From assembly GCF_018350175.1 (NCBI RefSeq), contig NC_058377.1, positions 63,302,001 to 63,366,000 of the forward strand: DNA of 64,000 bases. The letters run 5' to 3'. A program made the position numbers and the translations under genes. Of this stretch, positions 1 to 64,000 are shown piece by piece (position 1 is the first letter of the stretch; each line of letters opens with the position of its first letter). The DNA comes from Felis catus. Taxonomy: Eukaryota. The notes under the pieces were generated by a model, which worked only from the letters and a program-made list of their open reading frames with translations, searched no databases and was not told where the DNA came from.

Positions 1-141
1 GGTTGAAGCGCAGGAATTGGTTACCCCGGAAGCAGTAGTAGCGGCTGAGCCATCGCAGGGCAGAGGAGCAGTTCCCAACAGCCGGCCAGGAACGCTCCTT
101 TGTCGCTCCCGTAGTCAAGTCCCAGAACCATGTGTGGTTAC
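1..141 (-). CDS. HPX: Hemopexin exon 6 (partial, continues past left edge)
   Basis: Translates G|[46 protein letters not shown]; AG acceptor at 142-143; phase fits exon 5. Confidence 0.95.
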
Positions 142-818
142 CTTTGTCCGATCAATCAACAAGCATTCAGTGGGCCAGGCTACACCCTCCCTTACACTTG
201 CACTGGGCCCAAGCTGGGCCAGATATAATCCTGGCCATGTGAAGCTCACAGCCCGCAGGGAAACAGTTGAGAATGATCATACAATAAAATTCAGCAGGAA
301 AATGCACATGATTGGCTCAGCAAGTACAGTGAGGAGAGACAGGGAAAACTTTCCAGAGAAGGTGATATTTAAATTAATACCTGAAGCAGGAGTTACAAGG
401 CAGAGAATGGGAGGAAAAGGAACTCCAGAGAAAGGAAAGTCTGAAGCATGAAGCAAATTGAGTGTATAGGGAACAGCATAGTGTCTCTGGAGTTTCATAT
501 TCAAGGTAAGGGCATGATGAGTGTCGAGGCTGGAGGGTCAGTAGGAACTTGCTCATGGAGAACCTTATTGTAAGACTAAGGAATACAGATTTATCCTAAG
601 GGTCATGGGGAACAGTGAAGAACTTTTAGCAAAATTGCACCATTACCTCACCCAGGATGACTTCCTCTCCTTTCCCTATTTGACCTCTAGATCATAACTG
701 GCATCTCTATTTCTTCCCTTCCTTGGGAAGCCATATGGTGGCTCTACCATCCCTGTGTTACCTCAATCACCACCAACCAACTATTACTCCAGTCTCTCTT
801 ATTCCTGCCTCGACTGAC

Positions 819-972
819 CTTGGAAGAAGAGGACACCCTCATCTTGGCATTCCCCACGGTGACATTCCACAGCTGCATCCACTGGGGATGGAATTCCAGG
901 AAACTCTTCTTGGAGCAACTTAGGATATCCTTTCTCTTTCTTCTCCGGAGGGTACACCCAGACTTTGTCCCC
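819..972 (-). CDS. HPX: Hemopexin exon 5 (154 nt)
   Basis: [51 protein letters not shown]; AG/GT boundaries. Confidence 0.97.
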
Positions 973-2616
973 CTGCATATAAATCACTCTATTTTTAACT
1001 GTGCACCTCCACATGCTGCCATTCTGCATTTACACACAACATCTTTGATATATTGCATCTATACAATGTCCTCCTGTAGGCCTACACACTTTTGATCCAC
1101 CTGTGGATAACAATGTGCTGACCCCTTGCACAAATACTAGTTTGTGCAAATCCCACCACTGTTGCTATAACACATGCACACATCTGGCTGTGTACAACCA
1201 GAGACTCCCATGGCACACTTATCTGTAACACCATTAGTCTTGGCAAACACATCCACACATAGTCATCCTGCAGTCATTCATCCATTCATACATTCATTTG
1301 TTTATCTATGTATTCATCCATTCACTCAAGAAACAGTTGCTAAATGACTACCATATGCCAGATATTGTGAAAGGCACTGAGGATAAAAGGATAACAAGAT
1401 TGTCTCTGCCTTCAAAGAGTTCACTGTAGAAAAGCAGAAAGGATCCTACAATCCTAGCCATGCAGCCACCAAAGTGGAAACATGTGAAGTGCATTGGGAA
1501 TATAGGCAGAGTGTTTAAGCTTACTTAGAGAATTCCTGGAAGCCTTCACAGAGAAGGAAGCATTTGGGCCTGAGTAGGAATTTTTCAGGTGGACAAGTGT
1601 GGAAAGGGTGTTACCAGCAGAGGGAGCAGAGGGAGCAGAGGGAGCAGCCGGCACAAAGCCTGCACAAACAACTACATGTGGTCTCATGTAGGTGGCACAC
1701 AGTGAATGTGGTGGGGGAGGAGAAAAGCTTGGAAAGATAACCAAAGGCCAGAATTCGAGCCCCATGTGTACCTGACTTGTAGGAATTGGCACAGTGTGGT
1801 ACCACTTAGTGAAACAGGGGACACAGCAGGAAGGGTAGGTTTGTGAGAAAGATACTAAGTTCAGTTTGGGAGATATTGAATTTGAGGTGCTACAGAACAT
1901 CTAAGTTGAAGATGTCTACAGGAAATAGGAACGAGATGTCTGGAGCTCTGGGAGATATCCAGATCTGGTATCCACAACACAGAGAGTCCTCAGAGCTGTA
2001 GCCATGGTTGAGATCACCCAGGGAGGGTATATCTGGGACAGATCTTCAAGGAACATACAGGGACTGGCTGAGGATAAGAAGCTTCAAAAGAGCAAGAAAG
2101 AGGCAGGAGGGGAAATCAAGCTGGCAGTGAGGGCTGCCCCAAGCACACAGCACCTTATGCAAATTAGGAGAAGGCGCCCCTTCCTCTGAGCAGACATAGC
2201 CTGGGCCAGGGCATGGGACTTGGTGAGCACAGAAGACTTGATTTCATCTTCCACTCACACCCTAGTCAGATGCCATTGTTGTGAACAGCCTGGCCACCAT
2301 ACAAAGAGTATTTGATGCAGAGTCATGGAAATCAAGGGAAGAAATTACCAGGAAGGAAAGGATGGACAAAAGCATCAGGAGTAGCAGAGAAGTCTGTATA
2401 AAGATTGGGCCTGAAGAATAGCCCCTGGATGCTGTGTCTGCCAGGCCCACATGCACATACACTCCCTTGGCTTGAGCTTCTTCAGGAAAATAAGGCACAG
2501 GGGGAGGAAATCTGGAACCTACAGGTAAGGAGTCCATGCTAGGGCCACCTGTGGGAGGCTCTATAATGTCCATTCCAGCCCTTCCCGGCCCAGCCCTGAC
2601 CTTGGCTCAGAAGTAC

Positions 2617-2738
2617 CTTGATCAGGAAGACACTGTTGTGACCACGGCGGAATGCAGCATCCACAGGGCTGGTGAAATTCTTCCACCTCTCTGAGATTAA
2701 CTCCCGGACCCATTTGTGACTCTTCCACACGAACTCCC
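2617..2738 (-). CDS. HPX: Hemopexin exon 4 (122 nt)
   Basis: [41 protein letters not shown]; AG/GT boundaries. Confidence 0.97.
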
Positions 2739-2905
2739 CTGAAAAACACACACTCACTGAGGGACCCAGAACAAACATTTGGCCTACTGAGATAGTTACA
2801 GAGAAGCTGTGTGTGATACCCTCAGATAATTTCTGAGATCTTCCACAGACAGATACACCCTCGGTGAATGGGACCAAGTCTGAAGTCCCAAATGCCCCCT
2901 CCTAC

Positions 2906-2977
2906 CTTTAAAAAAGAGCATGGCCCCATGTTCATCCAGGGTGGTAGCATCAAAGCTCCAGCCATCCGAACAGGGTT
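2906..2977 (-). CDS. HPX: Hemopexin exon 3 (72 nt)
   Basis: [24 protein letters not shown]; AG/GT boundaries. Confidence 0.97.
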
Positions 2978-3074
2978 CTGGGATGGAGGTGGGGAGATAC
3001 AAGTAAAAGACCAGTCAGGTAATACAATGCAGAGACACAGACAGACAGACAGATTCAGGGAGCTGGGGCCTCAC

Positions 3075-3139
3075 CTGTCACATCTGGGTTCACTCTGGCC
3101 CCACTCCCACCTTCAGCTCCGTTCCCAGGGGTACCATCC
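3075..3139 (-). CDS. HPX: Hemopexin exon 2 (65 nt)
   Basis: P|DGTPGNGAEGGSGARVNPDVT; ctag acceptor, gtgag donor; phases fit both neighbours. Confidence 0.9.
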
Positions 3140-3286
3140 CTAGAGACAAGACAGATAGTTGTCTGGATCCACTGGGCCAAATCCCTCTCCTTTAGCTCCT
3201 GTCTTCAAACTTGCAGGGCCCTAAAAACTGGCCCTATCCCACTTTAGCCCAGTCCCCAGTCCTTCCCCAACCCCAGCTTTACTCAC

Positions 3287-3369
3287 GGAGGAAGAGGGTG
3301 GGCAAAGGTCAGAGACCAGCACAGGCCCAACAACCCCAGTGCAAATGGTACTCCCAGTGCACGAGCCAT
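3287..3369 (-). CDS. HPX: Hemopexin exon 1 coding part (signal peptide)
   Basis: ATG at 3369-3367; MARALGVPFALGLLGLCWSLTFAHPLPP; gtgagt donor. Confidence 0.96.
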
Positions 3370-3413
3370 GCTGAGATGCCACAGGATAGCTCTGGGCACC
3401 TGGATGAGCCCCC

Positions 3414-3569
3414 TATATAGAGATGGCAGCAGCACCACCCCCACCACGAGCCTGCTGAAACTCCAAGTCCTGTCTGTCAGAACTATGCCAATATTGGCTG
3501 ATTACATCAGCGCAAATAAGGTCAGGGTCTGGACAGAAATCTGAGTCCAAGACTAACTCTTCCCGGCAA
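3414..3569 (-). promoter_or_regulatory. HPX: HPX proximal promoter: TATA, CCAAT palindrome, C/EBP-type site, STAT3/IL-6-type element
   Basis: TATATA 3414-3419; GCCAATATTGGC 3487-3498; TATTTGCGCTGATGTAAT (minus) 3501-3518; TGCCGGGAA (minus) 3560-3568; HPX is a known IL-6 acute-phase gene. Confidence 0.75.
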
Positions 3570-5109
3570 GAGGCCCCATCCCCCTTCAATGACTTTTGAG
3601 CAGTAACTAGCCCCTGCCATTGATGCCCAGTTGTGACTCTCATCACCTTGGTGATGGGTCCAGGTGCCCATAAGGTCAAGGAAGGGCATAGATGGATTGA
3701 GAAGCACCTTTCTGTGGTTGGATTTACCTCTATAATGGGGGAGGAGAGAAGAGGAAATTACCACTTTTGTGTACTAAGTGTCAAGCCCTGCTCTAAGATA
3801 GCTAAAGACACTGATACTTACACATATTTAGCAACCAGACATTCATACAAACATACTTAGACATACTCAGAGAACAGCTTTTTTCCAAGCTTTATCAAGG
3901 GTCTTTCTGGGGGCATTCCCAAATCTCTTCAGCTTTGCCCTTAATGGGTCAATAATATTTCGCTGTCGCCAAATGTCCAAGTCCTGCCCCCAGCCCCACC
4001 CCTACTGGTGGGCTTTGAAAAATCACCTGGGAGGGAAGGGCTAAATGGGGCAGAAAGAGGTGTCTCTCTCCCAGATTGCATTTCTAGTAATTAGTCTTTC
4101 TTGGTAGTTTCCACCTTAAGGGAAAAGTACTTTATTTACCCATCACAGAATAAATAGAACTGTAACTGGGGTTTCACAATATTTACTGCTGAGTCTTGCT
4201 TAAATGCTATCTTCTGAATGAAGTCTTTCTCGACCACCTTATCTAGCCATTTCAGACACTTGCATATTTCCTTTATGTCACTTATTAAATCTTGAAATTA
4301 TTTCATCTATTTATTTGTTGCTTTGTTTGTTTGTTTTGCCCATCCTGTTTACCATTACATTCTATCCACCTAAAATAGTACCTGGTGCATAATGGATGCC
4401 CAATAACTATTTGTTGAATGGGGGAAAAAACCGGATTTCAAGTACTGACTACTGTTGCTATTATTGCAGTCAAATTTCTGACAATTTGTTTTCCTTCTGG
4501 GGAAAGGGGTATATCAGGAATTGGGGGTGTGTTAATGATGGGAAGCATATTGTGATCAAGGAGTCATATGTCCCCTTGTCACTGCCCTTCATCTGATGGT
4601 CTTGTTTCTCTCTCCAGTGTCCCATCCCCATATCCTTCTCTCTCTCCAGCCCTGGTATCTCACCTGCTATCTCTAGTATCGGCTATCTTCAGTACTCCTT
4701 GGGGCCACTCCCAAAGTCTGCCCCATTTCCATCTGAGACTTGGCTGCTGAGTCAGGAGACAAATATAGGCAGTCTGGTATGGGCCAGGCTGAGGTTCCAG
4801 GACCCCTATTCCCTAGCCCCCCTGAAAGGGGCCTGATTCCTCTCAGATGGCCCTATGCCCCTGACATTCCCCTATATAACCCTAGCAAAACTCTCAGATC
4901 CCTTTCCTACTCTGCAAAGTTTCCTCCCAACAGAAAAACAAAGATTTCTGGGACCTCTGGAACAATGTATCACTAGGCCTCTGCCCTCAGGCTCAGTCTT
5001 CTCCCCTGACTTACAGATGAAAATGTGCCTTTATAATATCATTCCTCCTTAGTGGGAAAAATCGGGACTTCCCAAGCCCTTGGCAGTATAGGCAAATGTC
5101 AGGGCTCCT

Positions 5110-6102
5110 TTGGGAATGCAAGCTGGTGCAGCCACTCTGGAAAACAGTATGGAGGTTCCTCAAAAAACTAAAAATAGAACTACCCTACGACCCAGCAATT
5201 GCACTACTAGGCATTTATCCACGGGATACAGGTGTGCTGTTTTGAAGGGAAGCATGCACCCCCATGTTTATAGCAGCACTATCAACAATAACCAAAGTAT
5301 GGAAAGAGCCCAAATGTCCATCAATGGATGAATGGATAAAGAAAATATAGTAGGGGCGCCTGGGTGGTGCAGTCGGTTAAGCGTCCGACTTCAGCCAGGT
5401 CACGATCTCGCGGTCCGTGAGTTCGAGCCCCGCGTCAGGCTCTGGGCTGATGGCTCGGAACCTGGAGCCTGTTTCCGATTCTGTGTCTCCCTCTCTCTCT
5501 GCCCCTCCCCCGTTCATGCTTTGTCTCTCTCTGTCCCAAAAATAAATAAAAACGTTGAAAAAAAATTAAAAAAAAAAAAGAAAATGTGGTATACATATAC
5601 AATGGAGTATTACTCGGCAATCAAAAAGAATGAAATCTTACCATTTGCAACTACGTGGATGGAACTAGAGGGTATTATACTAAGAGAAATTAGTCAGAGA
5701 AAGACAAGTATCATATGACTTCACTCAAATGAGGACTTTAAGAGACAAAACACATGAACATAAGGGAAGGGAAACAAAAATAATATAAAAACAGGGAGGG
5801 GGACAAAACAGAAGACACCATAAATATGGAGAACAAACTGAGGGTTACTTGAGGGGTTGTGGAAGGGGGTATGGGCTAAATGGGTAAGGGGCACTAAGGA
5901 ATCTACTCCTGAAATCATTGTTGCACTATACGCTAACAAATTTGGATGTAAATTTTAAAAAATAAAAAATAAAATTAAAAAAAAAAAGAAAACTACTTGG
6001 CAATGTCTACCAAAAGTAATTATATGCGTACTCTAGGATGCATACTCTGCAATGCCACTTCAAGGTATATAACCAATACAAATTTATATATATACTTAAA
6101 AA
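5110..6102 (+). mobile_element. 5'-truncated carnivore L1 (ORF2 C-terminus and 3' UTR) with nested SINE and probable 3' transduction
   Basis: L1 motifs (gcagccactctggaaaacagtatggaggttcctc; tggatggaactagagggtattat); A tail ~5957-5990; 16-bp TSD 5094-5109 / 6103-6118 (14/16). Confidence 0.9.
5353..5579 (+). mobile_element. Felid Can-SINE (SINEC_Fc type) inserted in the L1
   Basis: GGGGCGCCTGGGTGG head, B box GTTCGAGCCC, CT tract, A tail; TSD AAAGAAAATRTRGTA. Confidence 0.95.
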
Positions 6103-7688
6103 AAAGGTCAGAGCTCCTATAGCAGATGCCTGACACCCACCTTGTCCCCACTGCAGGGCATCCCTGGCTGGACCTGCTCTGCCCCAGCTTCTAGGCACTG
6201 GACACAGGGAGCACTACCCGCAGACTTGCTTTCACCTATTTTGTTTTGTTTTTTTGTTTTTTGTTTTTGCCTCTCAGTCTCTAAAACCTCATATAACCTT
6301 CCTGGAATTCTCCCTCCTGAGCACCTAGTGACTCTTCCTCAGAAACCCCCTCAAGCCACTGTCTGTAGCTCCAGACCTGTGCCTACATGCCCTACAAGAT
6401 TTTGCTGAGCCTACCAGGGGAATGGAGGTTTTCACATTGAGTCACAAACACCCCCCAGAAAATCCACAGTGAGGGTCTTCAATAGCTGTACTATCAGGGC
6501 CCTACATGGCCCTGCTGCCCCAGGGGAGCAGCCTCCCCTCTGGCCTAGCAGGACTTTTTGAGGAGAGACAGCATACATACTGGATGGTGGTTTTTCAGCT
6601 TGGGCTCTTTTTCTCCACACAGTTCTGGTCCCCTTCACAGCATCCCTGGGTCTATCTATCCTAGAAAAGTGATTTGTGGCACTTTCTCACTGTTGTTTCC
6701 TAATTCTCTTGTCTACCCTAAGGGGGCTTAGATACCATTATAGGAGTCTTTCTCTTCCTTTCCTGCCCCCCACAACCCCCCCCCCCCGTCATCCCCCTAC
6801 CCCATTTCCCCTGCCCCACCATCCCAGGGACTAGACCAGCAGAGTCTTCTGCATGGCAGGCAGTTCTGTTCAAGCTCAAGTTCTGAGCAGGAGCTAAGAG
6901 GCAGAGGACTGTGTCCATTTGGGAACCCAGGCTGTGGATATGTATGTTGATCATTCCGGTGCTGGTCACAGGGCACAAGACAACTCTTCTCAGGGGACTC
7001 AAATAGGACTGGCCTTGCTTCTTTGCTCACTTGAGGTGGCCATTTCTGCTTATCCTGAGTCCTTCCCAGCCCTCTGGGCTGGGCTGAGAAAGGGCTCCTC
7101 CATACTTGGGCCAGAGCGCCCCCTGGAGGCCACAGGATTTAGTGTGCACCCACCCTTCAACCGGAGGCCAGTTTTCCTCTCCACAGCCTTCTTTCCCCCC
7201 TCCTCTCAGTCTGGCTGTGGGGCCTTAATGGTACATCCCTTCCTCTGCAAACCTCTGCTGCCCTGAGCAGGTTTGGGAACCTAAGTCTCTTGCTTGATTT
7301 CCTGGGGAATTCAAGCCCAGAAAGAGCCAACTATCCCTTCCTTGTGGTCTTCTGAATCCTCTTATCCAGCAACTTTCAGACTTCCCACAAAGGGGGTCTG
7401 AATGTGGGTCTGCAAACGTCTTCATGGACAGAATTTCCTCTTGCATTGCACGGGCTACATTTAAGCTGGACACTCACCCACCATCCCCTGGAATGGCTTG
7501 TCTAGCCGGTCCCACCCCTAGTCTGAGTTCTCTGATCTCAGTCATTTCTCCTGGGGCCCACTGAATGCTGGGTGTGCTGGGCCTGCAGCCCAGCTGTGTA
7601 CTCCTGGGAGCAGAGCCTGGATTCCTTTCCCTTGACTTAGAAGGCTTGGGATAAAGTTCCAGGCACCAAAAAGAGCTAGCTGCTCCAA

Positions 7689-7893
7689 GGGTACCTGGGT
7701 GGCTCAGTCGGTTGAGCCTCTGACTTTGGCTCAGGTCATGATCTCACGTTCAAGTCCCACGTTGGGCTCTCTGCTGACAGCTCAGAGCCTGGAGCCTGCT
7801 TTGGATTCTGTGTCTCCCTCTCTCTGCCCCTTCCCCACTCTCTGTCTCTCTCTCTCTCTCTCTCAAAAAAATAAACATTAAAAAAAAAAAAAA
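7689..7893 (+). mobile_element. Can-SINE
   Basis: tRNA-derived head, (CT)n, A tail; TSD AAAAAGAGCTAGCTGCTCC at 7668-7686 and 7891-7909. Confidence 0.95.
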
Positions 7894-8235
7894 AAGAGCT
7901 AGCTGCTCCCAATTGACTCCTCCAACATGCACATTTTCTCTTGTTCTGTCATAATGGGCCTTCCTGCATAGTCTATTCCTGCTTCTCTGTGAATAAATAT
8001 AGTAATAATTTGCTCATATCTATTGGACACATGTATGCGCTTGGCAGTGTTCTTGACGTGGATTATTTCATTAAATCATATATATGACATATATACATAC
8101 AGGATACTATTAGTCCTATTTTATAAATGAGGTAACTAATATTAGGTATTGTAGCTAAATCCCATTGTTAGCAAATGGTAGAGCCCTGATTAAGTTTTGG
8201 CTGCCTGACCTTTTGGGGTATGCTCATTACCCTTT

Positions 8236-8660
8236 CAAAGGGTATACTAGTACATAAGAGCCAGCTTTCCAGAATGGAAAAAGCCCTGATTGTAGCATTT
8301 GCTAATTTCTGTGGTATAAATCTCCTATTGTGGCCACCGTCAAGCTACAAATGACACCATCAAAGTGGAATTATGAAAAAATGCACAGTAACGTACTACT
8401 TACTATATGGCATTTCCACCACACAGATACAATAGATGTAAATAACCTCAAGAGCACAGGTAATAATAAAATGCAGTAAAAATATTAGGAAGTGATGAGT
8501 TTTGAGTACTACATTTGATTTTCATAAAATGTACTTAACCTCAAATTTACATAATTTAATTTTTAATAATGGCTGGGTTGCAACAACCAGCTGTCACAAT
8601 TCCTGAAAATTCAACAACGAGCCCTCGTGAGCCATATGAGCCAGCTCCAGCATGCCACTG
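8236..8660 (-). mobile_element. MER63-like non-autonomous hAT DNA transposon
   Basis: Right end reads CAGTGGCATGCTGGAGCTGGCTCATATGGCTCACGAGGG on minus, matching the remembered MER63 terminus; left end approximate. Confidence 0.65.
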
Positions 8661-9713
8661 CCCACCAGACTTCCTTAATGAATGGGACAAGGGATGTCAT
8701 CTGCTTTATTCACCATTGTATCTGCAGTACTTAGAGCAGTGCCTGAAACACAGTATATGTTTAATAAATATTGAATCCTGTCCCTACTTTCTGAGTACTT
8801 ATGAACTTATGTATTTATGTACTTTCTCTGCCTCCTTTGAAGTGCAAACATTATCATTTCTTGTTTGATCACTGAAATCACTTCTGCCCCTCTACAATAG
8901 TCTTCATAGCAAGAACAGTAATTTTCAAAAACATACCTGAAACAACCTTATGCTTCTGCTTAAAAGTTTTTTTTCCATGAAGACAAAAATCAATTTTAAT
9001 TCTACTAACCAGGAACACTACTATTAATATTTTATCTATTCCAGTCTTTTTCTATTCCCTCAACATCCCTTCAGAAACAAAGATATAATTTTATAAAGCT
9101 TTTTTCTTCCTTAGTGTATCTTGGACACTAGCATTTTTAAAGGATGCATATATTCCATTATATATTTAAGCAAAACTTGATATAGCCATTCCCTGCTAGT
9201 GGACATTTAGGTTTCTCTGGGATTATTATTTTCTATTATAAATAAAGCTGTGACACATATTGGTACACACACCTCTTTGTGCTTTTGCCCAATTATTTCC
9301 TTTGAAAACATCCTAGAACTGGAAGACTCTAGATGATTTTAGAGTATCTCTGGTCTACGAGGGGAATAGTTTAGAGATGTTGGATTTTCTTCTGTTCTTT
9401 CTTCTCACTTTTCTTTCCACCTCAGAGTCATTGTCCAGCTGCCAGTCCATCCCAAAAGACACCCTTTCACCTCTTTCTGTGGTTTACTATTAAACTCCAG
9501 ATCAAATCCAAACCCTTTATCTGAGTTAAATGATCCAACGCAGGCCTGACTCTCCAAACTTGTTCCTTTCCTCTCTCCCTCCACCTTCCTTCTTCCCCAA
9601 CACGGAGGCCTCCTTTCAGGTCCTCCCAAACACTGAGATCTTGATTCCCCAGGACCTTTGTACCTGTTCTTTATCTGGAAATCTTTACCTCTTCTTCTTC
9701 TACTTCTTCTTCT

Positions 9714-9926
9714 TTTTTAAGTTTATTTATTTTGAGAGAGAGAGAGAGAGAGACAGAGCACATGAGAGGGGAAGGGCAGAGAAAGAGGAAGAGAGCGAAT
9801 CCCAAGCAGGTTCTACACTGCCAGTACAGAGCCTGATGTGGGGCTTGAATCCACAAACTGTGAGATCATAACCTGAGCTGAAGTCAAAAGCCAGATGCTT
9901 AATCGACTGAGCCAACCAGATGCCCC
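9714..9926 (-). mobile_element. Can-SINE
   Basis: T tail, (GA)n, reverse-complement head ending TGCCCC; imperfect TSD TCTACYTCYTCTTCTT. Confidence 0.9.
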
Positions 9927-10008
9927 TCTACCTCCTCTTCTTAACACAGGTGGTTCCCTACCCACCACCCACCCCAGGCTGCAGGTCACTGCTCAAAGAG
10001 GAGTTATT

Positions 10009-10295
10009 TGGGGGCACCTGGGTGGCTCAGTGGGTTGAATGACCAACTCTTTGTTCAACACAGGGCTCGAACCCACAAACCGTGAGATCATGACCTGAGC
10101 CAAAGTTGGACACTTAACTGACTGAGCCACCCAGGTGCTCCTTGAGTGACCAACTCTTAATTTTGGCTCAGGTCATGATTCCAGGGTTGTGGGATTATGC
10201 CCTGCATTGGGCTTCCCACTGAGTGTCAAGTCTGCTTAAGACTCTCCCTCTCTGCCCCTCTTCCCTGCTTGTGCTCTCTTTTAAAAAAAAAAAAA
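10009..10295 (+). mobile_element. Older Can-SINE interrupted by an inverted tailless SINE head (10052-10141)
   Basis: Head at 10009, resumes at 10142, CT tract and A tail; 17-bp TSD around the inner piece. Confidence 0.85.
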
Positions 10296-10303
10296 GAAAA
10301 TTG

Positions 10304-10350
<47 letters not shown>
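10304..10350. repeat. (TA)n microsatellite
   Basis: Pure TA run after SINE tail. Confidence 0.98.
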
Positions 10351-10351
<1 letters not shown>

Positions 10352-11128
10352 CCTTCCTTGCCTACCCCATTTAACATCACATTCTTTTATTTATTGCATT
10401 CTATTCATTTCCATCACAGCTTTAACACAAACTGCCACTATACATTTACTTCCTGTGTTTACTTTTTTGCCTGCCTTCCCCACTATACTATCAACTTCAT
10501 AAGGGCAAAGAACAGTTCTGTCTGTACTCTCAGGGCCCACCACTCTGACTGATACTAAGTGCATACAAGCACTTACTGAATGAATACATGAGCCCACGGG
10601 CCACATATGTCCAGAAGGCTGTTCTGCAATCACCTGATTGACCTACATAAGCAGGTGTGAGTCCTTGCAGGACCACAGAATAACTTTCTGACCTGTCCCA
10701 GCAAGGGTTCTGCTGCAATATCCAAGTCTGTAAAGATTATTTAAGACATGCCAACCAAGTGAAGGCATAGCCTCCACTTCCAGACACCACTTCTGCCTAC
10801 TTCTGGACCCATGGCCTGAACTGGGAGAAAAAATGCCCACTGTGATCAAGTCTAAGAGGAAGTGAGTAACCCTACCCTGAGACATCTTCTGCATGGCTTA
10901 GGCAGACAACCTAATCTGGTATCTATGGAAATCAGCCCCAGCAGCCTATTCTTGTGCTGGTAGGAAAGCCATCTGGGGCTTCCCACCCAAAGGACTTCAT
11001 TTTTATTGCCATTTTATTCCCCTGCTACTTTTAGGTGTCAAGATGTAAGCATGTGAGAGTTGAGGGCTGGGAACTTTGAGCTTCCATCCTCAATGCCACT
11101 GCTGGTGCTTTGTCAAGAAGGGAGTACA

Positions 11129-11188
11129 TACACCTAAAACTAAGATAACATTATGTGTCAACCATACTTCAATAAAAAAATAAATATA
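11129..11188 (+). mobile_element. Very short (~60 bp) L1 3'-end insertion
   Basis: tacacctaaaactaagataacattatgtgtcaaccatacttcaataaaaaaa resembles the carnivore L1 terminus; TSD AAGAAGGGAGTACA / AAGAAGGGAATGCA. Confidence 0.75.
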
Positions 11189-12411
11189 AAGAAGGGAATG
11201 CAGGAGGAATAAACTATCACCTGAGAGCTCCCAGGGGAAGACTGCACTGGTGCCGAGTGACTGATAATTGAGCACACTATCCATGCTGGTCAGGGCATGG
11301 ATCTAGGCAGTCCTACTCATAATTGGAGCCAGAAGTGCAGGCCCCATAAGAACACTTGCCCTAGAACTTCAGAGAGTTCATCTGTCCCTACACCTGCCTA
11401 GCAGGTCCCAACTGGTGGGGACAAAGAGGCTCAGGGAGGTGAAAATAACCAAGACTTCCATGTGGTCTGCGTGGTGCTCCCTTGATCTCTATAAAGCCCC
11501 CATGGTCTCCGTGGACAGGTCCTCCCATCCTAGTCCCAGGAATCATACACCAGGACAATGTCGAGCTTTCCTATGGCTTCTCATAACCAACCTTCCCTGA
11601 TCTGTCCTTCCCCAAACCTTGTGGAGTGCCTTCTCTGCCGGTTACTACACCAGGTGCAAGGAATGTAAGGATGAGTTAAGTGCTACAGCTTTCAGATTAA
11701 GAGTATGACAGCTACAGATTCCAGTCCGGGCTCTGCCCTTCATCAGCCATATGCCCTATTCCTCTGAGCCTCAGCCTTTTGTAGAGGGAGAAGTCAGAGC
11801 CCCTGACTCCCAAATCACTGAGTGCTGGTTATAATTATCTCTGGAACTGGTAGTCAACTCCAGGGGACTAGAACTCAGGAAGGGGTATGAGGATTCTCAT
11901 TCCACTGTGGAGAAGGGGCGATGATCATGGAATGGGGAACAGGAGGATGAAGCAGGGCTCCACAGCTTCAGCAGTGAGCTTGAAAATTGGCCATGGAGTC
12001 TCCCACACCTGGCTTCCACCTGGGATAGCCCCAAGGTCCCCAACCCAGGCCTGGGCTTCAGGAATTACTGTCATACCCTCAAACTGTTCTCCCTGCAGCT
12101 GCTGGCTGGGTTCTGGGCAAGGGTCATTTTTTCCCAAGCTCCTTCTCAGCTGTAGGGCACACAGCCAAAGGACTTACTATTTCTGCAGGAGACATGGGCC
12201 CAGGGACAGGGACTTGGCAGGTGGCTAAGAGTCCCAGGGGTTCACCCTCTCTTGTGTTCTACTCCTGAAACTTTAAAACATCAGGGCTCTTAGGATTCTG
12301 GATCACCTGCCTGCCTGCTTGCCCACCTTTTAGTTCAGAGTGAGTCCCACCCTCCCATACCCTTGCAGCCCCACCCCACAAGAAAGCAACAAAACCATCT
12401 TGGTGAACACA

Positions 12412-12417
12412 TTTACT
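12412..12417 (-). terminator. TRIM3: Probable TRIM3 polyadenylation signal, variant AGTAAA
   Basis: AGTAAA ~410 nt after the stop, followed by GU/U-rich ggttttgttgctttcttgtgg; nearest canonical AATAAA on this strand is at 11002-11018. Confidence 0.55.
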
Positions 12418-12824
12418 TAATATGGGGGGTGGGGTATTGCTGTCTCTGTCAGTGTGTATGGTGTGGTAGGGAGACAACCAGAGGGACTTTTGCCCTGGAG
12501 TGAGAGGCTGTTCTGGCCCCAGGCTGGGGGGTGGGGGCAGACTGAGGGGACAGGGCAGGCGTGTAAGGTGGGGAGAGGGGGAAGGGTGAAGCTCTGCACA
12601 CATCCTTGGGACCACAGTCCAGGCCCACCCAGTCACCAAAGCAAGAACCGAATAAATAAAGTGCAACCGTGGGGTTGGGAGACGGGGAGAGGGAGGGCAC
12701 TGGGCGCACCCACGCCCACAGCCCACATTCAGTGCTGCCAGGTCCGGCCCAACTCCCGGCCAGACCCTCTTGTCCAATCCCCCCATGTCTGTCCCTCCAT
12801 GAGCCAGGCAGGGCCCCTGTGCAG

Positions 12825-12977
12825 CTACTGGAGGTAGCGATAAGCTTTAAAGCAGTGGTTGCCAGCATCGGCCACCACCACGTGTCCATCTGAGGTCAGT
12901 GCCAGGCCCTGGGGGCCATACAGTGGCTCTGCAGACGTGTTGATGTAGGACAGGAAGGAGCCAGAGCTGTCGAATAC
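12825..12977 (-). CDS. TRIM3: TRIM3 last coding exon (NHL repeat, TAG stop)
   Basis: [50 protein letters not shown]. Confidence 0.97.
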
Positions 12978-13126
12978 CTGGGGAATGAGTGGACAATGGA
13001 GGGAGAGGTGAGATCAGGTGGATGAGAGGCATTTGCAGGGGTGTGGCAGGGGAGTTGCGGGAGGGGGGGGGCTGGTGCACGGAGCACAGCAGGAAGCCTC
13101 AGCCCCATGCCATCCCTGGGCCTTAC

Positions 13127-13267
13127 CTGGATGCGGCTGTTGCCCCAGTCGGCCACAATGATGTTCCCATTGGAGTCGACTGCTACTCCTGTGGGGGCGT
13201 TGAACTGCCCATTGCCCTCTCCATGGGAGCCAAACTTGAAGAGGAACTCTCCGTCGGCAGTGTACAC
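13127..13267 (-). CDS. TRIM3: TRIM3 coding exon (NHL, 141 nt)
   Basis: [47 protein letters not shown]; AG/GT. Confidence 0.97.
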
Positions 13268-14321
13268 CTGGCAGGGGAAAGGGCTGGGGACTGGGGACCT
13301 GGCCTCGGGCAGAGTCTTCAAGGAGGAGAGGGTGAAGCCCCAGGGCTGGGGACCCCCACATCTACAGCTCCAGCCCAGTTCTTCGTCCCAGGCTTCACAT
13401 CCATGTTTCCCACTGCCTACTGAATAGGTCCAGCTAATGTACCTTGGGCTTATCAAATCTAACAGCTCAACTTCCCCGCGTTTTTTTTTTTCTTTTTTTT
13501 TAATGGCAATGCCCATCTGGCCATGAGTCGTTCTGAACTCCACCTTCTCCTCTGCTTGACGGCCAGTGAATTAACACAAATTGCTGATTCTCTCAAAACT
13601 GCACCCTACTGTATATATTGCCCCTGCAGCGGTCCTCAACATTTCTCATCTAGATTACTACAAAAGACGGATCATCCCGACACCAGTCTCACCCCAGCCA
13701 GAGTGATCTAAGACATAGCACTGCATTACCCTGCTGCCTGCAACCCTTCAGTGACTCCCCATAACTCTTAGGAAGAGAGCAAGCCCCTTAACAGGGTTCA
13801 CAAGATTCATCCACACTTGATCCATACTCCCCTCTTCAAACCCAGTCTGAACTACTGGTGGTTTCTCGAACACACTGTTAAGGGACCATCTCCAAATCTT
13901 GGTCCTCTTGTCCTCCTTGCCTCAAATCCTTTCCTCCTTCTCTCCCTTCCGGTTAGTTCCCCTGCTGCTTTAGGTGGTTCTCAGTCTCACCTGAATCAAT
14001 TTCTTCTACCATGCCCTCACACAGTGCCCTGCACTGCCCTACCACAGAATCTATCACATCATACTGTAATATAATAATACACAGCAATATGCTGCTTTAC
14101 CTCTCCCCTACTAAACCATAACAAAGAACACAGCGTATTTGCTTTATTCATTGCTGTATCCCCAGCTTCTAGCATAGCACCTGGGACAAAGTAGCCATGC
14201 CATAAATGTTTATTGTTCAAATGAATGATCTCAAGGGGGGAAAATGGTGAGGGAGAGAGCAGTCTTGTGAAAGAGGAAAAGATGTCAGGACAGCGGTCAT
14301 AGAGGGAAGAAAGACACTGAC

Positions 14322-14392
14322 CTTCACTGAATGGTTATGGAAATCCGTCACTACAATCTCATTCTTGTTGTTTACAGCCACAAAATGGGGCC
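14322..14392 (-). CDS. TRIM3: TRIM3 coding exon (71 nt)
   Basis: G|[23 protein letters not shown]; AG/GT; phase fits. Confidence 0.96.
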
Positions 14393-14646
14393 CTGAAAAT
14401 ACAAAGCAGTCTCTAGGGCAGTAAAATGGGATACTGCATGGGATGGAGAAGAATATCTGGGATGATAAAGCTGGGGCATTGGAAAAGGGGTGGGGTCTCA
14501 GAGGCTGACAGGTATGGTACCAAGGTATAGTGAAGGGAGGGGGTCCTCTGGAGCCAAGATATGGGGGGGTAGTTGAAGCTGGGGTATCCGGGGTAGTTCT
14601 CTGGGACTGGGGTATCAGAATAGATCTCTGAATTATTCCCCAATAC

Positions 14647-14815
14647 CTGCAAAGTGGCGGTCAGTGGCACCACGGCCCCCAAAACGGCCAACCAGCTTGC
14701 CATTGGGCTGGAAAGTAAAGACGCAGCAAGACTTGTTGTCGACCACAATGATATGTCCATTCCGGTCTACGGCCACTCCTTTGGGGCCCATGAGACGGCC
14801 AGCTCCAATCTTGGT
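14647..14815 (-). CDS. TRIM3: TRIM3 coding exon (169 nt)
   Basis: [56 protein letters not shown]. Confidence 0.97.
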
Positions 14816-14996
14816 CTGGAAGAAGGGGATACCCATTAGGGCCTTTATCCTGCCTTGTCGGAAGAGTAGTCCCAGCCTGACACTAAAGGAGAACCTTGGG
14901 CTGGGGATGGTCAGACCCTGACCAGCAGGAGGCACTAGAATGGTCACCTGAGCTGGCCATTAGGAATGCAGAGCACAGTGACAGTAGGCCTCTCAC

Positions 14997-15164
14997 CTTG
15001 AATTTGCCCTCAGGGGAGAAGATGCTGACCCAACGGTTGTCATAGTCTGCCACAATAATGTCTCCATTGGTGTCCACTGCCACACCTGTAGGGCGCTGCA
15101 GCTGCCCAGGTGAGCGCCCTCGGACCCCAAAGCGGAACTTGAACTGGCCTTCATTGGAGAAAAC
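14997..15164 (-). CDS. TRIM3: TRIM3 coding exon (168 nt)
   Basis: [56 protein letters not shown]. Confidence 0.97.
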
Positions 15165-15394
15165 CTGGAGCAGAGGAGCAAGGGAGGGAGCGGGGAGGAG
15201 GGGAGACTGTGGGCACAGAGGGAAGGGAGCAAGATCCTGAGGGAGGAGACCCCCCCCCCCCGTTCATTCAGTCATTCAACAAACATTTACCAACACCATG
15301 CTGGGGGTACAGTGAAGAATCAGACAAGGCCGCAGACCTGAAGTGACATGTAGCACAGGTATAAACAGGGCTGTAAGAATATGAGAGGGAATAT

Positions 15395-15588
15395 GGGACA
15401 CCTGGGTGGCTCAGTCAGTTAAGCATCCTACTTCAGCTTAGGTCATTATTTCATGGTTCATGGGTTTGAGCCCCGCATTGGGCTCTGTGCTGACAGCTTG
15501 GAGCCTGGAGCCTGCTTCAGATTCTGTATCTCCCTCACTCTCTACCTCTCCCCTGCTCACACTCTCTTAAAAAAAAAAAAAAAAAAAA
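15395..15588 (+). mobile_element. Can-SINE
   Basis: Head, B box, long A tail; degenerate TSD starting AAGAATA. Confidence 0.9.
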
Positions 15589-15890
15589 GAATAAGAGAGA
15601 GATGAGGGGGACTGGCCAGGAAAGGCTCTGAAAGATGAATATCTGAGCTAATAGCCTAATAAAGATGCCAAGAGATGAACCAAAGCTGGCCAGTAAAGGA
15701 GGTGGAAAGGCACTTTAAGCAGAGTCAACAGTGTGTGAAAGGCACAGGGTGCAGTATGGGCACTGCTCGTCCAGTGAGGCTGGATTGCAGGGAGCACTCC
15801 CATGAACAGCAGGAGTAAAGTTCCCCCTGGGTATAATGAGAATTCACTGAAAATTTCTGGGCAGAGGAGTGACAAGATGAGATCTGCTTT

Positions 15891-16564
15891 TGTGGTATAA
15901 CAAGAAATATATTTGGTCTTTGTCCCCAGTGCTTGGCACTCTTGGAATTTCCTGATTAATGGGATTGTCTTTTGTCATTCACAAGGAGCCCCTTGTGACT
16001 TAGGTGACTTAGGGTGGGGCCCCTATGAAGCTTCAGGATGAGGCTGGTCACCAGAAAGACCTGATGATTAAAGGGTTGGAACTTTCAGCCCTATCCACCA
16101 ACCTGTGAGAAGGAGAAGAGGGGAATGGTACAGATCTGAAGTACCTCCATGTTGGTGCCGGGAGGGTGGCGCACCCCAATTCCACAGGGACCAAAGTTCC
16201 TGCAGTAGTGACTCTTCCAGACCTCACCCTCTGTACTTCCCTATCTGGTTGTTCATCTGTATGCTTTATAGTATCCTCTGTAGTAAACTGGCAAACGGAA
16301 TAAAATGCTCCTCTGAGTTCCATGAGTCACTCTAGCAAATTAATAGAACCTGAGGAGGGGGTCATATGACACTCCAATTTATAGCTGGTCAGTAAGAAGC
16401 ACAAGTAACAATCCAGACTTGTGACTGGCATCTGATGTGAGGGCAGTCTTGTGGGAAGTGATGCTATCTCTATAGGTAAACTGTCAAAACGGAGTTAAAT
16501 TTGCAGGACACCTGGCCAATGTCCACTGAGAGTTGCTTGGTGGTATTGAAAAAACCACATGGGC
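15891..16564 (+). mobile_element. Solo LTR, MER21-like
   Basis: Starts TGTGGTATAACAAGAAATATATTTGGTCTT; contains GGCTGGTCACCAGAAAGACC and GGGTTGGAACTTTCAGCCC as in remembered MER21; flanked by GCTTT on both sides. Confidence 0.65.
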
Positions 16565-16586
16565 GCTTTTAAGAAAGAGCACTTTG

Positions 16587-16838
16587 GGGGCGCCTGGGTG
16601 GCGCAGTCGGTTAAGCGCCGACTTCAGCCAGGTCACGATCTTGCGGTCCGTGAGTTCGAGCCCCGCGTCGGGCTCTGGGCTGATGGCTCAGAGCCTGGAG
16701 CCTGTTTCCGATTCTGTGTCTCCCTCTCTCTCTGCCCCTCCCCTGTTCATGCTCTGTCTCTCTCTGTCCCAAAAATAAATAAAAAACGTTGAAAAAAAAA
16801 ATTTAAAAAAAAATAAAAAAAAAAATAAAAAAAAAAAA
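16587..16838 (+). mobile_element. Young felid SINE (SINEC_Fc type)
   Basis: CpGs intact, long patterned A tail, perfect 17-bp TSD AAGAAAGAGCACTTTGG. Confidence 0.97.
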
Positions 16839-18302
16839 GAAAGAGCACTTTGGCTGCAGGGAGGGGTCAACACTGGACACTGGCTGGGTAGCCAGAGGCA
16901 CTGCACTAGTCCAGGTGAGAAGTGATGATGGCTTTGACCAGGGTACTTGCTGGAGTGAAGATGGACTCAGGAGACATGGGAGGAAGACAACAGGACTTGG
17001 TAGCACACAAGAAAGGGCAGGGTGGTGGACAAGGATGAGCACATACAGGCCAAGGGGCTGACAAGGTAACCTTCCTCCTGGACAGAGTGAACCTTCTGAC
17101 CTTTTCCCCTCTCCTACCTTCTCTTTTAGCCACCCAACATACTCAGGTCTTCCCATCCTTCAATTCTCCCTCCCTCTATAGCCTCTTGCTTCTCCTTCAC
17201 AGCCAAAACATCACTCACTACACAAGTCTCACATGATCTGCTTTGTTATAGACTCTAGGGACACAAGATGAGTCAGAGCCAGGAGCAGCCTTGGGGAACT
17301 CAAGTTCTGGGCCTTGCCCTTGCTCTTCCATCCAGACCTGCTCCCCCTAAGTGGGCTAGGCTCCCTGCCCCTGCTCCATCTCTCATGCCTGCAGGGCTGT
17401 TTGAACTAGTCCTCCCTCCTGATGTGGACTTCTATCATGCCCTCAGCTGGCAGGCCAGCACAGCCCGGGGGTCTGCCCTGGTCCCCTGTGGCAGGCCAGC
17501 ACTAGCTAGCACGAGAGGGAGGCACCATCTTGCAAGAGGGACTAAAGGTGCTGCCAGATCAGCAATGAGGCTGCACGTGTGCCTCCTCCAGTCTGAACAG
17601 CTCAGTCTCTGGCTCAACGCTGAGGCTTGGAGTAGGGGTGAGGGGAAATGGAGTAGGCTCTTCCCATCCTATCCTATCCCACCCCTGACACCTAGCCAAC
17701 TCCTACTCATCTTTTGATTCTTAGAAATTTCCAGGTCGCTTCTTCAGAAAAGCCTTTAATGACCAACTCCAGCCCTTAAATCAACATATACGCATAAAAG
17801 TAGGCCTCCATGATACATGCTTTACAGTTCTTTTGCTAACAAATGACACTTCTGGAACTAACTGCTAAACACCCTTGTCTCCAAAGGATGTAAGCCTCAG
17901 GTGGAACAGGGACTGTCTGCCTTATTTGTTACTGCATTTGCAGCACTGGTACAGAAACAAGTACATGAATTCCTCAGCTCAAGCTCAGACAGAACTGGCC
18001 ATCACCACTAGGGTGCCACACAGCCATATCACACTCAACATGTGTGCAAGAGAATTCATCAACTTATACCCCGGCCTGCTCCTGAAAGGCAGCACCAGCT
18101 ACCCGGTGCACCAAGTCCTGCCGTTCTTGACCCCTTCTTCTCCTTTGACATGTGATGGCCCATTATCACCTGACACATTTGTTTTCTTAACCTCTCTAGA
18201 ATCTGCTGGTGCCCTAGTCTGGTCCTTAACCTCTCTCTCCTATACCATAGTAGCACTAAGTAACTTCAGGATCTGAGTCTAGTTGAGGGGAGACAGACTA
18301 AT

Positions 18303-18329
18303 AAAACAAAACAAAACAAAACAAAACAA
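18303..18329. repeat. (AAAAC)n microsatellite
   Basis: About five copies visible. Confidence 0.9.
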
Positions 18330-19333
18330 GCTAGTGATTCTGGTAAAGTATGAAAAATGTGATAGCAAAGGCGGAGGGAACTCAAAGGAGAATGTGATTA
18401 ATATTCTTCCTGAAGGAAACGAGGAAGTCTTCACAGAAGAACTGATAAAATTTCTGGACTAAGATGATTACACACGGATACAATATATACAAATAAAATT
18501 CTTCATTCAAAATCACAAAATATTTTTCCCTTCTGTCAGCTGATGTTGATTCAGCACAATGAAGGGATTTGTCTCAGCTGTCACCACAGACCGTCCAAAG
18601 GAGGAAAAGTTCACAAGGTCACCAAATCTCACTGTTTGGGAAGTGAGGTGGGAAGGCAACTTCCACCTGGGGCCCGGTCCCTACCAAGCTGGGGGACCCC
18701 AAAATAAAAGAAGCAGAAACTCAGCTCGGGGATCTGAGAGTCCAGGTCCTAGTGGTTATGCCGCTGGGGTGCTGATGGGAATAGGAATGAGAAGGAGGGC
18801 TGCCATAGGAGTGGCGGGTGTCTGGAGGGGAGGGGGGCTGCTCCAGGCCCTCCTTCTCAATTCCCCAGCCCCTCATCAGGGAGACAAAGCAACATGCATC
18901 TTTGTGTGCATGCGAGCACTCATGTGTGTGCACACCTGGGAAGGCTTCCCAAATCTCAGCTCTTGTGCCAGAAGGCATCCCTGGCATAAGAAGAAGGAAA
19001 AGAACTAGAAGGTGAAGGGTGGGACTGAGTAGGGACCTGGCACCAGCCCTACTCACCTCATCCCTCCCTCACTATCTGGGCTGGACCCAAATGCTGCCAT
19101 GTGCTACCCTGCACCTCTTCATTCCTCTGCTCTTAGGAATAGCAGAGGAATCAAAGCAGGTGGGACAGTACAGGGAATGTGGTCATGGAAAAGTTCCTGG
19201 CACCTTCAGCCTGCTACATGGAAAGCAGGGGTCGGGAGGAACCGACACTAAGGTGACAGACCTTTGGCAGAGCTGGAAGTGTGACAGGGGTACTCAGTCA
19301 GGGTTAGGAAGGACTTTAAATGTATAGGTGTAG

Positions 19334-19532
19334 GGGGACACCTGGTGGCTCACGTTGGTTGGGCGTCTGACATCAGCTTAGGTCATGATCTCGTGGTTTG
19401 TGGGTTCGAACCCCGCATCAGGCTCTGTGCTGACAGAGCCTGCTTTGGATTCTGTGTTCCCCTCTCTCTCTGCCCCTCCCCACTCATGCTCTGTATCTCT
19501 CCCCTTCAGATATAAATAAACATTAAAAACAT
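19334..19532 (+). mobile_element. Can-SINE
   Basis: TSD TTTAAATGTATAGGTGTAG at 19315-19333 and 19533-19551. Confidence 0.93.
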
Positions 19533-20735
19533 TTTAAATGTATAGGTGTAGTGAAGTAAGAATCCTCAAGAAAAGTTTTGCCACCTGATACAACGTTTGC
19601 AAGAACTGAATGAAGTCCATGGTAGTTAGAAACAATCCTGCACAGGATAAAATTAAAATTCCACAGCATCCTCTCTAAAACCATTTACAACGCTACCTCA
19701 GCTACTGGGCTTCTAATAGTAATCCACCTCTAGCCGGCTGGGATCCTTCCAGTTCCCTGAACAACCTCCTCCAGCACTTTCCCACCTCCTGGCTTTTATT
19801 TACAGTCTCCACCTGGACAATGATATTTTTAACAATAGCTAACATTAGAAGGTTCACCAGGTGTCACGCACAGTGCATTATGTCATTTTAATGTTCCCAG
19901 CAACTCCATGAGGTATTCTTTTCCTAATTTTACACATGAGTTCTCAGAAGCTAGGGAGGTCACATGACTTGTCAGTAAGTGGCAGAGCTAGGATTCAAGC
20001 CCAGGTGTCTGGTTTCAGAGCCTGAGCTTTTAACTGCTATACCGTGTTTGCCAAGCTGGTGCCTGTCACTAGGCTCTGTGCTCACTCTATGGAATACAGA
20101 GAGAAAACCACACTTCCTGGCTTTAAGGAGCTCAAAGTGCAACACGGCCACGTCCACTTGTATGGCAGATGCTTGAATCAGGTATGTGAGAGACTGGGAG
20201 CACGGAGAGCAGGACCACCTGTGAGGTTACACTGCAGCCTCTGGAAGACACCTCTTTTCACAAGTTACCCCCATTTGGGGGTAGCCAAACCAGATGTTTG
20301 CAGAGACCCACACAGACACTCTGGAGCCAGGCTGGCATGAGAAGGAAGCAGGGGAGGGCAGAGCCTGCATCCTGACCACGTAGAGAAAAGGGGAGAAAGT
20401 AAGCCAGCCAGGTGGAGGCTCAAATGGAGACAGAGGGGTGTGAAGAATGAACCAGATATTTGGGGTCCAGGAGCTGGTCTGGCCTGAGCCCCAGCCTGGG
20501 AGGTAGAGGCTGCAAGCACAGGAAAACCCTGGGGCCTAACTGCCAGGGTATTGGATAGTGTGGCCAGTGGAAGTGGGTGGGTGTGGGGTGGTGCTATGAT
20601 TCATTGCTCTTTAAGGACTGATACTATTTTTAAGGACTGGTTCACCTTTCAGGAGGTGACCTGTACCCTGTTTTTTCAGGAGGCTATAGTTTGAGAACCT
20701 TTATTGGGTCAGGGGAGAGCAGGAAAGATGCTTAC

Positions 20736-20839
20736 CTGGATACATTGGTTGTTGCTGTCTGCTACCACTATGCGTCCGCTGCTAGCTGCCGACACGCCCT
20801 GTAAATTGGTGAATTCACCCTTCTCCCTTCCTCGACTTC
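20736..20839 (-). CDS. TRIM3: TRIM3 coding exon (first NHL repeat, 104 nt)
   Basis: G|[34 protein letters not shown]. Confidence 0.97.
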
Positions 20840-20960
20840 CTGTGGGGAAGGCAGGGGAGGGGGGAAAAAGAATTCACTCTTAGGTCATTTTGAGCCTCCC
20901 TCCCAGATCTATCCTGCCCACTGCCCGCCCCCATCTGGCTCAGCCCTCAGCCATCTGTAC

Positions 20961-21693
20961 CAACTCGGAAGACAAGTTCGTCCTCAATGGGGTTGTCCTT
21001 CCGTTTGCCACCTGTGCTGTACATGGAGCTGGGCCTGCGCACCGCCTTCTGGCGTACGTGGCTGCCGGGGCCGCCGGGGGACTTGACGCGGCGCTTGACA
21101 TCGTCTGGGGAAGGTGGCAGGTCTCCAGGACGCAGGGCACGCACGCGGAAAGGGCTGCCACGCACCGGCTGGCCGTAGAGCAGCACTGAGAGGAACAGCT
21201 CGCCTTCAGTGCGTGCCGTGTACACCAGCTCGTACGTGCCGTTCTTGTGGTCCACCACCGGCACAGGAAGGCGCGTGCCGTCGGGGCCCGTGATCTCCGC
21301 GCGCAGCTCCGCGCTGCCTGTGCGCACCAGCCTCCCATCCTTGTCTTTGGTAGTGACGGTGAGTGAGGCGGGCTGGCCCACGAGCGCCTGGCGCAGGCCC
21401 TCGCCCGTGGCCACGGTCTCATGTGCAGTGGCACTCGTGGTGAGCAGCGCGCCGAGATTGAGCACCGATCGCCGCAGCCCATCGACTTCGAGGACCAGTT
21501 CCAGCTGCGCGTTCTCATGTGGCCGCTCGGGGAAGGCCTGAGCCGCCAGCGCGGCCAGCCGCTCTCGCATGTGCTTGCGCACCAGCAACACCTCCGGGGC
21601 CGAGCCCAGACGCAGGGCTTGTTCCGCGAAGCTGCAGCTGCTGCCGATATGTTCCTGTCCCTGACGCAGTGTGTCTAACTGGGTCTGCAACAC
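20961..21693 (-). CDS. TRIM3: TRIM3 coding exon (coiled-coil end and filamin/ABP280 domain, 733 nt)
   Basis: [12 protein letters not shown]...[19 protein letters not shown]...DELVFRV; AG/GT. Confidence 0.98.
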
Positions 21694-21954
21694 CTGAGGA
21701 GGGGACAGGGGAAGGTTGGTCGCGCAGAGAGGGTCTCTGTGATTCCTTAGGAACTTACGGTACTATAGCATGAAAGAATTGCAAGAAGGTGAGTATGGGC
21801 AGGAGACCGATACCGCAGTACCAATGGGACCGTGTCGGGAGGCAGAACGTATAGTCTAGGGAAAGGGTTGCCCAGGTGTGGAAAGCAGAGAAAGCGTGGA
21901 GGCAATACAGCCATGTCACAGTGGGTGGTGGTAGGGAAGGGTGAACACACGCAC

Positions 21955-22135
21955 CTTCTGCTTGGCCCCACAAATGGCCTCCAGGTCGCTGACCAGAGCC
22001 TGCTTGCGCTGTTGCAGCGCCTGTTCCAGGTCCTCGAAGGCTGCGCTGATCTGGGCCAGGGCCTCTGCTTTGCGCTCCTGCAGCTGCTGGCTGATGCCCC
22101 CCACTAAGGCGATAGCTGCGGACAGCTGTGGCAGT
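21955..22135 (-). CDS. TRIM3: TRIM3 coding exon (coiled coil, 181 nt)
   Basis: R|[60 protein letters not shown]. Confidence 0.97.
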
Positions 22136-22368
22136 CTGGGGAAGGGAAACATCTCATACCCGGGTTGCTTGAGGATGCCCTCACCAAACCGGTCCTTCCC
22201 AGGGGGCACCCTATACTGTGCCCTCTAGGAGACGCCCTACCTCGACCTCCCTGCCTTCCCTAAGAATTTTATTTCTAGCCTCCCCAACGTCCCTCCCCTT
22301 CCCCGCTGCCCCGGTTGAGACGCTCGCCGATGCCCCCCCCCCAGCCCAGGTCCCCAGCAGGCTCCTAC

Positions 22369-22520
22369 CGGCCGCGCACCGCCTCGAGCTGGCGCTGCAG
22401 GGCCGCCTTGTGCTGCTCCACCACATCGCGCAGCAGCACGGTGCCGTGCTCTCGGTGCTCCCCCGCGCGGCACTCGCCGCACATGGCCGTCTCGCAGGCC
22501 TCACAGTAAAACTCCATCGT
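22369..22520 (-). CDS. TRIM3: TRIM3 coding exon (B-box, 152 nt)
   Basis: [50 protein letters not shown]. Confidence 0.97.
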
Positions 22521-22743
22521 CTGGTGGCATAAGCACTCCAGTCAGGCAACGGCTACACCCCAAGCTTCTTTGTCTTCTCCCCTCCCAATCTGCCCTCCTT
22601 GCCCCTCGCCTTCCAGGTGCATCCCCTACCTGGACCACTCATCCAGAGAAACACCCTCTCACCCACGGCCACTCAGCCCCTCCCCCAACCTCTCCTCCCC
22701 CTCCACCCCAAGTCCTGGCCTCACTGGGCCTGCTTGGGCCCAC

Positions 22744-22975
22744 CTTGCCTTCATGGTTGGGGCAGGAGAGGGGGCGGCCAGCCACCGCGCTGAGGGGGTG
22801 GGGGTCCTCGGGGTCGTGGGCCCCATCAGGTGCCTGCTGCATGGCCTCCATGAGGCTACTGATGAAGAAGTTGTTCTGCAGTGCGGAGACACCCTGCTCG
22901 GGGAGGATGGACGTCTGCCGACACACCGGACATGACAGCGTCAGGCTCTGGGCAGGGATGTAGTTCTGGAGGCAT
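22744..22975 (-). CDS. TRIM3: TRIM3 coding exon (RING C-terminal half, 232 nt)
   Basis: R|[47 protein letters not shown]...CPNHEGK. Confidence 0.97.
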
Positions 22976-24153
22976 CTGACCAGGGAGGAGGGGGAGTCAA
23001 AGGAAGGAGGGGTGGGCAAAATCAGTGTATCCCTCCTCATGCAGTCCAAGGATGCCAATCCTTCTTGCAATTGTACACTTCATTTTGAAACCTCTCTGGT
23101 TGGCACGTACATCTTGTCCTGCCAACGAGTGTAAAAGGCCTCACCTTTCACAACTGAGTGGAAACACATCCCTGATCTCTCTCAGGAGAGCAGACAGATC
23201 TGCATTCCTCACAGTGTGTACAAACACAGGCTCACCTTCCACAGGTGTTTACAAACCCTTCTCATAGAAAATATGCAACTAGCCCCTCCACCCATTAAGT
23301 CATTAAACATTTACTGCCTACTCTTGCCAAATTTGTGCAAAGCTCTCGTGATACAAAGATAAAACACAGTGCCTATCTCTAAAATACTTCCAAATCTACA
23401 GAGAAAAAAAAAAAGTCACAGAAAGAGTTTAGAGAAGTAAATAGTATAATGATAAGGGCATGGGTCCTGGAGTTAGGCTGTTTGGGTTCAATTCTTAGGT
23501 CAGTCATCTATTATACTGCATGACCCCTGACAAGTTACTTAACTTTTATGAGCCAAGGATCCTTGCTTTGTAAAATGGAGACAGCACAGACTTCACAGGG
23601 TGCTGGAGGGAGGATTAAATATGATGAAGTGCTCACATGCTGACTCATGGCAACCACTATATATTGCAAGGTATTATATTATTTATTATTAACATAAAGA
23701 AGACTGTACATGCAGTGATAAGGAAATGCACAGAAGGGGCATCTGGCCCAGGGTGGGAGAAGAGAACAGCCAGGAAATGCTTCAGAAGAAATGTTGTAAG
23801 CTAAATCTTCCTGGATAAATCATTGTTAGCCTAACCAAAGAGAAGTGCAGGGAGAAGAGGAAGGGTGTTCCAGACACAGAAGGTGGCCAGAAACAGCATC
23901 ATGTAAGTAGGGAAGCAGTCTGAGATGGCTGGAGACCAAGTCCAAGGCAAAAAATGTAAGAGAAGTCTGGAGAGAGAGGCAGGGGCCAGTCATGGAGTGC
24001 CACATGGGCCACATGAGGAACTTAGAAAATTATCCCAATAGCAATAGGGAGCAGTAGGAGCATGGTACAGCCAGGTTTACATTTTATCCTCCTCATTGCC
24101 TCTGTGTGGAGGATGAATTTGAACGTGGTGAGACAGCAGACAGGGTATGGTAG

Positions 24154-24184
<31 letters not shown>
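24154..24184. repeat. (CAT)n microsatellite
   Basis: About ten CAT units. Confidence 0.95.
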
Positions 24185-24187
<3 letters not shown>

Positions 24188-24359
24188 TTGCCATTTATTA
24201 AGTACTAAGTGCTGGGTGCTATGCTTTGTGCTTTATGTTTATGTTAATAGACTAAAAAAGGGTGAGTCATCCAAGGTAACAAAGCTAGTGAGCACTGGAG
24301 CCTGGATTCAAATCCAAGACAAAACATGTGTTTAGCCAAGATACTCTTGCAATCACCTT

Positions 24360-27300
24360 GTAAAAGATCTTGCGGTAGATGAGAAAAACCTGGAATTAGG
24401 CAGTAGCAATGTAGACTATGAGCTGGTACAAATTTAAGAAGTATTTAAGAAGTAAAGCAGTAGGAGGTGTTAGCTCTGAGTAGATATGGAGAGTGAGAGA
24501 TGAGTCTTGGTTGACTCCCAGATTCCTAGCTTAGAGGACTGAGTGGATGGTGGTAACAATCACTAAGATGAGAAACACAGAAAAAGGAGTGGTTTATAAA
24601 GGCTTTCAGCTTTGACCTGGCTGAGTGTACTGGAACAATGGGACATCCAGGAGGTGAGGCGCAGCAGACAGTTGGGGAAAAGGCAGGTTACAGAGAGATG
24701 GGGATGCCATCAACACTGAGAAGGCCTCTGTAGCCACAGAAGAGGTTGAGATCAGCCCAAAAGGTGGATCCAGTGCCAAGAGCAGGGCAGAGCACACAGG
24801 AAATACTGAACAAGGAGAGTAAAGAGGAACCAGTAGAGAGGTAAGAGGAGAGACACCGTCAAGACAGCAAAGAGACTAGTGCATTTCCAGAAGGAGGGAA
24901 GAAGCAGTCATCGGTGTCAAAAGCAGCTGAGGAGTCAGGGTAGGAAAGGATTGGAAAATGCCCCCTGAATTTGGCCAGCGTGAGAGTACATTCGTCTGTA
25001 AGGAAAACTGGGTGAGTGAGTGTGGGGTAGGGGCGGGGGGAGGAGAGCTTGACTGCTGCCAGTTGAAGAATGAATGGGAGGTTGGGGGTTTGGGGAAGAA
25101 GGGGAAAGAAGGACTGCTTGGCCGCTAGCTGGGACAAAGGGACAAAGGAGAGTTCTTATCTGTTTGTAATGGGAGCCTTGAGCATGTTTATGCATTGAGA
25201 AGCCAGTTAGAGAGGGAGACATAGAAGAGACAAGAAGAAGTGTGGACAGGTCTCTGAGAGGGGGTAATGGTTCAGGTTGGCCTGAAGAGGCCATCCTGTG
25301 AATGGGGGAAGAGAGAAAGAGAGGTGAATGCACTTGAGCACAGGGGTGAAGTTAGACACCATGCTTCACTCGCCTCAGACAAGATCGGCTGTTGAGAGTG
25401 AAGGAGGGGTTCAGGAGACTGGTGAGGGCTGGGATTAGTCACTGGAGGGAGGACGAGAGACAGCTTGCTAGAAACACACAGACTGTGGCTGTTGGGAGAC
25501 CATGAATCTGTCGAGGGAAGATCTGCATGGTGCACACTTTCCCATATCCTCAATCTCTCCTCTTAATGTTCTCTACACCTCTGAATCTGCATTAATTAAT
25601 TTTCATTTATTTAACAAACATGATGTGCCAGGCACGATTCTAAGTGCTTCACAAATATTAACTTATTTGTGACCTAGTTTTCCCTGCAGTCCTCTCAAGT
25701 ATAGAGTGGCTTGTCTCACATTCCACATTCCTTAGGGCCAGGTGGGGTTGAGTCCTCCCTGCCCCCAACTGGGACATTTCTATTCTTCTTGGAAGCTCAC
25801 GCCTTCTGTCTCTACCACCCCTCCTGTTATTATCTCCACTGACCTCATGGGTGCTTCCCCAGTTACTGAAGTCTTTTTTCTGGCTCACTCTCTTCTTCTG
25901 TTACTGCCACCCCCATAATAGGCCCTCCATCCATGCACTCCTGCCATCATTCTCAGGGGCTCTGACAACCACGACGTGACCCACCCACCAACAGGATCTC
26001 TTAATTCCTTGACCTCCTCACACCCAGTAATCTTTTCCTCCACTTCACCTCAGCTGTCTATTCCCATGCTTCCCCCACCTCCTGTTTCTCATCTCCAGTC
26101 ACTGCATCAACCCTGAAATCTGAATTTCAGCCAAAATACTTGCAAACTCGTCAAGACCTCCTTCCTATGTGTTGAGCATACCTGGCTTACACTACCTTCC
26201 TAACTGGTTTCCTCTTTCCATTCTTGCTCCTCTGTAATCTATTCTCTGCACAGCAGCCAGAGTGAGCTTTAAAAATCTAATTTATCTCACATTATTTCCC
26301 TGCCTTAAAAAAAAAAATCTCTTCTCATGGTTTCCCACTGTGTTTAAAAATAAAATGTAAACACTTCCCTAAAACCAAGTTCCTCCATGAGTTGTCCTGA
26401 TGCTTTTGGACCTCACTTCATCCTCCTCTTTCAGCCACACTCGCTTCTTTTGATCTCTGAACATGCCCAGTCTACTCCTTCCTGAAGGCCTTGGCATGGG
26501 TTTTTCCCATTGCCTGGAACAATCTGCAAGTCTGTCTTCTCATCCTTGGGTCTGAGGTCAAATGTCACCTCCTCAGGGAAGCCTTCCCTGATGACTCTAT
26601 GTAGAAGAGCCCCTGGCCTACCCATCCCCACACACTCTGTTTATTTCCTGCAAAGCACTTAGCACAAGCTGTGACTCTCCTGTTGGATTGTTTGCTTGCT
26701 TACTGTCAGTCACCATCCACTAGAGCATAAGCTCTTTGAGAGCAGGGACCAAGAGATAAATGAATGAGTAGTAATTAACAGTGAAGGCCCTACAATCAAA
26801 CCTGGATTCAGACCTTGGCTACTTACTTACTACAGAGCCTCAGAAATACTTCTTAATTACTCAGTGGCTCTGAACCCTAGTTTACTCCCCTGTAAAATGG
26901 GGGTAATAAAGTATTTGTTGTGAGGATTAAGTAATTCAATGCATGTATATCGGTTAGCCAGTCCCTGGCACATAATAAGCAATCAATACATGGTAGCTAC
27001 TACTATCATAATTTCTCAGGCACTAGTTTTCTCCAGGAGTTGTCAGTGATCTGGGCCTATGAGGAGGCACAGAGATGTCCAATTACAGTTCTGATCCAGT
27101 TTTGAATGTTTGCTGCATAGGTTCTGAAAAGAACAAAGACCTGAGGGAACCATGGCAGCCAGTCAGATGGTCAGCTGGGAAAAGGAAGAGTTGAGGGGGC
27201 TAGGTGTCTACACCCACTCAAAGATGTCATAGTGGGAGTGGAGTAATGGGAGCCAGGAGTGGGATGCCAGAGTTATGACCACAGAAGTGATATTATTCTG

Positions 27301-28150
27301 GGTGATAGCAAGGTCCAGGCACAACTGGGAGAAAGTATGACTGAGGTGGTAAGGAGGATGTTCCTGGAGAAACAGTCGAGAACCAAGAGGCCAAAGTGAG
27401 TCGTGAAGCCATGCAGGTTGATGGAAGAGCTTGGAATAGGCCAGAAGGCTGAGAGTGTTTCCAGCTGACAAAGGAGAGAGAGCAGCAGAGCTGAAATCTT
27501 AAAGAGCATGGGGGAGAGGGGGCACTGGAAGGGGAGCAGCGTCCCTGTGGCAGAGCCAGCTTTCCACGAAGGCAGGAATCAGCGGGGAGGTGTGGGTGGA
27601 GGCAGTGGCAAGAAGACCCAGGGACCAAAGCTCTCAGGGTAAAGGCAGAGTTCCCTAACAGGTGTACAAAGCCCCTGTAGTATGGGCCCCACCTGCCTGT
27701 CTGGCTTCACCCTCACCACCTCAGTCACACTTGTGCTCCAGACTCACCTGGCTTCCTCCAGGCCCTCTTACCTGACACATTTCCTCAAGCCACACGCCTT
27801 TTCTCCCGTTCTTCCTTCTGCCTAGGATGCTCGTAGCACTCCCTTCGCTTAGCTAACTTTAGTGCACCCTTCACTATAGCGCACCCTCTGCATCACACCT
27901 TAGGTAAGCCTTCCCTCATTCTCCACACTACAATAGATCCTACCTAAACTCTCATATCTTAGCACTTCAGGTGCAGCATTATGAAGGGGGCAATACTTAC
28001 ATTTATCTTTAGTCTGGCTGTATGATCCTTTGATCACTGGCTTTCTGTTTAACTATACTCTAAAAGCAAGTATGATACCTGTTTCCTTATCATACCCAAT
28101 GCCTGGGACAGGTCTGGCACATAGAAATGCTCAATAAATAATACTTGTTG
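24360..28150. mobile_element. Patchwork of degraded L2 and MIR fragments, both orientations (TRIM3 intron 2)
   Basis: L2-type motifs (tcaaatgtcacctcctcagggaagccttccctga; ttgttgaatgagt) and MIR core (ctgtaaaatgggggtaataa); boundaries approximate. Confidence 0.55.
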
Positions 28151-28563
28151 AATGAGTAAATAACGGATAAAGCCTAAAGGGGGTGGTTGCCTTTCACTCA
28201 GCGCCTCAGAACAACCATGAAGATAAGCAGGGAAGGAAGGACAGGCTTTCCTCTATCCTCCCACTGGTGACAAACTCTTCTGAGGCTGCAGCTTGTTGAG
28301 AGTCTGGGCTCTGTTTGATTTCTCTGATGGTATTGAAAGCTGCCTTGGTTTGGGAAGGGGCAGAGACCACGGCCCAGTGTTAGCAGCTTCTGGTCCTCTC
28401 TCACACGTTCTTGCACCAAACCCTCACCTCCTGCAGTTTGGGGTACATCTGCTCCCCTACATGTATACCCATTTTCCTCACCTCCTATAGGTTTATACAT
28501 GCCACCCCCTCTCAGGGGAGGTGGCAAGGTCCTCATCCCTCCCTGGTACACACACCCTCTCAC

Positions 28564-28694
28564 CTCTCACAAAACGTGTGCAGGCAAGGCAGGACCTTGG
28601 GGCACCGGTACCGATCCAGGCAGATGCTGCACACCAGAAACTGCTTGTCCATTGGCTGGACCTCTGGGCCAGGGCTGTCCTCCCTCTTCGCCAT
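28564..28694 (-). CDS. TRIM3: TRIM3 first coding exon (RING N-terminal half)
   Basis: ACCATGG Kozak; [43 protein letters not shown]; acceptor at 28730-28731; all 11 coding exons total 2235 nt = 744 aa + stop. Confidence 0.97.
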
Positions 28695-29441
28695 GGTGTT
28701 CACGGATGGCTCCTACCACTCACACCAGCCTGTGTACAGAGACATGGTCAGTCCTAGGGAAGCTCACATTTCCTCTCCCCACCTAATCTCACCACTCAAA
28801 TCCCCTGCAGAGAACTAACCCCATTTCTTTCCAGACAGAGGCAGGACAGGCAGTGATTGGGAGAGAACAGGGTGAGGGAGGTGGGCTGAGTGACCTCTGA
28901 GCATGGTGCTCTGGTTAAAACCACAGACTTAGGGTTAGACTGAGTTTCAAACCCAGCTCAGCCTCTTACCAGCTATGTGACCTTGGGCAATTCATACAAC
29001 CTCTCCGAGCCTCAGTCTCCTGATTTGGAATTATGGGAATAATCCATACCTCAAATGGATGTTTTGAGAATTTGCGATAGTGCCTATTGAGTACATAGTA
29101 CAAGGATGCCCACTTTCAATGACACACCCATCTTTCACTTCCTCTGCCTTCCCCGAATCCTCATCCTACTGAGTCTCTCCTGTGATACAACAACAGCCTC
29201 CTAACTGGTATCCTTGTTTCCTTGCTTGTGCATTCTCATCTATCTCCCTTGCAGCTAGACCAAGGCTCCTAAAACACAGGTTCTATCTTGTCACTTACTC
29301 CCTATTAAAATCCCTCACTGGTTCTCCATTGTCCAGAGAACAAAGTCCAAACTCCTTATGTTGGCCAACAAGGTTTAGCTTTGTTTGCTCCATACCTCCC
29401 TCTACTACCTCACGTCTCATGATTATATATGATCAGTCACA

Positions 29442-29609
29442 GGGCGCCCGGGTGGCTCAGTCGGTTGAGTGTTCAACTCTTAATTTCAGCTCAGATCATG
29501 ATCTCACCGTTCATGAGTTCGAGACCCAGTTCAGGCTCTGCGCTGGCAGCACAGAGGCTGCTTGGGATTCTCTCTCTCTCCCTCTCTCCCTGCACCTCCC
29601 CTACTCATG

Positions 29610-29642
<33 letters not shown>

Positions 29643-29670
29643 AAAAATGAATAAACATTTATTTAAAAAA
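29442..29670 (+). mobile_element. Can-SINE within an L2 relic
   Basis: Head, (CT)n, A-rich tail. Confidence 0.9.
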
Positions 29671-32600
29671 TCACATTGGCTTCTTTTCAGTTCCTGGAAA
29701 ACTCCTTGTTCTCTTTTGCTTCTAGGCCATCAAACATTCTGTTCCCTTAGCCTGAGATCCTCTTACAAGCCCCCCTTTGTCTGGCCGACTCCCACTGATC
29801 TTTCAGGTCTCCACATAAATGTCACTTCCTCCAGAAGGTCCTCCCTGGTTTCCTGAAGTCTGGGTTAGGTATTCCATCTTTGTATCCCTACATACCCTGT
29901 ATTTCCTCCATTCTAGCCCATATATGCTATATTATAATATCCTTGTAACTGCTCTACTTCTTCCACTGCATGAAGAGTTCTTGAAGGCAGGCATGATATT
30001 TTACTTTTTTATCCCTAACACTTAGCAGAAAGCCTGACATAAAGGATTGATCTATATTTATTGAATAATTATTCCATAGTTCAACAAATATCTATTAAGT
30101 GCCTACTTTGTACAGGCACTAGGGATAGAGCGTAAACAAAACAGATATGGTCACTGTCCTTGTAATGGCGATATTTTAAAAGTAAATAAGCAAATACATA
30201 CTTATAAACTGCAGGGGAAGGAAGTGCTATAAAAAAGAAAGGATCCTATGAGAAACAACACTGATTTGGTTGGGTGATCAGAGAAAGCCTCTCCAAGCAG
30301 GTAACTTGTAAACCGAGCTCTGAGGGTTGGAAGGAAAATGGTAGGGATGAGGGTGGGGGCATCAAAGACTGAGGGAAGGAAGTCATTCTGAGCTGAAGGA
30401 ACAGCAGGAATGAAAGTTCTTAGGCAGAAGGCTCACTGAGAACCCAAAAGGACTATGTGATCAGTGTGAAGTGAATAAAAGACAAGAGGTAAGTCTGGGA
30501 AATGAGGCTGAAATGATATCACCAAGGACCTTGAGGTTAAGAATTTGGACTTTATCCTGATTGGGGGTGAGGAGGAGGGATGGTCCAATTTACAAAAAAA
30601 TAAAAACAAAGTTAAAAAGCTCTTCTGGTAGCTATGAGGATTGAGGAGAGGCTAGAGTGGAAGCAGGGAGACCAGTTAGGAAGCTGCCTCAGTTCTTTGG
30701 GTCAGATGATGTTGGGTACTGGCAGAGATATAGGCAAAAAGGTAGAATGATTTGAGAAATATTCATGAGGTTGAATCAAAAAAACATCACAACGGATTGG
30801 GTGTGAGAGGGATAATGGAATGCCAGTAATGACTCCCAGGTTTTTCACTTAAGGAAGTGGTAGGCCATGCCTAGAGGTAGTAAAAGCTGAAGAACTGATC
30901 TGGGGCATTCCGGTTTTGGCATGCTAGGTTTGAGACGCTATATGATATCTGGGTAGAGATGTAAAGTAAGGAATAGAATAGAATCTGTCTGGTTTTGGAA
31001 GCATTGGCATATTAACAGCACTTAAAGCAATGAGAATGGATGAGGCCTCCTAGAGACAGAGAGTGGAGAGTGAAGGAGAACCCAAAGGAATAGAAAAAAC
31101 CCAAGAGTCCCAACTGTGGGAGTCTTCCAAAGAGGAGAATGATTCCAGAAAGAAGAGATGGTGAAGTAAGATGAAGACTGGAATGCCCACCAGGTTTGCT
31201 TCTGGTGGCACAGTAGGGACAGCAACTAGGTTAGAGTTGTTGAATGATGAATGGAGATGAAGAAATTAACACAGTGGCATAAACAATTCATGACAGAAAT
31301 GTGGCCACGAAGGAAGGCAGAAAAATAGCTGGACTACTTCAAAATAGGAGGTGACTAGAATCAGGTAACAACTATCTGTGCCCAGCTAGATGTATCATGG
31401 GCTTCTGTAAAAACAATGAATGAATGAATGAATACATGCATGCAGTGGGGCCAGTCCAGAGCCCTCTCCAGGTTTGAGGCTGAACTGCATGTGTCTTATG
31501 TTTGTAGAAGGGTGGGAATGAGTAGGAACAGGATAGGAAGGGCATCCCTGAGAGCATCCTCTCCTGATGTAGGCACTGGGACTCAGAGGTTCTCTCTCCA
31601 GAGAGACTTAACACCAGGACAACATAGCAGGAAGAGGACAGATTGAGGGTTGGAGGAAGGAACAGGAGGTAGGAGCCAAGCTGAAGCTTCTGTCTGATGA
31701 AGGGGAGGGCTGGGAAGAAGAGTAGGAGTGGTCTACTGGGCCCTGCTAAGGCAGCTGGATGTCAGGCTCCGCCTCTCTCCAAGCCCAAGGGGCTCTCCCA
31801 GCCTGTCACACAGGGGCGGGGACTGGGCTACATCCAGGACGGACAGCTCCTCCCTCCCTTCCCCTTCCTGCTTCAGTTCCCCACCCAGACTTGCCAGGCA
31901 TGCAACTGCTGAGGCCATACCCCAGACTGAATCACTAAGAATCCCTTCTTCTCTTGGGCTCTTACTCCCACCTCTCCCATCCCACCGTGTCCTACAGATC
32001 TGCCCCCAAAGTCCTCTAGGCAATGGTTTAAGTGGACTGTTTATCACAGCAGAAACTTGGAGGATCTTGAACTTAAACCTGATTCAACCCTCCTTCCTCA
32101 GGATGCCACTGCCATCCCTGCATCCCTTATCCTACCCATCTTTTATGGCTCAGTTCTAAAGGCACTTCATTTCCCCAATCAGCATTCACTCAACACCTCT
32201 GTTAGGACTGGGAACACAAACATAAATAGTCACAGTGCAGCCTTCATGGATTCCAGTCTAACAAATAGATGACTGCAATGTAATATGGAAGGCTTTGTGG
32301 GGAAGCACAGGTTGCTCCAGGAGCACAGAGGTCACCTAACCTAGAGCTGGGGCAGGGGAGGGGGGTTACTAGAGGTTGGGGGTCAAAGGAGTTCTCCTAA
32401 GAAAGTGCCTTTCATGCTGAGAGCTCCAGGATGTGTAAGAGTCACAAAGCATGGTGTCTTCTGCATCAGGAGACTGAATCACACACTGTGACAGAGGTGG
32501 GCTAAGAAATGAGATGGAGTGATAGGCAGGAGCTAGATCATACAATGCTTTATTGGCCTTATTAAAGAGTTTAGACTTTACTCTTCCCTGCTTGGGAATT

Positions 32601-35600
32601 AAGTCATGATCCAAAGAGCAAAGGAAACCTTGGGTAGGGTGGGGGGCGGGGTTTAGGCGGGCAAAGAGGGTTTAAGTAGAAAGTAATAGAGTCAAAAGAG
32701 TAGCTTTTTGACTGCTGTGTGAAAAACTGTTTAGAGAAGTTACCAGGGGAAAAGTGAGACTGCATGATATTCCACAGGAGAGGTGATGGTGGCCTTGACT
32801 AGGGAAGAAGCAAAGGGGAGGTGGAGAGAAGTAGATTTCACAGGGAGGAATCAACAGAAATTGATGACTGGTTGGTGTGATGTGAACAGTAGATGGAGAA
32901 GAAAGAACTGGAGATGATTCCTTGTTTTCTGGCTTGGAAACTCTAGGAGAGGAGCAGCTGGATGAGAGGATAAGTTCAGGGTTTTAATAAGACAGATCTG
33001 AGAAGCCTATTGGGCATTTTGAGTGGAGAGGTCCAGCTGGCAGTGGGAAAGTTAGGCTGGAGCCTAGGAAAGAGAGCGGCCTGGAGATAGGGATTTGGGA
33101 GTTACTGGTGTAGACATGGTGCCCGAAGCCATGGTATTGGCTGACATCACCCAGACAGAGCATAAGGAGAGAAAGGAGAGACTGTGACTGTGCTCTGAGG
33201 AACTTCATCATTCAAGGGATAGGTCCAGGAAACAAAGCTTGCAAAGGAATTGAAAAGGTTATTGCCAGAGAGGCAGGAGAAACAGGAAAGAGAGATATCA
33301 TGAAGACCAAGGAAGAAGAAGCTTCATGGATAAGGGAACAATCTTCATTGTGAAACACTGCAGAGAATCCCCAGGATCTAAAGCCAAAAAGAAGCTGTCA
33401 CTAACTTTAGAGAGTATGGTTTCCAGGGGCTGGAGGAAAGGAAGCCAGATCCAGAGGGTGAGGAGGAAGTTGATTTTGAGCAGATGAAGAAAGCCAGTGC
33501 TGACTCCACTAGATCCTTGGCATCTGCAAAGGATATGTCTCAAGGCTTTTCAGTTTCTCCAAATTCTCAAACAGCATCCAATTTCCCCCATGACTTCCTC
33601 CTACTGAGAGTCATGTATACATGACTGAGAGTCCCAGTATACATGCTTCACACAGCTGTGACTGGAGGTAGGTGACCACGGCATTGTTAAAAAAACAATG
33701 CAAGAGGTCATCTAGGTTCACTTGCTTCCTAAAATGACTCGTTCCCGTCCACTAGCCCCTAAGGGTATTTGATCATTGGAGGCCTTAGAAAAGTGACAAA
33801 TGACTACAGGTTACAGTTTTGGGGCTTCTCTGGGACAGATGAAGCCTTGGAAGGATAGAGTCCTGAAAGCAAAGGAATCCTTTCAATAAGATTGGCAGGG
33901 AAGGAAAGTGATGCAATTCACAGTGCCATCTCCCCCATCACTGCCAGAATGAGCAGGTGGATGAACCATTTAATCAGCTGATTAACCTATCAAACAATCA
34001 AACTTCTCTGGGCATACTCTGGACCAGGCTCTTAAACTTGGAACTGGAGACACAGAGCTGAAACAGCTGCACTCCCGGTCTTTCACCAATTCTCAGACTA
34101 GCGTGGGAAAGAGACATGGAAATACAGTACTATAATGTGGTACGTGTCATGATACTGATATACTCTAACTATTATGGACAAAAAGAGGAGGAAGTATCTA
34201 ACTCTGAAGGTGGTGGGGGAAAATAAAGAAGGCTTCCAGAGGAAGAGATATATGAGCTGACTCTTGAAGGAGTTTGACAGGTACATTGGGAAAACAGTGA
34301 GTAAAGGAACAGAAGCATGAAAAATTAAGAAACATGGACCAGTTGGGGCAAGAGAGCAAGACTGAGATAGCAAGACTTGAAAGGGCAGAGGTTGTCCTAG
34401 ATGTTTTCACAACCCACTCAAGGAGGGCTCTCCACCTGCCTCTCTAGCTGTGCCTTCACTGCCCATTCCTTAAATGTTTAGTTCCTAAGGTCTTTGATCC
34501 AGGACCTCTTCTCTTAGTTTCATACTCTGCCTGGGAAATCTCATCAACTCCCATGGCTTCAGTAACCATCCACTTGACTCTCAAAGCCTTATCTCCTGTG
34601 CAGAAAACTTACTTGCACACCAGACCCATATACCCAGCTATATCTTGAACATCTCTACGTGGATGATGCATAGAGATTAATCTAAAACTGATTTTCCCCC
34701 TAACCTACTCTTCCTGCTGGCGTTTCTTATCTCAACAAAAGGTACCATCATCCACCTGGCCACACCAGCCAGAACCCTGGGAATCTTCTCAATTCTTCCT
34801 GTTCTTTCACCTTTCAGATACCAGCTATGACTATATCCTATATTCTGCTTCTAAAATGTGTCAAAGTTAAAAGGTCAGGAGATTTAGGAGCCAATCCTGA
34901 CTCTGACACTAATCTCACTAAGGCAAGGTAAGACACTGGGCAAGTTTCTACTCCAGCCCCTTACTTGTAAATTGGGATGGGGAGGGTCTTTTTGTTCTCC
35001 AAATCTGCAATCCCCTGGGTTCTCTTTCCAGCCAAAGGTCCCTACAGACTGTAATATGTGCCATGATTAAATCCCATCTTGTACCACCTTGAGGATTTGA
35101 TTGCTTTCCACGGTAAGGCTAGGTGTGCAGCTGCTTCCACCACCCTTCCAGAATAAACATTTGCTAAGTTTAGGGCACCCATGACACTCCCTCTGGACAC
35201 CCTCTCTCTAGCCATATGGTTTTGCTCTGTTTTTCTGAACACAGGCTGTACTATCACAACCATGGGCCTTTGCTCAAGCTCTTCTCTCAGCAAGAATGCC
35301 ATTGTCCCCTAAGTGGCTGAGGCAGCACCTGGCACAGAGGGTGCTCAGTATATGTTGGTGACAGGAGAGCCATGTTTAAATCACTGCAGTTCCCTCTCAC
35401 CAGACAGAGACTCAAAAGCACAGGCAATAACAAGACAAGTGAACAAAGTTCCAAGGAAAAAGACCTCTACTTAACATACAAAAGCCTCCCCACAGCATAA
35501 GGTAGTAAGTGCTCTGTCACTGGTGGCATGTAAGCCAAGAGAGGCAGGGCACCTGTCAGGCCTGCAGCTCTGATTCCAATTCTGCAGCAAACCAGAGCCC

Positions 35601-36169
35601 TACTTAGGGGATGAATGGGCACTGGTGAGCTGGACACACAAACAGGGGGAGAGACCTGTGAAAAAGACCTCTGCACCGACTCCAACCTTCCAGATTTCAT
35701 CTTCCTACTGGGGCTAGTCCTGGGCGTATGCTATCCACATCAGAGACCCCCACACCAGAAACAAGCCCAGGACCTGCCTTCAGTCAGACCGACCTCTCTG
35801 GGGTGCAGCCTGCCCCTCCAACCTGCAACCATCTGTCTCTGCAGGTTTGCAGCCCAGGATCTGAAGCCAAGTCCAGAAGGGAGGAGGCTGGAACCAGGGA
35901 GGGGCCTGGGGTCCTCCAGGCAGGGCCCAGGCTGAAGGGGAACCAGAGGGGTCTTTTCCTACAACAAGCAGCCTCCGGATCAGGCTTCCTGTCAAGGGAG
36001 CAGCTCTAGAGGAGGAATGAGTGTCCTCCACCCTGGCTGGTGGGCTTCTGGGTGGCTGAGGAGGATGGTGGGGGAAGCTAGGGGTGGAAGTGTCTGCACC
36101 CAGGGAGAAAGGAACCCTTCAGACAAGCTGGGCCACAAGATTCCAGAGTTCCATTCAGCAACCCCACCC

Positions 36170-37240
36170 GCCAAACCACCACCACCCTCGGCCGCAGCGT
36201 TCGACACCNNNNNNNNNNNNNNNNNNNNNNNNNNNNNNNNNNNNNNNNNNNNNNNNNNNNNNNNNNNNNNNNNNNNNNNNNNNNNNNNNNNNNNNNNNNN
36301 NNNNNNNNNNNNNNNNNNNNNNNNNNNNNNNNNNNNNNTCACAGACACGGACACGCCTCACGTGGACAGAGACAGGCACAGCTTTTGAAAAGCATCTGTG
36401 CCCCCACCCACAGACACTCGGACAGACACACCACGGCTCGGACCTGGACGCGGACCCGAGCAAACAGGGACACAAACGCACCCCTGGGGGCCGCCCGTCG
36501 CACTCACCGCGGCGGAGCAGGATGGGAGGGCCAAGGCCCAGACTGCGGCCACTCGGAGCGGCCCGCGGCGCTGCCCCCGCTGCCAGCGCCCGTCCGCCCG
36601 GCCCTGCCCGCGGCGCCGCCCCACGTCCCGCGCCTCCGCCTGTCCCCGCGCCGGCGCCGCCGCCGGACCCGCCGCACAGGCCGGAGGGAGGGGCCGGGGC
36701 GGGGCTGCAGACCCGCCGGGGGAGGGGGCGGCTCGGGTGCTGAAGACCCACCCACGGCCCGCCCGCCGCCGCGGAGGCCCCGCCCCCTTTTACCCCACCC
36801 GCCGGGCTCCCCCAACCCCCTCGAGGCTCCTACGGGAGCTGCCTCAGCCGGCGGGTTGGGGAACGCGTGAGCCGGATCCCGGATCCACGATCTCTGCCAG
36901 CTGCCTCTGGCTCCCGACCGCTCCGGGGCAGGTCTCAGGAACTGGGCTGAGGCTCCGTCATGGAAACGCAGCTGGGCAGCAGAGATTTCGGACTCTGGGA
37001 GCCGGTCCGGGCCCTCCAGGAGGTGCACTTCCCAGCTTTCTTCGGGGGCTCCTTGGGAATATGCTAGTGTGCTCTCTGCTGCGGCAGGGGGATACGGGAT
37101 AGTCCGTACCTCGGCATGGATCTCTGGGCGACGGAAGGGCCTCCAGGTGGAAGCACAGCACCCAAAGCGCTAGAAGGGGCGGACGGGGTGGTGAAAGGTG
37201 GGGGACTTGATTTGGCTGTAGGTGAGGAGACCCCTCGCGA
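36170..37240 (-). promoter_or_regulatory. TRIM3: TRIM3 CpG-island promoter and non-coding exon 1 (donor after 36508)
   Basis: Very high GC and CpG density, GC boxes (GGGGCGGGG 36696-36704), CGG|GTGAGT donor on minus strand; TSS not determinable. Confidence 0.8.
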
Positions 37241-38985
37241 GGAGATTATGGTTCAGACCATCCAGCGACTCCCTTCCACACTCCAAAAAACCAGAGCAAT
37301 TCAGAATCATCACATTGTGGAAAAGCAGCCCCGGTGGTAAATAATAAAAATTATAATAACAGTTAACAGGGACTGAGTGCTTATTATGTGCCAGACACAT
37401 AACGAATCACTTTACATATATTATCTCCTTAATACTCATAATCTTAATAGGTATCTTCTTTTATTAGATGTGTTTTACAGCGGAAGAAACTGAGGGCCCT
37501 TGGCTCCCCAGACGTTAACCCTGATCAGCTAACTCACTTAAAGTGATGTAGCTATGGTTTGAGCTCTGCTTTAGATCTTGCTCCCAATCACCTGGAGATT
37601 CAGTACATTTCATGTTGGAAGTCCCCAGTGGCCCATAAAGTGGGGGGTTGTATGTGGACCACCCAACCTAATAATCAAGCTCCGGTCAGATGACTGCAGG
37701 CTGACCAAAACCCAGAAAGGCTGCCTGGAAGCTGCAGAGTCAGTGACAAAGAGCAAAATCAGGCTGCATGGATCTCAGTGCTATGACAATCTGCTGACTG
37801 GGTTGTCCCCTTCTTCCAGCTCTTGAGAGAGGTAGGGGAGAATGTTGAAAAATTCTGGAGCTCTCCTTGGCCAAGAAGCACAGAAGTGATGGTACCAAGG
37901 CCCTGACTGAATCAAAGTGCTGTTGGGGGTACTTTCTTGCCCCACACAAAGTTGATAAGGGCTCAACACCTGGGTGCACCCTCAACCTCTCATCCACCTG
38001 ATGAGGTCTGGCACCCAGCACAGGTGCTCCAATGTTTGTGAATGAGCCTCAGCATTCATGCTTGCTTTGGGATTTTGGGCCAGGACCACTAGACTATCCA
38101 ATGTAAGGGAGCCAGGGTCTGTATAACACTATTTCAAGCCTCATGAGGACTACTTTCCTCAACCTTAGATTTCTCCCATCCCATCAAACTTGCGCTTGAA
38201 AAAGCATCACAGCTACCTTTCTCCTCTAAAGGCAAAAGTCCTTAATGAGCCTGAACAGGCCCAGTGTGACTCCTTGCTGCCTCACTTCCCTAGCCCTCCT
38301 CTAGCCACTCCCCTTCCACTTTTCATCCCAAAGTGAATTGCACCCTGGTCCTATCGGGGCTTACACATACGCTGGCCTCTCTGCCTAGGTTGCTCTTCTC
38401 CCTATTGCTTGCCTGGCTGTGCCTACTTGCTGTTCAGTTCTTAGTTTTCAAGTTGACATCCCATCTCCGCTGCAGACTGGGTTAGACACCCCTCCTCTGC
38501 ACTCCCATAGCTCCCTGAACTTCTGTATCCTAGTACTCATTACTGTATTGTAGTTGCCTGGTTACTTGTCTCTATCCCCCACTAGGCCATGAGCGCTGTG
38601 GGCAGGGACTGTGTTTTATTCACTGATGTTTCCCCAGGGTCTAGTGCAGTGCCTGGCAAATAAAAGCACTCAGTAAATATTTGCTGTATGAATGAATGGA
38701 TGATGAAGGTCAGCGGGCCCAACCCCCTCTAGGCCCCATGCTCTGAAGACCATAGCTATCTCGGTGCTGGCCTAAAGAGCAAATAAAGCTTCAGCTCCAG
38801 CTGGGGCTGGGGGAAGAGTAGGATCTCAGACTGTTCCTGAAACCTGTGACTTCAGCTATCTGGCCTCTGCTCTTCTGACTTGATAGGATTTTGGTGTATG
38901 ATTAGACTGAGTATTTCTCCACCCAGCCCACCCTCCTAGAGTCCCCCCCACAAATTGACCTCACTGGGCCTGCTTTTATGAAAGG

Positions 38986-38991
38986 TTTATT
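38986..38991 (-). terminator. ARFIP2: ARFIP2 polyadenylation signal AATAAA
   Basis: tttatt on plus strand ~590 nt past the stop. Confidence 0.75.
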
Positions 38992-39582
38992 CCTAGTGCT
39001 AGTTCCCAATCTTCCAGGGCTCTAAGCACAAATAAACTGGGTGGGTTGGTGAGGGGAAGCCCATTCAGATGCAGGGCCAGAAATGGGGCTCCCCATTATC
39101 CCCACCCCTTTGGTCCCAGTCCCCTTCTCTGCATTGGGGACGCATAGAGGAGGGACAAAGGGTATTGGAGGCAACATCATTGGCTCAGGGGAGCCCAAGA
39201 AGAGCTGCCATTGGCTGACAGGGCCTTTTGAGACTCTGCCATTGGTCAGGGGGCACACCCCAGGAGCTGGGGATAGGCCTGAGGAGTAATGCCATTGGCC
39301 AGGGAGTGGTTTTGTCATAGCCTTTGGCTGTGGAGTGGAAGGAAAAGATCTGGGAATGAAGCCCAGTGGCCAGGAAGATAAAGGACAGGGCAGCAGCTGC
39401 TGGGCCTGCAGGCCCCCTCCCTACCACAGCAGTGTGGGCAAAACTGGTATGAGGCCCCAGCAAGGGAAAGGGAACCCAAGCCAGAGGGCAGGTGGCAAGG
39501 GATGTCCCATGTCCAATCTCTCCCACCCTGGGACTGCCTCTCCCAATGTCCTTCTTGATAGCCAGGTTTGGCTAGGAGCAGC

Positions 39583-39738
39583 TCACTGCTCCTCTAGCCA
39601 GGAGGGCTTCTCGGCTCCTGGAGGCCGCAGCTTGATGTTGAACTGCTGCAGGGTCTGCTCCAGTTGTTTCTGGTTCCCAGCAAAGTAGGCTGACACGGCA
39701 TTGTGGAAGAGCAGCAGCTGCTTGTGCATCACCTTGAT
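39583..39738 (-). CDS. ARFIP2: Arfaptin-2 last coding exon
   Basis: [51 protein letters not shown]. Confidence 0.97.
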
Positions 39739-40182
39739 CTGGGGGTCCAGCAGGGTCAGCTGAGACTGGACTCAGATGCCCTTCTTGAGCCTGAGCCCAG
39801 ACCAGGGGTACATGGATTCTGCTCTGATGGTGCTTTCAGGGTGGGGGTTGACCTCCACTAATGGAGTCAAAGGATAAGGGCAATCTGATGGGAGAAACCT
39901 GACTTGATTTGCTGGATCTGGCATTCTGGTACCCCAGCCCAGGGTGGGGGGATTTTTCCCAGTTATGTTCCTGGGATCAGCAACCAAATCCTCCAATAGA
40001 AAAGGGCCAGGGATTGGAGGGTAGGTGACTGGAAAGGTCCAGGAGTTGAAGGGGCTGGAGGAAAGATCCCACTTCTTAGCCAGGCTGCATTTCCCCATCC
40101 AGTGATGGGGAGGGTCTTAGGGGTAGAAGGTCAGTGTTATAGATGGGAAAGTGGANNNNNNNNNNNNNNNNNNNNNNNNNNN

Positions 40183-40357
40183 NNNNNNNNNNNNNNNNNN
40201 NNNNNNNNNNNNNNNNNNNNNNNNNNNNNNNNNNNNNNNNNNNNNNNNNNNNNNNNNNNNNNNNNNNNNNNNNNNNNNNNNNNNNNNACGCGTCCCTGCA
40301 TCCCGGGGGCCTAGGCTCAGCTCCTCTAAGTCTGTTCGGTAGGCATCATATTCCAGC
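40183..40357 (-). CDS. ARFIP2: Arfaptin-2 exon 7 (3' part in N gap, end inferred)
   Basis: R|[23 protein letters not shown] visible 40288-40357; 175-nt length inferred from the remembered human protein. Confidence 0.8.
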
Positions 40358-40501
40358 CTGGGGAAGGGTAATACAGGCTGGTCTCCACCCCTGTGTCCAC
40401 ATATACTTTCCTTTCCTTCCTCAATTCTTACGACCCCAAAGCTCAAACTTCCACCCATGCCAGCCAACTCCCAAAACCCTGGGCCCTGCTGGTGCCCACA
40501 C

Positions 40502-40659
40502 CTGGCAGCCTCATACTGTTTGACAGTCATGAGCGTATCTTCCATAGTCTTGGTGACCAATGTATTGATGCTAGAGACAAAGAAGTTCACAGCCCCTAGC
40601 AGTGTCTCTCCATTCTTGCACAGCAGCTTCTGTGTCTCTGCATTGTAGCCAAATTCCTC
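40502..40659 (-). CDS. ARFIP2: Arfaptin-2 exon 6 (158 nt)
   Basis: [52 protein letters not shown]. Confidence 0.97.
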
Positions 40660-41185
40660 CTGAAGGCAGAAGGGGAGGACAGGCCTTGAGTAACAGTTCC
40701 TACCTGAATCAAGCTGTAGGGCCCTCATTCCCCTCCTCCCCAGGAAGGAAACAGCCATTGAAACTGGAACAACCAAGGACTGCCTCCAGCAAGGCTCTCT
40801 TAGCCAGAAAGTTAGTGGGACCACCCAGAAATGCCTAGGGTAGGAATGTGGGAGTGGGGTTCTCAGATAAGTTCACAGGACTGGAATAGGGAAAGCTAGT
40901 GCAGCAGGCAAGGGAGGGGCTCTGATTAGGCCGAGCACTGATGCAGAGAAGGGTTACTTGTGAGGCATCTAGTGTGCCATCTCCCCCACCCCTCCAACTT
41001 CTGAACCTCTGTACAAACCCTTAGGCTGCCTCCACAGGTGAGTGCTGCTGGGGGTAGGGCTGAGCCCACCCTGGAGGGGTTCTCCCTCTGGGCTGCAGGA
41101 GGGAGGGAGGGAGGGAGGCTGAGGGCTGACTGCCTGGGAGGGCCCGGGCCCAGTCTCCCCACCCTCTTTGNNNNNNNNNNNNNNN

Positions 41186-41407
41186 NNNNNNNNNNNNNNN
41201 NNNNNNNNNNNNNNNNNNNNNNNNNNNNNNNNNNNNNNNNNNNNNNNNNNNNNNNNNNNNNNNNNNNNNNNNNNNNNNNNNNNNNNNNNNNNNNNNNNNN
41301 NNNNNNNNNNNNNNNNNNNNNNNNNNNNNNNNNNNNNNNNNNNNNNNNNNNNNNNNNNNNNNNNNNNNNNNNNNGCCGAATCTTTCTGACAACAGCTGCT
41401 TTGTGCA
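41186..41407 (-). CDS. ARFIP2: Arfaptin-2 exon 5 (mostly in N gap, end inferred)
   Basis: CTKQLLSERFG visible 41375-41407; 222-nt length inferred from human and fits the gap. Confidence 0.75.
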
Positions 41408-41594
41408 CTGATTGGGAAGTGGGAGAATAAGTCAGAGCCCTAGCACCCTGCCCCCCGCCGCCCCTCCAAACAGGTATCTACCCTAGCATCCCCAGGCTCC
41501 TAGTCTCAGCCGTAGATGGGATAGTGGAATTCAGAAGATGGGGAAAAGGTACCCAGGGGGAGTCTGGGGGAAGGGAAAGGTATTTAAATCCCAC

Positions 41595-41713
41595 CTTATA
41601 TGTATTGATGCCCCATTTCTTGACGATGTCAAACTTCTCTCCGGCGATGCCCCGAGCCACCTCATCTCCGGGGCCAGCAGGAGTGGTACTGTGAGATGGA
41701 TGGCGGCCAGACC
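41595..41713 (-). CDS. ARFIP2: Arfaptin-2 exon 4 (119 nt)
   Basis: G|[39 protein letters not shown]. Confidence 0.96.
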
Positions 41714-42468
41714 CTAAAGGACCAAGTTCTCTGACACCAGCCTCTCTCAGACATAATCAGATGTCTCTGTGGCTCCACCTGTACCTCCCACCCAGCATAT
41801 GAAAATTGCTTCCCTGAAGTAGCAGAAACTAGGGACACTGAGATTCTCCTACTCACTAGGAAGAACTCATACCTTGTGCCCTAAGACCCATATCCCAATA
41901 TACATCTGGCCTCCTTTTGAGGTGGTGATGGGGGCTGGAGTGGGGGAGGGAGTTGCTGGTGTACGGGGACAGAGGAAACAGAAAAAAATACACTGAATAT
42001 GGGGTGGCAGGTCAAGGATGGTGGATCCTGATAGCAAGAAACCTCACTAACATTCCCATGTGGAATCTTAGTGTGAGATTCAGGGCTGTTTGCTCCTCTA
42101 AGCTTTAGAGTCTAAAGTAAAACTCTACGAAGCTTCAGAGTTCCAACTCAGGCTCAAGCTCTAGGGCAGGGAGAACTTCTGTGAAACAGAGTTCTTAACA
42201 TGATTTGGGTGGTGGCAGCAGAGAAAGAACAAATGGACACATCTCAGGGGCTAAATGGCAAGTGGGAGCAACTGGACAACCCTGGGCTGAGGACAGTCCA
42301 TAAGGTTCATACTAGCAGAAGTTCCCAAGATCTCCAGTCATAATTCAAGCTTTCTTTGACACATCCTATACTCCCCAGAACCATTCCTCTCCCTCTCTCC
42401 ACTCAAGCTTCCTGTCCTGTTCTGATNNNNNNNNNNNNNNNNNNNNNNNNNNNNNNNNNNNNNNNNNN

Positions 42469-42565
42469 NNNNNNNNNNNNNNNNNNNNNNNNNNNNNNNN
42501 NNNNNNNNNNNNNNNNNNNNNNNNNNNNNNNNNNNNNNNNNNNNNNNNNNNNNNNNNNNNNNNNN
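42469..42565 (-). CDS. ARFIP2: Arfaptin-2 exon 3, inferred wholly inside N gap 42427-42566
   Basis: Not sequenced; gap is preceded on minus by ttcagctgcccctA (acceptor missing its G); phases of exons 2 (0) and 4 (1) need a 3n+1 exon. Confidence 0.5.
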
Positions 42566-42785
42566 NTAGGGGCAGCTGAAGCATTTGGGGGGTGAGAACA
42601 AGCTTGAAGCATCACAGAGAGAGCACACAAGGGAAGTCTGCATAGAATCAGAACGAAGATTTGTAAAAAGATTGGAGGGAGTTAGGTAAGTTAGGGGAAG
42701 TCTACTAGAATGGGGTGAAAGGCCAGGGCTTATGATTTGGGATTCCTAAATTGAAACAATATGGAGAAGAATCAAACAGAAGCAC

Positions 42786-42884
42786 CTGCTCCAGCCCATC
42801 ATCCTCAGGAAGCTGCCCCGCTTCACCGTTCCCATGGATGGGGATCTCCATTGTGGCTGCCTTCCCTAGGATCCCGTCCGTCAT
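42786..42884 (-). CDS. ARFIP2: Arfaptin-2 first coding exon
   Basis: GCCATGA start; [33 protein letters not shown]; GT donor. Confidence 0.96.
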
Positions 42885-43713
42885 GGCTAGGGAAGGGATT
42901 GGAGTCAAAGTCTCCACCCCAGCGCCCTGCAAAGCCCAACACAGACAATTCTGGAAACTGGCCAGTACTCCAGAAAGAAAGGTTTCCCCACCATTTCAGA
43001 AGTTTTGGAGGCTGTCCTAGGACTTGAGTATTCTGGGGTTTGGCCACGACTCCTTTCTTCTCACAGATATGTATTTCTTCTCTCCAAGGTGCATTATTTT
43101 TACACATGCACACCCGGGCCCCAGGTGTCTTCTTGTGAACCCTCAATCCCACCAGGGCCCCGGTGATCATTCATGCATTCAGTCATTTGACAGACATTTA
43201 ATGAGTGCCTACTATGTCTTATGCATTATTTGAGGTCACAGCTGTGACCAAGAGAGATAAAGTCTGTGCTGTCTTGAAGCTTATCCCCATGCAGCTGTTT
43301 CCCCCCATCCGATTAACCCCTTTCCAAGGCTCAGGAGCCTACTCCTCCCATTCAGGTATGTTCTCCATTGCTGCTTGGCCTTTCACACTCCTGTAGTGTT
43401 TCTTCCCCTTTTCTTCAGGGGTCTCCCTCTCCTCCATCTCATGCACCTCCTCTTCCTCGCCCCCCCCCCCAGGCCTTAGTTGAATCAGTTGGTGTATATT
43501 CCCGGCCTCTGAGTAAAGCCTCTTTTTCCCAAGACATAGGTGATCGCTTCCAAAGTCAGTTATGTCCCCCAGGTGTGTGAGTCCCCGCCCCCCCCCACCC
43601 CTCACACCTGGGCATCAGGTGTGTCCTCATCCTTCCCCAGAGCTCAGTGGCATCTTTCCCTCAGGGCAGGTTCGTGCGTTCAACTTCCCCTCGCCCAAGT
43701 CTGTCCTCCTCAC

Positions 43714-44007
43714 CTCGGGCCGGGCCGCTCTTCCCCTCAGGGCGCCAGGCCCGGGCCGCGCGGGGACCTCGGGCTCCAGTTCCCGTCGCGATCCTAGCAG
43801 CAGGTCAGGGATTCGGCGGAAGTGACGTCCCCTCCCGGGCAGAAGAAGCCGGCCACGTCGCAGATTATAAGGGCGGAGATGACGTTAAAGCCCGGGGCAG
43901 GGCGATCCTTGAGCCAACCCCTCATTCCCTGGGGAGGGAGGAGAGATCACTTCCGGGGCGTTACCAAGAAGCTGTGAGGAAGTGACGTAGGGTGCGCGGG
44001 TGGTGCG
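43714..44007. promoter_or_regulatory. Bidirectional CpG promoter of ARFIP2 (non-coding exon 1, donor after 43714) and TIMM10B
   Basis: Head-to-head genes within ~300 bp; CGGAAGTGACGTC 43817-43829, CACTTCCGG 43948-43956, GGAAGTGACGTA 43978-43989. Confidence 0.85.
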
Positions 44008-44064
44008 ATGGAGCCGCAGCAGCCACAGCAGCCACAGCAGCCGCAGCCGCAGCAGCTGAGAAAC
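44008..44064 (+). CDS. TIMM10B: TIMM10B (Tim9b/FXC1) exon 1
   Basis: GCGATGG; MEPQQPQQPQQPQPQQLRN; gtgagt donor. Confidence 0.95.
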
Positions 44065-44240
44065 GTGAGTGCGCGCTAAGTCGCTGCAGGGCCATAAGTT
44101 CAGCCAGCATCCTTGTCCGTTTGGTTGGAGATCTGAGGGCTGGGAATGTCGGGCTGTGGCACAGGGTCCTGGGAAATCTCGGGCGATGCGGCCTTGAGTT
44201 GCCCCCTTCCCGCTGAGTTCTTTGTTCCCTTTTCTCTTAG

Positions 44241-44336
44241 TTGCGGGACTTCCTGTTGGTCTACAATCGGATGACGGAACTCTGCTTCCAGCGCTGCGTG
44301 CCCAGCTTGCACCACCGAGCTCTGGATGCTGAGGAG
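44241..44336 (+). CDS. TIMM10B: TIMM10B exon 2 (first CX3C)
   Basis: [32 protein letters not shown]. Confidence 0.97.
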
Positions 44337-44509
44337 GTTAGGCGGGAAACTCAGTAGGGAGGTGCGCCGTAGATCCTTCCCAACCGCCACTCCCCCTGCC
44401 TCTGGCCCTGGCCTTTCTACGACCCTCACCCTTAGGTTAGGGATGGGAAGGAAGGAGGTGGACCCGACAGGACACCTTTGGCCTCTGCTTCCCCCTGTCT
44501 TCCTTCCAG

Positions 44510-44686
44510 GAGGCCTGTTTGCACAGCTGTGCTGGAAAGCTGATCCATTCCAACCACCGCCTCATGGCCGCTTACGTGCAGCTCATGCCTGCCCTGGTAC
44601 AGCGCCGCATCGCAGACTACGAGGCTGCCTCAGCTGGGCCAGGTGTTGCTGCTGAACAGCCCGGAACCTCACCATCAGGCAGCTAG
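44510..44686 (+). CDS. TIMM10B: TIMM10B exon 3 (second CX3C, TAG stop); 109 aa in total
   Basis: [58 protein letters not shown]. Confidence 0.97.
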
Positions 44687-44825
44687 CCCTCCTCAACCCC
44701 AGGAAGGGAGGCACTGGATGGACCCTCAAATTGAAGGAGCCAGTGGACCTTGGGCTGAATGCAGCCTGTATGTAGAGTGAGGGATTGCCTGAGAGCTGGG
44801 TACTATTGCTCCTTTTCCTGGAGCC

Positions 44826-44831
44826 AATAAA
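44826..44831 (+). terminator. TIMM10B: TIMM10B proximal polyadenylation signal AATAAA
   Basis: AATAAA 140 nt after the stop, GU-rich downstream (tgtttggtttatgtt). Confidence 0.7.
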
Positions 44832-45974
44832 CCCGCTTTTACTCTGTTTGGTTTATGTTCTGGGCAGGAAGCTTTGCCCACTTTGTTGGCAACATCCTTT
44901 ATTCTGTCAGTTATTGCATATCTGCTGGCCTCAGCCCTGGCAGTGGAGAAATTGCCTTCTATGTGTAGAAGATTCCCCGGCGCCTGGTTAAAGCAAGGTC
45001 TGTGGGTACAATTTTAATGTTGGTAATAGCAACAGGAAGCTGGTTCCTGCCCAAATGACAGAGAAAATGAGAGCTCTTTCTAGCTGTCCTTCACTTAAGT
45101 CTGTCTGACTTAAATGGCTCATTTGTGAGCCAGGTATGCATTCATTCATAACTATTTTTTCATGGACTCTATCTTTCTTTCAAGAAGAAATTCTGCTAAA
45201 TTTAGGGAAAAGAGGAGATCTCTAAGGACAACAGATCAAGAAATCACAGGGCTTCTAGGGACTGCCTCTTGGGAAGTCAGTAGTCCCAGAACAGAGATGA
45301 AACCTATATGAATTTTGGGGTGTTGTGGAACTTCAACCATTTCCCCAAGTTGTTACTTTTTTACTATTTTCCCTCTTCCCCAGGATAAGCAGTACAGCGT
45401 TTAAATAGAGAAGGTCTGTGTGCTTGTCTTCAGGAGCTGTCAGAAAGGGGAAACTTGAGGGACCGTATTCTGCAATACAGCCAGATCTGAGGGAGAGAAC
45501 CCAAGGGAGAAGTAGATGATGGTAGTTATGGGGGGCAAAGGGGATAATGCAAATCTTTGGGACCTCTTTAATGTTACCTGCATGTCTATAATCTAATTCC
45601 AGCTCTTCTATCCTCTATCCCACATTGTTTCCACTGTCTCTGTTCTGTTATTTCCATGTTGAGCTTCTCCATTTTTCCCTCATTATTGCCCTCCTTGTGG
45701 AATTTATTCTGTATTCACCAACCTGAATGGCCTATCACTCTGTCACCACATTTTCTTGCCTCCTCTGTGTCCTTGTTGTATCATTCCACTGTTTTATCTT
45801 TTCTGGTCCTCTATTCAGACTGCTAGAGAAAAACACGGCTGTGTAATGCATGCCACTAAATATTCAAGGTTTCCAACCTCAGCCAAGCCCTCACTACCAA
45901 CAGGCAATCAATCCTTTCTCAGTTCATGGTGTGTTTCATCTCTCTCTTTTTTTTTTAAAAGAAAAAAATTTTTC

Positions 45975-46394
45975 TTTTTTAATTTTTTTTTCGAGGTTTA
46001 TTTATTTTTGGGACAGAGAGAGACAGAGCATGAACGGGGGAGGGGCAGAGAGAGAGGGAGACACAGAATCGGAAACAGGCTCCAGGCTCCGAGCCATCAG
46101 CCCAGAGCCTGACGCGGGGCTCGAACTCACAGACCGCGAGATTGTGACCTGGCTGAAGTCGGACGCTTAACCGACTGCACCACCCAGGCGCCCCTAAAGA
46201 AATTTTTTAATGTTTATTTATTCTTGTGAGAGAGAGAGACACGGAGCAGAGTGAGAGACGGACGCAGAATCCAAAGCAAGCCTCAGGCTCTGAGGGTCAG
46301 CACAGGGCCCCATGTGGGGCTTGAACTCACAAGCCATGAAGTCATGATCTGAGCTGAAGTTGGAGGCTTAACCGACTGAGCCACCCAGGTGCCC
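45975..46394 (-). mobile_element. Young felid SINE (to 46195) inserted in the A tail of an older Can-SINE (to 46394)
   Basis: Two tandem minus-strand SINE bodies; outer flanks share TTCATCTC. Confidence 0.9.
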
Positions 46395-46645
46395 TTCATC
46401 TCCTATAATTACCATGGCAATTATTTTACACCTTCACTGTTCTCATCCCCCACTTCACCCTCAACTACCCCCATCAGGTGACCATGTTCTATTTTTTACA
46501 GAGGAAATGGAAGCTCTTAGACATTGGCTCCCACAATAATTAAACTCTTTATAACCATGCACAAAAGAGACATTTTTCTCCCCTGTGTGGATCAGGAAGT
46601 TGAAATTCTTTAGTAGCAGACCCTATTTTAAAATATAGACCTAAC

Positions 46646-46848
46646 TTTTTTTTTTTTTTTTTTAATGTTTGTTTATATTTGAGAGCACAAGTTGGGAAGG
46701 GGCAGAGAGACAGGGAGAGAATCCCAAGCAGGCTCTGTGCTGTCGGTGCAGAGCCTGATGTGGGACTCAAACTCTCAAACCATGAGATCATGACCTGAGC
46801 CAAGATCAAGAGTCAGATGTTTAACCGACTGATCCACCCAGGTGCCCC
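46646..46848 (-). mobile_element. Can-SINE
   Basis: Long T tail; TSD TAGACCTAACTTTT / TAGATCTGACTTTT. Confidence 0.93.
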
Positions 46849-47829
46849 TAGATCTGACTTTAAAATCCATGTTCTTTTTACTACACCAGGCTGCCTCAAA
46901 ATATCCATTAAATCACCCAATTCATATGGGTTCTGATACTGATATGTCTTAATCTTTATAGCGAAACTACAAGTAAGAGGTATTATTCCCATTTAATGGA
47001 TGAAGAAGCAAGAATCCAGAATGTACCAGAACCCCATCTTATACATAATTACTTCTTGAGAAAAGTGGCTCCAAACAGCTTTTTGCCTCTTTAGCTGCTA
47101 TACTTTGAACAGAAGGTTTTGTTAGGAATGTAGAAGTTGCTGACCAGGAACTTCCCTACTGAGTGGCTTCATGTCTACTCAATAGAATTCTGTCCTCGAA
47201 AAGTACAAGTGCAGGTGAAACCACTTGTAAATGTAACATTTCCAAGATGGGGGGAATGGGGACCTAGAATATTTTGCTGCTGCTGAGAGGACTCTTCCGC
47301 ATGGATGTTCGTGTGTATCCTTGCGCCAGTAAATTTCCATTGTGAATTGTCTGGGTTTCCATGCCACATAACTTCTGCTTGCTGGACAAGGACCAGGAAC
47401 AAAATCTGTCTGGCTCTAAAGGCTTTGAACTTGCAGAGGCTTATCTTTGCTTGTTCATCTGTACCCAACCTGTCCCTAGGCATGGGGAAAAACAGGTATC
47501 TCAATCTAATCCATCATTTAATCTCTAACTTTTTAACCTCTTCTTTCCTCTCTGTTTATAAATATGTTCAGTACTTGGAAGAAGAATCCTACTCCTGTTA
47601 TCCCTGTTATCCATCTGCTCTAGTCACGTCTCCTTCCGGTCTTGCCATAAAGTGATAGCCATTGGCATAACGAAAACAATGTGATGTTTCAAGCACAACA
47701 CAAGAATAAGTGTTAAAGCTTTATCCCTTATATGTACATACTGGAGATAGCGTTCATGTTCTTGCCATTGTAGCTTTAGAACTTGTTTGCAAATTCTGAT
47801 TCCTTGGAACCTATTCAGCTATACTACAG

Positions 47830-50095
47830 TTTCTCATTACTGTCCTTAGTAACCACCACTCTCCTATTTTCCTCTAAATAGCTAGCCCTTGGTCTTCCTA
47901 TCAATCCCTTGATACTTTAATATTACATGGACAGTCCGTTCAATATTTTGGCTGCTTGAACCAGTCAAGTTCCTTGACCCAGTCTCCAATAATTTTCACT
48001 CTATCTTAGCCACCCACTCCCTTAGTTATGTCCTGGCCGTTGTCATTACCCCAAACTGCTCCATCTTTAAAACACAATTACCAGCATCTTATTCACTGAC
48101 TGTATTCCTTCCACTTTATTGATCTATTTCTCTACTATTATTCTTTGATTTCACTGGAGCATTCAAGCCATTGATTCTACCTTCTCTCCACTAACACCTT
48201 CTGTCTTTCTGTTCCTGTCCAGCTTAAATTCCAGTCACTCTCTTGGAACAGACTAAATTTCTCTGTCATCTCTGTTGGAATCCAATAAAATAAGACATTT
48301 GTCTGCCTGCATTTGGACAGCTAAAAGCCCAAGGAAATCACCACATAGCAGATTTACATCACAATGAGTTCATGATTACCAGCGTCAACTGGGGTCTCAG
48401 CCCCTATAATCCCACTAGATTTTTTCTAGTCTCTCCCTGCAATGACTGTTTCAAACCAATATTCTTAAACCTCTTATTACCCTCACCATTCTCTCAAGTT
48501 TTCTACAGGTAACATTTTTTTAATTCATAGGTAAAAGTAGAAGCTATCAGTTGGGAGCTCCCACAAAATCTCAACAAAACTTGGTCACCCACCTACATCT
48601 GCATCATTCTCTTTCCCTCCTGTGTAAACAGAGCAAGCATGCCTCTTCAGGCCAATGCCTATTCCTGCCCTGAATCCTAGTCCTTCCTTCTTTGGGAATC
48701 TCTGACATCGGTTTTCCTATTTTATTACATTCTCACCATTGTTTAAACATGCTAAAGACTTCCTGTAGTAACAGGCAAACCACCCTACCTTATTTCTCCT
48801 TCAGTTACCATCCTATTTTTTCCCCCACTCTATAGCTTCTCAAAAACAGTTGGATACTTCGGCGCTCTCCATTCCCATTCATCCACCCACTCTGTTTTGA
48901 CTTCTACAACCTTTATATTGAAATCCTTCTTAATGAGGTTACCCTGGCTCACCAAGTGACTTTCATATCTCTGAATTCAGTGATGATTTCCCAGTCCTCA
49001 GTTTACTTCACTTCTCAATAGCATCTGGTAGTATTGACTAGTTCCTCATCATTAGCAGTCTTTTGTTGGTGTCTGTGATTCCAGTCGTGGTTCTGCTACT
49101 TTCACTGCAGCTTCATAGCCTCCTTTGAGGCTCACCTGTCTCTGGCCTTTACATCTAAAGATTTCTCTAGGGCCTGTTCTTTCTCAGACATTTTTCTAGA
49201 ATTGTTTCCTCCCTACTCCGAGCTTCAATTACTGATGACTCCCAGATCTCTCATCTGAGTTACTTGATTGACATCCCCACTTAGGTGTCTTAAAAACATC
49301 CCCACCTCAACATATTTTCCTCATCAATTTTCATCTTATACCTAGCTAGTACTTCTCCAGTTGCAGAAGATAGGAACCTCACTCATCCCCTTATTCAGTT
49401 GCCAAATCCCATCAGTTTGCATTTTACATTTCTAAATAGCCCTTGATTCTGTCTGCTTCTCCCTGTCTTCACAATCTTCCACCAAGGTTACTGCAATTGC
49501 TACTTTACCTCATGTCCACTTTTGCATCCCTCCAATCTGTTCTCCATTCATAGGTCAGAGAACACAAACTGATACTTAAAACCTTGCAATAGCTTCCCAT
49601 TCTTCTTAGGATAAAACATATTCTACATGTGACCTGTGAGGCCTTGTATGATCCAGCCCTTGCCCACCTCAGCTTTATTTTATTGGCTGTCAAACATTGG
49701 ACTGTCAGCACTGTTTGTTGAATTGAACCACACCTCACTTGTTCCCTCTCTGTGCTCTAACCATGTTGCCTTCTCAGTTCTAACCTGTCATGTGCTATTC
49801 AATCTCAGGGCCTTTGCACCTGCTATCTCCTGGCTTGCAGTGCTTTCCCCCTTACTTTACGTAGTTAACTTTTATTCATTCTTGAGTATTTAGTTTACAT
49901 GCTGTTTCTTCAGATAACTCTTCCTAGACTCCAGCTCCCATATTTGCTCTTGTTTTTTGCATGTAACACTTCTAACAGTTGGTAATTAATTATATGCCTC
50001 ATGAGGTCACAGTCCCATGTCTGTATTGCTCACCATTGTATCCTTATCACATAATATGGCACATAATATGTGCCTGGCAAATATTGAATGAACAT
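47830..50095 (+). mobile_element. Long degraded L2 LINE relic
   Basis: Pyrimidine-rich L2 body motifs (agccacccactccc, tgatgactcccagatct, agggcctttgcacctgct) ending tgcctggca...tattgaatgaa; boundaries approximate. Confidence 0.6.
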
Positions 50096-50479
50096 CTTTC
50101 AAGTTCCTCCCAGCTCAGTTTACTATTTACATATCAAGAGAAAGGCTTTATATGAGAAGAGACAGAAATGAATCTTCATTGAACTTTTGATCTTTTGCCA
50201 ATGATTTGGAGGTGTTTTTCATTCAAAATTTCACTGGTTGGTATCTTCTACCCTTAATATTCACAGATGAGTCAACACCTGAAAGCCTCCATCTGGAGTG
50301 AATCAGTCATTCTAGTTTTCACTCACTTTCTAAGTATTGTAGTTCTGCTTAAATATTTCTTGAACCCTTTCTTTTCTCTCCATCTCCTTTGTCACTACCT
50401 TAGTCAAACTTTCATCAGCTCTTCTAAAGATTACAGCAGCAATCACCTAGCAGCTTCTTTCTTGAGCCTGGACTGCTTT

Positions 50480-50955
50480 GATTAGCATTTAGCTAAGGTA
50501 TACATAACAGACTGAAAATGACGGTGACTTACAAACTTTTATTCTTTCAAGTAAAAATCTAGTCCAAAACTGGTGTGGCATCACACTCAACTGAGAACCG
50601 ATACTCGTCAGATTTCTGCTTATTGTATCAGTGTATCAGTGTACAATCTGCTTATTGTATCAGTGTATTGTGGTATGACCCTCAACTTTGTGACCCAAGA
50701 TGGAGTTTTACTTATCACATAAACATTCCAAGGGTCAGAATGGAGGAGGGGGTGGGTGAAGAGGCATGCCCCCCTCCCTTTAAGGACACATCCTAAAAGT
50801 TGCACATCAGAAATTTGTCATGTGGTCAGACCTTGTCACAAGGGAAGCTGGGAGATGTCACTTTATTCTTACTCATCATTTTTTTACCCAGTTAAAAAAT
50901 GGGAGCTCTGTTACTAACAAAGAAGAGACTGGCTATTAGAAGATACCCACCGATC
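50480..50955 (-). mobile_element. MLT1-like (MaLR) LTR relic
   Basis: caagatgg, tcatgtggtc, caagggaagctgggagatgt motifs typical of reverse-oriented MLT1; approximate. Confidence 0.5.
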
Positions 50956-51584
50956 TGTTTTCCACACTAGTCAAGAGTGATTCTTGCAAAATATAAATTT
51001 AACAATGGTCCTCATCCACTTAATGCCTTCCATGACCTTCAGCCTCTTTAGCTTCATAACTGAGGCTTTCTTGGGTGATCAGGTTTCAGGTGATCTCTCT
51101 GCCTCATCTCCAACCCCCTTTTCTCAGTTTTTGATTTTCTCACCCTTGGTTATAAAAGGATCAATTTATTTGTGGTGCTGAGATACATCATGCCAATTCT
51201 GGACTCTTTCCTTTTCTGAGTGTGCCCCACTTGCATTCATATATTCAGTAATTCACAAATATCTGAGTGACTGCGTTTTCCAGCACTGTTAAGCCCTGTA
51301 GATACAGAGGTGAATAAAAGAGGCAATCTTTGTTCTCTTGGGACTTAACACAGGTATGGTGAAGTTCAATATAGAATGAGTAATCACAACTGTGGTGCAT
51401 GTTACAAAGAAGAAATATGCGTTGTAATGGGAACATACAGTGGTAGGAACTTGTGTGGGGGATGAAAGAGAGCTTCCCAGAGCAGTGATTTAGAAGCTGA
51501 GATCTGAAGGATGAGTTAGAATTAATCAAGCAAAAGACAGGGAGAAGGGCTACCCTCCTTTCCTTCATGTCTTTGCTTAGAATA

Positions 51585-51748
51585 AGGAGAGGCAGAGAGA
51601 GAGAGAGAGAGAGAGACAGAACCCAAAGTAGGCTCCAGGCTCTGAGCTGTCACCACAAAGCCCGACGTGGGGCTCAAAATCACAAACCAAGAGATCATGA
51701 CCTGAGCTGAAGTTGGCTGCTTAACCGACTGAGCCACCCAAGTGCCCC
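51585..51748 (-). mobile_element. Can-SINE lacking its A tail (probably removed by later deletion)
   Basis: Head and (GA)n present, no T tract, no TSD seen. Confidence 0.8.
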
Positions 51749-51772
51749 TCTGATAACATTTAAAACTGCAAC

Positions 51773-52013
51773 GCAGTACAGCCACTCTGGAAAACAGTAT
51801 GGAGCCTCCTCAAAAAGTTAAAAATAGAACTACCCTATGATCCAGCAATTGCATTACTAGATATTTACCCCAAGATACAAAAAAAAAAAAAAAAAACAGA
51901 TTTGAAGGGGTATATGCACCCCAGTGTTTATAGCAGTAGTATCCACAATAGCCAAACTATGGAAAGAGCCCAAATGTCCATTGATGAAGAAAAAATGGTT
52001 ATATATATATATG

Positions 52014-52062
<49 letters not shown>

Positions 52063-52435
52063 CTCAGCCATCAAAAGGAATGAAATCTTGCCACTTGCAA
52101 CGATGTGGATGGAGCTAGAGCGTATTATACTAAGTGAAATAAGTCCGTCAGAGAAAGACAAATACCATATGATTTCACTCATATTAGAATTTAAGAAACA
52201 AAACAGATGAACTTATGGGAAGGGGGGAAAAAGGAGAGGGAAACCAACCATAAGAGACTCTTTACCATGGAGAATAAACTGAGGGTTGATGGAGGGAGGT
52301 GGGTCAGGATGGGTTAAATAGGTAATGGGTATTAAGGAGGACACTTGTGATGAGCACTGGGTGTTATATGTAAGTGATGACTAAATTCTACTCCTGAAAA
52401 CAATACAAAATACATACATACATACATATATACAT
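51773..52435 (+). mobile_element. 5'-truncated carnivore L1 3' end with internal (TA)n at ~52001-52060
   Basis: ORF2 C-terminal remnant (MFIAVVSTIAKLWKEPKCP), 3' UTR, (TACA)n tail; TGCAAC on both flanks. Confidence 0.88.
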
Positions 52436-53349
52436 TGCAACCCATCCTCTCCCTAGACATTCCTGATTCTCTTTATTCTCTGTTTTTCCATGGCATTATC
52501 ATTTCTCACATACTATGTAGTTTACTCATTTTGTTCTTTGTTTTTAATTCTGGATCAAGATTTTATAAAATTTGGTCATATATTACCGTGATTATACAAA
52601 ATTGTTTATATTGGCATTGTCTCCTGCAGTGGTTTACATTACTGTTTCCCCCCCCCCCCCCCCCGGAAGACTATTTTGGACTGTTATCACACATAAACAG
52701 GACATAGTGTGGACTTTTGGAATAGGCTTGTTTTATCATCTAAACAGAAACTAGGTTAGGATAGAAACAATTGTAGGGCTTTCGCATGTAATTCTCTTCC
52801 TTCAGATTCAAAGTATTATTTTCATTCCCAAGACTAGTGATATAAATTCTCTAAATGTGATCCTACTGGAGAGGGTGAAGATTAAGATCAATAATATTCC
52901 TATGGAAATTGAGAGTTTTAAATCATACCCTATGTATTGACCAGTCCTGTGGCTTACAATTATATTGTGCCTAAGTTCTATTTATTTTTATTTTTACCTT
53001 TTGGTTCCCTTCACCCATTGGTGAAATGGGTAAGGGGGCTCATTTTGTTTATTATTACTTGTATCTCCCACTAGAATTTACGTTCTATAAATTCATAAAT
53101 TAGGAATTTTGTCAATGCTATTGCTTTGTATGCTGATGTAACCAAAGACCTAAAATAGTGCCTAAAACAATTGGTGCTCAATAACTATTTGCTGAGTAAG
53201 TGAAGGCAAGAAAGAGAGTCCCAGAGCAAAGGTCTAGAGCTTGGCTTTAGAGAAAGGAGGAGCATCTCATTGGTAACAGGAAGGATGGAGGATGGATAAA
53301 GCAGATCTAAGTAGTTTTTTAATTTGGTACTGGGAGATTGAGAGAGTTT

Positions 53350-53575
53350 ATTTTATTTTTTAAATATTCTTTTTAATATACTTTTTAAACATTTATTTAT
53401 TTTGAGAGAGAGAGAGCATGTGCGAGGAAGGGAGGGGCAGAGAGAGAGGAGAGGGAATCCCATCTGTATCAGCGCAGAGCTCAGTGTGGGGCTCGATCCC
53501 ACAAACCATGAGATCATGAACCTGAGGTGAAATCAAGAGTCAGATGCTTGACCAACTGAGCCACCCAAGTGCCCT
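53350..53575 (-). mobile_element. Can-SINE
   Basis: T-rich tail, (GA)n, head; TSD AGAGAGTTT. Confidence 0.9.
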
Positions 53576-53598
53576 AAGAGAGTTTCTTTTAAATATCA

Positions 53599-54208
53599 TG
53601 TGTGATAGTTTTTATGTATCAACTTGGCTAGGTTACAGTGCCCAGTTATTTAATCAAATACTAATTTAGGTATTGCTGTGAAGGTATTTGATAGATGTGG
53701 TTAACATCTGTAATTAGTTGACTTTAAATGACAGAAACTACTCTTAATGAAGGTGGGCTTCATTCAATCAGTTGAAGACCACAGGAGCAAAACAGATTTC
53801 TCAAGGAATTCTGCCTCAAGACTGCAGCATTGGGGTGACTGGGTGGCTCAGTCCGTTAAGTGTCTGACTCTTGGTTTCGGCTCAGGTCATGATCTTGCAG
53901 TTTGTGCATTTGAGCCCTGGATCAGGCTCTGCAACTGGTACTGGTGTACCAGGCTGCACAAGGTAGTGTGCAGCCTGCTTGGGATTTTCAATCTCCCTCT
54001 GTCTGCCCCTCCCCTGCTCATGCTGTCTCTGCCTCTTTCAAAATAATAAATAAGTAAACAAACAAACAAACTTAAAAAAACAAAACAAAACAAAAAGACC
54101 ACAGCATTAATTCCTGCCTGAGTTTCCAGCATACTGACCTATCTTATAGATTTTGAACTTGCCAGCCCCCACAATCATGTGAGCCAATTCTTTAAAATAA
54201 ATCTATCT
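53599..54208 (+). mobile_element. MLT2-like (ERVL) LTR interrupted by a Can-SINE (53832-54094)
   Basis: tgtgatagtttttatgtatcaacttggctagg start; gccagcccccacaatcatgtgagccaattc end motif; SINE TSD AAGACYRCAGCATT. Confidence 0.75.
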
Positions 54209-54434
54209 AGGGACACGCCTGGGTGACTTAGTGAGTTAAGCATCTGACTTCAGCTTAGGTCGTGATCTCAGGGTTAGTGAGTTCGAGCCTTGCTTTAGGT
54301 GAGCATGAGCCCCACTTCAGGTAAAAAAAAAAAAAAAAAAATTAGCCCTGCTTCAGGTGAGTCCCTCTTCTCTCATTCTCTCTCTCTCTCCTTGTGGGAT
54401 TCTCTCTTTCTCCCCTCCCTCTCTTTCTGCCCCT
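54209..54434 (+). mobile_element. Variant Can-SINE with repeated GAGCCCYRCTTCAGGTGA-like units and an internal A run; runs into gap
   Basis: Three related units near 54285, 54307 and 54343. Confidence 0.75.
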
Positions 54435-55071
54435 NNNNNNNNNNNNNNNNNNNNNNNNNNNNNNNNNNNNNNNNNNNNNNNNNNNNNNNNNNNNNNNNNN
54501 NNNNNNNNNNNNNNNNNNNNNNNNNNNNNNNNNNNNNNNNNNNNNNNNNNNNNNNNNNNNNNNNNNNNNNNNNNNNNNNNNNNNNNNNNNNNNTTTTGTT
54601 TAATAGGAGATGAAGTTATCATTGGAGAGTGAAACAAGAAAATGGAAGATGAAAGAGTACAAGTTTGAAATAGAATTTTCACAGAATGGAAGAGTAGACT
54701 GACAGAAAAACTATAATTCAATTTTTAGGCAGTGTTGAGGGCTCAGTAGAGGCCACTGAACATGATTTTCTTCTGTCCTTGTCTGTCTGGAAAACCATTG
54801 TTTTAGGGCCATGAATTTCAAGGCCTGCTGTGACTCTGGGACTCTTCTTTGCCCTTTCCAGGAAGAACTGCTGCCCTCACTGAACACTATTATGTCTTGT
54901 CCACCTTTACCTAAACAGCACTTGGTAGAGTGCCACAAACAACAAAAACACATAGCTTCACTGAGCTTTATTCTAGGCATTTTACGTACATTAACTCATT
55001 TAATCCTCATAGCAACCCTGTTAGGTAAATGCTGTTATTACCTTCATTTTATTTAAAAAAATTTTTTTGAT

Positions 55072-55275
55072 GGGGTGCCTGGGTGGCTCAGTTGGTTAAG
55101 TGTCTGACTTTGGCTCAGATCATGATCTCTCATGAGTTTGAGCCCCATGTTAGATTCTGTGCTGACAGCTCGGAGCCTGGGGCCTGCTTCGGATTCTGTA
55201 TCTCCCTCTCTCTCTCCCCCTTGCCCATTCACACTCTGTCTCTCTCTCTCTCTCAAAAATAAACATTAAAAAAAT
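55072..55275 (+). mobile_element. Can-SINE within a MIR
   Basis: Head, CT tract, A tail. Confidence 0.9.
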
Positions 55276-55714
55276 TTTTTTTAATTGAAATGGAGGCAAA
55301 ATACCGTACAACTAGTGAGTGGTACAGTCAGGTTTTCGATCCAGACAGTCTGACTCCAGAGGTGATCCCCTTTCTCATCAATGAAGACTGCTATACATTT
55401 ATGCATTTGTTCCATAAATATTTTCTGATCACCTACTCATGGTGCCAGCACCAGGGAATGGGGATGCACAGAGAGCAATCAAGCCACCACGGAACTTATG
55501 TTTCTGGTCAAGGGAAATAGGCAGTAAGCAAATAAGTATTTACATGAGATGGGACTAAGTGCTGTGGAGAAAAATAATGCAGGGTAGAAAGGGTAAGGAA
55601 GGTAGGAACAGTGTTGTTATTTTATGCTGGATAGTCAAAGAACTCATTGATAAGGTCTCTGAACAGACTTGAAATGAGGGAATAAGCCTTGGGGACATCT
55701 GGAAGAGTGCTCCT

Positions 55715-56081
55715 TGTGGTATAAGCCTCTCATTGTCCCTCAGTATCCATTGTCTCCTTCTTTCTTTACTAATTGACTCTTGACTTTTATCTGGGCACAT
55801 GGTCACTGGAAATAAAGATCAGATTTTACAGCTTTCCTTGCAGCTAGGTGTGCCCATGTGTTTGAGTGATGTGTGCATTGCCAGATTGTGCCCTTAAAAG
55901 TAAAGGTGTGCCCCCTACTTGGGTGCCTGGGTGGCTCAGTCTGTTAAGTGTCCAACTCTTGATTTTTGGCTCAGGTCACTATCTCACAGTTCATAAGATT
56001 GAGCCCTGCATTAGGCTCTGCACTGACATTGTGGGGCCTGCTTGCAATTCTCCCTCTTTCTCACTGCCCCTCCCTTACTTG

Positions 56082-56116
<35 letters not shown>

Positions 56117-56965
56117 AAAATAAATAAACATGAAAAAATATATAAAAAAAAGTAAGGGTGTGGCTTCTAATTTTTCCTCCACGGACTGTGATGGGACCTA
56201 GCAGCATGGTGGTGAACTCTCTTGGACATGGAAGACAAGGACCACCTTCTTGGAGAAAGTAGAACAACTGAAAGGCTGTCACGTTAGCCCTCAAGTATTT
56301 ATACTTGGGCAGTTATGTAAGAGGGAAAAAAAACTTCCATATGGTTTAAACCACTGTATTTTGGGGTCCTTTTGTTGTTGTAACATATGTGGCTGGCAGA
56401 ATTTTAAGATGGTCCTGAATTTCCCACTCCCTGTGTGCATATCCTACATCATCGCTAGGACTATGAATATGACAGCTTATATGGCAGACTTGACTGTAAG
56501 AAAGCAATATTATCTGGGTGGGTCTGACCTAACCACATGGACTTTTTAAAAGCAGGGAGATTTCTCTGGCTGGATTCAGAAAGATTCCAAGCTTGCAAAG
56601 AGTTTGAGACATGGTTGCTGGCCTGAAGGTGGATGAATCACATGGCAATGAAGGAAGGTGGCCTCTAGGACCTGAATATGGTCCCCAACTGATGGCCAGA
56701 AAGGAAATTGGGACCTAGTCTTACAACTGTGAGGATCTGAATCCTGCCAGCAAGAATGAGCTTGGAAAAGAATTTTCCCCCAGAGCTTTCAGATGAGAAC
56801 TCAGCCCAGCCCACTCTTAGATTTCAGGTTTCTGATACTCTGAGCAAAGAACCCAGCCAAGCCATGCTAAACATGGATCTGCAGAACTACAAGGTACTAA
56901 ACGGGTATTTGTTTCTAAGCTACTTAGGTTGTGGTAATTTGTTACACAGGCACAGAACACTTGTA
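55715..56965 (+). mobile_element. Nested MLT1-like LTR relics carrying a Can-SINE (55920-56150)
   Basis: ttccttgcagctaggtgtgcccatgtg; second LTR from tgtggctggcagaattttaagatgg (56388) to tgtggtaatttgttac; SINE TSD AAAAGTAARGGTGTG. Confidence 0.6.
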
Positions 56966-58162
56966 TGAAACCTTGTATGTCTCCTAATAGATACACAAGC
57001 AGAGTAATTGATACATAGGCTCTGAGATGGGAGCATTCTCGGTGTAATCCAAGCACAGCTCAAGTGGAGTGGATGAGGAGAGAGAATAGGAGAGAAGGAG
57101 AGATAGTAGGTGGCTGATCACATAGCAACTTGTAGGCCATGTAGGACTTTGGCTTTCACCAGAGGGAATGAGATGATAGGGCATTAGTTTTAAGCAGAGG
57201 AGTGACAAGAGCTGCCCTTTGAAAAGGGTCACTGGCTGCTCTGAAAAGAACAGATTGTGGGGACAAGGGTCGAAGGAGGGAGTCCAGTTAGAAGGCTATG
57301 GAATAATCCAGGTGAGAAGTGATAGTGACACAGACTAAGGTTGTGACACTTAAGGTGGTGAGGAATTGTTGGATTCTGGATAGATTTTGAAGCTATAGCC
57401 AACAGAATTTGCCAAAGGATTCAACATGGGAGGTAGGCTGAGGTGGGAAGAGAGGGATGGAAAGAGAAATCTAAGGTGATTTCAAGGTATTGACCCAAGC
57501 AACTGGAAAAATGGACTTGTCATTTTGGGGGAGGCGGTGAAAGGAGTAGGTTTCTTTTGCCACCGGGAGGGAGGTGGTAGTTAGAAGTCTGGTTTGGACA
57601 TTTTAAGATTTTAAGTTTGTGTTATTTATCAGATATCCAAGTAGAGCCATTAAGGAGGCAGATGGACGTACAAATCTGGATTGCAGGGCAGAGGTGGGAC
57701 NNNNNNNNNNNNNNNNNNNNNNNNNNNNNNNNNNNNNNNNNNNNNNNNNNNNNNNNNNNNNNNNNNNNNNNNNNNNNNNNNNNNNNNNNNNNNNNNNNNN
57801 NNNNNNNNNNNNNNNNNNNNNNNNNNNNNNNNNNNNNNNNNNNNNNNNNNNNNNNNNNNNNNNNNNNNNNNNNNNNNNNNNNNNNNNNNNNNNNNNNNNN
57901 NNNNNNNNNTCCCACCCCCCATTTTGGACTTCTTATGATCAAGGATTTTGTCTTATTAGGGGTTTGCTTGTGGGGGAGGTGGTAAGGTAGGGTTGGTGGA
58001 TATGTGGATGGGGTGCAGGTAGGGTCCCAAAGACATAACTTGCTGGTACTTGGTGCCAGCTAAGACGTTCAGTGAATGCATAAATAGGCACAGGGATCAT
58101 ACTTTCCCACGACGCCCTCACGGTTGCTACTTCCCCAAATCACCGTGTCATTTCTTTTTCAG

Positions 58163-58409
58163 ACCCAGCCAGACCGATCACCTATTCTCAAAGCGTGTGG
58201 GCAGCCAGCAGGTTTGGTCTGGGCCGCAGTGCTTCAGCTTCCCTGTCCTCGCCCTAGCCCCTCGCCCTGCCCTTGTGCGACCCCGGACCAGCACGGATGC
58301 TGACTCCTCCCCTTTCCGGTTTCTGAGGGTTCCGGAATTCTGGGGTGAAGGCTCGGGCCTTAAGGGACCCTGTAACGGTTCTAACAGCTGGGAGGGGATG
58401 GAGCTGCGG
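58163..58409 (+). other. DNHD1: Candidate DNHD1 upstream exon ending ATG GAG CTG CGG (58398-58409)
   Basis: tttctttttcag acceptor, CGG|GTGAGT donor, local CpG cluster, GGGATGG Kozak context. Confidence 0.55.
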
Positions 58410-58964
58410 GTGAGTATCCAGCTTATAATCCTCTTCCCTTTGCCCTCAGACCTCCCTTGCCACTGCCCCAGGAAGTTCCCCTCCTCCCACACTCCCAGGG
58501 ACCCCCTGGCCCTCCCCCTCTTCTTCTTCCCTTCTCTCTCTCCTTCCTTTTCCTCCTCCTATTCCTCTTCCTCTTCCCCTTCCTCCTTCTCCTCCTCCTC
58601 CTTCCAGCTTGGTCCTTTGCCACTTTTTCCTCTCTACACTCCCCCAACCTCATCTGAACCATGTAGTTCTCTGTGCTTTCTGTTCCCAAGAGCCCCCTCA
58701 GCCCATGTTCAGACAGGACTGGGGCTTTGTTGCCACAGAGTGACCACCTGTTCCTCCCTTCAGGCCATCCCTGGGCTCCACTCCCAGTGACGTTCCTTGC
58801 TGTTACCAAAGTTCTCTGAGTGAGCCCTTTCCAAGTGTGCATCAGTTTGTGCAAGTGATCACTCCTCCATGTGCCAGTCTCTCTGTATGGGCAGCTGTGA
58901 GTAGAGTGAGCCTGTGCTTGGGACCCAAGTCTTGGTTCACCAGTTTCTCCAACAGGCAGTTGGG

Positions 58965-59028
58965 ATGAAACCTTACCAGCACATCAGTCTCTCTTCCCTT
59001 CCATTGCCTCCTGTACCCCTTACACCAG
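58965..59028 (+). CDS. DNHD1: Predicted DNHD1 N-terminal coding exon (exon 58956-59028)
   Basis: MKPYQHISLSSLPLPPVPLTP+G; CAG|GTGAGG phase-1 donor matches the phase-1 acceptor at 59298. Confidence 0.6.
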
Positions 59029-59298
59029 GTGAGGGGGACTGTGTCCTGGGTGGTGGGAAGGAACTCTTGTGCAGAGAGGGCCCCTGCCTTTGTCTTGGGC
59101 CTGCTTCTTACCAGAGTCATTGGGGAAACTGTTGTCCTCTGCTGTTCTGGCTCTGCCCTGCAGCTGCCCTGCAGCTCCATCCATTTCCCTGTCCTAAGTC
59201 CCTCCCCTCCCCTGTCCCCCAGCCCCTTAGACCCTGACATTCCTAGCCCAGAACCTAAGGCCCCTTCTCTCACCCCTGTTCTGGGCTGGGCCAAACAG

Positions 59299-60133
59299 GT
59301 GAGACCCAGCAGCCAGGAGCCTGGAACTGGCAGTCAGAACCTGAACAGTGGGCAAGGTCAGTTCGACAGCAGCTGAATGCCCAGCTCCTCTTGGTCTCGG
59401 AGCCAAAGGCGGACTTGTCTCCTGAAGAGGCATCACCTGAAGCCCTTGAATCTCAGCACTCCGTCTGTGTTCCAGACACGAAAGAGCAGCTCCAGGACCG
59501 TCAGAGGACACAGAGACAGTCCCCAAAGGCAGTGAGCCAGTCAGAGCAGCCCACAGCGCTGGAGCTCCTGGTAGCTGAGCTCCAAACTCTGTTCTCAGCT
59601 GTCCTGCGGGATGGCAGCCCTGCAGCTTGGCACTACCTGCATGCGGTGCTGCGTCTGCTGCCTCCATATCGTGTGCTGCTTGTTGGTCACCTTGATTTGC
59701 TGCCCTTCCTGGAGCAGCTGTCCCACTGGGCACCCTGGGTCCAATCCCAGCTCCAGCTGGACCTGCTAGATGCCATAGAGCAGGCCTTTCCCCCAGACAC
59801 CTCTTTGTTAGAGAGTGCCTCACATATTGAGTGCTGTTCCCAGAAGCAGAAGTTCCGTCACAGGCCCCCACACCCAGTCTGCCCTTTTGTGCAGGCCCGC
59901 TGGGGTGGGCAGCACGTGGGGGAGGAGTTGGCTACATCGCTGCGACCACTGACACTGCCAGAGCTACAGCGCAGCCTGGGTATTGTTGGTGCCCAGGTGG
60001 CCCTGAAAGAGACCTGGTGGCTAGATGGCCTTAGCCTCCTGCCCTTGGCACTGGCCACAGACATCCCCGTACGGTATGAAAGCAGGGACACTGATGATGC
60101 AGAGGAGGAGCCTGTTGGAAGAAAAGAGACTAA
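59299..60133 (+). CDS. DNHD1: DNHD1 (dynein heavy chain domain 1) large 5' coding exon; gene continues past the window
   Basis: ELLVAELQTLFSAVL...WHYLHAVLRLLPPYRVLLVGHLDLLPFLEQL...DIPVRYES...EPVGRKET matches the remembered DNHD1 N-terminus; AA|GTAAGT donor after 60133; 59391-60133 firm, 5' boundary inferred. Confidence 0.88.
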
Positions 60134-60859
60134 GTAAGTGAGGGACCCAGAGTGGGGCTTTGAGCAGAGGGGAAAAAGAAGAAACTTAACGGGTGCCTCC
60201 AGCATCACTTCGAAGTCTAGGGCCAGCTCCCTATTGATTTTAGGCATTAGCCTGAACCCCAAGCTATGCTGGTTGCAGCTGTTTCTTTCTCCCTTTTTGT
60301 CTGCAAATAAACCGAGTGTTCTAACTGTTAATCCCCTTCAGGCAATGCAGAAATTCATGAAAATCAAAAGTCAGCTATAAGGAAGCCAAGGCATCAGAAA
60401 ACAGCTTGAGTTTCCACAGTTTCCAGATCTTTCTCAGATGGTGCTAGAAGCTTCTTTAGTTCTTTTTCTCACTCTTTCATAATCCCTGACCCTCTCCTCT
60501 GGGCCTGCCTAGGGCTGGGTGCTGGATGTTGTGTACAGGTTCTTCCCTCAGGACGCTCCTAGGTGAATGCTTGTCTGAGGGACCTTCCCACACATTTGTG
60601 TGTGAGCTAAGCCAGCCCCAAAGCACATTAGAGTTGGCAGCTCAGGCAAATGCGACATTCATTCTGACCTTTTCAGAGCCTTCTTCCTGCCCTGCCAGTG
60701 TGGGTATCCTGGCCCCTTGAGTGCCAATTGTTTCCCCCAGTCGGGCTCTCATTGCTCCTTTCAAGATTTCAGAGTGTCTACAGAGACCTCCTCTTCTCAG
60801 AGTTCTTTAACACTAGTCTTAGAATTCCCCCCCCCCCCCATCCTCTGGCCTGATTTTCT

Positions 60860-61820
60860 TCTTCTTTTTTTTTTTAATCCTAAAATTATTTATTTATTTA
60901 TTTATTTTTTTAATATGAAGTTTATTGTCAAATTAGTTTCCATACAACACCCAGTGCTCCTCCCAACAGGTGCCCTCCTCAATGCCCCTCACCCACCCTC
61001 CCCTCCCGCCCACCCCCATCAACCCTCAGTTTATTCTCAGTTTTTAAGAGTCTCTTATGGTTTGGCTCCCTCCCTCTCTAACTTTTTTTTTTCCTTCCCC
61101 TCCCCCATGGTCTTCTGTTAAGTTTCTCAGGATCCACATAAGAGTGAAAACATATGGTATCTGTCTTTCTCTGTATGACTTATGTCACTTAGCATAACAC
61201 TCTCCAGTTCCATCCACGTTGCTACAAAAGGCCATATTTCATTCTTTCTCATTGCCAAGTAGTATTCCATTGTGCATATAAACCACAATTGCTTTATCCA
61301 TTCATCAGTTGATGGACATTTAGGCTCTTTCCATAATTTGGCTATTGTTGAAAGTGCTGCTATAAACATTGGGGTACAAGTGCCCCTCTTCATCAGCACT
61401 CCTGTATCCCTTGGGTAAATTCCTAGCAGTGCTATTGCTGGGTCATAGGGTAGATCTATTTTTAATTTTTTTGAGGAACCTCCACGCTGTTTTCCAGAGC
61501 GGCTGCACCGCTCCCACCAACAGTTTGCCTTCCCACCAACAGTTCAAGAGGGTTCCCGTTTCTCCACATCCTCTCCAGCATCTATAGTCTNNNNNNNNNN
61601 NNNNNNNNNNNNNNNNNNNNNNNNNNNNNNNNNNNNNNNNNNNNNNNNNNNNNNNNNNNNNNNNNNNNNNNNNNNNNNNNNNNNNNNNNNNNNNNNNNNN
61701 NNNNNNNNNNNNNNNNNNNNNNNAGAACTGTCTATTCATGTTTTCTGCCCATTTCTTCACTGTATTATTTGTTTTTCGGGTGTGGAGTTTGGTGAGTTCT
61801 TTATAGATTTTGGATACTAG
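60860..61820 (-). mobile_element. Young felid 5'-truncated L1 in a DNHD1 intron
   Basis: ORF2 C-terminal peptide (TPMFIAALSTIAKLWKEPKCPSTDEWIK); perfect 16-bp TSD TCTGGCCTGATTTTCT at 60844-60859 and 61821-61836. Confidence 0.95.
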
Positions 61821-62249
61821 TCTGGCCTGATTTTCTAAGTGCTTTGCAACTTGTCTAGTACACATTCACTGGGAAGAAGGGTAGCTTTACCTTTAATCTG
61901 GATTGGCTTCCTCAGTTTTTGCTCTAAGTTTATGGCTGGGTCAAATTTTTTCCTAAAATCTTAAAGCTGTAATGGTGGACAGATAGGTAGGCTCCTGGGG
62001 CTCTGATAGAAGGGGACAGTGCTGACAATTCATATCTTCAAGATCCCCAGCAGATCCTTTCTTTTTCCAAGACCTGCCCTGTGCCCTGAATATGTTTCCT
62101 GGGAGTATATAACTAAAGTGAGAATGGACTGAGATGTTGGAAAGGGGTCAAGTTCTTTGCTTTTCTCTTTGGACCTGGTAATAAGTCTCTGAGGCCTAGC
62201 TAATGTGGCTTAGCTTGCATGAAGTTCTCCAGGTCTGTTCCTCCAGACA

Positions 62250-63380
62250 TCCATTCATTCAATAAGTATCACTGGAGACCCAGTACGTATTAGGAACTGC
62301 TAGATGCTGGAGATACAGACATGAACAAGACACACTCATTCTCTTTCTTTGGGGTTTTACAGTTCAGTTGGGGGAATAATATTAAATAAGTTGATGCCAA
62401 TAAAATATAATTTCAAATTGTGATAAGTGCTATATAATAAAGAGAACATCGCCTTTCCCCTGGCTGCTCCTGTGTGTGTGTGTATGTGTACGGGTGCGTG
62501 TGTGTGTACATGTAGGGGAAAGCACATCAGAGGCACTTTGGTTTAGATTGAAGTTATTAACAAAATATCTTGCAGGTTATGAGATGAAATAAGAGGAGAG
62601 TTTCAAGGAGGGGGAAGCAGTTAGTATTAAATGCTACTGAAGCAAGTAAGAAAAATCTGAAAAATGTTCATTGGTTTTAGTAACGAGGAGGTTGGTGAGA
62701 GTGATTTATTTCAGGCAGTTTTGTGAAGGGGAAGCCAGATTTTAGTGCATTCAGGAGCAAACGGGAGATAAGGAAGTAGAAATCACATTTTACTATTCTT
62801 TCATGAAGGTTGGCTTGAAAGGGAGAGAGAGATAATGGGACACTGGTGTCTGGATAGGCCTCCTAAAAAAAATAAGATAGATGTTCATAGCCCTTACGAC
62901 AATGCTTGAGAAGTGGGTGTTCAATATTTTTTTGCACAGTGCATGAATAAATATAGGCTAACAATAAGAAAAGAAAGAGATTGAAAATATAGCATGAAGA
63001 GAGGATAAAGGATCCACTTCACAAATGGAGGAATTAGTCTTACAGAGAAGAAAGGGCATTGCTTCCTCTCAAGTTGATTAGGATGGGATTAGGATGGGAA
63101 TCTGGGCAGATAAATGTGTGGGAAAGCAGCTGAACTAGGGGAAGTTAGTTGATGGCCAAGAACCTCAGTGTTCTCTGGGCGGGGAAGGAGTCAGGGAAGG
63201 GAATGAGGTGGGGCCTGGCAGGGCTGGGCATGGGAGTAGGTAGAGGTCTGGAATAGCAGCTGAGGGGACTGAAAGATATAGGGTGCCTGAGGACTTGTAT
63301 GAAGATACCAGAGCAGCATGAGCGCATAATTGAGATCAGATACCAGGAATCCGTCGAGGGGCTGATATTCCTGGTTCAGT
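62250..63380 (-). mobile_element. Degraded L2 relic, apparently resuming after the NUMT
   Basis: cattcattcaataagtat 3' end at ~62250; gggaagccagattttagtg body motif; approximate. Confidence 0.55.
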
Positions 63381-63382
63381 AA

Positions 63383-63613
63383 TCTGAACCAATTTAGATC
63401 ATGTAGGACTCTTAACTGTTGAGGAAATGAAACTTCAGTAGCTGTTACACGGTTCAAATGTCCCGATCCAACATCAAGGTTACAAGCCCTATTGTTGATA
63501 CGAACTTTTAGAATAGGGTGGTACTGTTATCTCTGGGGTAACTTGTTCTGTTGATCTAGGTTTGGGTCAATTAGTGACATTGCTATATACTTGCCTAGTA
63601 TAGTCCAGGTATT
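63383..63613 (-). pseudogene. NUMT: nuclear fragment of mitochondrial 16S rRNA (3' domain)
   Basis: Minus strand reads GATCAACAGAACAAGTTACCCCAGAGATAACAG...TCAACAATAGGGCTTGTAACCTTGATGTTGGATCGGGACAT...AGTCCTACATGATCT, a degraded match to the conserved MT-RNR2 blocks in the same order. Confidence 0.9.
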
Positions 63614-64000
63614 CAGTTTTTGGTTTCTTGAAAAATTAATTTTTATATCAATTTTGTTGGCTGGCGTTGAAGGGTAAAAAGACTGAAAGTACTGGTGTAG
63701 GCTTGAGGGGATTGAAGAATGCACCATTGGATCCTGGCTGGAAAGGAAAGGATGTGAAACTAGAAGTTAGGTGGTGATGGAGGAAGAGCAAGAAAGACTC
63801 ACAGGCATGGAATCATGCAGAGTTGGAAAGCAGGCATAATGGGGGCAATGGTTAGGAGATCTAGGTTAGGAAGCAGTGGTGGAGAAATCAGGCCTGTGGG
63901 CTTGCTAGATGATGAGCTGGGAAAACAAAATATTCCCATTTCATTCAGTATTATATAATAATAGCTTCATAGTAATCATAAGAAGTCCAGAATGATTATT

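What the first reader, a model, noticed from the sequence alone, without database searches (positions are those of the whole stretch)
58398..60133. DNHD1 lacks the human start ATG; an extra intron appears to supply a longer N-terminus
Seen: the 248-aa ORF at 59391 starts at TTG and contains no in-frame Met; the frame is closed upstream by TAA at 59256. ATG 58965 is in the same frame and is followed by a phase-1 donor (CAG|GTGAGG, 59028). A phase-1 AG at 59298 follows a pyrimidine tract. Removing 59029-59298 (270 nt) gives an open frame MKPYQHISLSSLPLPPVPLTPGETQQPGAWNWQSEPEQWARSVRQQLNAQLL-LVSEPK..., 52 aa longer. Joining the 58409 donor to the 58956 acceptor adds MELRAVG in frame from a strong-Kozak ATG at 58398. 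From memory, human DNHD1 starts MVPEE at the position of this TTG and treats the upstream stretch as 5' UTR. Inference: start codon and intron usage differ between lineages in this sperm-flagellum gene.
Basis: partly seen in the sequence, partly recalled or inferred. Interest (0 to 1): 0.7.

Follow-up and report, generated by a model that had tools for sequence, protein, structure and literature searches.

The report
Human DNHD1 reference likely starts late
The 'extra' intron and upstream start codon of this sperm-tail dynein gene are the normal, ancient mammalian arrangement, already annotated in many species, and it is the human reference protein that likely starts too late, at a methionine seen here only in apes and Old World monkeys, leaving out a helix conserved from mammals to molluscs.

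Summary
The 270-nt intron is real: a GT..AG joint 59028|59299 stands in one public run. But it is not a lineage novelty. The same N-terminus from ATG 58965 is already annotated in 13 of 17 DNHD1 hits, 12 mammal species from dog to elephant. The extension carries a helix whose Trp is kept from wombat to acorn worm and bivalve and folds confidently, while the stretch after the human start is a placental, disordered insert. Human numbering appears to begin at the primate Met, so the 4753-aa reference likely lacks 52-60 conserved residues; no human-labelled sequence was seen. The proposed 58409|58956 junction was not seen; 58409 joins 58764, making ATG 58398 a 12-codon upstream ORF.

The parts
56864..56893 (+). 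3' end of an alternative upstream (likely non-coding) exon inside an old interspersed repeat; donor AAG|GTACTA after 56893, spliced to 58163; 5' end not determined
   Evidence: loose end in one X3 contig maps to 56873-56891; donor; 40 of 40 scored candidates in the genome match the repeat at 66-80% apart from the self hit
58163..58409 (+). 5' leader exon (acceptor before 58163, donor after 58409); holds upstream ATGs 58297 and 58398
   Evidence: X3 contig 58161-58410, depth 15.6; splice signals
58398..58790 (+). 12-codon upstream ORF from ATG 58398 across the 58409|58764 joint, stop ending at 58790; not an N-terminal extension in the isoform seen
   Evidence: joint, translation by coordinates; translation in vivo untested
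58410..58763 (+). 354-nt GT-AG intron in the 5' leader
   Evidence: joint 58409|58764, depth 6, one contig of X3
58764..59028 (+). first coding exon (265 nt): leader with two more upstream ATGs (58869, 58887; stop ending 58904), then codons 1-21 of DNHD1
   Evidence: X3 contig 58763-59033, depth 16.9
58965..58967 (+). ATG, likely main start codon of DNHD1 (G at -3, A at +4)
   Evidence: Met invariant in 12 of 12 placental rows with this region; initiation itself inferred
59029..59298 (+). 270-nt phase-1 GT-AG intron
   Evidence: joint with GT..AG ends, depth 8.8, one contig of X3; orthologue proteins are colinear across it
59299..60133 (+). large second coding exon of DNHD1
   Evidence: 86% identity to dog DNHD1 over the whole query; next exons follow downstream on the same contig
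59340..59396 (+). conserved helix (residues 36-54) with Trp39 at 59349-59351, upstream of the human annotated start
   Evidence: Trp39 invariant in 33 of 33 chosen rows; helix 36-54 with pLDDT 82 and 74 over residues 31-50 in the dog model
59391..59393 (+). TTG = internal Leu53; the position at which catarrhines have Met and at which the human reference appears to start
59391..59528 (+). approximate placental-specific, poorly conserved, predicted disordered insert of about 47 residues between the conserved helix and the helical bundle
   Evidence: spacer Trp39-Leu112 is 60-73 aa in 19 of 19 placental-type rows and 20-26 aa in 14 of 14 other rows; conservation 0.57 against 0.83-0.85 on either side; pLDDT under 50 at 54-92

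Best explanation
This is the ordinary 5' end of mammalian DNHD1: the 270-nt intron is spliced out, translation likely starts at ATG 58965, and the 52 'extra' residues carry an ancient helix predicted to belong to the protein's N-terminal helical domain, so the human 4753-aa reference, which appears to start at a primate-derived Met just behind that helix, is likely annotated too short. Mechanism: a leader exon ending at 58409 is spliced to 58764 (shown in one run); ribosomes would pass or reinitiate after up to four short upstream ORFs (inferred) and start at 58965 (inferred from conservation); the intron 59029-59298 is removed (shown). Residues 1-28 are predicted disordered, 36-54 form a helix, about 47 placental-specific residues loop out, and the helix would pack on the bundle at 106-184 as it must do over a 20-26 residue spacer in non-placental animals (inferred). 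A Leu-to-Met change at the start of that insert, before apes and Old World monkeys split, gave annotators a downstream ATG in the big exon, and projections of that start are likely the source of the short models in other mammals.
For: RNA-type joint with GT..AG ends. 13 of 17 hits, 12 species, already carry the extension. 30/30 identity to dog in the 30 codons before TTG while the exon as a whole is 86% identical. Conservation of residues 29-52 is 0.83, like the folded core (0.85) and above the 52 residues after the human start (0.57) (12 placental rows). Trp39 is 1 of 6 invariant columns in 33 rows that include wombat, two lizards, three amphibians, lungfish, acorn worm, feather star and a bivalve. 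Met at the human-start position in 24 of 72 records, 23 named Old World monkeys or orangutan plus unnamed P0242; all 24 have the upstream motif in frame. Unnamed record P0242 is great-ape-like (115/126 to orangutan, 65/66 to P0243) and reads open from the upstream Met through the primate Met. Human Arg849 lands on Arg in 11 of 11 long enough primate proteins when counting from the primate Met, and 3 of 3 positions fit only that offset in P0032. Helix confident and insert not in both models; several structure matches span model residues 27-188 with about 100 aligned residues at rmsd near 3, more than the 83-residue bundle alone (indirect).
Against: The joint rests on one contig in 1 of 4 runs laid, with 22 letters on the short side and 8 that fit either side; that run is only guessed to be RNA and also holds intron sequence. 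No protein-level or ribosome evidence for any start. No sequence labelled human, chimpanzee or gorilla was returned, so the human frame is untested; P0242 has no species label. 4 of 17 hits and two NCBI monkey isoforms (P0037, P0041) start at the downstream position. The 33 rows were picked by me, partly because they show the motif; in the unselected scan only 7 of 147 proteins passed E 0.001 with the short mammalian profile, and several distant relatives (P0114, P0122, P0131, P0134) show no clear Trp motif. The long macaque isoform P0028 fits only 2 of 10 human positions at the Met offset, probably from isoform indels. Packing of the helix was not measured directly.
Confidence: 0.85

Rival explanations
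1. Humans (or African apes) really lost the upstream start or frame and use the primate Met, so the human protein truly lacks the ancient helix; the reference is right and the difference is a recent true truncation rescued by an older Leu-to-Met change.
For: Papers give 4753 aa on a curated RefSeq transcript; numbering fits the primate Met; two monkey isoform models also start there; four upstream ATGs could lower use of the upstream start.
Against: Orangutan and a great-ape-like unnamed spliced record keep the frame open; a second great-ape-like record seen on 41 contigs keeps the upstream Met and exon frame (P0271); the helix has been kept across bilaterians.
Confidence: 0.3
2. One reading: this lineage lost the human start ATG and gained or recruited an extra intron and an upstream start, with a further leader from ATG 58398.
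For: TTG instead of ATG at 59391, the intron and the in-frame arithmetic are all real.
Against: Same N-terminus in Afrotheria, Laurasiatheria, Glires and primates; Met at that place only in catarrhine-type records; 58409 joins 58764, not 58956; no stored protein has the leader.
Confidence: 0.04
3. Translation starts at the TTG (non-AUG start) at 59391, or the TTG is a sequencing error for ATG.
For: Some UniRef models of dog, pig, peccary, vaquita, narwhal and red squirrel write Met there. Reads did not cover the codon usefully.
Against: Other models of the same or close species have Leu there with the upstream motif in frame (dog P0001 against P0019/P0020; narwhal P0050 against P0051; blue whale P0052), which points to a projected start written as Met; an in-frame AUG lies 52 codons upstream on a spliced exon.
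Confidence: 0.04

Closest known systems
NCBI and UniRef models of DNHD1 in dog (A0A8P0T9V5), raccoon dog (CAD7671664.1), langur (XP_033062486.1), orangutan (XP_054380757.1), mole, beaver, voles and others
   Same: Same start Met, same junction position and same conserved motif upstream of the human start.
   Different: Monkey and orangutan models often add 23 more residues from a further upstream Met that this genome lacks; orangutan and P0242 carry 8 extra residues at the junction, some voles 4. No model of this window's own species was returned.
Human DNHD1 reference, NM_144666.3 / Q96M86, 4753 aa (PMC9916431, PMC13065322; passages read)
   Same: Orthologue; the primate sequence from the Met on aligns to Leu53 onward here.
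   Different: Appears to start at the primate Met (also recalled), so it lacks the 52 residues with the conserved helix.
Conserved unannotated N-terminal extensions in human genes (Fedorova et al., PMC9789052 / 10.1101/2022.05.02.490320, passages and supplements searched; Ivanov et al. 2011, PMC3105428, search listing only)
   Same: Purifying selection on codons upstream of an annotated human start.
   Different: Those are non-AUG extensions; here an AUG on an upstream exon supplies the start. DNHD1 was not found in the text or in 13 supplement files searched (2 not searched).

Membership tests
DNHD1 orthologue (orphan dynein heavy chain) | Best sequence matches are named DNHD1 proteins | tested here: met
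   13 of 17 hits named DNHD1, 4 'uncharacterized' or DNHD1-type fragments of the same family; best 86% identity, E 2.9e-148
DNHD1 orthologue (orphan dynein heavy chain) | Single locus with further exons in order | tested here: met
   7 matches of dog P0001 in the own genome, all on C21 within 22 kb, same strand, in order (first 664 residues only)
DNHD1 orthologue (orphan dynein heavy chain) | Dynein linker, AAA ring and stalk domains downstream | not tested
   Shown for the raccoon dog protein P0018; not read in this genome, they lie beyond the window
Major-class (GT-AG) spliceosomal intron, 59029-59298 | GT and AG ends and removal from RNA | tested here: met
   one contig in one run
Lineage-specific N-terminal extension or intron gain | Absent from outgroup species | tested here: not met
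   present in elephant, rodents, lagomorphs, shrew, mole, primates; motif also in wombat and non-mammals
Non-AUG-initiated proteoform | No in-frame AUG upstream on the spliced mRNA | tested here: not met
   in-frame ATG 58965 on the spliced upstream exon
Human gene with N-terminally truncated reference annotation | Open, conserved frame from an upstream AUG in the human transcript | tested here: inconclusive
   open in orangutan and in an unlabelled great-ape-like record; no human-labelled sequence returned
Human gene with N-terminally truncated reference annotation | Ribosome or peptide evidence on the upstream codons | not testable with these tools
   no ribosome profiling or proteomics on hand
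Leader with regulatory upstream ORFs | Upstream ORFs translated and affecting main-ORF output | not testable with these tools
   four upstream ATGs with stops before 58965 in the isoform seen; conservation and translation not tested

The most novel reading that the evidence does not exclude
The human DNHD1 reference (and the numbering used for infertility and laterality variants) omits 52-60 translated residues, including a helix conserved across bilaterians, because a catarrhine Leu-to-Met change was taken for the start; one 'non-coding' exon and part of the next are coding, and damaging variants there are being filed as 5' UTR. If instead the human frame is broken, humans lost a helix kept for over 500 million years in a sperm-tail dynein.
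Probability: 0.6. Interest if true: 0.5.

Novelty: already known. Interest (0 to 1): 0.33.

Why it matters
For this genome the matter is ordinary: it fixes the correct start of DNHD1, as other mammal annotations already have it. The by-product matters more. DNHD1 is a male-infertility gene (PMC9916431, PMC13065322) and a laterality candidate (PMC9749982); if the human reference is short, start-loss, splice and nonsense variants in the true first coding exon would be scored as untranslated, cDNA constructs and structure predictions would lack a core helix, and projections from human keep writing a false Met into other species' models.

Tried and rejected
No RNA holder on record was listed for the stretch; 14 guessed-RNA and 4 unlabelled contig runs held 0.96-1.00 of its words. 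X1 and X2 laid nothing and X22 was too thin (13 reads) to show joints. The ESM Atlas gave no result for the window's protein. Pfam has no family for the exon or for dog P0001. Fold searches: first model, no match at E 0.001; second model matches 10 axonemal chains at E under 0.001 without showing which part; the wide search gave only middling helical matches, Z at most 8.3, which name no family. Five other in-frame AGs near the acceptor exist (59260, 59317, 59320, 59338, 59362); only 59299 was seen in RNA and fits dog. Literature: no paper on the DNHD1 start found in searches for DNHD1 with start codon (3 papers, listing only, none on this by title or abstract), PhyloCSF (0), upstream open reading (1, unrelated), human-specific (6), or in the listings; DNHD1 absent from supplements searched of PMC9789052 (13 files; 2 not searched), PMC6886504 (9 files; 2 not searched) and PMC12718117 (6 files). 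The original human-and-mouse DNHD1 paper (recalled) was not held under the id tried. PMC6560109 lists a fixed modern-human missense change in DNHD1, with nothing on the start in the passages read. Earlier findings of the scan: 0 on DNHD1.

Full report
Observation. The coordinates hold. The frame 59259-60134 has no Met, TTG stands at 59391, TAA closes the frame at 59256, and ATG 58965 with the donor after 59028 and the AG at 59297-59298 gives an open frame 52 codons longer. The acceptor is weaker than described: 10 of 20 pyrimidines at -23..-4. The exon is DNHD1: 17 hits, best 86% identical (dog), and the next exons follow on the same contig.

RNA. Four runs were laid on 57950-59660. In X3 (contigs; RNA is the tool's guess) one contig of depth 8.8 skips 270 nt with GT..AG ends at 59028|59299. 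A second joint, depth 6, links 58409 to 58764, and a contig of depth 16.9 covers 58763-59033 unbroken. In the isoform seen, ATG 58398 opens a 12-codon ORF, one of four upstream ATGs whose frames all stop before 58965. X1 and X2 laid nothing; X22 laid 13 reads and listed no joint. X3 also holds intron sequence, so unspliced RNA or DNA is in it.

The extension is the general mammalian N-terminus. 13 of 17 hits (12 species: dog, two monkeys, elephant, grey squirrel, mole, pika, beaver, shrew, blind mole rat, vole, kangaroo rat) already carry it. The 21 upstream codons match orthologues at z above 5 in 13 of 16 species and the next 30 codons at z 13-23 in 16 of 16, 30/30 identical to dog. Over 12 placental rows, mean column agreement is 0.67 for residues 1-22, 0.83 for 29-52, 0.57 for 53-104 and 0.85 for 105-175. 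The 4 of 17 short hits are UniRef models that write Met at the human position; paired models show Leu there (dog P0001 against P0019/P0020, narwhal P0050 against P0051, blue whale P0052), so these Mets are likely projected starts (inference).

Polarity. Among 72 stored records with the upstream motif, 24 have Met at the human-start position: 23 named Old World monkey or orangutan proteins (10 species) and unnamed P0242; the other 48 do not. Many are isoforms of one species, so these are not independent counts. The Met is therefore derived in catarrhines or somewhat earlier (no New World monkey, tarsier or lemur was seen) and sits inside a frame that those species keep open. Two monkey isoform models start at it (P0037, P0041).

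Depth and fold. A search of 1.84 billion representatives gave distant relatives, ten of them named: wombat, bearded dragon, gecko, lungfish, caecilian, newt, spadefoot toad, acorn worm, feather star, bivalve. In an alignment of 33 rows that I chose from about 270 stored proteins, partly for showing the motif, Trp39 is one of 6 invariant columns, with Ala40 and Arg44 nearly invariant. The spacer from Trp39 to Leu112 is 20-26 residues in 14 of 14 non-placental rows and 60-73 in 19 of 19 placental-type rows: placentals gained an insert of about 47 residues, and the primate Met lies at its start. Unselected, a short mammalian profile found the motif at E under 0.001 in 7 of 147 proteins (many are fragments or lack the region), and some distant relatives lack a clear motif. 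AlphaFold models of dog P0001 give a helix at 36-54 with pLDDT 75/64 (16 rows) and 82/74 (33 rows), low confidence at 1-28 and 54-92, and a bundle at 106-184. Structure matches spanning 27-188 with about 100 aligned residues at rmsd near 3 suggest that helix and bundle form one unit in the model; this is indirect and names no family.

Human. Papers give 4753 aa on NM_144666 (passages of PMC9916431, PMC13065322, PMC9749982). Their residue numbers fit counting from the primate Met: Arg849 in 11 of 11 long enough primate proteins, and 3 of 3 positions at that offset alone in P0032, two of the three inferred from cDNA numbers; a long macaque isoform fits only 2 of 10. No human-labelled sequence came back. 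Orangutan P0047 and an unnamed, spliced, great-ape-like record (P0242; 115/126 to orangutan, 65/66 to P0243) read open from the upstream Met through the primate Met, and P0271 (41 contigs) keeps the upstream Met and exon frame. I put the chance that humans translate the extension at about 0.6.

Function. DNHD1 is the one orphan dynein heavy chain of humans, needed for sperm flagella and nodal cilia and possibly non-motile (passages of 10.1101/2025.01.18.633724). The tail of a dynein binds partners (same paper), so the conserved helix likely completes a small helical domain at the tip of the tail; its partner is unknown. Shown: intron, exon structure in one run, conservation, distribution of Met and insert. 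Inferred: initiation at 58965, packing of the helix, role of the upstream ORFs, state in humans.

Novelty. The feature is already in public annotations of many mammals, so it is not new. I found no paper that discusses the DNHD1 start (supplements, four files not searched; most subscription journals are not held), and database curators may have noted it where I cannot see. Verdict: observation mostly right, interpretation reversed; ordinary for this genome, with a cheap and useful test of the human reference. Interest 0.33.

Noticed in passing
window 56390-56960 and 58163: An exon ending at 56893 inside an old interspersed repeat (66-80% identity to other copies) is spliced to 58163 in one contig of X3. 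The repeat looks like a MaLR-type solo LTR (recalled resemblance, not tested), so it may be a repeat-derived alternative first exon or part of a read-through from the upstream gene; its ATGs at 56864/56873 stop at 58303.
   Followed up: partly
window 59293-59306: The acceptor at 59298|59299 is also a good donor consensus (CAG|GTGAGA), nearly repeating the real donor (CAG|GTGAGG), which is why 8 letters fit either side of the joint; a dual-use site is possible but was not seen.
   Followed up: no
P0047, P0242, P0061, P0064, P0007, P0013: The junction region varies by small in-frame insertions: 8 residues in orangutan and P0242 that match the start of the intron here, 4 in some voles that match its end, so alternative donors and acceptors near this intron are tolerated.
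   Followed up: no
P0002, P0027-P0036 and other monkey models; P0047: Monkey and orangutan models add 23 residues from a further upstream Met that is absent here.
   Followed up: no
window 1-45000: Peptides resembling HPX (minus), TRIM3 (minus; Filamin domain at 20953-21762), ARFIP2 (minus) and TIMM10B (plus, about 44000-44800) lie upstream in the order recalled for human 11p15.4; names recalled from peptide resemblance. The TIMM10B-like N-terminus has a Gln/Pro repeat.
   Followed up: partly
window 58542-58609: A pyrimidine simple repeat in the 354-nt leader intron; reads are cut there.
   Followed up: no
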